This document shows, piece by piece, positions 1 to 64,000 of a stretch of 64,000 nucleotides of DNA. Made by a program: the position numbers and the translations under genes. The stretch lies in contig NC_134030.1 in NCBI RefSeq assembly GCF_964204645.1, positions 9,389,222 to 9,453,221 of the forward strand. Direction: 5' to 3'. Origin of the DNA: Tubulanus polymorphus. Lineage: Eukaryota; Animalia; Nemertea. The notes beneath the pieces are model-generated. The model saw only the letters and a list, made by a program, of their open reading frames with translations. It did not search any database and was not told where the DNA came from. Position 1 is the first letter of the stretch, and each line of letters begins with the position of its first letter.

Positions 1-338
1 GATTTAAAATCAATGTAGATATTAAACACAAGCGAATCGTCGTAAAATGGAACGCGCTTGTGACCATGAAATGATTATTGACCGTGAGGTCTATCAAAAT
101 TTCAACTAATAAATTCCATTGTTAATATGTTAGGTTTTGGTGATTTAGCACTTGCTTTATTTTCAGAATACATTTCAAGACAAAGGCTAAAATTAAGTGT
201 GTATAATATATCCAGAAATGACTGAATATTTCCCTAATTTTGGCCATAAGACCAGCCAATTCTTAGCTCCACGTAACTATGCCACCAAAAGCCCAACAGA
301 TAAACGAGTCTTTTATTTTTCTTCGTTCATCTTTTTAC

Positions 339-2296
339 CTGTCGTTCAGTGAGATCCAACGCTACTGCGATCTCGTACCTCCGTAACCGCGTCAGGTAAT
401 TGTGTATTGCGAATTCTTTTTCCAACTCCTTGATTTGATGCTTCGTAAAAGCGGTTCGTTCTTTCCGCGGCTTCGTCGCCAAGTCCATTTGGTACGACGA
501 CTCCGAGCCGCTAGTTCCTGAAAGAAATTACATGACATACGTTATCCCGCAGTGGAGGGCGGAAGAAAAAACCAAATCAGTTTTCGCGATCTTCGTTAAG
601 TTACGCGATGAAATTCAGAAAGTGGAATTAACCTGGGCCCGGTTCCGCAGGGCGTAGTTGTCCCTTAATTATGATTAAATCACTAATCATAATTAAATCA
701 TTATAAGTTAGGTATTTCAGTAAACGTAATCAACTTCGATTATGATTAAGTCAATTTCAAAAATCAATTCTCTTCTAGAGCAAAATTAGATCATTCATTG
801 CTATATCTATGCGATTAAGATATCAAGAATGGTAGGCGCCTATGCGTTGTTTAAGATTATAGGTAAAAAGTAATTGTATTCTTTTAACGAATCGAAGTAT
901 CCCCGATATGAAGAGATGCCCGCGAAACTTTTCCGTAGCAACCGCCCTTAGGAAAGCAACAATAACAAAACGACATAGTAGCTACAGTATGTCTATTTGG
1001 CGTTAGCGTTATTGCGTCAGTTGTATTTATTTTACGGCCACGCATCTATTTTGTTTTAGGTATCTAACTCGGCTTCGATACAGTAAATGTCCCGCGGCGA
1101 AGTTATCCACGCTGACAGAATCATTTGGAAATTTGGAAATTACTTTTTTTACCTGACTGGTAGAATGATATTAATTTCAGTATTCAGAGTTGATAAGTAA
1201 ACATCCACGTTGACGATTGTAAAACCATTTTTTTATAGCAGTTTCGGGGTTTTGACTAAACTCCATCACCAGAGAAACCAAGATAACATAATAAATAACA
1301 TAGTACAGTTATCATTTTCAAAAGTAATTTTCAAATTATTGTTTATAATCATTATTTTGTTATTTTCGTTTCTCCGATCATGGAGTTAAGTCTAAACTGC
1401 GAAACTGGGAAACTCCGAAACTGGGATTAATCAACAACTCAGCGTTTTTACTAATCAACTTTGTGCTTATTCGGGTTCCTATTCAAAGTTTCTATATCGC
1501 ACGTATTGCGTTTTAAAAATCTAATTATTCTGTTTTCTTATTATATCGTTGAACATCGATGAGATTGTATTCGATTGGCCCTGGATCATTTTCTCGGTAC
1601 GTTTTAAATCGGTTTGCAAAAAACGCGTGTCTGGTGGTAAGGTTTTGACAGCCTTGTCACTCTTTCACTTGTCCGTGAAATTGAGTTTGTAAACCTCGCA
1701 GCCGAGGAGAACATAGCGCTTCCATTGCATCTGCATATATACGACGGGATATTTCCCGTTTTGCTCGTGTTTTACCATGAAAAGAAATGTTACACTTGGA
1801 TCTAGACGAATCCAAATGATTTTAACGGATGGTTACCTGGTGATGATCTTTGGTCGCTGTTATTCAACAGAATATTACCCTTTAACCCGTTGTCTATTAA
1901 ATTACTGAAATTCTGATGGGGATAATTCCCGTAAACGCCGCACGGCGAATAACCATTGTTCGTGACGTAATCGTTGCGCATCGTCTGCTGGTCACCGTTG
2001 CAGACCATCGCGGCGGTCTGTTGGCCGCCGTAACTGTACGTGGAAGCCGGCAGCAGACCGGTCGTGCCCGATAGCGTAGTCGTAGGGCACGACGGCGGCG
2101 CCGGGCCCGATAACGCGGTCGACCACGACTCGCCGGTGCAGTAGTTCAACGTCGACGTGCCGTAAACCGGTGGCAATGACCCGGTGGCTGCCGGCGCTTG
2201 TAAATGCTGCAGTCCGCCGTAGTTATTACCGAGTGGTGGATAGTGATGTAACGTCGGTGCCCCGGTGTTCATTGGTCCGTAGATCCTTTGGTCCAT
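339..2296 (-). CDS. MEOX: Mox/Meox homeobox transcription factor (partial; last exon lies beyond the window start)
   Basis: Exon 1 2296..1837 (ATG of MDQRIYGPM, phase-1 donor G|GTAACC) splices in frame to exon 2 517..339, encoding [71 protein letters not shown] and [14 protein letters not shown] are diagnostic of Mox/Meox homeodomains. The intron falls before VKVWFQN. The start codon is inferred. Confidence 0.93.
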
Positions 2297-3856
2297 TTTG
2301 AAACCGGCGGAAAGATGATTATGATCGAATGAATCTCTCGAACAACCTATTTCATCTCCACACGAATTTATTTTGAAGTTTCCGAAGCCGTTGTTGTCTG
2401 AATCTAATGATAATCCAATAATTCCGCAATTCACGTATTTAATCTTCCATCCATACGAATGAATTGAATCTATTGATCGGTTATCGGTCGTAGTTTCTCG
2501 CGTTCCCGAGATCTTATCCGTGTTTATTGCCGATCTTATCCTAGTTAATCGGTGTAAACCCGCCGCAAGTGATAAGTATGTACTTTCTCGCTATACTGAT
2601 AAGAGAGCGTATCCCATCCATAGGATACATCCTATATATTTGACCCGTCTATCAATTCCCGGCGCTGCAACCAATCGAGAGGCCGCTTACTGACAGAGGA
2701 GGTGCGAAAGAAGTTACACGTCCATCTATCATCCTGTTCACGGGTTCCTGTAGAGTACCATGATCGTAGCAGAACAAAGGCCAGACGAATTTAGTATTCG
2801 TTTCAAGGTGCATGAATAACGTCATTTGTTTTTACGAGATTCGCAAGAAAATATCAGATAGAAATGTGTTTCATTATTCTTGAAGCAAACTCTTCAATTT
2901 TCAAAGGGAATTGTCAAGCGAAATGCTTCTTGGCGGTGCAATGCAGCAACAAATGGTTTAATGGACCATTATAATTTCTGTATTTTTCAGGGAGAGGAAC
3001 GTTCATGAAAAAAAAACAATCTCACAGAATGATGTTAGTCCTGTATATAGTTTGTTTTGTGTTATGTGTATATTTCATGATTATCCACTTGAGCGTATTT
3101 TGTATATACACTACTTTTCATCTTAGAAAAAAGCCGAAATAACTGGAAATGGTCTTTGGTGCATCCATTCCAATCCCTAGGCCACAATCAGGTACATTCA
3201 TTTATTGCGATCAACAAGATGGTTTGAAATAAAATCGGAATATAAAAATCCCGGTGTGAAGAGTTTCAGTCGGTAGAATAATTAATTCATATACCAATAA
3301 ACTATTTGTCTATGCAATCCGGGGTCCTACCATGTTCACCGGACGATGTAAATGAATATACAAATGTGCATAAATGAAATATGTTACTTTTATTTATGCA
3401 AGAAACGCGCTTACAGGAATCCGGTATATAAGCTCAATAAGACCTGCCGATGTCGTTCAGTCAACGGGGACTTCCAACACGCGGCAGGTTAGTGAGCGCT
3501 TTCGTAGAAATCTCTGGAAAATTATCTGTGCCTATATCCAAATAGAAACACTGTAAGAGTCCTTTATAATGCCACTGTTGGGACCACTGAAAAATATGGC
3601 ATTATCAAGCATTTGACATTTTAAAGAATGGCGTTTTCATTGATTTGAGTAAATTTGTTCTCCGAAAACATCGTGGCGTTAAGAGAGCTGTGGCATTAAA
3701 AAAATTGGCGTTATAACGGACTTTGACTGTATTGTCACATTTATTATGTGGAATAGATGTTACGAATTGAAAGACTTTTCATTTCGAAAAAAACATGGTT
3801 ATGTATGAATAATCATTATAACCTTATGTTTCAGATCGTAACAAAATCATTCAAAC

Positions 3857-4769
<913 letters not shown>

Positions 4770-5787
4770 AAAGCATAAAATGCATCGTTCCAAATTCTTG
4801 TAGTCTTCTACTCAATCACTATAGATAAACAAAATATAGAATAACATAACCGAGCCTCTGTTGTTATTGCTCTGGGTCTTCATGGAAACGACGCGGTGCC
4901 CAAGTTCACCAACAGTCTCCTCTCTGCGTTGGTCCAATTTAATTGATTTTGTAAAATACTGTAGTACATGAAATATATTGATGGCAGGTGGAGTTATTCC
5001 GATGGAGTATTGTTATACTAAGGCTTTTTCGTGATGGTGCCGAGTTTCGGCCACTTTTCGAGTGTCAATGATTTCGTAATAGGAGATGTAGAGAGAATAA
5101 GATTTATGAATTTTCTTACAAGATTTGGTATCTAGAGAAACGCTACTTCACACGTTTGTTGGAGGTACATGTATAGATTTGGCATTTGAGGCCAAATGCC
5201 GGCCAACCTAAAACTGGTTCAAATCGGCAACGGTTGGATTTCCCTATTTTTTCTCACACGGCGTTAAAACGCTGCTTTTTGTCAGACATAAATAAACACC
5301 AATTTTACCGAACAAGGAAGTATTTCGCAAATCGATATATGACGTCATGCGCAACAGCGCCAGTAATGAAATCACGCTTCGTGAGGCCAGGGGGCTGGTG
5401 GAAGCGAGTTCGGGAGTGATACCGGACCCCTGGCAAGCGAGGATGCTTTGAGCCATGGATAAGCTGCTTTCAGTTCAGATCATAGCTAAAGATCACACAT
5501 CGACATTACCCGCTGAGAATTCAAATTCAATTCAATTTAGTTAATTTACTCAATAAAGCAAAAAAAGAGATTATATAGCAATCTATGCCGGCCCATGGAC
5601 TCTAGTCCTTGGCCGACCTAACACATCTTACTGTCTGCATGCTGAACGTTAGCACCCAAGAAAAAAACATCAACAATACAAACAAGGAGGAAACAAATAT
5701 TGTGGCGCTACCTATCAATAACATCTATACCCAAAATAGACTGGTTTCCGGTCTCTGAATCGGACAGGCAACCAGTCTATACCCAAA

Positions 5788-8700
5788 ATGGCCGCTACCG
5801 TGCGAAAGCGAAACAACAGCGGAGCGGTACTCTCCGTTGTTTTGATTTTATATTTCGCTTCTTGTATACAGAGGCTGAGTTGTGTTCGCCATGGAATTAG
5901 ATCTAAAACGTTGCACATGCCGCCTGTGGCTGAGGAGGAGGAACGCGGCCGATACGTCTTGACTAAGGATGAAAACGATGGAAATTTTCACCACCACCAC
6001 AACAAAAAAACGACGACGACCCGCAACAACCCGGAAGTAAATGACGACAATGACGATGACGGGCTCGAATTTAAAAAATTCATAGCGAGGAATGATGATG
6101 GTGATATAAAGCAATCCGTCAGGGGTGATGGGTTAAAATTCGTGCCACGCCATCCCCACCATCATCGCCGCAGTAGACGCGCCGTGCCCCAACAATCACA
6201 TAACACTCCCGAAAGTAGAGTGAACTTAACAACGGTAGGTCAATTCTAAACGAAATGGATATTTTACCGTATACGGCAAAGTGTTTACTTCCGCTATTTT
6301 ACTGTACATCATTGCTTCATATATTATTAACTCATAAAAGTAACAAAATCATTTTCATTATCAACCCATTGCTGAATTTGAGCTGAAATATGAGCGGAAA
6401 ATGGACTCGCCAACCTACGCTACCTTGCGACTGCCAGCGACGGGTTGCGACGCCAGTCGCAGTGAGTCGCACATGTTCTACTTTCTGTGACGCGACCGTC
6501 GCAACAAACCTACGCGTTCTTGTGACTGGGAGCAACTAGTCGCACATGGTCGCTGACAATCACATTGCAACCGACTTACGCCCCCACTTGTGACGCAACG
6601 ATCGCGTCATAAATGATAAGAACTTCATCGTTTAAAGTTATGTTTCATCCAATCCTACTTCAAAGTTTATAGAAGAAAGGAGTCCAAGATTGATTAGGCA
6701 TAGTGATAGGCCTACTCTAATTTACTTTGTTGATTGCCACAGGGGAGAAGTCAGTAACCTGTCTGTGGTTTAGTTTCACGATAGGATATTTTACAAACCA
6801 CTTCATAGATCAATGTCGGGTGGAATTTTCACATGTGATTTTCAAAAGGGCACTTGATCAGAAAGGGGGGTTTGGAGACCCCCAAACCCCCTCTAGATCT
6901 GTGCCTACGTGCTGTTGCTATTGTTCCAAAAATTAGCTGGGAAAACTAAGGCAGGAAGAGCCTGACAAAATTACGTCATAATAGGGATGCCGTGTCACCA
7001 CGGATACGGTGGTGTGACAGCCAGCCAATAAGGAAGCGGCATTCGAGAATTGTTCAGCCTCGATTTGCAAACATTTAGTCCAAATCGAGGCTAAGAAAAT
7101 TATTGTTAATTTTCCACTCAAAAACGGGCTTAGGAAACCCAGCAGAAAATGAGTGGATGATAAGCGGAAAGGGGGACACATTCCGCTCAAATTCAGCTCA
7201 TTTTCCATATGCTACAAATGTTGAATTCCGCTCGTTGTCAGTGAATTTCCGCTTAAATTCAACTATTTTTCAGCATTAAATTTTCCGCACTCTCGATGGG
7301 CTGATAGTGTTTATTGGGTTTATAGGTGTATAAATTTGGAATTGAATTGGTTCCGATGGGTTTAGGATCTAAATGACCCAGAGCGTTAGGGTTATTGTCC
7401 GTTTTATCCCTAGGGATAGGGTTAGGGAAAGGTTAGGTGCTATATGTAGTTAAAACATTCGTTGGGTTTTCAGCGTACTCGGTGGTCTAGTGGTATGATG
7501 CTGCGCTAGTAATTTACTGGCCCGGGTTCGAGTCTTGCTCTATTTTCTCTAACTCTGTTCTCCACACTTTCCTTGAAGACCTGTAGGCGCATGCGCAGCA
7601 TAAATGAGCAAATCAGCGACGATGTACGGTAAAATAGTGGAAGACACTCCGCTATATATGGTAAAATATCCACTGCCTAAGCTAAAAGGCTAATTCATTG
7701 ATTGAATTTTGGAGGTGACGATTCATGTTGCCTTAATGGCATTATTCTTAGTCCTGTTAGCGTTACGGGGGAACCTTACTGTGGATTGAGTATTCCCAAG
7801 CTGCTTAATCGGCCTTACCTGATTAGGAATATAACAACCAAAGACCTGTCTAATGATTTAAGACCACCAGGGCTGCTTAAAACTGTACTTTTTGGGGTTT
7901 CAAGTTTAATGCGTTAAACCAAGTCAACATACTAAAAAGGAAATCTACCATATAAATAGAAAATAGGGTAAATCCCTACTTAAAGAATAAAAGAATAAAA
8001 ATCAAGCGGGTAATTAAGTTAGATGAAAATTAACACATGAACACTTTTTGAACCTCTTTTTGTCAGTGTTGTAATGTATATAAATATTATGCGTATCTAT
8101 CAGTAAAAAAAGATAATTAACCAAAAATGTTCTTTTATTTCAAAAAGTTTGGTTCTTGTATTTACAGTTCGCGTTGTATGTAAATAAATATTATGCGTAT
8201 CTATCAGTAAAAAAAGATAATTAACCAAAAATGTTCTTTTATTTCAAAAAGTTTGGTTCTTGTATTTACAGTTCGCGTTGAACGACAGCCATCATCAATT
8301 GATCGTTCACTGGGCAGGCGTACGCAGTCCGGTTATCATCGCGCTAGCGAGAAACTTAGAGTCACCGTCGGGTCCTGCTACGTCGAGCAATCTCTACGTG
8401 TCACGCGATTACGGCAAAAACTTCACCAAATGCAGGCTGCGCGTCGACTGGTTTACGACGAGCCGGGAGGTCATCGTCAACCAGTTCTACAACAGTCCTG
8501 CGTTTAACAGCTGGGTAAGATTTATAAAAACAACCAAAATCTGTTTTAGTATCCTGGAAAGGTTTCTTAGTTCCATCTTTAATTAGAGATTTATAGATAT
8601 TTGTAATAGATCTCTGAGGTTTAATCGAAGAAATCATTCTCCGAAACGTCAGAACTGGCAGGGTTCCTATGACTCCGTGATTCCTTAAAAAACTCCTTCT

Positions 8701-11700
8701 TAATAGAAAACGTACTTGGAACATCTTCAATTTGAGTAAACTGCCCAAAACTCCTTCAATTTTCAGAATGGGCAAATTAGAAATTTTAGAAGTTGTACAG
8801 TAAATAGACCTAATGCGCCTAAATCAGTACCAGTTGAGACCAGGATTTGTTGCCCAAATAGTTGGTTACTGAATATAATTAAAAAGGATAGGAATTTGCT
8901 AACAAAACCATTGATTTACTAAAATAAAAAGCACCGATTTAGGAGTCTACTGTAATTGGGAATTTTCTCCTTTAAAACTCTTGAAAACTCCTTATATCCA
9001 GGAATGACTGATATGTGGGACCCTGATTAGAGGATTTTGATGTTTTTGTTAGATTATGGGCAGCCAATCCATGCTCCTAGTAATTAAAAAAGGCCTTTGC
9101 CACTCGTGTGAGTAATATTCATTTTTCGTACGGATTATATTTTCAGTACTTGTTCACGGATCTGCAGCACAAACTAGTGATATCTACGCGTAACAATCTA
9201 ACTACGTTTCTACAGTCGAGGGTCGAGATACAGCCGAAAACGCTGACTATCTCTCCCGACGACACCAACCTCGTTATGATCTACGACGAATCGGATCGCG
9301 AAAAACGAGTAAGTAATCCGAACCGGAACGTCAGATACGACGAACATCCAATGCCGAATATCAAGCGTTATAACCGATAGTTTGTTGAATGGTCTGTAGG
9401 ATTCCTTAAAAAACCTCTTCTACAAAAGGAATATATGCTTTTAAAGGTACTTGAAACTGTGAAAGTGACGCTGTGCGGACACTCCTCGAAATTTGAAATT
9501 TTCTCCTTTGATACTTAAGCCCTAACTACTTTAAAACGGCTTATATCCAGGAATGACTGATCTGTAGGGATTGCATGCAAATCATTCGGATTAACAGGGT
9601 TAGCTGTATTAATTTGACAGTGTAATAATTAGGCCTACATCGTAGTTATACAATTAGAAATGGATGTATTCGTTTAGCTGGTTCTCTGGTTCAGTGTCAT
9701 CACCAAACTTGTCATTTCTTTTGATAGACTACGTACACTGTGAATGATTTTCCATGCCAGATCATCGCAGGAACTGCTTATTGATTAAACGTTTATCATA
9801 TTTTCAGTTGTACTATTCGAAGAACTTTGGAAACACGTGGCAGCTGCTGTCTTCCGGAGTGAAGTCGTTTTTCTGGTTCGTTTAATTCGATTTATGGATT
9901 GAATAACGCAATCGGCGCCCGATTTCATGAGAAATTTTTAAGATGATAAGATTTTTCTCCGTATTGGTTCTCAGGCTTCCATTATGAGACCCTTATTTTC
10001 ATACTGTCCGTCTGTGTGTATTTGTGTTTCAGCTACTTAGCTTCGTTAAAATTAAGTCGATCTTGATGAAACTTGGGTACAATATTAGTACGAAGGCACG
10101 GGCCCAGTGCGCCAGCTAGCGGCATAACTAGTAGGCACTAAAAACTGTTTTTTAGTGACATGATCTTGAAGATGATCTCATAACTGAGGAACGGGGTCGA
10201 AATTCAAGTTGTCTTTAATTCAAAAATTTTGCTATTGGCCCTAGATATAAAAACATATCCAAAATGCAATGGGAACTAACGCATGGGAATTTTTGAATTG
10301 GAGCCTGAGTCCGAGTACCGTTCGTCTGTGGCTTGTTTCTTCACTAACTGTCTCTTGTTTTTCAGGGGCAAGTACCCGTACGACCCGATCGGAACGGTTT
10401 ACATCGAACGCACGTCGTTTCATCACCTGTTCGGCGTTGTCGTCAAAACACAAATCCGCAACGAACGTATCGCGTTCGAAACGATCTTCACGAACGTTCA
10501 AGATTTCGACATGCGCGACAATTATATGTTCGCCACCACCCGTCCGAGCTTGGTAAGTTTGACGACATCTTTTCGATTCGATTTTGTTATTGTGTAATTG
10601 ACTTGTTGGTTGTTTTATTATTGCGGGGTTTATTATGGCCATTAAAAGCAGTAAATGTAGAAAAAAAGATTTCGCAGCCTTGAATAGCTGTGAATTTTCA
10701 AGCATGGGCCTTGAAAATGAAGGGAGGGTTGTGAAAAATGCTATTGAGGACAGTCGAAAACGATTTATTCATTTAATATCTAGTTTATATGCCTACAATT
10801 AAACACTCCATGTTGCAAAGATAGTATAAAATCCAAGAATGAAAGCGAGTCTGAAATGCTTTCTTCAGCGCAGCTAATATCTAATTCATGCGATGTTTGG
10901 ACTAATATCCTGATGGTCATTCGCAGAAATACAGTATTCCTGAAGATGACTATCAGAATATTTGAGATATCGAAAATCGAATTTCGCTCAAGAAAACCAT
11001 TGCAGACTGTTGTTCTCTGTGTGGGATTGAATATTTATGATGACCGGGTAATATCAATTTCTGCTTGAAATTTTGAAGTAATAATGGTAGGCCTATAGAA
11101 ATTAATAATATTATTTAGATGGTTCCTCCAGAATGTCTCGTGTGTCATGAAGTTACCCGGCCGATTGAGGGATGAAAAACTGGGCCCTGATAATACATGT
11201 TATTATAGGCTGAATTCGTAGATGTTTTTGTACAATTCTGGGCATAACTAGGCGTACATATATCTACATACTACGTGATTTTACAGGCTAGCCCGCATCA
11301 CGAACTGTACATTTCCTACAATCGTAGTCAACGTTTGCATCGAGCTATGATAGGCGGACGAAATACCACTAATATGGTTGGTACAAAATGACCGCGTCGG
11401 CTCGTAGTCTGACTGTACTCTAGCTCTTTAATCTTAGACACCCATCAACAATAATTGTACAGCCTAGAAATGAAAGATATTCAATGAACTTCTCTGCGCA
11501 ATCTAGACAGGAAAAGAGTTTCTGATGCCTCTGGATAGCGTCTATTGCCTTTCCGCTGAACGCACAAATTTTAATTTAAGAATACGACTATTATCTGAAT
11601 ATGTCGTCATATCTGCTGACAGATGGTCTGTAGCTATTTGCGCAGACAATGGCTGCTAGCATACCAGTGGAACTACTAAGTGCGTTTCTAGGCTGTACAA

Positions 11701-14700
11701 CTTTTTTTTAAATCGATTATGACATAGCATTTATATATATACAATTTTTATTCCCGATTTATTTCCGTCTAAAATCATAAACTGCCTGTAACGCATTCGC
11801 TGCCAGCTACGAGTATGATCGAACCGTCGGCTCTGTCACCGGAGCCACTACGAGTATTAATACTGTACCTGATTCTACAGCGGTTGTTGATTGGCTGGCA
11901 ATGCGAACAATGTCTGCTTCAATCATTCTAAATAGCCAATGGTCTATTATGAGCAAGGGCTATGCTCCAGGAGCAACCTAAAAGTGTATGGAGTAGTTTA
12001 TTTAACAAATATTTGTATATACCAAGATGAATGATTCAGCTATATATTACACAAAGAGCACGAAGCTCAAAACCGTGTACCTTCAAGTATATTCGGAGCG
12101 GCAATGGGGACGTACTGTGGGTATCACAGTGGCAGCGAACGTGCTTATCGGTGTTGGCCAGGATCCAGTTCAATCGTTTTCAGTTTCAGTTTATTCCAGG
12201 GTTGAAATTACATTGTAGTTCATATGCGACAATGTTTTAACTATAGAAGAGTCAAAATTTAACCTACGCAACAGATGAACCGGGTCCTGTGTGTTGAATA
12301 ATACAAACATGTGCGCTTTCTTCAACACCGTATTGTAATGACAGTCGACTATGCTTACCTCAACTGTACTTTTTTCCAATTAGTTTTCGGTTGTTATTTG
12401 TATATGTGCTTAACTTCGATGTCTCAATTTGTCCGAAGTCGGTTGAGGTCAGCAGAAAGAACTGTCAGAGCGAATGTCTATACTAGTGCAGATCAGGATG
12501 GTCTACGACGAACTCAAATATGATTTTTTCTTCCGATCATTGAATACATTTTTCATTACTTAGCAAATGAAGCTGAATGATTAATACACCATGTATGTTT
12601 CAATGTGTACAATAACACAACATACATATAACACAATGTGTGGGTATCGCCTTTAGTATAGACATTCGGTTTAATGTAAATGATTGGGTCCCACGTTTTA
12701 TAGACTAGTCATCGTTTGAATGATTTGCTATGTTTTGATTCAAACTATGTTCCCATAAACGGGAACATCCTTGCATCGGTTGTGGAATTAAATGGCCACT
12801 ATGTTTTCCTGGATGCGCCTCCAGGGGGACAAATGAGACTCGTACAAGTCCATCAAATTTTTTTTTGATGTGCCCTTTTTCATTTTGTCAACAAAGATAA
12901 TTGCTGCATCAGTGTGGGAGTACGCTATTGATGAGATTGCCTTTTTGGACAACAATTCGAAGTTCCCTTTTCGACTTGACAAATTCTTCAAAATTAGCAC
13001 CTCATTGTGGGAGTCGCCATAGCTGCATCCCTTTTTGGACATCAAAGTGCCCTTTTGGGTTTTGACAATTCCTTCAAAATTGGCCTCTGGATCGGCCCTC
13101 GGCGTTCGATGACTTTCTATAAGACCGGCCCTATATAATAGTGTGTTGAAGTGCCGATTTAATTAACGACGATTGATTTTCGAAGCTGCTTTTTTCACGA
13201 GTTTTAATTTTTGCTGAGCACTCCCAACGATCCTAACCACCGATCTTCTATTTCTCTTCTATTTCTCCCTTACGTTACACGCTTTGCTGTTTGATCGTTA
13301 ACGCCTATAACTGTAATCAGCCATTGGCGTCGCCAAACTCAAGTCATCTCGAATTGTGGGTGTCGCGTAACCATAGCCATTTTCAGAAGGCTATAATTCC
13401 GGGTAATAATACCAACGAGGTAAGTACAGTGTTTATTTTTTCGAAATCTACAGGGTTCGTACGACTCCTTGATTCCTTCGAAATGGGAAAAGGTGCTTGA
13501 AACTCCTTTAATTTGAGCAAAATGCCCGAAACTCCTTTAGAATTCAATTCCCTATGGTTTAAGTCTTCTCGGCCATTTGCGTACTAGTCTCGTCAATTCA
13601 GGGTTCAAATCCTGGTGGGGGAAGAATTTTTTGGCCCTTCTCTTCCTTCAAGGAACTTTGGTCTGCTCTGAATAGTGCTCAGTGGATTAACGGATGGAGA
13701 AGAATTGCATTATTTCCAAGACCTTTGTCATAATGTCCCCGATGACAGAGCTACTATGTAATTCCTATTTCCATATTGGCTGTACCGGTATGTCCCATTA
13801 TAGAACTTGTATGTTCCTGTAGATCAGAACTTGGCAACAAATAACACCACCTAATCTGGATATTGAAAAAGCTATCTTGTTTGTTGTTGTCGATCGTAAC
13901 AACGCATTTTGGTCATGATCATGAGTGTCTGGATAGATTCTTCCTGGATGCCTTGCCGAAGGTCGTAGATCCTCTAATTTCACCATGATCAGAACTTAGG
14001 CAACAATGATACCACCTGATCTGGATCTCGAAAAAAAAAGTATCTATTTTGAAATTACTGGACCGCTTTTACAGTTATCGATCATAAAGGCACATAATGG
14101 TCAGGATCGTTGAGTGTAGATAAATTCTTCCTGGATGCCTTCCTGAATTTGTATAAAGAAAAAATTCTGTTTGGAAAATGTCGAATGATAAACAAAGGCA
14201 TCACTTTTATCATGATCGTGAACGACTTAGTATGTATAATGGTATAGTGGTTTTGATAATCGGGCATGAACCAAACCAGGAACATTATTCGTAGGCCTAC
14301 ATTTAGCATTGAGTCATCGGACGATTAATGTTGAAAAATAAAAACGCCTTGAATAGAACGCTTATAGAACTAGACTGCCTATGAATTTGCGATCGATTTG
14401 GCCGATTGCCATTCCGTTCTACCGGTACCTGAAATCTGAATGACTTTATTTTTAAATGCGACGAGTTATCGTGCAAGAATAGATAAATCACTCGAAACTA
14501 TATGAACTTTCAAGTTTTGTAACTTTCGTATATAAAGTTTAAGCAATTTATGAATTTGACCAGTTCTATACCCATAAATATTGGACAAAAACACCACTGA
14601 TCGAAATACTGTAGAATATTACATTATTCTTGGAAATGATGAATATTCAGGTGTCATTTTTGTTCCAAGATAACCAGCCCTTTCTGGCAATCTTAAAAAC

Positions 14701-17700
14701 GTCATTGTGGCCCATTTTGGTCTTTATATAATCGTTATCTGACAGCCTTTCTTAGTATTTCAATGAAGTTAAAAGTTTGCGTTGCAGATTTCAGAGTATA
14801 AATCAGTCCTCTTCATTCTGCTCGGAAGATATAATTCGTTGATCAGTCTTTATTATTGGTTCTAGGGATATTGTTAACCGCTGCGATCATTGCGACATTT
14901 CTACCCCTATTATATCCCGGTATAGCTGAGCTACCATAATTACTAGAGACTGTAACCTTTGCAAAAATATTTAGGGTTATGTGTAAACAACTAAACTGGT
15001 GGTCTTTTGTAAAGAAAAACTTATACAATCATTTACGCGTGTGTACTTAACTGACACTGTTACCTAGCTATCTATTCAAAATTGAAAGTGTTTTATCTTG
15101 AAAAAAAATTGAAAGTGTTTAATCTACAACTCCTTGATTTCTTGAAAACCCCTTCTATATGGAAAATGCTTTAGAAGGTGCTTGAGCACAATGCCAGAAA
15201 CTCCTAATTTCGAGAAATAGGCTATCAGACTAAGCCTAAATCGGTACAGTTGGAACCAGGATGTTTTTGTTACCATATTGGGCGGTTGCCCATTAGAAAC
15301 CAAGTTTACTTAGTGTTAAGGATAAGTATTTGCTTACAAAACCACTCAATTAACGGTTACCAAGATAAGCAGTACTGATTTAGGAGGAGTCTACTGTAAT
15401 ATAAAGTGATTCAGATGCTTCCTTGAAATATTTAGTTTCCTCCTTTAAAACTTATATCCAGGAATGACTGATCTGCAGGGACCCTGCTTTAACTGCATAG
15501 CTGAATGATCCAAAATTTGAATTGTTATTTCAATTTTGATTGAATTTTTTTTTCTAATTCACTGATCATAGGATTTTTACGTCGCCGATGCCTCCGAGGA
15601 CCAAGTGTTCTTATGCGTGTATCACCGGACCGGCGTCACGAACCTGTACATATCCGAAGTGAAAGGATTCCGATTTTCGTTATCACTCGAGCGCGTCGTC
15701 TACTACAACCCGAAAGGACCGGCTTACCTCGCAAACCATTGGCTTAAGTATGTCATCAGATACGCCTGATGCTTCAATAAATCATTACTCGTACACTAGC
15801 TTAACCCGATCATGACTGACTAATTAATCCCCGAAAGTGCTGGAGATAATTTAAAGATTAAAAAAAGATTCTCTCCCACTCTATTGAATAACGGGCATAC
15901 CGCTTAATGCGTCTACACCTCAGTGCAGTGTATCGTTAGTTACTTATTACTTACTGTTTGCTTCCATCTTTCAATAAAATGCACCTTGATGCGGTGAAAG
16001 AGCACAGTCCATGGATTTATACATCGCACTGTGGTGAATATGAACTGAAAGGGTTAAGTCATAGCAGTTGGAACTATCTTTTCGTTGATGACATAATGAT
16101 AATGATAGTGTTTTATATAGCGCTAATTAAAAACCGCTCAGAGTACTTTACATCGAAGCCTCATTAAAGAGGACTTATCCAAATGCTGACTTACACTCAA
16201 TTGGAAAAAAAATTGCATCTTAAGAATGAAGACGACTATGACCACTTTTTCGATGAGAGCGAGTTTGGCTGTATTGGTATTTAGATTCACATTATGGCTA
16301 CTGGCGTTTCTTATTCCAAAAAACGGTTCCAAAATTTTGTTATCTCTGTAGGACCGAGTTTCATAGATCTCAGTCAATAAAATTTGATTCTGGAATTGAA
16401 TTTAGTTCATTTCCAAAGCTCAAATCCTGGAGTTGAATGTAGATGGAAAACTATGGATCACTGATTTGTACACAGCACTGCGGTGTAGACAGTCTGAAAG
16501 GGTTAATGGATCGGAATTTAATGCGTTAAGTCTTACGTTAACACGAACCGAACTTCATTGTCCGTATTGCGATAATTCACGAGATTTTGACTTTCGTCGT
16601 CTAGGTTTCTCGTCAGCGAACCGTTCGCCGATATACACCGGGTCGAGGCGTTGCGCGGTGTTTACATCGCGTCGCAGCTGAAAAACTCATCGCTGAACAG
16701 CCACCAAGAAACGTTCATCACGTACGACAAGGGCGGACGATGGCACCTGATCCTCGCTCCGACGGTCGACAACAATATGAAACCGCTGAACTGCGCTATC
16801 GTAAGTTTGATAATAATATAATAATATATTTTATATCCACTAAATATTACAATATATCATTATACATTATAAAAATGAAGTTAAATGAAATATTTTAATA
16901 TTAAGCTGTAATATTTAATAATAATAGTAATAATGATAATCATAATGATAATTACCATAATATTCATTTCTACTTGATATTGTGACGGAATAAAAAACCA
17001 GCTATGTAAAAAACCAGAAGTCGGTTGACGTTTGATGAGAAGTCATTTATTGGCATTGAGAACAAATCGGAATTCTTGTTTATTTCCCGAATAAGGGCCT
17101 TGATGAGGGACCTGGCTGTTTGGAAAGAATGTGGCTAAAGATTTCTATATTCTCCGTCCATGGGTCTGTGTGTACTTCGTGTAAATAATAGATCATGCTA
17201 TGGATTTTCAGGTAAACGGCTGCTCGCTGCATTTGAGTCAGAAATTCAGTCAGTGGTTTCCGTCCGGGCCATCGATTCTGTCGAAGTATTCGGCCCCCGG
17301 TTTGATAATGGCCGCCGGCAAAGCGAACAAAACACTCGGTCGCGTCCCGGACGTATTCCTATCTACGGACGGAGGTGTCAGTTGGCATATGGTACGTAGG
17401 CGAAGACATATTCCGTTGATCTTTCGTTGTGATTAGAAAATGAAATATAAGTTTACATGAAAATTTTAAAAAAAATTGTATGGTCATAGTGTACGATGTT
17501 TTTCAGGTGTTGAAAGGTCTTCATCGATTCATGTTCGGCGACCAAGGTGGTTTGATAGCTGCCATAGAACCGTTCACTCGAGAAATCAAGTATGTCATCT
17601 GTATCCCTTCATTCTTCTAAGGTTCCCTATGACTCCTTGATTCCTTAAAAACTCTTTTGATCTTAAGCTAAATGCCCAAACTCACTTCAATTTTGAGAGA

Positions 17701-20700
17701 GGCAATTTTCAATTTACAGTAAACTTCACTAAAATGGTAGAGTTGAAACCAGGATTCTTTTTACTCAATTAAGCATTTACTTAATAAAAAAACCGAGTTT
17801 AGGTTGTGTAAAGGATAAGAAATTGCATACAAAACCACTGAATTAATGCTTGAGTTACGTAAACTGTACAGATTTACTCTAGGAAGTGACTACTGTAATT
17901 TGAATATGAAAATGGTGTAAATGCAAAATTTTTTTCCTTGGTTCCTTTCTAACCCTTTATATCCGGGGATGGATCGATCTGTAGGAACCCTGCCACAGGT
18001 TTTCCACCAAAAATATTTGCTAACTGATGCAGTCATATCCTTAACCGATATCAACCCTGACTGATAATTATTTCATTGAAATTAAGAAATGCTACCGAAA
18101 ACATTTGGATAAGTAACGAGCCCTGTGTTTGAATCAGACTAATTTATCAAAATCTTGATTATGTCACGTAGATTTTCCTGGAACGAAGGCGAAACGTGGT
18201 CGAGCAAGGTGTTCTCGCAGGAACCAATACGCGTGTACGGACTGCTTACCGAGCCCGGCGAAAAATCGACGGTTTTCTCGATATTTGGATCGAAATCCGG
18301 TCTTCACAGCTGGATCATCATTCAAGTGAATCTTCACGATGTTTTCAGTAAGTTTTCAAGAATGAAGTTACAATATAATGACGTTTAAAGTATTTACAAA
18401 TTTATGAATGTTTTTGTAAGAATTGATTTACGTGATGGTTTGAAAAAGGGAATAGTTTTCAGAACGAGTTCACTGATTGTCGAAATCAGGTAATTTCAGT
18501 GTCGATTACTAAAATGGGAATGACTTGTAAGTGATGAGTTTTCGTTTCCACACATTTATCTTATAGAAGTGGTTCTGATCTTATATCAAAATGACTGCAT
18601 TCTGAGCCATATCATCCTTTAGTGACTACTCAAAGGCAGTATAAAGGGTTGACAAAGGGGATCTTGATTTCCCCACACCCCTGAAATTTGCAAAGGGTCA
18701 CACAAAATTACAATCGACAATTTATTTTCATGCATTTTCCCTTAGAAGTCTGGAAAAAGTCTCGACTTAAAATCTTATCTTCAACACCCCATCATATTTT
18801 CCCGTATGCGCCTTTGGTGGCAGTCTGTATATACTTGGATTTTGGAGTCGGCTTAAAATGTCTGGCACCGAAAATGAGTTTTTGGTTGTAATGTAAAATT
18901 GTCTATAACGGAATGAATGATCCATATTCTCAAGAACGATGGATTACCGATCAGTTTTAACGAAAATGCAGAGAGGATTTGTATTTTTGGTTTTAACCTC
19001 TTCTCTCACCATGTGCGACGTATATTTACGTCGCAAATATATTCATTTACTACAATTGCTGGTGTGGTGAGTCACTACGCCGCTGGTGTATAGACGTACT
19101 AAATGTTTGTCTGCTTCAATTTAGTTACACTATTTACTCATAGATGGCGAATCAGTGCCTCAAATACTGAACTGAATCCAAATAAAATATGAATATGGGA
19201 AAATGCGCTGGTGAGGGGCGTTACATTACCTATGGTAGCGAAGAGGTTAAGTAACTCTCACGATGTTTCGTTTCAATCTTGCAGATTTCCAATGTAATAG
19301 CGAATCGGACTACAAGATGTGGTCTCCCGTCGATCCGTACAACGGACAGATGTGTTTGCTCGGTCGGAAGGTTTCGTATAAACGTCGCGTCGCGCGAATC
19401 GATTGTTACAACAGTCGTCAGTTCGTGCGCGCCGTTAACTATCAGAACTGTTCGTGTACGCGCGAGGATTTCGAATGGTAAGTACGGCGTGTGGGCAACT
19501 GGTTGACGTGGAGATTAGATACAGGGTTTTCAATAAGAAATTAACAAGCCAGGTACCTTTGAAAAACAGGAGGGTTCCCCCTATGTCACAGTCACTGAAA
19601 GAAAAGCTGGTTTGAAAAACCAGGCAGGTCCTTTACAAACAACAGACGGGTCTGAGACCTGGGACCTGGCTCTTATTGAAAACACTGAGATAATGAGTTT
19701 ATATCCATGATATACGAAATATACACCTGACAATGGTCTCTAGAGAGGGTCCAAAATGTTGTGTCTTTTGATTTTTTATTATAAGAATTCGCTTTCGATC
19801 TTTTGAATTTTGTTTATAGTGGGTTTTAACGGGAGAGCGAAGACTGATATGCAGTTTATGATTCCGGGTATAAGCTGGGGATGATTAGGTTAGCGTAGGG
19901 GCTATTTATATAGGGATCAGATATTTGCGAACTGGGCCACATTTGAGTCTTGAATGATATAATCTATTATTGTTTTTCAGTGATGTTGGGTTCAAACTCG
20001 CTAATGGTTACAGCGGAATATGTAGAAGTGACCCGTCTATCAACCTCAACGTTCATCAGCCCCCTACGCCATGCCATGGAACTTGGAAACGCACAAAAGG
20101 GTAAGAGTCGATGCCGGTAGACTAGTAGTATTTACTTTAACCGCAGGGAGACCTCAATTGACTGATACAAGTGGTTAATTTAACCCTCAGGTTTGAGTTA
20201 TGTGGGCATTAATCCGCTGCCTGGGCCAACTTCGGTTTTCATAGCAAGTTGACTAGTGGTCGGAACTAATAACCGAACACACTATAGTTCGGTCGTAACA
20301 TATTTCACAGTGTCGGCCATCTTGAACCTAGGTCCGAACTGTAGCGACCGTGCTCAATTGCGTGGTCGACCATTTCCGGACTATAGTTCCGACTAACGGA
20401 CATTCGGTTTCATTTAGTTGGACTATAGTCGACTAACTCCGATAACCGAAGGTGGCCCTGCATGCCCTTAGACAAACTTGATTAGATGGATGAAGTGTGG
20501 TTGACCTTGATGGTTTGAATTATTCGCAATATTTTACAGGGCACTTTCCGCCCGCAACGCATAAGACGGTAGTCCACAGCGCAAGATTTAGTTTATTTTC
20601 TCTTTAAAAATGTCCCTCAAGTGCCTAGAAATTGTATGAAAATGCATTGAAATTTCAAAATTTTGTTTTGGCTACTTAACTTGCCCTTTTTGGTATATAT

Positions 20701-23700
20701 GCCCTATTCATATGTCTGGGCTCCTGTCACAGTAAGCCCCTGGATCCACCCCTGATGTCGCTCATTTGCTAGTTATTATTTTCTAGCTATCGTAAAGTTG
20801 CCGGTGACACATGTTCAGGCGGCGACGAACATCGCTACGTACCGGACGTGATCACGTGTCCGATCAGACGTCTGACCGAGTTTCTGATATTCTCGACGAG
20901 AACGACGATACAGCAGTACAGCATCGGTTCGCGTAGCCGGCTGACGTACCCAATTCCGTCGTTGGCAAATGTCGTCGCGATTGACTTCAATTATTCGACG
21001 AACTGTTTATACTGGGTCGACTTGCGTCAAGCAGTGATCAAGGTAAAATCTTACAACAATTAGAATGATATCTGTAATCACCGGATCATTATGATTCCTT
21101 AAAAACTCCTAAACAGAAATGCTTTTAAAGGTGCTCAAAAAACTCCTTTGATTTGAACCAAATGCCCTAAACTCCTTTAAAAATTCCCTCAATTTTGAAA
21201 AATAGTCCATTAGAAATTTTTGTCTAGTTTGTAATTTGTCTAGTTTGTAATTGTACAGTTCGCTACCCCTAAATCGGTACAGTTGGGATTTGTTAAAAAT
21301 GTGAATTTCGCTTACAGCGAGTATGTTTTAACGCGGAGGTAGGAGTTGAAACAATCGTCCAGGGAAGAATGGTAAACGTCGAGGGTGTGGCCATCGATTG
21401 GATCAACGATAACCTGTACTGGATCGACACCGGATACAAGCAAATCGAGATGTCCAAGGCGGACGGTCGACTGAGGAAAATACTCATTTCCAATTCGACG
21501 GGTTGGTTAGATCGACCCCGCGCTATTGCTCTTGATCCAAACCACGGGTAAGAACTATTATCAATCACTTCCTTACCTTCGCAGTAATCAGTAGACTTCA
21601 GCTTCAGCCAGGTTTTGACAGTAGTTTTTGAATCGATTTAAAACTCACCGATGGTTCTGAATAAGATTCCATTACCATAATGGGAAACTATTGTTGAAAA
21701 AGAAGGCCTCTTTTTCATAGGGAGGCTGCTGCAAGTTTGTGCGCGAATTGATGCAATTGCTCCTGAGATCGATTCGATATATAGAAATTCGAATAAATCG
21801 TAATTCATTAGTAAGGTCTTAATGATTAGACTGGTGCTTAGATTTGTTCAACAGTACCCTAATTGCACTGATTTTGAAGTCCTCATCAAAAGTTACCATC
21901 ATCAGCATTGTTTGCCAAGGCATATATGCATGCTGCTGTAATCAAATGTACTGCTGTCAGCTGTACACTGGCGCTTAGGTAGCGTTGACATGGAATTCCA
22001 TCATATCAACCTCGTTTCGTGTTTTCCTACTCGGTCCCTACGACTCCTTGATTTCTTAGTAATACCTCCTAAACAGAAAACGCTTTTAAAGGTGCTGAAA
22101 CTGCTTTGATTTGAACAAAATGCCGAAAACTCCTTTAAAACTCCTTCAATTTTGAGAAAATGGGCAATGAGAAATTTTGGTAGGGGTTGTACAGTAGACT
22201 ATGACTAAATCGGGTTACCACCAGGATTTGTTTTTGAGGCGGTTATAAAATTAGAAACTGAGTTTAGGTAGTGTGTAGTATAAAAATTGGCTTACAAAAC
22301 CGCTGAATTAACGGTGCACCGACGTAAACAGCACTCATTTAGGAGGAGTTAATAGTAATATGAATGCGTTGCAGACACTTCTTCACAATTTGAAATTTAC
22401 TTCTTTGAAACTCGTCACATTCAGGTATAATTGATCTGTAGGGCACCATGTCCTAAAACCTTAATCTTCCTCTATACTGAAGTGTCGAATGATTACTTAC
22501 GGACTACGCATTGTTTCAGCTATATGTTTTGGACTGACTGGAGCTCGAGGAACCCGTGCATAATGAAAGCTAATTTGGACGGCGACAACGCGACGGTAGT
22601 TATCGACAAAGCGAACGTTCATTGGCCGAACGGAATCACCGTCGACGACCAGACGGAACGAATCTTCTGGACGGACGGATACCTGAAGCGCATCGGCTCG
22701 GCGACGATCAACGGACGCGACATACGATTCATCGCTCAAGGTCGTTGGCTGATACCGCATCCGTACGCGATCACAGTGTTCAAAGATCGCGTTTACTGGA
22801 GCGACTGGACGAAACGCTCGATCATGTCGAAGAACAAGTACGGTCTCGGCGCCGTGTCCACGGCCGTGTCCGGGGTTGGGGTCGTTACTGATGTGAAGGC
22901 CGTGTATCACTCGCGGCAGTATGGTAAGTGTTGGTTTTGTGTGGTTTTGTATATATGTTTTATGTCGTTTTTGGCATGAACTGCAGGGGTGAGATGCATG
23001 TGAAAAATGTGAAAAAAAAACGGGATCATTCTGAAAAGTAAATTTTTGTGTGAAAAAAGTGAAAAAATGTGAAGATTTTGGAAACAAACTGAAATTTAGA
23101 AAACAAATTGTTGAAAATCTCTACGTAGTTTTCCTTATAGGCTGTATATGTTCTTTTATCTCTGGGCTCTGCTTTGACCCTAGTTAGTTCATATAACATC
23201 TGCATGTTCGTTGTCTAGTGTCAGTCATTGATTTGTGTACCGTAATTACAGGTTTAATTTGTTACATGTTTAATTCTATGCAATTCTTGCCTCGTCGAAA
23301 ATGAAGAAATCATGTTAGGTCCCTTTTGAAAAAATTAGTGTGAAGATTTTTTGTATGAAAAAATAACTCCTTTAGGTATAAAAGAATGTGAAAAATCCTG
23401 TTTTTTTTGTGTGGGTGAAGTAAGTGGAAAATGGCAATGTGAAAAAATCTCATCCCTAAAACTGCCAGTTGATCCTAGATGTAAAAATTCTGTTTTTCTC
23501 AAATGGGAATCAAGAACGAAAGAGTACATCGTTAGGCCTAATTTGTGGGGAAAATATGTACAAATTAGATTTTTCCTACTGTGCCCAGTTCCGAAGTTGT
23601 GAGTTTTATGTCCAAATCAGTTCATTTCCAATTAGTTAACGCATAGTTCGCCTCAGAAATGCGAAACTGGGTCCCAATTAATACCTGGTGACATGACGGC

Positions 23701-26700
23701 AATTTTACATTTCGATAAGCTATGACCGAACAATCGCATTTTTCAGGCGCGAGTCCATGCCAGAAACACAACGGCGGTTGTTCGCATATTTGCGTGGGAA
23801 GACCTCAGATGGATCAGTCACACGGAGCGAATCGTACGTGCTTGTGTCCAGACTCGATGTCTCATATCGTTCTCAAAGATGGGTATGTGTCAGTCATCCT
23901 CCAAATGGCTAAAATTACGAGGACATTTAATTAGCATGTATTGATATGGAAGGGAATTTTATAGTGTAATTGCTGTATATCGGTATGTTTCATTTGAAGG
24001 AATGAACAATGTCGGTGTGATGGCGGTTCGATCATGGTCGACGGTTTGTGTCAGGTGAAAGAGTCTCACTGCGGACTGCAACAGCTTCGATGCAATAACA
24101 ACCATTGTATACCGTCGACGTGGAAATGCGACCACGATGACGATTGCGGAGATGGCACTGATGAATTGGATTGTCGTAAGTTTCTTTTTCCCGCTAATGT
24201 ATGTACCGTAAAAACCGGCGTATAAGTCGAGTTTTTAACCCTTGATTTTACCACTTAATTATTGACCTCGTCTTATACGCCGAGTACAGTTTTCTACTAA
24301 GTATTTTCAGGTCACAAGAAATATTGATTCTACCAGACAAAAAAGACAGTGTTCATCTTCTCACTGCTATAACAGTTTGAATAATTATTCATGATAAATA
24401 AATTTATTTAATGAAAAAAAACTTCTTTCATTTTGACACAGCTTCATTTAAAACGATTTATTCATATATGCGCGCTCATAGCAGCGCTTAATACATTAGG
24501 CTATATATAGCGTGTGACTCACACTACTCTATCACTGTATGGTAGTGTATTATACCTGAGTGTGTGTGTAACAGTCTATTGATTAACGCACTGCAGCAAT
24601 CAGGCTGACGCGCGGCGGCATGCGTGAAGGCGCACACCGTTATCAAAACAAACTATTTAATAAGATACAAGTAATTATTCTTCTAAGAGAAGGGCTCAAC
24701 TTATAAGCCGGATATATGTTAAAATCATGAAATGTAGGTCTAAAATTCGACCTCGACTTATACGCCGCGTAGACTTATACGCCAGTTTTTACGGTATTCG
24801 AAAACATTTAATATATTTATAACTTGCTTCCTCGGATCTCGCAGGACTATTATTGTTATTCCGAGGCAAGCGCATTTTGATGATGGCTGGTCACTGCATG
24901 ATTTAGGGTGGGAACATTTTAGAATTTCATCCGCAGCCTGGCAAAATTCAAAGCATTCTGATCGGGGGCAAGCTGAAGCTACTGTATAATACATGTATTT
25001 CATAATTCATAATTATATCACGATGCCAGTACAATATCTTGTAGTACACTATATTGAAATCTTTCGAAAAATCCTGAGGAATTGATTAAGTATTTTACTG
25101 CTGACGATCAATTAGGCTTTAATGGTTGACTAAAAATTCATAGCTGATTCGTATATTAGTTCAATAGAAAAATTAAACATGTTTCAATGGTAAGCATGAT
25201 TAGGACCCAGTTGAAATCAGTTATCTCACTAGAGTCAAGCTATAACCAAGGACTGGAAATGGCTATAAGAATAGGCTATAACTCGTAATGTCCATACTAT
25301 CAAGGACTCCAGAGATTTCCTAAGGTCCGCACGAGAGAAACAAATAAATAAACGACGAGACTTCCTTCTAGTTGAAAGATCTATGAGCACTGGTTTATAC
25401 CGAACATAGACCGATTGAGATAATATTGAGATCGCATTGTATCATATCTCTACAACTATTGGATAGAATCTAGTAAACAACCTGTGCAGTACTGAAAAAA
25501 TTCTACGGAATAATAGAAACCACAATTATGAATGAAATTACAACATAAATCCAACCATAAATCCCGAATGATATATATTCGTGACACGTTGTGTTAAAAA
25601 CAAAAAGGATTTCCCCAAACACCAATGAAAGCTAATATGGGTTTTGTTTATTTCAGCATACACGACATGTCCGTCACACATGTTCACCTGTTCGAATGGA
25701 CGTTGTATCCCGCAGCGATGGCGATGCGATGGCGAAGCCGACTGTAAAAACGGCACCGATGAACTGAATTGCCGTAAGTACCTAAACTACATTGGAATGA
25801 ATATCGGAAGCCAGTTTCATGAAATATGATCACACCCGTTGATCTGTGTAAATCTTCTTGTGTTCCTAATCTAAATAGTTATTTGGCTGTGTAAATTGAT
25901 ATTTTCTAAATAGTTATTTAGCTAAATAGTAATAGCTGTGGGCTTTTTGTTCATAGTTCTGTTTCATATCTTATGTCATACTTGATGAGGCAGAGGTGAC
26001 TCAGCGAAATCAATCTTGTCTGATTATATTACTTTTCAAAATGAATTTTGTTATTGATTGTTGTGGCATATCGAGACTTTACATTTTTGTACAAAATTCG
26101 TAACTGGTCCACTGGAGATATGGTATTGCAATCATGGGCAAAATAGGACTGATGATCATCATCCTAATCGAAAGAAATTCATCAATACCAATACGGCTTA
26201 CCCTGGATGGGTCTTACACATTTAGTTAGTATTGGATGAAGCCATGTTATATTGACAGAATTGACGCTTCAGATGGCTGATTCGCCTCGAATAGGAGACC
26301 GAGTCAATGTCTATTACGTCATTACTTTTATTGCAATGTTTTCCCTCTTTCTTTTCAGCACCCCACTCGTGTTCTCAACAGCAGTTCCAGTGTAACAACG
26401 GGCGATGCATTCCTAAAACCTGGGTTTGCGATTTTGACGACGACTGTCACGACCGGTCGGACGAATCTTTGTCCATCTGTCAAAATGCTACCGGTCAGTA
26501 GTTTTTCAACATTGCGTATGTTGGTTTCAAGTCTGTATTTTAGAACTTTTCCGATAATTTTCAACCACCGTCATCTGCATAAGATGTTTTTGTGTGACGT
26601 GTTAGCTGCTTGAACATTCTCGCAAATTCTACCTGGACACTTAACTAGAAGTTCTCAATATCATCTTTTCCTTTTCCTGCCAGTAAAGCATCCTATCTGT

Positions 26701-29700
26701 TTGTTATAGCCATTACAAATGATTGGCAGGCTAGTGAGTGTGTTAAGCCAGATAGAAAAAAATCTCCATTACCAGTGAATAATTCCCTTGTAACTCCCAT
26801 TGCCCGACGGAAGAGAGTTCATAGTATTACGTATTATCAGTAGTCGCGGAAGTTGAAGCAGACACAGCTTTCTGTCTGTTGTTATTGGCCGTATAAAAAA
26901 AGCCCCAAATGAATTAGTAAATCGATGTAACTCTATCCATCATCTTAATTACTATTGTATACATATTTTTACCTACACTTTTTAGCTCCGCTGTGACCGA
27001 AGGTCAGCGGAGCTGATGGGTTAGGGGGTTCGTCGTCGTCGTCCGTCCATCCGTCCGGTGTTCGGTGTCCGGCGTCAACTTTTTCTTTATATCCCTACTA
27101 GTCCTACAGTTCTGATGGGATCTTGATGAAACTTGGTATGAATGATCTATGGGGGAGTGCCTACAAAAGTACAGAGCCATAATTTTGATTTTGCATAAAT
27201 AATGCAAATTAGGGCTATTTTTAGATTTTCACTAAAATCGCTACTCCTCCATCGATTTTCAGCAGATTTCAATCAAACTTGGTATGAATGATCTATGGTG
27301 GAGTGCCTACAAAAGTACAGAGCCATATTTTTGATTTTGCATAAATTATGCAAATTAGGGCTATTTTTAGATTTTCACTTAAATCGCTACTTCTACTTCA
27401 GTTTTCAGTAGATATCAACCAAACTTGGTACGAATGATGTATGGGGGAGTGCCTACAAAAGTATAGAGCCATACTTTTGATTTCGCATAAATTATGCAAA
27501 TTAGGGCTATTTTTAGATTTTCACTTAAATTGCTACTTCTACTCCAGTTTTCAGTAGATTTCAACCAAACTTCATATGAATGATCTATTGGGGAGTGCCT
27601 ACAAAAGTATAGAGCCATATTTTTGATTTTGCATAAATTATGCAAATTAGGCCTTTTTTAGATTTTCCTTTCAATCGCTACTCCTCCAGTTTGTCAGTTT
27701 AGAGTATGTTAGTATGATTATTGGTATTGTGGCCCTTCTCCAAGTGGCTATAATGTCCCTGAACATCTAGTTTCAAATAGATACTGATGTGATAGTCTAT
27801 GCTCCAAGCCACAACAAAGACAGCGGAGCTATATAAGCCGACAGGCTTCTTGTATAAATGAAGCGGTAGAAAATCGAGTGTGAGTGAGAAAGTATGAATC
27901 TGTGGGTGAGGTTGAAGTGTGTGTTTGGGTACCTGCCACAAGTGAGAACTTTGAACAGGTTCACCCTGCTAATTAATATATGTCAATATTATGTATGTAC
28001 TTACTACATAATTCACATTTATATTCTGTGTTTAACCAGATAGAAACAAAATCTCCATTGCCAGTGAATAATAAATACCCTTCTTACTCCCGTTGCCAGA
28101 TGAAAGAGAGTTCATAGTATTACGTGTTATCAGTAGGCACAGAAGTTGAAGTGTGCTGTTTGTTATTATCGACCGTGGAATATATTTTCAGCTCGACCGA
28201 CGACTAATACATCGACATGTAACGCGAAGACGAGTTTCCAGTGTGCCGGCGGTTACCGGCATTGTATACCGCTGACGTGGAAATGCGACGGCGCCGACGA
28301 CTGCGGCGATAACAGCGACGAAGCCGGCTGCGCGTTGGTGAACAGTACCGCTTGCGATTTGCTCGGCATGTTCCCGTGCGGTAATGGCACATGCATACCG
28401 AGAGCGTGGCGCTGTAACGGCTACGTCGAATGTTACGATTCGAGCGACGAGGAGAACTGTGAGCACAATACGACGTGTGAGTTAAACTATTTTTATATAT
28501 GGTCACTGGGGGGTGTTGAATCCGATGTTTATGCTTTATAAAACTGGCCCTAGTACAGCCCAGGGGCCAGTTGCATAGTCACTGCTTAGAGGTAAGTCCA
28601 CTCTAAGACCGACTTAGTTCCGTAGCCAATCTAACAACTTAAAACCAGTCTTAAGATTTAAGTTCACTTTTGGACTTAAGTCACGACTGCAACTGGGCCC
28701 TGAGATTTGATTTTGATGTTTTATCTCGCAGCGTTGACAACACCGGCCAGTGTTGAGTGTCGTTGGGATCAATTCGCGTGTATGAATATGGGATGTGTTA
28801 GCGCTGGACAACGATGTGATCTCGTCAATGATTGCGGCGACTGGAGCGATGAAGACGATTGCCCGAGTAAGCTATCAAGTTTATTCTCTAAAAGAGGACT
28901 CCCTCGCGTGCTTATTGCTATGTGTTTGTGTGTATATGCGAACGTTTTGGTAATCAATTTTTGCAAATGGTTTGATGTTACCTTTAGCCATCAATAATGG
29001 TATTGAAAACCAATCAGTCTCCCTGAAACTTTTGGTGTACCCGAAAAGAGTTATTTATTTGTTTGTTTGTCCTTGAGAATCACCGGTTGGAAGCCCCGTT
29101 GTCCGCGCGCTGAAAGGCGTTAAGATATACGAAGAAAAAGATCTCGGCTTTTCAGAAAGTTGATCACGGCATTTCGTCGTTCTTCTCATTTCAGCCAGAA
29201 CTAATTTCACGTGTGGTCAGTTCATGTATCGTTGCGCAAACATGCAACGTTGCGTACCGTTGTATAAGACGTGTAATGGACACTTTGATTGTCCATACGG
29301 AGATGATGAATCGATGTGCGCCCCTCCCAGTGAGTAGTAATAATAATAATTTTATTTTTCCATTTTGAATTATAATAATCGTACAAAGTAATACAAATAC
29401 AAGAATTCAAGATGGAGGGACACATGAGGAAACCTGTTAAGGTTTATACGATGTTCATGCCACCCTCATACACCCAATCACGCTCTCTTTCACACCACAT
29501 TCACACAGAAAATATTTAAGTGCCAGATGGCAGAGACTGGAAAAATTATCGAAACATTAATCGAGGGGATACTGTTTGAGAGCACGTATAAAAACAGGAG
29601 GGGATACTGATCCAATGATCTTCAGTGAGTAAGGCAAATTATTTTAAGTTAAAGCAGCTGATACTTTTACTGAAAATTTCTTTCGATTGGTTGTAAATTT

Positions 29701-32700
29701 GTCTACTTTGAATGCATGACGGTTTCGAGTTTGATGAGTGTGAAAGTGAGAATTCGATGATTTTAGTATTATAGTTACTGTTGTTAGCCCACTTGGGACT
29801 TTAGTCCCAGCGGGCTATTGCGTTCACTTTTCGTCCGTCGTCCGTCCGTCCGTAGACGGAATCCAGTTATTTTGGGAAGTTTTGAAGATGCTTCAAGGTA
29901 ACGTCTTGATATTTGGGTTACACATGTATCTACCCTAGACACATCTTCAGCCCAAAAACTGGCCCTGTCAGAATCAAGATGGCCGACTGGCAGCCATTGT
30001 TGTTCGCCAAAATCAGCACTTTTTACACATTTTTGAACTTTTTGAGGGAAATTTTGAAGACGCTTTGATCAATTACCTTGATCTTTCGGATATATGTAAA
30101 TCCCCCCAGGGCCCATCAACATAACAAAAAATTGGGTCGGTCGGACTCAAGATGGCTGTCCTATGACCTTTTTAGTGCCCAAAAATGTTAATTTTGGCCC
30201 GAATTCTGAGTCCTGTAGCTTCCTACTGGTTTGCCATTTCTCATTACAATTTGTGATGGGTGTTCTTTGGAAAGGGATATTTTATACCTGAGACAGGTAT
30301 TTTTTATCAGCCAATTATGACGCAATTGGCGGCCATCTTGGTGTTACCAGTACTCATTCGTAAGTGGGAAAAAGTTTTTCCACATTATATTGATACCTAA
30401 GCGTATTTTGCTACCACAATCAATTAGAAAGTTGTAGCTCATAACGTGTTCTATGATTGTGGTGAGTTTCAAGGTAATTGGAATTCGTATATGGCCACCA
30501 GGGGGCGTTGAATAATACAATATCTTAGCATTTCTTTATTATATTCGTACCTATGAATATTTTGTAACCACAATCAATTGGAAAGTTGTAGCTCATGACA
30601 TCATCTATGATTGTTGCGAGTTTTAAGGACATTAGTTATTCTATATGGTCACCAGGGGGCGTTGAATAGTAGAATAACTTAGTATTTCCTTATTATATTG
30701 GTACCTAGGCATATTTTGTTACCATGATCAATTGCAAAGTTGTAGTTCATGACATGTTCTATGATTGTGGTGAGTTTCAAGGTCATTGGGTTTTGAATAT
30801 GGTCACCAGGGGGCGTTGAATAGTAGAATGATTTAGTATTTCCATATTAAATTGGTAACGAGGCATATTTTGTTATCACAATCAATTACAAAATCGTAGC
30901 TGCTGACATGTTCTATGATTGTGGTGAGTTTTAAGGTCATTGGTTTTTGTAAATGGTCACCAGGGGGCTTTGAATATTGAAATTGTTAGATTGTTGAGCA
31001 TTTGAAACCACTTCCCAAGTGGGCATGGTGTCCCTGGACCCCTAGTATTACTTATATTGGCCCATCAGTGAAGTCTGGCGTTTCAGTTACGTTGTACAGT
31101 AAAACCTCCCATAGTGAACACCTCTCTGTAGTTAATACCTCCCTTAATGAACATCATTTGGTTCATTTTACCTCCCTATAGTGCACAGTAGTCATGTACC
31201 AACCTGGACCCAGTTCCACAGTTGTGAGTTAGAGTTAACTCTGAGTTAAAATTAATTCATTTTCAATGAGTTAACTCAGGGTCAAATCATAACTCGGAAC
31301 TGTGGAACTGAACCCTGGCTATCAATTGGCCTATTCAAATCACTCATCACTGGCCTGACCCACCCCCTAGTGAACCACTCCAATATTGATATATCGTTTA
31401 CTATAGCGGTGGCGTTTTGCTGTACAAATAATGTGCAATGAACGTGATTTGATTGATCAATTGAATTTCAGCTGCAAATCCAAACAGAAATTGTTCTATA
31501 TTTGAGTTTCGCTGTAACAACGGACACTGTATCCCCGGTTCTTGGGAATGTGATAAAGAAAGCGATTGTCGAGATGCAGAAGACGAAGCCCATTGCATCA
31601 CACGTAAGTGGTTTCTCCGTTGGCAGCTGTCTGTCCATCAACTTTTGCAACTAGTCGTAAAGTTTTCATTCAATCTTTCTAAAACGGACCAAGTCGTGCA
31701 AGCTATTTTATCAATTTGTCTCTCCCTGGGGAGAGATTACTCGAATAAGTAGTCCTACAATTTGGCCATACTAGTAAATACACAGCAGATCTATATCAGC
31801 CAAAGCTGCTTGTTAGGCGGGTGTCGTGGTATCTGAGATGTGTTTTTGAGTTATCCTCCATTGCAGCAGTCGACTGTGCAGTACTCTGTGTATGCAATAC
31901 GTGATCAATACGTAATTACATTCGTAGGTAATCGCACGGCCGGTCCGGACTCGTTCTGCTGCGAATATTCATACAAATGTATACCGAAGATGTGGGCATG
32001 CGATGGCACCGCCGACTGCGAGGACAACAGCGACGAAAAAGACTGTCACCGCGCGAACAGCACAATGACGACGGCGATTCCCACTCGATACGCTTGCTTT
32101 CCGGGTCAATTCCAGTGCGCCGACTCGAGCGGCTGCGTCGAGTCGAGCGGTATTTGTGACGGTCGGCTGGATTGTCTGGACAAAAGCGACGAAACCCTCC
32201 CGCAGTGCAAACACAGTAAGTTTCGATTTCTCAACCTGATGATTGTGCTCGAATTTTCTCCTCGCTGAATCACTGCATCTATTGATGAGCTATTTTGATG
32301 TGTATTGCTTGTAAATAGTTTGGCGACTCTAGTTTCCAGTCTTGATGAATATCGTTAAGAGAAACGCGCTACCGTATATCAATTTAACCCTTTCAGTGCA
32401 TCTACACTGCAGTGCGGTGTATAAATCTGTGATAGATTTTGCTAGTACACCGCACTGCGGTGTATTGATGTAATTAGTAATTAGTAATTATCTCTCTTGA
32501 AAAATGGCAGCACCTGTCAAACGTAGTGAAATACTAGAAACTAACGATACACCGCGCCACGGTGTAGATGCACTATAGTGGTATTCCCGTTATTCAACAC
32601 ACTAGGGTGGAATTTTTTAAAATTTTCAAATTATATCCAGCACTATAGGGTATTGATTAGTCAACACTGAAAGGGTTAAACAATTGTTACAGTTGTTTGA

Positions 32701-35700
32701 ATTGATATTGCGTATTTCTCTCAATAATACATATTGCTTATCGATGTCTTTACTGGCTTGCTTGTACAATAATCATCGCATTTCTTGGGTCTGATGGGAG
32801 ACCTGGGGAAATTGTGTCGATGTACAGGTCTTGTAATATAATCATGATATATGTCCACTAGTTAAGTAAACTGCTGCCACCAGGATTCTAACCATAACCT
32901 ATCGGCCCAGCAGATAAATGAACCGTAAAAAGAAATGAGGATATGAAATGCATATTTTATGAAAAATACTATTGGTAATTTTCATCGACAGCCGGTTGAT
33001 AAAAGAAGAATCTTACATATAAATCAAGTTTTGAACTGCGCTATAACTATATAAATCGTATCGAAGATTTCTCCATACCTCTGTCGTTTATATTTAGGTG
33101 CATGTGTATGGATAAACTCTTCGTTTGTAAAACGTTGAAATTTCTTGTGCATTTTCAGAGTTATACGTCCAGAATTTGGGTGTGAACAAAACCCTCATCG
33201 GTGTCAACAATTTCACGATTGTTTGGGATGCTCCCGCAAATGCTATAGGCCGACTGAAATATCTTCCCCAGCTTCGGTAATTATTACATATTGGACTGCC
33301 GGCTTTTGCGTTCCCTTTTCATCTGTTTGTAAACGTCTGTAAAAGTATTTTGGGAAGTTTTGAAAAACGCTTTGATGTATTGTCTCAGGGTGGCCCCTTA
33401 CCAGGAATTCAGGAAAATCAGGCAAAAGTCGGGGAATTTTCTGTCCATTAAAAGAGTCAAGGAATATTCTGGGAATTTTGTGAAAAAGCTAAAATTTGGG
33501 AAAAGTCAGGAAAATTTGCTAGATCGTGTGTAAAATCTCACAGTTTCCATCTAGTATTTGAATGTTTTGATTGATTGGATTCTTAGCAGATCAAGTCGGG
33601 GAAAAGTCAGGGGAAAGGCAAGTCAAATAAAAGTGGCCACCCTGTGTCTGGATATTTGGTTAATTCATCTATTATCAGGTCACATCTGGAGCCCAAGAGG
33701 TACCTCAATTGGTGAAGATACGATTCTATAGCTGATTTACACTTATCAATTGTTTTTTTCCTCTTTCAATAAGGGTGCAAGACAAACCTTCGTCGCGTTA
33801 CATGAACTTTTCGGAGACGTCCGATCGCCGCTTCACATTCTTACACCTATTGGCGCAAACGAAATACTTGTACCGTGTACGGGTCATCCAGATCGTCAAT
33901 CAAATGAGAATGGTCTATCCACCGCAGCTCATGTTACCGACCGAGACACTTACAGGAAGTAGGTATTAATCATTAAATACAGCAGCTCATCGCGGATTCG
34001 TTATGTCAAAGAATGTAAAAAATGAAAATCAGGCCATTGATAAAGCCGACAGATCAATCAACGAGTAAACACACATTTTGTCGACTGGTATATTTGATGT
34101 GGAACGCTAAAATCTAGACTTACCCAATTGATGTAATGATACCTAATCCTTTTCCTATTTACGCCATCTGGTCATGGGATAGCCGATTGCACAGGGTCCT
34201 ATCGCTGTGACTATAGTCTGATTGTGTAATTTCAGTTCCTTCGAAGCCGCAGTTTTTAACGGCTACTGCAGTACTCTCGCCAAGCGATAAATACAGCGTA
34301 AAAGTCGACTGGAAATCTCCGAAGCAACCGAACGGAGTCATCATAAAATACGTAATCGTGAGTACATTCGATATATTTCATTTATCGATTAGTTTACGAT
34401 AGAAGTAACCGAGAAGACGAAGACTGATAATATTGTAAAATAAGACATTGTTTACTCAGTGATACTTTCATTCTTTGGTTCAGAGACGCATTTGATTTTA
34501 TGTTTTGTGGGTTATTTCTGATTGCTTAGCTATGTGAAACTTAACTTGGGCCACAAGTAATTGATACCTTGTTTCTTATCCTGTGAAAATTTCAAACCTA
34601 GGTGGGTATGCGGAAAACACAATACAAGTGACAAAAAAAACACAAAAATCCTGACTTGACAATATTGTTAAATTTGATGTAGATTCCAAATCTAGATGTG
34701 ACATTTTTCACTAGTGACTCGAATCTAATAGGCATCCCGGCAGCTTCTTCACCGACGGAGTTGCCTTTACAGACATACACGTTCACATCGAGGCTAGTAG
34801 TTTCGACGTTCGGAAGGGACACGGGAAGTGCCTTCTTAATGGCTCCGGGAGGCAATAAGTCAGTGGTTATTAATTTATGATACAATTCTTTAAATGTTAA
34901 TGTGAATTTGTCGATCAAAATCACCTCTACTACTGTCCAAGGAACAAAAGTAGTTCCATATCTGTCGATAATTTTGACGGCCAGCTGGACCACTTCAACC
35001 GACTCGGCCATGATTACCTGATAGATCGCGCAAACACGCAAGCAGTTCTATGATTGGCGCAGAGTACGCGATACGTCAGGTTATTGATTAAGCAGCCAAT
35101 GATATTCCATGAAACATAAACAGATAATCGCGGAGATGACTGATACTCGGTCATGTATTTACCAAAACTTATTTACGAGGTAATTAAACATCTAACAATG
35201 CGATGTTTGTGAAACAGACAACAAAAAACAAGAAACAATAACAAAAAACAATGTTTTGATCAAAGTTTTTTTATTCATAATATTTCTGTGTTTTTGCTAT
35301 GCAGCAAATCGGGATCGTCAGACCTATGCGCGCGGAAGATAAGAAACACGCAGCAATTACTTGTGGCCTTGTGGAACTGGTTCCAGCATGTAATTCTTAT
35401 CTATGGAATGTTTTATGAAATATCATTGGTTAGCTCTATGAAACATTACGTGTGAAACTGGCCTAGAGCATTTGATTAATGTTACTGAGAATACAGTTTG
35501 CATAATAACATAGTGTAACAATCATTATCGCAAAGAATTAATTAAGGATAAGCCAAAAAGGCTTTTACATACTTTTGATATCTATCCGTTATTTTTTGAT
35601 AAATAATTTGTTTTTATCGAATAATTTGCAGTCGGCGATGAAACTTTGGGAGAAGCTGCGTAGCATCACCGTAAATAAAATTCGCAATCCACGCTCGCCA

Positions 35701-38700
35701 AATATCGCTCTCACTGCGGACATCAATGGTCTACCTGTTGGATATAACTACACTATCAGTGTAAGTACTTCAGTCCATGTAGATGGCCACTCATTTCTGT
35801 CTGAATAGTTAACCTGGCAAGTTTCCTAAAACTCGTTCTAAATGGATAATGTTTTCAAAGGTGCATGATATAAACTCCTTTGATATGAGCAAAATATCTG
35901 AAACTCCATTAAAACTTCTTCAATGTTTAGAAATAGGCTATTAGAAATATTTGTGTAGTTTGTAGTTGTTCGGTAAACTACCGGTACGCTTAAATTTGTA
36001 ACGTTGGGACTGGGACTTGTGTCTACCCAATAAAGCGGTTAACAAATTAGGAACTGAGTTTAGGTAGTAATGAGGATAAAAATGATAAAACCACTAAATA
36101 AATGGTTTTCTGAGAAAAAAAGTAACAAATTTGGGAGGTGTCCACAGTAATTGGGATATAAAAATGGTGCAGACACTTCCTCAAAATTTTTCCTTGAAAA
36201 TGTCTATCCAGGAATGACTTCCGTAGGGAACCTGCTTGGAAGTGCTCAATGTGATACTTATAAACAACTGAGGCTTGTGGCGTGAAAGAGGGTATTTGTA
36301 CTAATATTTGTACAATGTAGGTTACACCATGGACGAACGCTGGCCCTGGTCCGACTGCGAGAACGTTCATATTTTTAGAGGAAGGTGCGGTTATCCGTTC
36401 GGTCGATGTATCCACGATAACCGCGGTTCCGACTGCCACGACCGTGAAGGTTTATTGGAAACCGCCGCAAACCAAATCCAGCATAAAGGGTTACTACGTG
36501 AATTTGGTGGCGACAAAGACCCATGAAGCGAAGACATGCGTCGCCCCACCGACTGTTAAAAACTGTTCCTGTTCGTGTAAGTTTATATGTGTTGTCCTTT
36601 TATTTGGCATTGATCGTAGTGCTCTGAATCTAATCTTGAAATGATGGCATCATTATGTTGAAATATATCCAAATCGTCGGGCTTGCTACAGTAGACTACG
36701 CACGGGTTGGAGCCGATCGACTTGGATAACCGACGTAATATCGAAACTTTATAAAACATACACACGCATCAAGTTCTGAAAACCCGACAGGGGTAACAGG
36801 GGCTTCTCGGTTATGAAAATTTCTCCTGAATTTTCTCAGCAGTAACAATGATAAACCGTGTAATAACTAACATTTCAAACGGTTCCCAGGCGTCATGTTC
36901 CAACATTTTATGAAATAGGGCTTGAAATTCGTGTAACTTACCGGTATTGACCTAGCATTTTTCCGTCTTTCTCCGAAATTAGTTACCAATCTAGCATGTG
37001 ACACGGAATATCAGATAACCATACAGATATACAACAACATCAATACGGGTTCGGAAAGCGGTCGCCGATATATCAAAACGCTCGGACAGTCGCCAGGAAT
37101 CCCCAAGTACTTGCGCGCTGAATTAGCTGGAAACACCGCCGTAACGATATCATGGGTTCCTCCATCAGTTCATTCAAAACCCTTCGTAAGTCAGTAACAT
37201 AATTCTGCTAAAAGTTAAACTGCATAATGTAATTCTGCTAAAAGTTAAACCGCATAATGCGGGAAATTGTGGACTGAGGAAATAGGTCGGCATGATGCAA
37301 AATGCAGATGAAAAATCATATTCTACGAAGTGCGAGTGACTGATGGAAATTGCAAATTGTATAGATATCTGGATCTCTGGATCTCATCTGAATTAAAACG
37401 TTTAACTACCAATGGTAAAACAACATATTATTTTCTCATTTGGTTTGATAGGTATACACGGTTTTCTACGATCACGACAACAGTCACATGACGGAATGGA
37501 ACTTGGGAATATTCTCGCTCAACGCGACCACTCGATCGACGCAGTTCACGGTCAGGAACTTGCACGCCTGCGAAGAATACAGTTTCCGCGTGCAGATCAC
37601 CGGTCCCACGTGCCCCGGGCCACTGAGCAGCCCGACTGCGATCAGGACTGTATTCGGTAAGAGGTTTTTATATGAAGCATGAATCAGTTAAGCCTCAATG
37701 ATTAAAGATTGCTCATGGGAATACGTATAGTTGGTTAAAGATATCTTGCGTATAAATATCATAGTAACAATGGACTTTCGATTTGTGTCAATGTCAACTA
37801 TCCACTGATTAACTGTAAGCAACTTTTACACAACTGGACCCTGGTGTCATGTAGTTGACAGCAAATGCAAATCTCTTTAAGAAAAAATTTTTTTTTAAAG
37901 TTAGCTGTTGACTGCTGTAAATTGTACTGATCATGGTACTCAGAAATTATTCATCATGTTTAAATTCTGAATTTATTGACGATTTCTTTTTAGATGCGAC
38001 CGCTCCACCAAAGTATTTGAAAGTGATTTCGCAGACACCAAAGCTTATCAATATAACTTGGGAAGCGGCGTGTGACTTTGTCACCACTCCGATGGTATGA
38101 TCATTAACTCTTTCAAATCTAAAACTTGAAGGACAATTCATTCAATTTGTCGACAGAACGTTCAAACGATAAATAGTTTAGTCAATCGATAGACAGCAGT
38201 ATCAATTGATAGACAGAACATTCAAATGATTGATAATTTATTCAATTGATGGAGAGTTCATTCAATTGATAGGCGGTTGTTTCAATTTATAGACAGAACA
38301 TTCAATTGATATGCAGTAGTTTCAATTGATAGGCAATAGTTTCAATTGATATGTAGAACATTCAATTGATAGATAGTTTATTCAATTGATATGCAGTAGT
38401 TTCAATTGATAGGCAATAGTTTCAATTGATATGTAGAACATTCAATTGATATGTAGAACATTCAATTGATAGATAGTTTATTCAATTGATATGTGGTAGT
38501 TTCAATTGATAGGCAGTAGTTTCAATTGATAAATAGTTTATTCAATTGATATGTAGTAGTTTCAATTGATAAATAGTTTATTCAATTGATATGTAGTAGT
38601 TTCAATTGATAGGCAGTAGTTTTAATTGATAAATAATTTATTCAATTGATGGAAATTTCATTCAATTGATAGGCAGTCATCATCATCTGTCGGCTGCAGC

Positions 38701-41700
38701 GCAGGCGACCACAAGTCTCCGCCAACTGACTCGATCTTGGGCTATGCGAACTATCTCTCTCTCATCGGCACCTCCGAGGAGACTCTGGATGTAGCCCAGG
38801 AAGCTGAGACGAGGACACCCTACTCGGCGTTTCCCATGGGATGGTACATATAGGCAGTAGCGTCGTGCTGGTTCTTCTTCTGGCATGCGGAGGAGGTGAC
38901 CTATGAACATAAGCTGCCGTTTGATGACATGCTCCATCAGAGGTCTCGTCCCAGTGTCTCTATAGATTGTTGCGTTTGAGACATGGTCGCTCTTTTTAAT
39001 GCCAAGCATAATGCGATAGCATGATGTAGCGAAAGCATTGATCTGATCTGCTATTTCAGAGGTAGCTATCCAGGACTCGCTGCCGTAAAGCAAGACTGTT
39101 CTGCAGGAAGTATTGAAAAGGCGGATTTTGGTGTTAATTTGCTTCTCTAGAGCCTTTCCAGTTTCCAGAAGGCGGTCCAGGCCAGAGCCTTTCTTCTTTT
39201 GAAGTCGGACTTGCTGTTGGCCGTCATAGAGCCCAAGTATTTGGAGTCATTTACTCTGGCGATTTCCTCCCCATAGACTTTAAGTGATTGGCTTGAGTTG
39301 CACCCAGAGCTCATGAATTCAGTATTTCCGTCGAGTACTGTACCCTTTCCTATGGTTTTTGCCAATATTTTCTAAATTTGGATTTATCGCCAATGGTTTT
39401 TCTATACGACCCGGCCCTGCGGTATTGCATTTAGCCACCGGCGAAATCCGTCATCTTTTTTCTTGGCGTTCTCGCAGTAGAACGCGTTGGATTTTTTCGC
39501 CGTAAAAATCTGGGAATTAGGATATTAGGGAGTTTTCACTCTCGTAACGGTGAGTCCGTTCGGTTTGGGGGTTATCCCTGATTTCTTTTTTTCCGAAAGA
39601 ATTTTATTTACAAATATAATTTGATTGAATTGAATTGAATTGTTTTGATTTGTAACAGGATAATTATGCCACCCCCTCCTAAGGGTCAGCATTTGTTTGG
39701 CACGATTCATGTGCGTCGTGCAGGCGCAAATCCGGTCAAATATGTGCAAGGAGCAATCCTTGCAATATTTGCGTCGTGTGGTCCGAGGACCTTTGGCTTC
39801 GGGCCGATAAGGCTCTTAAACTAAGAGATCGTCGTCGAGTTAGCAGGGATTCGTCGGTTTCGGCCGATGTGCCAACCGACGTTTCTAATCCTGTTTCTTA
39901 TCGTAAAGCGGAGCGGTCGCCGGTCGTTCAGGTACGATCGGCTTCCCAACTCCGTTCACCGGGGAGGAACGCTGGTTCACCGGCACCGGTCTCCGGTCAT
40001 TCACCGGTCTCTGGTCGTTCACCGGTTCGGCCGGTTCGGCCGGTTCAGACTACATGTTCGGAACCGAGCGCGCGCCGCGGTAGTCGCGAACGGCCCGCAC
40101 CGGTTCAGTCGGTACCGGTCCGGGTCGGGCATCGGTCCGGTTCGGTCCGGTTCGGCCACCGGTCCGGTCCAGACGTCGTCCGGTTCAAAACATCCGGTAC
40201 GTTCATCGTCTGATTCTGATCGTCGCTCCGGGGATAGAGCTCGCTCTCCCACTAGATTTAGACGCCGGGAGCGTAATAAACGAGCAAGATCTCCTTCTCG
40301 CAGATCAAGGTTTGATCGCGAGAGGGACAACGATCGTTATTGTCGGAAGTTTCGCCGTCGGTCTTCTCATCGTTCGTCGACGTCGGTTAGCGATGAAAGC
40401 GATTCTTCTAGTAGGTCGCGATCCCGTTCGAGGGACCGTCACCGAAGTCGGCATGATCGTCGGGATACTGGAAAATACCTGACTCAGAAGGATTTCCATG
40501 TATTTGAGGAGAAAATTTTAAACTTGTTATCTTCGTCGCAACAAGTCGCTGCAACTTCTACAACAGGTAAGCCTATTCCTGATTGTCCGGTTAGAAGTTC
40601 GCCAGCCCACTCAGTTTTTCGGAATTCTGACTCTGAATTCCTGGATGCTGCGGTAGGGTCTGATTTCAATGAGGATCCGGTCCCAGAGGCGGCAATTCCT
40701 TCTGGGGTCGTTCCTGTCGCAAGCAATTGTGGGTTGCCCCAGACGATGGGGGCTTCCCTGGCTCGCAATGTATCTCCGTCCCGTTCAGTTTTATCCGAAC
40801 CAGCGGGGGACATGCCATTTAGAGCGATGATAAGTGAGTTCTTTGTCAAGCCAGGGCAACTCGCGCTAAGCCCACAGCAGCTCCTCTGGTCGGTGAGTCA
40901 ATGGAAGCTTATCGCCCTCCGGACTCCGATCTTAACGTTTTACGGGAATCGTCAGCGGTTTCGAGAGAATGGGCTCGATTGGATACGCAATTATGGGGTG
41001 AATGTCGGCCTGGAACTTTTTCATTTCCCCCTCCAGAACGGGGTATGAAATCTGGGAAATATTTTAGTTCAACCGATCCACCTATAGGCGCATTTCGCTC
41101 GGCGTATTACGCAACTCCAGGTGCTGTGGATCACAGTCATAACTGCCTGGATGCTGATTATACTTTGATCAGCCCGGATACTGTTACAGCACAGTCGGGT
41201 ATTCGTTTGCCTAAGTCCGGTTTGGTGGCCATGACGTCAATCCTGGACAATCTTACCAGGGTTGGTTCGTTTCAAGATATGGCACTTAAGGTGTTGACGG
41301 GTGAGCTTCGCGAGACTCACGCCGCCGTTCATGCGGGCTCCGACCCAGAGTCAGTTGCCCTAAAACTGGAGGGAATGGACCGGATTATCCAATCTTTGGC
41401 TCGGTCTGTTTCGCATGTAATTCCGTTGTCGGTTCGGGGTCAGGCTAATCTGGTGTTAGCCTCCCGTCAGTCAGTGATGGACTCCAGTGGCAAAATTCGT
41501 CTACCGGATATGGTGTCCAATGCTTTGCTGAGAGCCCCATTGGGGACGTCTTCACGTCTCTTCTCCGGTTGGTGCGCTCCGGTTTCCGCAGAGCTGAGGA
41601 AGATTCGGGAGGTTGAGGCCAAGTCCAACCCCCGAACTCCGTGGAAAAAGCGTTCTGGTCCGACGCCGGCGGCGCAAGGTTCGGCACGGACGCAAACAGG

Positions 41701-44700
41701 ACCATCTCAAATTTCAGCGCTTTCTCAGGCGGCTTCGGATGCCGGTTGGAGAACTAGCGCACAACTTCAACAATCGTGTCAAGCCTCGTCCGGTCGTAAC
41801 AGTTCCGGTTCGTATCGAGGCAAGAGGAAGGCTCCAAAAAAGGGGCTCTTCCTTTCGGAAAAACTCGAAATGAATTCTTGGGACCAGTGGGAGGTTGTCT
41901 GCAGCAGGCAGCAACCCACTGGTCCGACCTCTTTGGAGACGGTTGGCCCTCCCGGGTCGTCTCTCGGGGCTACCGTCTCCGTTTCCTAAGGCGACCGCGC
42001 CTGATGAGGTCAGCTCCCGACATGCGGCCAAAACCAGGTCAGGAGGCCTTAATCTCTCCGGCTCTCAAGGAACTGGCAGAAAAGGGAGCGATAGAACCAG
42101 TTTGCAACGAAACTTCTCCCGGCTGGTTTTCTCGAATATTCATGGTACCAAAGGCCACAGGGGGTCAACGGACAGTGATAGATCTGTCATCCCTCAATCG
42201 GCACCTAGACATTCCAAGGTTCAGGATGACCAAGCCCAAGGACGTGATTCAAGGGCTCCGTCCGGGTCAATGGGCGGCTTCATTGGACCTGAAAGATGCT
42301 TACTTTCAGGTTCCAATTCACCCAAAATCTCGGCGATTTCTCAGGATAAAGTGGAAAGGCCGCCAGTTCCAATTCAGGTCTCTTCCATTTGGCCTCAGTA
42401 CGGCCCCGTGGGTTTTCACCAAGTTGGTCAAGTCAGTTCAGAAGGTACTTCAGTCAAGGGGTGTTCGACTGTTCGTTTACCTCGACGACTGGTTAATAGT
42501 CGCGAATTCGGCTCAGGAATGTCGGGAGGCAATGACCTCAGTCTTGGACTTAGTCCATCAGCTAGGGTTCCGCGTAAACAGGGAAAAATCTCAGTTGACG
42601 CCGGCCCAACAGTTCACTTATCTCGGCATGGACTTCGATCTCTGAATCGGCAAAGTCTTTCCGTCTATGGTTCGAGTGGCCAAACTTCAAGAAGCTGTAG
42701 CGGGAGTGTCCACAACCCCGAGAACAGCTCGTTACTGGTCACGGCTTCTAGGCTCCATCAGCTCCATGGGTCTGGTGGTGCCCTTAGGCCGCCTCAGAAG
42801 CAGGCGCTTGCAACAATATTGGAAGGTCTTCTGGTCTCAGTCGAAGGGCAACTGGGAGGCCTTGATTCCCGTACCTCCAACCGATCTAAGTCCGGATCTT
42901 CAGTGGTGGGCGGCCACTACGAATCTTCGGCTCGGGGTGTCACTAGCCCCGTTAGAGGCTCCAGTTCGTGTATTCACGGATGCCAGTCACCAAGGTTGGG
43001 GGGCACATCTGGAGAACCGAGTCAAAGCCGGGAAATGGTCTCGCTACGAGGCCACCAACCACATAAATTTCCTAGAAATGCTGACCGTGTGGAAGGCCCT
43101 GAAGTTCTTTCACAGGAGAGTGGAGGGCCACCACGTTTGGTTAGCCACAGACAATTCAACAGTGAGGGCTTACCTTCAGAACCAAGGAGGCACTCACTCA
43201 GAAACCCTCACAGGTCTGTCGGCCAAAATTCTTCTTTGGTGCCAGACAAAGGGCGTGTCCCTGACTGTGGCACATTTAGCAGGGAAAAGGAACGTGATGG
43301 CCGATGCTCTGTCTCGTCGAGGTCAGGCTATTGCGACAGAATGGGTTCTCCACCAAGAAGTAGCCGATCGGGTTCGGGGCATTTTTGGCAATCCGCTGCT
43401 GGATCTGTTTGCCACCCGGTTCAATCGGAGGTGTCCTCTGTTTGTGTCCCCGTTTCCAGACGCGGAAGCGTGGGGGGTCGATGCCTTCTCTCTGGACTGG
43501 TCGGGGATGCATGCGTATGCGTTCCCGCCCACACCAGTCCTGCCGCGCTTACTGGATCAAATAGAGAGATCAGTCAATTGCAACATAGTTCTGGTAGCAC
43601 CATGTTGGCCGGCTCAGAAATGGTTCCTACCACTTCTCAACCTACTGTGCGACAACCCCAGGATTCTTCCAAATTTCCCATCGCTTCTGTCTCAGGGGAT
43701 CTTTCGGCATCATCCAAACAGCCAGTGGTTAAATCTGCTCGCCTGGCCATTGTCCAGCGATCCTTGTCAGCTTCAGGCTTTTCAGAACAGGCTGCCTCCT
43801 TTATCGCAGGATCTAAGCGGCCATCAACAAGTACCATTTACGATGCCAAATGGAGTCATTTTGCGGATTGGTGTGCTGCAGGGGAAATTGATCCATGCTC
43901 ACCCTCTGTAGCTCAATTGGCAGATTTTTTACTGCACCTATTTGTAGCAAAAGGTTTACAGGTCATAACTATTAAAGGTTACCGCTCCGCGATTTCTCAT
44001 ACATTGCGTGCTTCTGGATGGCCAAATGTAGCAGGGGATCATCGGATATCCCAGCTGGTTGCTGGGTTTTCTATTTCCCGGCCTCGGGTAACAAGGACAG
44101 TTCCACCATGGGATCTGTCTGTAATTTTGAAGAAGTTAATGGAGGCTCCATTTGAACCTCTTTCGGCAGCGTCTTTTGCAAATTTGTCAAAAAAGACTGT
44201 ATTTTTGCTGTTCTTGGCTTGCTCGGCCCGTCGCTCTGAGATTCATGCACTTTCAGTCCGACAAGGTCACATTGTCTTTGGGCCAGCGAATGAATTTGTT
44301 TCGCTGCGGCCTGCTTTGGAATTTTTGGCAAAGAACCAACGACCAGGCTCGGTTGGGCGTCAATGGCGAATTGAAGCCCTAAAACATCAAGTGGAACCGG
44401 GCATCCCGGACAGGACTTTATGTCCTGTGCGGGCGTTGTGTTTCTATTTAGATCGCTCTGCTTCACGGAGGGGTTCACGGGAGCGGTTATTTATTCCGCT
44501 GCTGGATCACCTAAAGGGTGATATTTCGCGGGACACAGTAGCCCGATGGGTCTCTTCAATGATCAAGGACATTTTATTGAAGGAGAATCTTTCCTCGGAG
44601 GGAGTCGTTTCTCATCAAGTGAGGTCTATGGCTACTTCCTGCGCAGACTTTTCGGGTGCTCCGTTGGAGGAAGTCTGTCGGGCCGCCTTTTGGAATTCAC

Positions 44701-47700
44701 CGTCGACATTCATGTCATTTTATTTACGGGATGTTTCAGGCCAGTTAGGCTCATTAGCTTCACTTGGTCCTGTTGTCATGGCTCAAGGTGTCCGTTCTTT
44801 CCGATCGGACCCTTTAGTGTAGAATATTTATGTAGCATTATCAGGATCACAGGGGGTGTATCCTTGTACATAGTTTGGGCTCATATCTGCAAGTATTAAT
44901 TTCGCAAAATTCTGGGGGGGGCCCCTGAGCTGGACGGACTCACTGTGGCCAACCGGTCTTCCCTGTGCTACAGTGCTCCATTCCGTGCTTGAGTAAGTGC
45001 TCTCTTTTTCCCTCTTACCTTGCGTTTGAGCGGTGGTTTTTCTATCTACCTTTCCCACCATCCTTGTGCTAGGCTAGTCTAGCAAAAACCATAGGAAAGG
45101 GTACAGTACTCGACGGAAATATTATAATTTTTGGAACTAAAATTTGTATTTCCGAGTAGTACTTACCCTTTCCTATGGTGGGAATCCCGCCCACCTGCCC
45201 CGCATAGCTGTTTTTTTTTGTCTGCTATGACGAAAAAAGATGGCGGATTTCGCCGGTGGCTAAATGCAATACCGCAGGGCCGGGTCGTATAGAAAAACCA
45301 TTGGCGATAAATCCAAATTTAGAAAATATTGGCAAAAACCATAGGAAAGGGTAAGTACTACTCGGAAATACAAATTTTAGTTCCAAAAATTGTAATTTTT
45401 GGAACATTAACAATGAGGCCCACTTTTTCAGCAGCCATTGTGGAGTTGTCAATTTGCTGCTGCGCTCTTGGTATGAGTGACTCCAATAGGGCAATGTCAT
45501 CCGCAAAGTCGAGATCATTTAGGTGTTGAGCAGGGTGTCGTCTTGATCGGCGTTTGTGCGTTTCCGCTCCCTGGTTGGTGTCTTTGGTGGCTAGTTTCAT
45601 AATGTAGTCTACCACGATGATGAACAGAAACGGAGCTAGTACGTCCCCCTGAAGGAGACCAGTTGTGACTTCAATGGTTCAGATATGCTGCCATTTACCA
45701 TCACTGCACTGCTGGAGCCATGATATAGTACGCTGATGGCATTGACCACTTGTTCTGGTATGCCATAATGACGTAGTATGGCAAACATCATTTGCCGATC
45801 GATGGAGTCAAAGGCTTTCTTGAAATCTATGAATGTGACATTTAGTGGAAGTTGATAGTCCTGGAAACCTTCTATGATTCTCCGCAGAATATGAATCTGT
45901 TGTATGCAGCTTCGCCCTTTTCTGAAACCTGCTTGGTTCTTCCTCAGGAGCGGGTCAACATGGTCACGTATGCGGTTCAGGAGAATCTTGTTATATACTA
46001 TCCTATACTATATATACTACGATAGGCAGTAGTTTCAATTTATAGACAGAACATTCAATTGATAGATTGTTCAACTGATAGCAATATTCAAATCTTTTTC
46101 ATGCATTTCCTGCAGATGTACGTTGTTAGTGTTATGGAAAACAAAACCAAACGGGTTGACGCGCAGGTGACGAATGAGACCATGTCGTCGCGCCTGTCTT
46201 ACTGGTTTACCGATGGTATACTTCGAGGTGCGACCTACTTGATAAATGTGCGAACTCGAACGAAAAACTCGAGGCCAACAGAGTCCGTCATTGCCCGAAT
46301 ACGTAAGCTAGTTTTTGTCGTCTCTTGTGAATATTCATGATTTTGAAATTCATGGATCTACCTATTCAGATTAAATGATTTTCAAATGTCTGGGTGGCTA
46401 CTGACCTGGAAAACCTAGAAAACTCAGGAGATCAGAAAAATCTACAATATATCGGGGAATTCTCTGATTCACTCAGGAAATTTTATCTAAAACACATGGA
46501 AAAATCAGGGAAAACTCGGGGGACTTGTAAATGGGCAGAAAGTGGCCACCCTGAGTGCTACTTAAGTATCTGAACTTTTTCTGTCAATGTATGTGTAGAG
46601 TCAAACATGCTTATGTTATCATTGGATACTAAAGTTGTCTTTTGATTGTTGATTTATTGATTATATATTCTTTATATATTTTATAATTCCTATTCGATTC
46701 TCTATTGCATCCTCACATCACATGGTTAAGCCGTCAACATTGTGATCGCCAACTATAACAATTTATACAGGTACTGTAATATGGTCATTGATATTGAATA
46801 TGTTGAATTTTCCTAGCACCATACCCGGCTCCGGTCCACATCAAGGCGTTCAAGGCGTACGGGAAGGTGTTGGTCTTTTGGGATAAACCACGCGAGATGC
46901 CCAAGAATGCCGAGGTAAATTCACTTTAGTAATTCGAGATTTAGCCATTATTTTTCAAATGAAAAAAACCTACCGGTTGTGTCTGGCCGGCTTCTTTCGA
47001 AACAAGTCGCTGGGCCTGATAAAATTAAGATCAGGTCAGAAGAGGGATTTCACTTAGATCAGCGACCTGTTCGAAGCCTCAACTGCTTGAGATAAGCGTG
47101 AAATCTATGCCTTCTTTACAAAGCTAAAAAACCCATAGTCTTCCAAATAATTTGGATGGAATATTGATGGGGTATTAAGTACAACAATAGTTATGTAATA
47201 ACTGGTAACGCATGCAGTGAAGCAATGAAACATAGTATAATTTAATTTTCGTTTCGTCCCGTTTTTAGTTCGAAGTTTGGTATCGCAGTGATAAGACTCA
47301 ATTCGTATTGAAAGCTGTCACGAATGAAACGTCGCATCCATTCCTTAACCTAAAGGAAGGCCTCCATTACTTCAAAGTTCGTCTGGCAGCGGCCAACGGT
47401 AGTTATCCGGGCGAGTTCAGCCATGTGGCGCCCAGTCTCGTCAGCAGAGTGGAGAAACCTCGTAAGTATAGAAGTAAAAAGCTCGATATGTGGGAATTTA
47501 TCTCGGTATTTTGTGAAAATTTGATGAAATAATCATAATATTCATGTATTTCTCAGCCTAAATAGTATTTTCTGTCGAGGGGATCTGGCGTTTTATAAGT
47601 ACCTTTTGTTAAGAATACGGTATCTCATTAGAATTGATGTTCCTTTCAGAATCTGGCATTTTTGGCGTTTTCCGTTCAGAACCTGGTGTTTCATTATAAT

Positions 47701-49466
47701 TTTCCGTTTAGAATTAGTATATGCTCTTTAATGAAATTTGTATTCGAATGCTATATTCTCCTTAGAATTAGCGAATTAGCATTATTTCATCAACTGTTAA
47801 TAAGTTTTAATAAATCCCACACTATATACGAAATTTATAAGATTATAAGCAAATTTTATTATACACAGAATTAAAACCAAAAGACATGACGTTTAAAACT
47901 CTCTCTAGAGACCTGACGATGGTCTTCAGATAGAGTCTGAAACGTCCGGTCTTTTAGTTTTAATTTTTTTAATAATAAAATTTGCAGTTTATCTTACAAA
48001 TCTTGTAAATAGTTTGGGTATCAAAATTGATATCTGTTCTCCACATCAGAGTGTGGCTATTCCAGCATCAACTATTGATATTTTAGGATCTGGTCCGAAC
48101 GCTGGAACTGAGACCTTGAGCCATACGAACTGGGTAGCGATTGTTGTTTCCGTCGTCGTGGTATGCGTTGCCCTCGGCGTTGTGCTCGTGTTGTACGTAA
48201 TAAGACATCGACGTCTGCAGCGCAGTTTCCTGTCCTTCGCTAACAGCCATTACGACACGCGATCCGGCACGACTCGTTTCACTACCAGCGACGGAGATAC
48301 CGAACTCGGTAAGCTTCCCCGAACACGGTCGTTTCACGATACTTCTACAGGGATGAGAATTCCCCGCGGATCCGCGGTTTCCCGCGGATTTCAGTATTGA
48401 AAAATATCAATTTTCCAAATAGTCCAAAAATGATGTAAAAGTATGGGGGGGGGGTGATGATCTCACTCAATTGGTCCGGCGCGATCGGTAATCAGATGAA
48501 CCGTAAAAGCGTTCAGTGCCTGTTTTACTTATCGTCACGTAAAAGTATCGCATTTCAATGCATATTCATTGCAACACAGTGATTTTGTATGTACATTTGT
48601 ACTACGATGAGTGTGTAGCCTATGTATTTTATCGATCGGTTGCAGACACGCACGCACAGCAACAGTAGTAACGTATATAGGTCTACTTACTGTTGCTGCG
48701 TGTGTGTGGCGAACGCTTTCGGATATTATACACTACTTGGTGATGATTTTTAGTGAGCATTCATCGGCGCATTTTTACTGCAATAATTCAGGGCTCGACC
48801 CGTAATGCATGAGATGCTGAATGTCATCAAATGAGGATGTACCACATTGGAACTAGCCATTACCTTCCAAAATATAATAGTCGTTCATGGGTTCAAGATC
48901 GCTCTAAGTGCTCGGAAAACGTATTTAATTTCTAAAATTTTCTTGGGGGAGGGCCCCCAAACCCCCCGGAAATAGCTTCGCGCCTTAGGCGCTCGCTAGT
49001 GCTGACGGCCACGCCGTCAGCTGGTTCGCGTATGTCACTCAAGAAAAATAACCCGCGGATTTTACAGGTCGGCGTTCTCATCAATGCTTCTATCCGTGGC
49101 TGTTGATTCCATGGCGCGTCCCCGGGATATTTCCTGGCAGGGTCGAATTTCTCTTTCCAAAGGGCCAAATCCACTAGATTCAGCACACTGGGGTGGTTTT
49201 TTTTCTTTTGCGTATTAATTAGTCAGCACTGATTAGGATCAAGGTTAGAATCCTCGCATATGAGGGCGCTGCTACTGAAGCTGTTGAGGATTCCACTTCT
49301 GGTATGGTTGAGGATTAGTAGCAAGAGTCAGCATTGAAGAAACACTGGTAAATCATTATAGACTTACGAACGAAAATTATATATTTTTTCATTTCTTCCA
49401 GATGGCGATGAGGACTCTCCGATGATTGGCGGATTTGCTGATGACGAACCACTCGTTATTGCGTAG
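5788..49466 (+). CDS. SORL1: Sortilin-related receptor (SorLA/LR11)
   Basis: Exons read with consistent phases: 5788-6234, 8272-8514, 9147-9308, 9808-9875, 10366-10552, [11287-11376 or 13321-13419], 15572-15747, 16605-16800, 17212-17391, 17507-17589, 18172-18347, 19285-19477, 19981-20100, 20787-21042, 21318-21547, 22520-22923, 23747-23882, 24000-24175, 25657-25773, 26359-26493, 28192-28476, 28732-28866, 29195-29329, 31472-31603, 31928-32215, 33159-33276, 33774-33958, 34236-34357, 35632-35760, 36321-36576, 36983-37185, 37452-37656, 37994-38094, 46116-46302, 46817-46914, 47269-47461, 48087-48308, 49402-49466. Product has a signal peptide, furin site [36 protein letters not shown] repeats, EGF, 10 LDLa repeats, FN3 repeats, a TM helix, FANSHY and C-terminal [19 protein letters not shown]. 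Confidence 0.97.
7473..7540 (+). repeat. tRNA-derived SINE-like head (similar heads at ~13553-13620 on + and ~54033-54098 on -)
   Basis: A-box TGGTCTAGTGG and B-box GGTTCGAGTC at tRNA-like spacing, but acceptor and anticodon stems do not pair. Confidence 0.55.
8073..8280 (+). repeat. 104-bp tandem duplication spanning the SORL1 exon 2 splice acceptor
   Basis: TTTACAG|TTCGCGTTG occurs with exon starts at 8168 and 8272, each preceded by near-identical intron sequence. Confidence 0.93.
8659..9025 (+). mobile_element. Composite MITE family with CAGGG termini; copies at ~8659-9025, 9396-9570, 13451-13545, 15125-15486, 17619-17992, 21091-21287, 22033-22450, 35820-36234
   Basis: Shared 5' GACTCCTTGATTCCTTAAAAACTCC and 3' TATCCAGGAATGACTGATCTGTAGGGACCCTG blocks; longer copies enclose an inner TACAGTA...TACTGTA inverted-repeat module. 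Confidence 0.85.
11287..11376 (+). CDS. SORL1: SORL1 VPS10-domain exon variant 6a (candidate mutually exclusive exon)
   Basis: TTTTACAG acceptor, ATG|GTTGGT donor, 90 nt, phase 0/0; encodes [30 protein letters not shown], alignable with variant 6b. Confidence 0.72.
12088..12311 (+). pseudogene. Probable third, MITE-disrupted copy of SORL1 exon 6
   Basis: Removing the MITE at 12162-12286 and one TSD copy gives in-frame [32 protein letters not shown] (96 nt) after TTCAAG. There is no phase-0 GT donor. Confidence 0.45.
13321..13419 (+). CDS. SORL1: SORL1 VPS10-domain exon variant 6b (candidate mutually exclusive exon)
   Basis: AATCAG acceptor with an upstream pyrimidine tract, GAG|GTAAGT donor, 99 nt, phase 0/0; encodes [33 protein letters not shown], matching the LWVS segment that precedes the ADASEDQ motif in SorLA. 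Confidence 0.85.
18997..19246. mobile_element. piggyBac-type MITE, second family
   Basis: TTAA|CCTCTTC ... GAAGAGG|TTAA with an extended imperfect TIR. Confidence 0.75.
19522..19687. mobile_element. hAT-like MITE with a 5-bp TSD
   Basis: TIR CAG(G/T)GTTTTCAATAAGA; AGATA on both flanks. Confidence 0.8.
20224..20457. mobile_element. Harbinger-like MITE
   Basis: TIR GGCCA(A/C)CTTCGGTT, CTG on both flanks, internally palindromic. Confidence 0.78.
24206..24794. mobile_element. Tc1/mariner-type MITE
   Basis: TIR CCGTAAAAACYGGCGTATAAGTC at both ends, TA on both flanks, internal CTTATACGCCG repeats. Confidence 0.88.
26979..27833 (+). mobile_element. Non-autonomous Helitron/Helentron-type element with internal 146-bp tandem repeats
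   Basis: TTTTTAGCTCCGCTG start with a local hairpin and a matching CAGCGGAGCTA near the far end; GTC/GTCC microsatellite; AAACTT anchors at 27129, 27275, 27421 and 27567 (146-bp period). Confidence 0.78.
28564..28699. mobile_element. Short palindromic MITE family with CWG flanks (related copies ~12162-12286, 23582-23676, 31206-31316, 49921-50006, 54486-54574)
   Basis: Termini G(G/A)NCCAGTT / AACTGG(G/A)NC flanked by CAG or CTG; most copies share an internal AGTTCATTT-like motif. Confidence 0.75.
29782..31046 (+). mobile_element. Non-autonomous Helitron/Helentron-type element with internal 154-bp tandem repeats
   Basis: Subterminal inverted repeat GCCCACTTGGGA / TCCCAAGTGGGC, (GTCC)n microsatellite, ~4 units of 154 bp at ~30385-30990, 3' end CTAGT. 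Confidence 0.8.
32388..32675. mobile_element. piggyBac-type MITE (fragments also at ~15910-16058, 16470-16506, 50333-50485)
   Basis: TTAA|CCCTTTCAGTG ... CACTGAAAGGG|TTAA. Confidence 0.85.
33386..33644. mobile_element. hAT-like MITE with a 5-bp TSD (related copy ~46390-46553)
   Basis: TIR CAGGGTGGCC; TGTCT on both flanks; internal TCAGG(G/A)AA repeats. Confidence 0.8.
34549..35368 (-). mobile_element. Internally deleted DNA transposon (GGCC termini, 3-bp TSD; Zator- or Harbinger-like) retaining a truncated ORF
   Basis: TIR GGCCACAAGTAATTG.....TGTTTCTTATC inverted at the right end; TTG on both flanks; minus-strand ORF 35041-34598 ([10 protein letters not shown]...). Confidence 0.78.
38135..38677. 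repeat. ~20-bp minisatellite with a TTCAATTGATA core; resumes at 46021-46080 after the LINE
   Basis: More than 20 tandem units with a constant TTCAATTGAT half and a variable half drawn from a few recurring variants. Confidence 0.95.
39666..41989 (+). pseudogene. DIRS gag-like ORF1, frameshifted
   Basis: Starts MPPPPKGQH, then in another frame a Cys/His cluster [19 protein letters not shown], then an RS-rich segment, then the 40901-41989 segment. At least three frame changes (~39700, ~40170, ~40838). Confidence 0.7.
41878..43911 (+). pseudogene. DIRS pol: reverse transcriptase, RNase H and DNA N6-adenine methyltransferase-like domain, interrupted by an in-frame TGA
   Basis: RT motifs [26 protein letters not shown] and YLDDWL; RNase H motifs VFTDAS..GWG, HINFLE, TDNST and NVMADALSR; MTase-like LDLFAT and YAFPP. 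ORFs 41878-42645 and 42667-43911 share a frame and are separated by one TGA at 42643-42645. Confidence 0.93.
41895..44822 (+). CDS. DIRS tyrosine recombinase ORF with a long N-terminal extension overlapping pol
   Basis: 975 stop-free codons. The C-terminal part has the catalytic set R (ARRSEIHAL), K (FLAKNQ), HxxR (SHQVRS), W (FWNS) and Y (FMSFYLRD), plus LCPVRAL. The true start is uncertain. Confidence 0.92.
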   Translation: MSAAGSNPLVRPLWRRLALPGRLSGLPSPFPKATAPDEVSSRHAAKTRSGGLNLSGSQGTGRKGSDRTSLQRNFSRLVFSNIHGTKGHRGSTDSDRSVIPQSAPRHSKVQDDQAQGRDSRAPSGSMGGFIGPERCLLSGSNSPKISAISQDKVERPPVPIQVSSIWPQYGPVGFHQVGQVSSEGTSVKGCSTVRLPRRLVNSREFGSGMSGGNDLSLGLSPSARVPRKQGKISVDAGPTVHLSRHGLRSLNRQSLSVYGSSGQTSRSCSGSVHNPENSSLLVTASRLHQLHGSGGALRPPQKQALATILEGLLVSVEGQLGGLDSRTSNRSKSGSSVVGGHYESSARGVTSPVRGSSSCIHGCQSPRLGGTSGEPSQSREMVSLRGHQPHKFPRNADRVEGPEVLSQESGGPPRLVSHRQFNSEGLPSEPRRHSLRNPHRSVGQNSSLVPDKGRVPDCGTFSREKERDGRCSVSSRSGYCDRMGSPPRSSRSGSGHFWQSAAGSVCHPVQSEVSSVCVPVSRRGSVGGRCLLSGLVGDACVCVPAHTSPAALTGSNREISQLQHSSGSTMLAGSEMVPTTSQPTVRQPQDSSKFPIASVSGDLSASSKQPVVKSARLAIVQRSLSASGFSEQAASFIAGSKRPSTSTIYDAKWSHFADWCAAGEIDPCSPSVAQLADFLLHLFVAKGLQVITIKGYRSAISHTLRASGWPNVAGDHRISQLVAGFSISRPRVTRTVPPWDLSVILKKLMEAPFEPLSAASFANLSKKTVFLLFLACSARRSEIHALSVRQGHIVFGPANEFVSLRPALEFLAKNQRPGSVGRQWRIEALKHQVEPGIPDRTLCPVRALCFYLDRSASRRGSRERLFIPLLDHLKGDISRDTVARWVSSMIKDILLKENLSSEGVVSHQVRSMATSCADFSGAPLEEVCRAAFWNSPSTFMSFYLRDVSGQLGSLASLGPVVMAQGVRSFRSDPLV
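45082..45179 (+). repeat. DIRS internal complementary region (ICR)
   Basis: 45082-45120 is the exact reverse complement of 39324-39362; 45121-45179 is the reverse complement of 45338-45396 with one mismatch. Confidence 0.96.
48348..49086. mobile_element. hAT-like non-autonomous element with a 6-bp TSD
   Basis: TIR CAGGGATGAGAA / TTCTCATCAATG; CTTCTA on both flanks; subterminal CCGCGG repeats. Confidence 0.78.
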
Positions 49467-52400
49467 TCTCGGCTTATTTAAGTCTAGATTTTAATGTGAT
49501 GGATCGACAAGTCTCACGTGGCAATTAACAGCAAGGGTACTGTCAAGATTGGATCCATCTGGGTTGTTTTTTTTCCCTACTTTTCGTTGGTTTATTTATT
49601 TATTTATACGGTATTTGTACAAATTTGTTTCTTTTTGTCTGCAATTTCGCAATTTAAAACAATCTATCAGAACGCAGAATGGCATTTTAGATTGAATTTT
49701 TTTTCACTTTTTATGATGTTCCGTCATGAAAAATTCATGTTCACTTTTTAAGGCGTATTCAATTCTAGAAATTCAAATGGCATTAATTAGCAAACAGTTC
49801 GATTATGAAAATCATGAATTATTTTCATCTTCAAATAGGCGCAGCAATTTTCTCAAGCTTATGCCGTAGTCGAAACAGAAATTTTGAAATGTCTTAGCAA
49901 TCGATTATTGCGCAAGGAAGGGGCAGTTTCGACGGTTGTGAGTGAAAGTTAGTTCGTTTCCAATTACTTAAGCGAAATTTTTACTCGCAACTGTGGAACT
50001 GGATGCTGATGGTCGAACAGGATCATCGTGTATGCAGATGGATTCATATACGATCCTAGTGCTGCAAAAAAGGCTGACGCTGCTTTGAAAAATGCGGCCC
50101 AGCGAATATTATATCAGTAATCATTACTAACGACGACATCTATAATTCCATTAAGCAAGTAATTGAAATTGATTAATTCATATGATATCGATTATATTAT
50201 GAATGATTTCACGATGTATGCTTGTATAATTGGAGTATCTTACGGTAACCATTTTAAAGATATTTCGATATTTGCGTAGTACATGACCACAGAGACTTTT
50301 GCGTAATGAAATGAATAGTGGACCTTAAAATACTTTCAGTGCTGACAAATTAAAATCCGAACATGCAGGTGATAATTTGAAAATTCCACTGATAATATCA
50401 ATACACCATGATCAATGCGGTGTACTAGTGAATCCATCGCCGATTCATACACCGCATTGCGCTGTAGATGCACCGAAAGGGTTAAATGAGCTGTTATTAC
50501 AGTAGACTCTGGTCGAGTCTGATCTTTTCAGGTGGTGAAAATTTGTCTGACTATACCGATATTCGAGTTGGATGGTGTATAATTCGTATAGGTTCAGAAA
50601 AATATTTCAACGAACTCCTGAGTTAAACAGTTGTTCAGATCTGACTTGACGGAAGCCAACTTCATTTCTGATTTATACAATGTTCTTTGAAATATACGAA
50701 GGCTCAATCTTATAGACAAAGTGCTAATTACGTTTAACCCTGGGGGGCTCTAGTTTCGCGAAGCTAATCAGGATTAATTTGAGTTAGCGACGAATTAAAA
50801 CTCTTGGAACAAACGAAAATAGAATTTCAACTGACTGCGGTGATGACCGTTCAAAGATCATCCCATGAGTTAAACCTTAGTACAGTCAAACTTGCTTAAG
50901 TCCTCATTGTATCACATTATGTCAGTTCATTTTTTGAATTCAAATTTGCATTTTGCAATCCAATTAATTGCTACGCGAGTCGTCAACGCAATGATGACTT
51001 AAGTGGGTTTTACCGTAAACTAACTAGGCCCAGTTCTTTGTGATAATATGAACAGGAAATATTTCGGAATATTTTAGTTTGAATGTTGTAGAATGTTATT
51101 CGTCTCTTTTTTGCGTTCGCGCAGATCATCGTAACAGCTTTTCGTGAGATGCGATGTGTGGTTGAGTTTATTGATTCGAATTAATCTTATTTGCCGTCTC
51201 TTCTGATGTATCATATATCCGAGCCATACATATTGTATCACAACACCCTGGTTTTCTGTAACACAAGTCCAAGCCTAAATCTCACTTAAGGATTTTGAAC
51301 CTTTCAAAAAATGTCCATCGATCGATACAGTAAAACCTGCTTTTAATCGAGATCATTAGCGACCCTTTTTAGTTAATCTGGTTCAGGATGATTTTAAAAA
51401 CATACTTGACATACAATTGTATTTAGGGCGACTATTGATTATATCGGGATTAGATCAAATTGCATGATCGGATTAAGATCGATCATAGGATTTAGAACTT
51501 GTTCTATACTTACGCTCGGTTTGCGATCAATCCGTCGCAGTTGTTAGCGCACTCGTCTCCTGTCGAATGGGTTTCTGAATATTGCAGATCAGGTTAAGGC
51601 AAAAAGAATGATACCTTGTTTCTCCCAATCGACGGGCTGATTTGTGAACTGCGATGAAATTTGTAATCAGTTCATTTCTTTAGCTGCCGGGTCTTCTAAG
51701 TTAGTTTGATCATTATATGAGAAAATGTTATGTACAGGGTAGGTTTTATGCCCAGCAGAAATGAGAAACAATGTATCAATTGTTTTTTAGCCTAATACAG
51801 TCTCAAAGCCATCCGTTACACAGCCAAAATTTAGACTGTCCCTCTGGCTAGCATTATAACGTTCTGTATGTAGATGTCTATGAAATCGGGCCAGAGTTTA
51901 CTGTATCGATCAGGATTTAATCATCATGGTCGCTTGTGCCTCGAAATGCCTTCTTACTATTTGTTGAACCTGTCTTATCTTACAGCCGCCCACATTTTCG
52001 TTTTTTGTTTTCATGGTTACGGCGTACGTGCAAAACTTGCATACAATGTGATATACTGTATGTTAATATTGATGTGATAGCTTCGAAGGATAATAATGTA
52101 CTATGAAACCCATGACGCCGCCTTGTAGGCCGAATTTGATGTACTGCAGGTGCGGATCCAGCATGTGCTCCAGTCGCAATTATTCCGTTTAAAAAGACGC
52201 CGATTTTCTACCCGTTAATTAATCGTAGAGTAGCAGCTGATAATCTCGTAAGTGTCACTCGATAATTCAATTCAATAAACTCTTCATTGTACTAATATAC
52301 CTTTCCGGGTAGAGACACGTGTGCCTGTGAAATGCATCAAAATGCACTGAAATTCACAATTTTCCAGACCCCCGTTTTGGCATTGCTTTCGCTTTACGTA

Positions 52401-55400
52401 GATACTTGCCCCTTTTTTCAGTATATTTGCCATTTCATTTCTTTGTGCTCCTGTCAACGTCTGCCCCTGGATCCGCCCCTGGACTGAGAGAACTTCGTGG
52501 GAAATAATTTGTTAGTGGCCGTTTTGGATAGTGAAATTGGTAGTGAGAATCGTTCAAAGGACAACACAATTTCGTCGACACATGATTCCCACATGAGAAA
52601 TCTTTTTGTTATCGGGAGCTCCTTAGTGTTGGATCAGCTTGGGATGCTATTCTGCTTAGTACAAAGAACCATCCATTTTATTTGATATTGTGTGGTAGGT
52701 CGGCGATTTCATTATCCAATACAGCAAAAACCTGCGAATTCGATGAAAGTATCCAGTGGCATTCCTAATTTGTGTATAAACAGCAAAGTTGATATTTACT
52801 CGACATCTACTGGGAAAGATTTACTCTGGAAATTGTGATTTTAACTTCCCAGCAAATGTGGTAACAACAGAAATGAAATGATATCGTTACAAGAATTTTT
52901 TTGGAATTTCGTAGCTAAAATGCACATCTTATTGTAGGTATGATAGTTCTTTTCTAAAACATTCCATTGCTGTCAGATGTTTATTCTTAACACGTTTCAA
53001 GGCATCCACTACATTTTGCCTTACTATAAGTGTTAATTGTTGAATTACGCTTTGCCCGAGCCTGCTAATCTTCTGCTAATCTTGATAGGCTGAAATTAGC
53101 TGAGTTACTTATCAGCCTGGTCCGGGCTGGTACACCTTCAAAATCCCAAAGCCCGAATTGCCTCTAATACGTCAACTCGAAACTAATTTTTCAGCAGGAT
53201 TTGTTGCGGCGTTTACGACAATATCGTGTCGAATATAAACCTCAGGGTCCGCTTCCAGAGTTTGGACTGAAATATAAAGAACTCGCTGGAATCTTGAACA
53301 AGACCTGTCATAATTAGTTGAATGATTTTTTCATCGGACCAACATGAGCGAGCTCTATCGATTAGTCCTTACTCTTTTGGTTTTGCACAACAACATTGGG
53401 ATAGGAACGGCATACATGATATATATATAGTTCAAATATTGTACATAGATGTAAATACGTAATGATTATTATATTATGATTAAATGAAGAAAAGATTCTA
53501 TTTTTAAACTGGTGATTCGTGTATATTGAGAGCGTTAACGTGCATGTTGGTTATCGATCGGAAATTATGTCATTTACGCTGATTCCATAATGTATCGATA
53601 AAGAATAAAAAATAAGGCCTTACGAAATTCCAAATGCGAAATCAGTGAAAAGCGTCAACAAATTTGACGTTTGTTTAAGAAATGTCTAAGAGTACGTCAT
53701 TAGACTGAGTTCCGGTTCGAATTGGTACGACGTTTTGCATTTTTCCCCTTGAAAATGATCTGCTCTTTTATCTCTATATACCTACCTGGAAAATTCAGGT
53801 AGGACAATGACTTTTTTCCTGTTTTTTTTTTAGAATTTTTCGGCCCAAGGCCACTTTTCTCGGCTTTTTGTTCTATTTCATTTTTTTTCTTATGTTCTGG
53901 AAGACTGTGTTATGTTGATTTTTGTTCGAAAATGGTAATTTGTGAATTGAAATAAACGACGCCTTTACTATAGGGAAAAACACACGAAGAAATACTAATA
54001 GGGCTCATGTAAACTGCTGGGTTAGTCTCTCTTGGTCGGGATTCGAACCTCGTGGCATCGTTACTGTAGTAGACGCGGTAGTTTACATCATGTGCTATAT
54101 ATATATAGACATATCTATATACCAGTTCTGTTCATATATTATTATTAGGTGTTATTCACTGATCATAATGTGTTATTCCAGAAATAAAATCGATTTTGTA
54201 CTTGTATTACAAAAAATGCTGTTTCTTCATTGTTGAATCCGAGAACGGCTTCTCTTCCCCTCGTCCCCGCCAAAGCTTGGTTCCCAAGGTAGAAGATCCA
54301 CCACTGAATCATTAGCCCCGATCGTTCGTGGCGAGCATCAGTCAGATAATCGGATAATGGTGCCTGTACAGCTGAGAAGTGTAACTCCCAAGTGTAACTC
54401 ATAACGGAGCTATCTTCGATAGTTCTACGGGTGCAGTAAGATGAAGCTCGAAGTTAGCAGAACCGGACTCGTGACCGCGTATCAGGATCCAGTTCTACAA
54501 TTCTGTGTTAAAGTTAACTCTGACCAAAATCAGTTCATTTTCAAATCTTAACTCACAACTGTGTAACTGGGTCCTGGTAATTCAAATTATACGGCCCGCG
54601 TGACCAGTGACCACAGCAGGTCAGCCAATCATCGAACTCGATACTCATTTGAAAATAGAAACTTGGTGGCAGCACCATACGGTCACCTAGCGGAATTCCT
54701 GTGAACGTACTAGAGAATTCGAGTAACGATGTAGGCCACGCAAGAAGTATGCGTGTTTCTCATTAGTTTCATTTTCCTCGCGCGTCAAAAAAAGGTGAGC
54801 AATGTTTCGGCAAAAGACTATAAGCCATTATTAGGACTGATTGTTAGTGTGATGCGGTTGGAGTGCTTTAGGTCGACTGTGTCGAATCGCAGGTGACCTG
54901 ATTTGATATGATGATATTATCTCAACATTTGCATTGATAACGGCCTGGAAGCAACAAAACCGCCTAGTGAGCTTGAAGAAAATGTAACGGAAAAGACATG
55001 AAACTATGTGCCTGGCTTATAACTAATTAGTTTGTCAATCGCTTTTCGGTTGAGCGTGGTTTGTTGAAATATCCGGTCCCGAAAACTAAACCACGGACAG
55101 GTTTCTGAGTACATCAGGCTCTGTTGATGCTAGAGATGTCTCACAGTCGTTTGTATGTACTGCAACTCGCAGGCAGCGCTGTACTATCTGTAAACTGAAT
55201 TGAAAAACGTAGAAGTGACCTCGACTTGGCCTCTTGATTTGGGTCCTCCTTGTGCCCCGATACCCGAACATTTTTCAGTAAACATTTCCAAATCAAATTC
55301 GACCCATCTCAAAAACCATGTCAATGTGAAAATATATCCAAAATTAATATTGATTCGTCACAAAGGTCACAAAATAAACTAAAAAAAATATGAATGCGTG

Positions 55401-55819
55401 GTTTGCCCTACTGCCTGATGTACGCTTGTATTCCCCAAATATCCAGCATCAAAAGAGTTTTAACGCATATTATCTTTGCACGCGCGATTACTAAGTCAAG
55501 AATACTGGTTATTTGGGAAATATTCTGCTTATTTTTAAGTACTTTTGCTTTATTTATGTCTAAGGCCTGTATAGCTAATTTTTTCCAAACGTTGGGCCCT
55601 GGAACCTTCGTTAATTTTTTTTTTGAGTTGTGTTGAAAATGTAGAATGTTTAAGTAGCGATTGTGGGTTTTAATGGTTGAAGAACAGATTGCGTAGAGCA
55701 AAGTGATTTTTCAATACTCTTGGGCTACTATGGTCATCGTTAGCGAATTTTTTTTTAGGAATACGTACACAAAAATGCATAAAAATGCTTTGAAAGTTCT
55801 AATTTTCGAGTAGTCGATA

Positions 55820-56255
55820 TAGAAGTCGTCCCGAATCAAGCAGGCAGAAATCCCCAGCGCCATCACCTCATGCGCAAGGCCAGCTGAGATGGGTAGATCC
55901 CTCGCGTATCACATGACCCGAAACAGCTCCCTTACGCTAAATCGGAGAGTAGACTATATGAAATTCTTTAATAATAACAGTCTGGAGGTCTCAAAGACTT
56001 CACCAACGATATAGGTCCCCTGGAGAAACTCGCTGCCGATCGCGCGCACCTATCGGCGAAGCGTCGTCACCGAAGGAGCACAGAGCGCGCTGGGCAGACA
56101 GATGCGAAAGGCCAGAATCACCAGCACGGAGCCAACACACTTCTATACACGTAGGAGAGCCTTCCTCATCCGGATAGGCCCCACCAGTCACAGCAGTACA
56201 ACATCCAATTGATGCCATGGTCATCTTTGACCCAAGAAGACGAACGACAACAATC
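55820..56255 (+). mobile_element. Degenerate 3' fragment of a second RTE-clade LINE
   Basis: Across frameshifts it reads AEIPSAIT..QLRWV, LEKLAADR..RSVVTEGA and KARIT..RAFLIRIGPTSH (resembles the RTE C-terminal RIGLxSH motif), followed by a short 3' UTR ending in ACGACAACAA. Confidence 0.7.
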
Positions 56256-57073
56256 TATTTTTTCTTGAAAAGGACACAACATATATTTATTTATCTTATT
56301 ATGCAGCAAATATAAGACCACAACGACAGGTTAACTAACGGAATACATGTAATTCATTTTGGATCCGGAGTAAAAACTAATGCAATATTTAATTGGTATG
56401 TACATATGACATCAATGGTAGGTGGCCTGAAATGCCTCGTATTTCAGTCAATCACAGGTATTATATCTTCACATAAAAAAACCACTTCTATATTTCATAC
56501 TTCCACCCCAAGTAGTTTACCATAAACAAAAAACCGTCACAATTATATATCATAGATTCGACGTCGGCACTTAACCAGAGACAGCGAGGAGAGGTCTTCG
56601 CCGTCTGACCCGCGCATACCTCGGTGGTAAGAAACAATTACAGGCATTATATTTCTATCGCGCTTGTTACGTTAGTTATAAAGTTTGTTCTGGAAATATA
56701 AAAACTATAAGTTTTTTTTCAAAAAGAAACCAACTTAAACTTTTTAAAAAAGTTCTCTCCGCCCACGGACAAATCTTAAATGCAATACAAAATCGAACAC
56801 AGGACCAAATTATTCTTGTCGCTATTGTTAGAATAATCCCGCTGCAGCTATTCAAATAAGGACAATAATCGGTAGGGACCTATACGTAATCTGGCATCGC
56901 CGAATAGGATTTCTAACATAAGTTTGGAATAAATCATTTGTACATCAAAACGAGTAAAGACACTTCGCACTTCGATTCATTAGTAGGCCTGCTGCACATT
57001 AGCATGGCAGTATCAACTAGATTATATGTAGCCTAGTACATTTAGTAAATACGTCCATGTAATTAGTCACTAT

Positions 57074-57380
57074 AGCCGCGATCACATGAGCTAAATATTG
57101 CCCGTGTCAAATTTAGCCTGGAACAACTATTCAAACGAGTGCCAAATGGGCCAGTGCCTGTTTGGTCCGACCAAAAACGTTGGATCAGGCCCGAGCAAAA
57201 TTTCAGCACGGTTAAATGACTGCATGAATTGCAACTGGTTCTGGAAGTGCTTTGTTTAAGCAATATTTAGTTTTGAATTAGTGGTTTGCGCGCTCTCTAA
57301 TTAGGCACGGGCCAAATTTGACTCGGGTCTTATCCGTGTCAATTTGGCTCGGGCCAAATTGTCTCCGTGTAACCGCGGCT
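57074..57380. mobile_element. MITE with subterminal repeats just downstream of the SLCO stop codon
   Basis: TIR AGCCGCG(A/G)T(C/T)ACA; repeated CCGTGTCAAATT / CGGGCCAAATT motifs in inverted orientation. Confidence 0.72.
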
Positions 57381-57455
57381 TTTATATGTACATGTATGCA
57401 GGTATTTCCATTTGACTATCCTCCACGAAATTATGCAATCTAATCCCTCAAATCA

Positions 57456-60400
57456 TTAAGATGCAGCGGTCATAACCTTCATGGCGGTTGCACTTCCGCC
57501 GTTCGGTTCAACGAATGTTGTTTCCGTTGGCGTTCTATCGATCTCGCCGTTCATGTTGTAGGTGGTGGCTTCGTCTGGTGGCTTGTACATCAGCAACGCT
57601 ACCAGGCCGAAGAAAAGCGCCACAATCCCCACACCGATACCTAAACCGTACATGCTTATACTCATTAGATAACTGTCGTAGATCATACACGAACCCTTTT
57701 CGTCGCATTTGTCCTGCCATAACAAACAAGAACTGTCCATGACGACACCGAACAATATTGGTCCAGGTATCGATCCTGCGGAAGGAGAAGAAAGACGTTT
57801 TTTTTTCATTGTAAGACAAGACATTCAACAAATCGGGTTTCCTTTCCGAGCCGTACCTTACCTAGAAATCGTATCAATATCCACTGAACTCCCAACGCAT
57901 ACGTTCTAGTTTTTCCTGGAACAACTCTGTACAAGGAAAATACGAAAATGGAAGAAACCGATGGATTATTTAAGAGTAAAATCCCACAATTAATCAATTG
58001 ATAGCTAAAAGATTTCTTTGAAATATAAGAAACATTTCAGGTGGTTGCTACCACCCTTCTTCTCTAAAATGGAGTATGGCACCCGAAATATTTATAATAT
58101 TTTAGATAAACTTAAGATAACTATCAATTCATTTATTGTGGGGTTTTACTCATCGTTTTATCACGGATATTGAAGTTTCTTCGTCGGGTGATAAAGGCTG
58201 GATACTAAGAAATTATTTTTGAAAAAATGGAATGGCATGTATACCTGAGACTGACGCTGATACCAGGCGTCAAGGGCAGCAGGGTGAAGAATACAACCAT
58301 TACGAGAAATACCAGAAACACCGGTAACATATAGCAGTATGTCTCGCAAACACCAGTTTTCGCTTGTGATACGGAACTGTTGGCTACGACATCCGGGTCG
58401 GCTTCTATACACGCGCAATCGCTATAAAACTAGTAAAAAGTAACATCCATTTTAGGAATCATGAACTTATGTTTCAAAATTAAGTTAATTCGTAACACAT
58501 TTTTTAGTTAATCCTGTGACATTCATAATTCATCAGGAAGAAATTTTAAACACTTTGAACAAATATATAATTCTGAAAAAAAAGATTGGACTTTCCATTC
58601 TCTGTGATGCTACACGTACATAATTTCCTTCATCGATTTTTTTGATATGTTTACATCCGGCGTGACAAGCGGTGAAATACTGAACACCGTCTACACCACA
58701 AATTGGTTGGTTACTTGTCACCAAACAGTTACAATCATCGTTGCACCGATCGGTCAAATTCACGTGGCTCAATTGAGGTCTTTGAAAGAGAAATGCATTA
58801 AGGTAGAATGGGGCAATGAGCCTATATAACTGCAATATAGAAAATTCAAATTTAATTCCGCTGCAGAGATAATTGGAAAACGATAGAATGCCACCGGCAA
58901 ATTTATGGTTGTTAAACGTAAAAAGAGGTAATGAGATAAAGCCTATAAACTGTAAATTAAAATTCAATTCTGCTGCGGAGAATTGGAAAACGATTAAATA
59001 CCATCGGCAAATCTATGGTCGTTATGATATGCAATTTTTGAAAATTGATTAAGAAGAATTACGAACACGTTTGCGCCTGTGTAAGGATGGTTTATGCCAG
59101 CGATTTTGGGGGCATCGCATCGCGCAAAGAAGACGGCGCTAGCTAGGACAGCGACTGTTATGCTGAGCGCGCATAATCTCAGCATTCCTCGCACTTTCAG
59201 TTCTAATTTCTTGCTGATCACACCGCCCAAAAGCAGAGCGCCGGCAGCACCCGGCACCACTACAGCACCTTGAAAAAATAAACAACCACTACATAATTAT
59301 ACAGAATTGATTTCGTAGTACACCGAGCCCGATACTAGCTGTACTTGATTGATTTGATTATATTTGATTTGTCGTTGACGAGTTACCAGTAACTATTGCC
59401 GAGAACGAAGCGGTCTGAGAAAACTGATTTTCCACGTACTTCGCCAGAAAGTTGCCGAAACCCTGTACGACGAGCTGCGAGCAACACGCCGCCAACGACA
59501 GCGATATGAACGTCGGGTTCTTCAGTAGAATCCACGTCACCCTCGGCAGGTCTCGGACTTGTTCGCCGAAGTTCGATTGTCTGAATAGGTCCTCCGATCC
59601 ATCGTTGTGGGCCTGTGACTGACGATATTTCCTGACTAGTCTAGCACCTGAAAGAAATAATGATAATGACGGAATACGTACATTTTCAAATTATGCCTTT
59701 TCTAGAGTATCCTTGGATGGAGGAAATGAGGCACTGATAAACATGTATATACAAGAATGCCTGGATATTCGAAGTTTTGAGAAAAACGAATCGCTCGATA
59801 CGGTGCATACCTTTGGTTTCTTTTCCGAAGCAGAAAAATAGTGCACTGCAAATCAACGCACAGAACGAACTGATGAGATAAGCGATCCACCAAGCTCCAA
59901 TCCAACGTGGGTCTTCAGAACTATAGAGAATTGTGCTGAAATTAAACACCATAATCAATTGGAACTGGCCAAATAATGCGGTATCTTCCTCGATAGTTCA
60001 ATAATAATACATGTACATGTATAGCAGTAGATCCCTCCGAGGATATGGGCTCAAAGTTTCCTTGGCGTTAAGTGCGAAGAATGATATTTTTACCAATATA
60101 TATTTTTCCTTACGTTTCGGGCAGAATCGTTCCACCATCGTAATAGAGTTTATTTGTTTGTTTGAAAATGACAGTTATAGTTAGAACTGTAAATCTTAAA
60201 GCGTCGTAAGGAAAGAAAAAACGATAACAGTTGCGAAACCGTACCTGTTGATTGTATCTACGTCCACGTACAATTTGAGCAGCATTCCACCAGCTACGAA
60301 ACCTATAGCGGGCCCCAGTGCCGTTGTCGATTGGAATATACCTGAAATTTAACATTTTAGATCAATTTTCTTTTCCATGCACCGACAATAATTCATCGTA

Positions 60401-61795
60401 CATATATATTCTCTTTGCATTTTTGGAACGCTGTTAGTTATATATGAAGTCCCATTCAGCTAAGCGTTAATGATCCTTTATGCGACCTTTTTTCATTCGG
60501 ATTGGCAGCTGTTAGGGTATTACGGAAATGAACAATTCGAATTTGATTCGCTCAGCCAGCAATATAGAAAGGAAGATAGGCCTACACGTTTTCCACTCAG
60601 ACATACCGACATATAGCGGCGAGTTGTGGGTGTGGACGTTTTCGTCAAGGTAAACAGTTCCGATGATGAAAAGGGTGGTGCCGCCCAGACCGTGCATTAG
60701 CTGACCCAGAATGAACACATATAAACAGTTCTGTAAATGCCACAATTCGTTGGTAGCACCCTCTAGACAGATAGTCGTGTTACCTAATAAAAAAAGTGTT
60801 AACAAATCATTAATGATATGAAAATAGGAATTAACAAATTAATAATTGATGATTCTGAGGATGCTTCAAAATATTATTCTTTTGACATTTTACGAACGAC
60901 TATTTCCCAGAGAATCTTGCTGGCATGCTGAGTCGTGTCCGAATGATAATCTCAGGTAAATATCAGTATTAGAAAGATAAAGACGCACCCATACAGACAT
61001 CCGATACAACAAGCGTCGACTCGTAGGTCGGCGTGATGAAGTGAGGTAGACTCATGATGAACGAACCCATCGATACGGCAAGGCACGAGAAACCCAGCCA
61101 CCGTGGCATGTTACAGGATCGGCCGAAATAGGAAAGCGGTAGGACTGCTATACCGCTGGCAATGTCGTACGAACTAGCGATTAGTCCGGCCTGAGTACTC
61201 GATAGATGAAAGCGCTTCTCGATTGTTGCAGTATTCACTCCTACTATACCCATTGCGACAAACCCTGGAAGTACAATCAGTATATACTAGTACGTAGGGC
61301 CTCCCCCAATGTCTGATAATTCCAATTACCGGAAACCCTTTAAAATGGCAATTCTCGCTGGAAGTAGAATCTCGTTCTAAAAGAGGTTTCAGCTAAAATT
61401 GTGCGAATATACGAATAGGGTGTTCGAGGGTTTTCGCGCACTTTTTTCAAGGAATCCTTTATCCGCAATTTTAGGCCACTTCATCACACTACATGCAACC
61501 ATACCTATAATAGAAACTGGGACTCCCACTAGGCTATATCGCGTTTTATAGCACGGAGAGGCCTAATTTATGTATGACAACGTACAAACGGAAAAAATCA
61601 TACAAATTATTTTAACAACAACGATATAGGCTTACCTTGTATAAGGCCAAATAGCGACACCATTGCCAATATGGTTTTTGAATTATTCCATCCTTGAATG
61701 AAGGCTGGTTTACATTTTCCATAACCACAGGCAACGGCCTCAGCTTCTTCGTCCGTGAGGTCATCATCTTGGTCCTTTTCCTGTTGATAAGACAT
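57456..61795 (-). CDS. Organic anion transporting polypeptide (OATP/SLCO family, SLCO4-like)
   Basis: Eleven coding exons: 61795-61636, 61264-60989, 60783-60607, 60341-60245, 59935-59811, 59647-59387, 59268-~59067, 58779-58620, 58429-58245, 57926-57862, 57775-57456. Motifs TIEKRFHLSS..GLIASSYDI, YLDENV..HNSPLY, DPRWIGAWW, Kazal-like CNDDCNC..QPICGVDGVQYFTACHAGC, and GSIPGPILFGVVMDSSCLLWQDKCDEKGSCMIYD. Confidence 0.95.
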
Positions 61796-62201
61796 TTCTG
61801 GATTCCGGAATATTGTTCACGCTTTTGCGTTACGTATGTCGGCCTACCTGGCTTGAAATATACAGCAGCCTGTATATAGAAAAACCATGTTAATATATAC
61901 ATGTTAAAACTAACTAGTTTATTGACATTATTCAAAAATCCCTTCTTTTAATAGGTGTATATAATACCGTTACTGTATGGTTTGTCACCATTTCAATAAC
62001 TATATTTCTGCCACAGTGAATATTCAAACAGTAGGCTGCCTAAAAGCTTATACCGCTAACAGGTTTCATAGATTATTGGGCTTTCCAACTATAAGGGCAC
62101 ATTTTTAAGAAAGGTTTATGAAAATGTATAAATGATTATATAATGATTGAAAATACGAAGGTCGTCAATAGCGCAAGGAATGACCATTAAATATCGTTGT
62201 G

Positions 62202-62243
62202 TCTACGAGCAATCATCTCAACTTTGAGATGATTGCTCGTAGA
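62202..62243. repeat. Perfect inverted repeat, 20-bp arms and 2-nt spacer
   Basis: TCTACGAGCAATCATCTCAA-CT-TTGAGATGATTGCTCGTAGA. Confidence 0.95.
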
Positions 62244-64000
62244 TGTTGTGAAGCGGTGGGTATCAGGGTACCGGTAACTGATATCAATTCCCCCTTCTAT
62301 ATAATGTCGATGATAAATCTGCTGCGCATGCCAGTCGCATTGTTTTTATGCTAAAATTTGATATATACGTATGACAATGAATGAATTTTGGACTCACTTT
62401 GACTCGTTTTGATTCACAGGAAACCGTTTACACATGCAGCATATACATTCTGCACCACGGACACATAATCTATATGTCAGGCCTCACAAATCATTCATAT
62501 CAGGCAATGAGTTCAATCAAATCCGACTGGGTTTTTTGAACGATGAGCACGATTTTGAACGGTATTTATAATCTATAATGAAATAGAGGCGTCGTCTCAT
62601 ATCCCTACACTGTGTACATAGATCCATCATCCACAGTCTGTATGGTATGCTGAACTGATACTGGAATGGTTGCTTCCATATTCCACCGTGCAATCATGGA
62701 TCTATTATGTACGTCTATGCTGCAATAGTACAGAAAACACTCGACGCTTTTTTCACTCGGTTCTCGTGTAGCCAGTTGCAACAGATGTGGTTATCCGATG
62801 CCGTTGACAACTTGAAGGTGTTCGACCTGAAATGGCCTCGTGACGTTCCTAGTAAATATCGCGTCCTCAGATGTTCTATCACGATATTCGTCGCACACCA
62901 GCCTCTCTAATATAACAACCATGAGTCATCAACTAGAAATCGTCTGCGAATACGAGATTTTGTGCAAGTCGACGTGTCTCTCAATGGACCCCTAACCCAT
63001 GAATGGCCCAATTGAATAAAGAATCCAATTCAAAGTATCCATTCAGAGTTATTCACAAAATTAAGCTGCATCAATGATGGTAATGGCGGATGACATCGCA
63101 TGATGCCTTTGATGGGCGTTTCTTGGTTACAAAGATACCGTTGTTGGTGAAAATCTGTTGCAATAACAAAGGTTGAGAAGTTTCATTCTGTCCATTACTT
63201 GTCCAAAATATTTACGCGGCACCTTGAGATATGTAATTGTGTTTAACGATCTGGCGCGTGTCTAACATTCGTTTCTTATACCGTCTGGGTGGAAGATCGT
63301 ACGATGGAGACTGCAAACCGAACCCTTTGGGTTAAACTCGCCTCATAACGTTTATTGTTTCATATACTTAATTATATCTATGTGACATAATATATACGAA
63401 AATGATTCTGTAATTTGTTAGTACAATGTGTAATATATGTTTCGGGTGCTATTTATTTAGCGCGGCCAATTTGTCGGTAATTCTATGATTTATTGCAGCT
63501 AGACAAAAAAACGTAGACTGGAGTCTCACATGAGTTCTCACAAACTTCGAAGCAAGATGTGGAGACAATATTTGTGCGGTCTCCTTGCGTTAGCGGCTGC
63601 GTTGAATACGATACAAAGCGCTGAAGGTAGGCATCAATTAGATTTCAGGCTAATCCGATGATCATGAAATTTATTGCATGTATATTTCAAACAGCAGAAA
63701 GCACTTAGATACCGATTTATTTCAATATCCTGGTTGAAAAATTGACGGAACAATAGCGCCGGATGAATCGGCAGAGCATGGACGTAATAAACTTACATAC
63801 ATACTTTGAGGTATACCGAGGTACCTTGTTTTTTGAAACTATATACATATCTCTAGGAGGTGATTATTGTATATACATGTAGCATCTTGGTTGTCTCCTC
63901 AGGTGCTACAGTATATTAATGTTGATTTGATTCCAATCGATTCTTATTAAAATGAATAGTGTTTTTACGTAGAATCATGTTTCATTCTCGCGATTTGTCA

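Follow-up and report, generated by a model that had tools for sequence, protein, structure and literature searches.

The DIRS1-like retrotransposon in the window, the whole 64,000-nt stretch of DNA that was analyzed, has most likely been integrated into a LINE by its tyrosine recombinase (YR, putative here) through classical short-core recombination. The target of its family is R|TTTT(t), with a purine at −1 followed from +1 by TTTT or, by preference, by TTTTT as far as +5. The right junction of the window copy lies in a perfect 10-6-10 palindrome, from which the sequence-only reading had concluded that the family may pick its targets by a genomic half-site resembling its own right arm. Comparison of the junctions of more than sixty copies, of several empty sites and of a second DIRS family revealed that this symmetry is half systematic and half chance.

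Structure of the element and of its host site

The element is 6073 nt long (39323-45395, forward strand, as are all its parts below) and sits precisely between a host purine and the T-run that follows it; its boundaries were set by the divergence of 64 right and 67 left flanks and by a paralog of the empty site (L002). It begins with an 18-nt left terminus, TATTTCCGTCGAGTACTG (39323-39340), that can pair with the left portion of the ICR, and with a 122-nt left ITR (39341-39462) that is 99% complementary to the right ITR, located by repeat analysis at 45232-45353. Within the 25-nt right extension (45371-45395) lie the palindrome's left arm (45380-45389) and TTGTAA, a near-palindromic hexamer (45390-45395). 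The ICR (45082-45179) pairs with both ends of the element, 45082-45121 with the left end at 39323-39362 (100%) and 45117-45179 with the right ITR's end and the extension at 45338-45400 (97%), and the same two-ended pairing was seen in every other copy whose ICR was read. Read as its reverse complement, the ICR yields the circle junction ..GTTCCAAAAA-TTATAA|TATTTCCGTC, with TTGTAA at the hexamer in the other copies.

The hexamer within the ICR of the window copy (45122-45127) reads TTATAA as against TTGTAA at its right end, and this variant is private to the window copy; all other ICRs read have TTACAA, the reverse complement of TTGTAA. Two right ends elsewhere in the genome (C1:9786609 and C6:12637748) carry TTATAA, as would be expected if they were templated by a parental ICR with that variant. 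In another copy (G000:C4:12728730-12728782), the reverse complement of the ICR is TTGTAA-TTTTT-CCGTCGAG, with TTTTT replacing TATTT, and since no TTTTT left end occurs among 67, this ICR variant is without visible progeny.

Two overlapping ORFs of the gag region (39867-41048 and 40901-41989, spanning 39867-41989) had no Pfam match. The reverse transcriptase (RT; 41878-42645; RVT_1, E 8.8e-25) is in the same frame as the RNase H and the C-terminal domain typical of DIRS1-like pol (42667-43911; RT_RNaseH, E 7.9e-07). Pfam searches with whole long ORFs missed RT and YR, and shorter pieces recovered RT. The pol frame is open for 281 aa in the window copy as against 770 aa in most copies, with a stop at 42643-42645; because this stop splits RT from RNase H, the window copy is probably not autonomous, judging from its reading frames. 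An ORF that overlaps pol in another frame (43815-44822) is assigned as a putative YR from its context, motifs and weak similarity. The R, H-x-x-R and Y motifs are visible in its translation (ARRSE, HQVR and SFYL), Cre/Tre were its sole matches among PDB sequences, weak ones at E 0.17-0.9, and some of its nearest Atlas clusters carry PF00589, PF02899 or ALOG. It had no match in Pfam or NCBIfam, and its single-sequence AlphaFold model had a pLDDT of 36.

As in the DIRS1-like elements described by Piednoel et al. 2011 (PMC3266345), there are ITRs, a right extension, an ICR complementary to both ends that abut in it at a short junction, a pol with RT and RNase H overlapping the YR ORF (putative here), a short T-rich core of the NTT type in both circle junction and target, and no target-site duplication. 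The identical start and end trinucleotides typical of DIRS1-like elements were not found, the start being TAT in 67/67 copies and the end TTT in 59/64 and TAT in 5/64. This mismatch does not exclude DIRS1-like membership, since the literature lists similar exceptions, XtDIRS2 (TTT/TAT), TnDIRS1a (GTT/GAT) and AcDIRS1 (CTT/CAT), each a single reference copy (PMC3266345, Table 3). In these, as here, it is the first trinucleotide that agrees with the junction, and the last one deviates in its central base; unlike in those single copies, the asymmetry here is systematic over the 64 right and 67 left junctions.

The host is a frameshifted LINE RT fragment on the reverse strand. Its part to the right of the element (45397-46007; RVT_1, E 1e-12 and 3.6e-05) ends with ..GLIVNVPK at the junction, and its part on the other side (38686-39322, reverse strand, ..TEFMS..) is colinear with L002 across the junction at 96% identity. 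The genome has no close paralog other than L002, which matches over 1.2 kb at 96% identity and is uninterrupted at the site, where it reads CATGAATTCAG-TGTTT-GGAACATTAAC, differing only at the second T. Therefore, the insertion caused neither duplication nor deletion, and the GGAAC that follows the T-run belongs to the LINE. The G of L002 makes an Asn codon, and a LINE relative with 47% identity keeps CCA AAA (Pro-Lys) at the junction position, which indicates that AAA/TTTTT was present in the host LINE copy before the insertion. The comparison of the host thus covers one DNA paralog, there being two DNA copies of this LINE in the genome, and one protein relative of 47% identity. On these sequence comparisons, we regard the host origin of the right arm as proven. 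The sequence-only reading had named an uninterrupted LINE as the check on the right arm; GGAAC is present in L002, and the T-run is TGTTT in L002 but corresponds to CCA AAA in the distant relative. Around the host, a tandem array with a 20-bp period (~30 units) lies to the left of the LINE fragment at 38086-38717, and a matching 51-nt piece lies to the right at 46021-46071; from these matches on both sides, the LINE together with the DIRS element appears to be embedded in, or bordered by, one minisatellite.

Including L002, we identified five paralogous empty sites, in all of which the T-run is present once and the insertion is precise, with no duplication and no loss. The four further sites, found among the sequences compared, read ..CAG TTTTGA.., ..GAG TTTAGA.. 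(in six tandem units), ..TAA TTTTTA.. and ..TGA TTTTGT.., and in each of them the T-run equals the T-run at the filled right junction. Since the T-run occurs once, the inserted segment is exactly TATTTCC...TTGTAA, placed between R and T. An uninterrupted repeat within the window itself (~48564-48605, ..ACAGTGA TTTTGT ATGTAC..) is the empty site of a copy at C9:9.81 Mb (L028), and the family of this repeat carries a second DIRS insertion at another position (L023).

The family target and the palindrome at the right junction

The genome (268 Mb) holds at least 110 copies of the element; the last 31 nt of the element have 221 exact matches in it, which are right ends and ICRs, and 111 right ends are followed by TTT. 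We read 64 independent right flanks, all distinct, and 67 left flanks. On the right, +1 is T in all 64, +2 is T in 59 and A in 5, +3 is T in 63 and +4 is T in 62, so that the tetramer is TTTT in 56/64 and TATT in 5/64, with TTTA and TTCT among the other variants, and +5 is T in 34/64 (53%). Positions +6 to +20 of these 64 flanks are uninformative (≤0.2 bits). On the left, the element starts with TATTTCC in 67/67 copies and is preceded by a purine in 93% (A33, G29, T4, C1; p = 2e-13, n = 67). The 67 left flanks showed no informative position from −2 to −30, and their positions −6 to −1 bear no similarity to TTGTAA. This agrees with the earlier claim that a target can be used without homology to the hexamer.

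The preference for TTTT exceeds what the sequence background provides. In the window, R-TTTT and R-TATT occur at a background of 1.6 to 1, and the targets are TTTT in 56 cases and TATT in 5 (p = 7e-8); TTTT is thus favored ~7-fold over the element's own TATT. Two of the five TATT targets (L079 and L083) continue as TATTTCC, with 7 and 9 nt identical to the left end of the element; these small numbers may reflect insertions beside left-end fragments or a favoring of longer homology to the left end.

At 45380-45405, direct reading of the window gives GTTCCAAAAA-TTGTAA-TTTTTGGAAC, letter for letter as the sequence-only reading had it, and because TT..AA of the hexamer pair as well, the palindrome is really 12-2-12. 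Block shuffles of the window predicted 0.1 perfect 10-6-10 palindromes per 64 kb, and the real window contains five palindromic loci with arms of at least 10 nt. The origins proposed for the two arms were borne out: the left arm is derived from the element, as the ICR segment 45117-45179 is complementary to 45338-45400 and every other copy has the same end, and the right arm TTTTTGGAAC (45396-45405) is host LINE, as the minus-strand LINE RT translation runs through it and GGAAC occurs in the uninterrupted L002. Within this right arm, TTTT(T) is the family target motif, and GGAAC is specific to the site.

An A-run adjoins the near-palindromic hexamer in the right arm of the element, and therefore an insertion into a T-run always yields a partial palindrome, AAAA(A)-TTGTAA-TTTT(T), which is how most right junctions of the family read. 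The outer half of the palindrome behaves differently. GGAAC occurs at +6 to +10 in none of the other 63 right flanks, where 22, 27, 11, 2 and 1 flanks match it at 0, 1, 2, 3 and 4 positions, respectively, which is the chance level; with 111 copies, its chance probability of 7e-4 per copy gives an expectation of 0.08. Among the flanks with TTTTT, G is somewhat frequent at +6 (10/27), which is not significant once T is excluded. GGAAC is best read as a coincidence of one insertion into the LINE. A logo of the flanks of other copies, which had been suggested as the test of half-site recognition, accordingly has TTTT(t) enriched to the right of the junction and lacks the rest of the arm.

A second DIRS family, with an RT 61-67% identical to that of the window family, allowed a comparison across families, comprising this one family and 15 flanks. 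Its junction, GAACAAAA-TTGTAA|TATTTAC, has the same hexamer and core and a right arm ending in CAAAA. Its right flanks are TTTT in 10, TATT in 3, TGTT in 1 and TTTC in 1 (n = 15), and +5 among the ten TTTT flanks is T in 8 and G in 1, although G would be expected there from the mirror image of its arm. Where the right arms of the two families differ, the target thus does not follow the arm, which for this one family answers in the negative the earlier question whether a target consensus tracks the right extension in other DIRS families. The alternative raised alongside it, targeting guided by nucleic acid through the ICR, is unsupported on the same ground. One copy of this second family, which has ~15-20 copies (L103, G000:C2:21542400-21550000), is without a recognizable right ITR after the ICR. 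Another locus with a 66%-identical RT (L102) was rejected as a further DIRS family because no ITR or ICR was seen.

Exchange at one fixed position

In the mechanism that we consider most likely, a circular (or ICR-bridged) junction ..CCAAAAA-TTGTAA|TATTTCC.. would recombine with host ..R|TTTT(t).. at a single fixed point, where the hexamer meets the T, such that host bases are neither duplicated nor lost. The core would be short and T-rich, TAT in the element and TTT in the host, with the central mismatch tolerated, and in the window copy the LINE would by chance have continued with GGAAC, extending the partial palindrome to 10-6-10. The YR would catalyze the exchange and recognize the T-run directly. 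Because TTTT outnumbers TATT by 56 to 5 against the background of 1.6 to 1, identity to the junction core is not what is selected, and it is reasonable to infer that the protein prefers a T-run, which mirrors the right arm's A-run as well. The sequence-only reading had counted a single T shared by target and circle junction at the crossover; this holds for the unambiguous microhomology, which is T only (AT when −1 is A), whereas TATTT and TTTTT as a whole agree at 4/5 positions. A staggered overlap of 4-7 bp with heteroduplex was rejected, since the class of copies that it predicts, TTTTTCC on the left with TATT on the right, is absent; three of the five copies with TATT on the right had their left ends read, and these are TATTT too.

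How much of the half-site idea survives depends on which part of the arm is considered. In its complete form, in which the YR picks a genomic 10-nt inverted copy of the right arm, with 6 bp of non-homologous spacer in between as in Tn916, it would account for the perfect palindrome of the window copy with its host-derived right arm, and the T-run part of the mirror is indeed found family-wide. We nevertheless consider it very improbable, since the flank logo largely refutes it: the outer five positions are uninformative in the other 63 flanks, the hexamer is always retained by the element and TATTT is invariable at the left end, leaving no products of a heteroduplex spacer, and the second family does not follow its own arm at +5. 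A second half-site in the form of an A-run to the left of the target is at most marginal, with 35% A at −11 to −7 against 30% expected (p = 0.03, uncorrected). What stands of the claim is TTTT(t) as a mirror of the A-run; what falls is the 10-nt arm. The opposite suggestion, that the right arm or its T-run derives from the element, for example from a longer right extension or from a hairpin copied in cDNA synthesis, draws on the presence of TTTT after TTGTAA in nearly all copies and on the TGTTT rather than TTTTT of the paralogous LINE. The empty sites refute it, four paralogs holding exactly the T-run of the filled junction (TTTTGA, TTTAGA, TTTTTA and TTTTGT), and the variant right junctions TTTA, TTCT and TATT match no template in the element, the distant relative retains the LINE codon AAA (K) and GGAACATTAAC is present in L002, so that its probability is practically nil.

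A more restrained version of half-site recognition deserves more weight, although we still hold it to be unlikely. Here, the YR would recognize the purine together with a single half-site, the T-run (TTTT/T), which mirrors the A-run, and at the hexamer's right border only one pair of strands would be exchanged. In this unlikely version, the junction would then be resolved by replication, as for CTX phage with XerC or for integron attC, possibly from single-stranded cDNA, and pairing of the ICR with the cDNA ends would form the site. The ~7-fold excess of TTTT over TATT, the one invariant crossover position without a second class of products, and the purine at −1, which is compatible with pairing at one base, G-T included, are all in line with this version, and DIRS-1 cDNA is largely single-stranded (PMC7192593). 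The TTTT preference does not follow from simple identity with the circle junction, whereas it does follow from recognition of a T-run mirroring the A-run. If true, this version would explain the invariant crossover, the absent heteroduplex products and the preference of TTTT over TATT. On the other hand, the second family prefers T at +5 where its arm predicts G, and a very short overlap combined with a protein preference for T-runs fits the same data. The T-run also resembles the left end of the element (TATTT) as much as it does the mirror of the right arm, and the classical short-core mechanism therefore explains most of the data.

Relation to known tyrosine recombinase systems

The circular-junction model of integration by DIRS1-like elements was reportedly put forward by Cappello in 1985 and by Goodwin and Poulter. 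According to published descriptions, these elements have at their start and at their end an NTT trinucleotide that is complementary to a circular junction of 3 bp, and they lack target-site duplications (PMC3266345); in the model, integration proceeds through recombination with a genomic trinucleotide identical to theirs and generates no target-site duplication (PMC3266345; PMC7192593). The window family conforms to this model, with TAT as the core of the element against TTT in the host. Its insertions differ from the described ones in that the middle bases of the two cores disagree (TTT vs TAT) in 92% of them, that the preference spans 4-5 Ts plus the purine at −1, and that the exchange point is fixed instead of lying anywhere within an identical trinucleotide.

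With Tn916 and related ICE-type integrases, the system shares a tyrosine recombinase and a circular intermediate (both putative here), AT-rich sites and the lack of an extended identical core. Tn916 carries 6-7 bp of its previous flank as a heteroduplex spacer. Here, unlike in Tn916, the hexamer is constant, and there is no class of spacers derived from the host: among 100 listed right ends with a free hexamer, 94 have TTGTAA and the remaining 6 differ from it by one base change or a one-base deletion, and the left flanks are without TTGTAA. Since the hexamer is never replaced by target bases, spacer exchange of the Tn916 type is not seen, and the likening of the hexamer to a non-matching Tn916 spacer is not supported. 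The donor junction resembles the core sites of Cre/loxP, XerCD/dif and lambda Int in that two imperfectly inverted arms (AAAAA / TATTT) flank a near-palindrome of 6 bp. Unlike in those systems, the target has one half-site, with no second arm and no spacer identity; a two-arm core site of the lox/dif/attB type was not found in the target, where only −1 and +1 to +5 are informative.

The 10-6-10 palindrome at the right junction should therefore not serve as evidence for recognition of a long half-site. Target choice by DIRS elements has hardly been studied experimentally, and this young family with more than 100 copies gives a picture of it at base resolution. The results sharpen the classical 3-bp model by a fixed exchange point, the absence of duplication, the R|TTTT(t) target and a systematic mismatch with the core of the element, and the target motif together with the fixed exchange point provides clear substrates for biochemistry.
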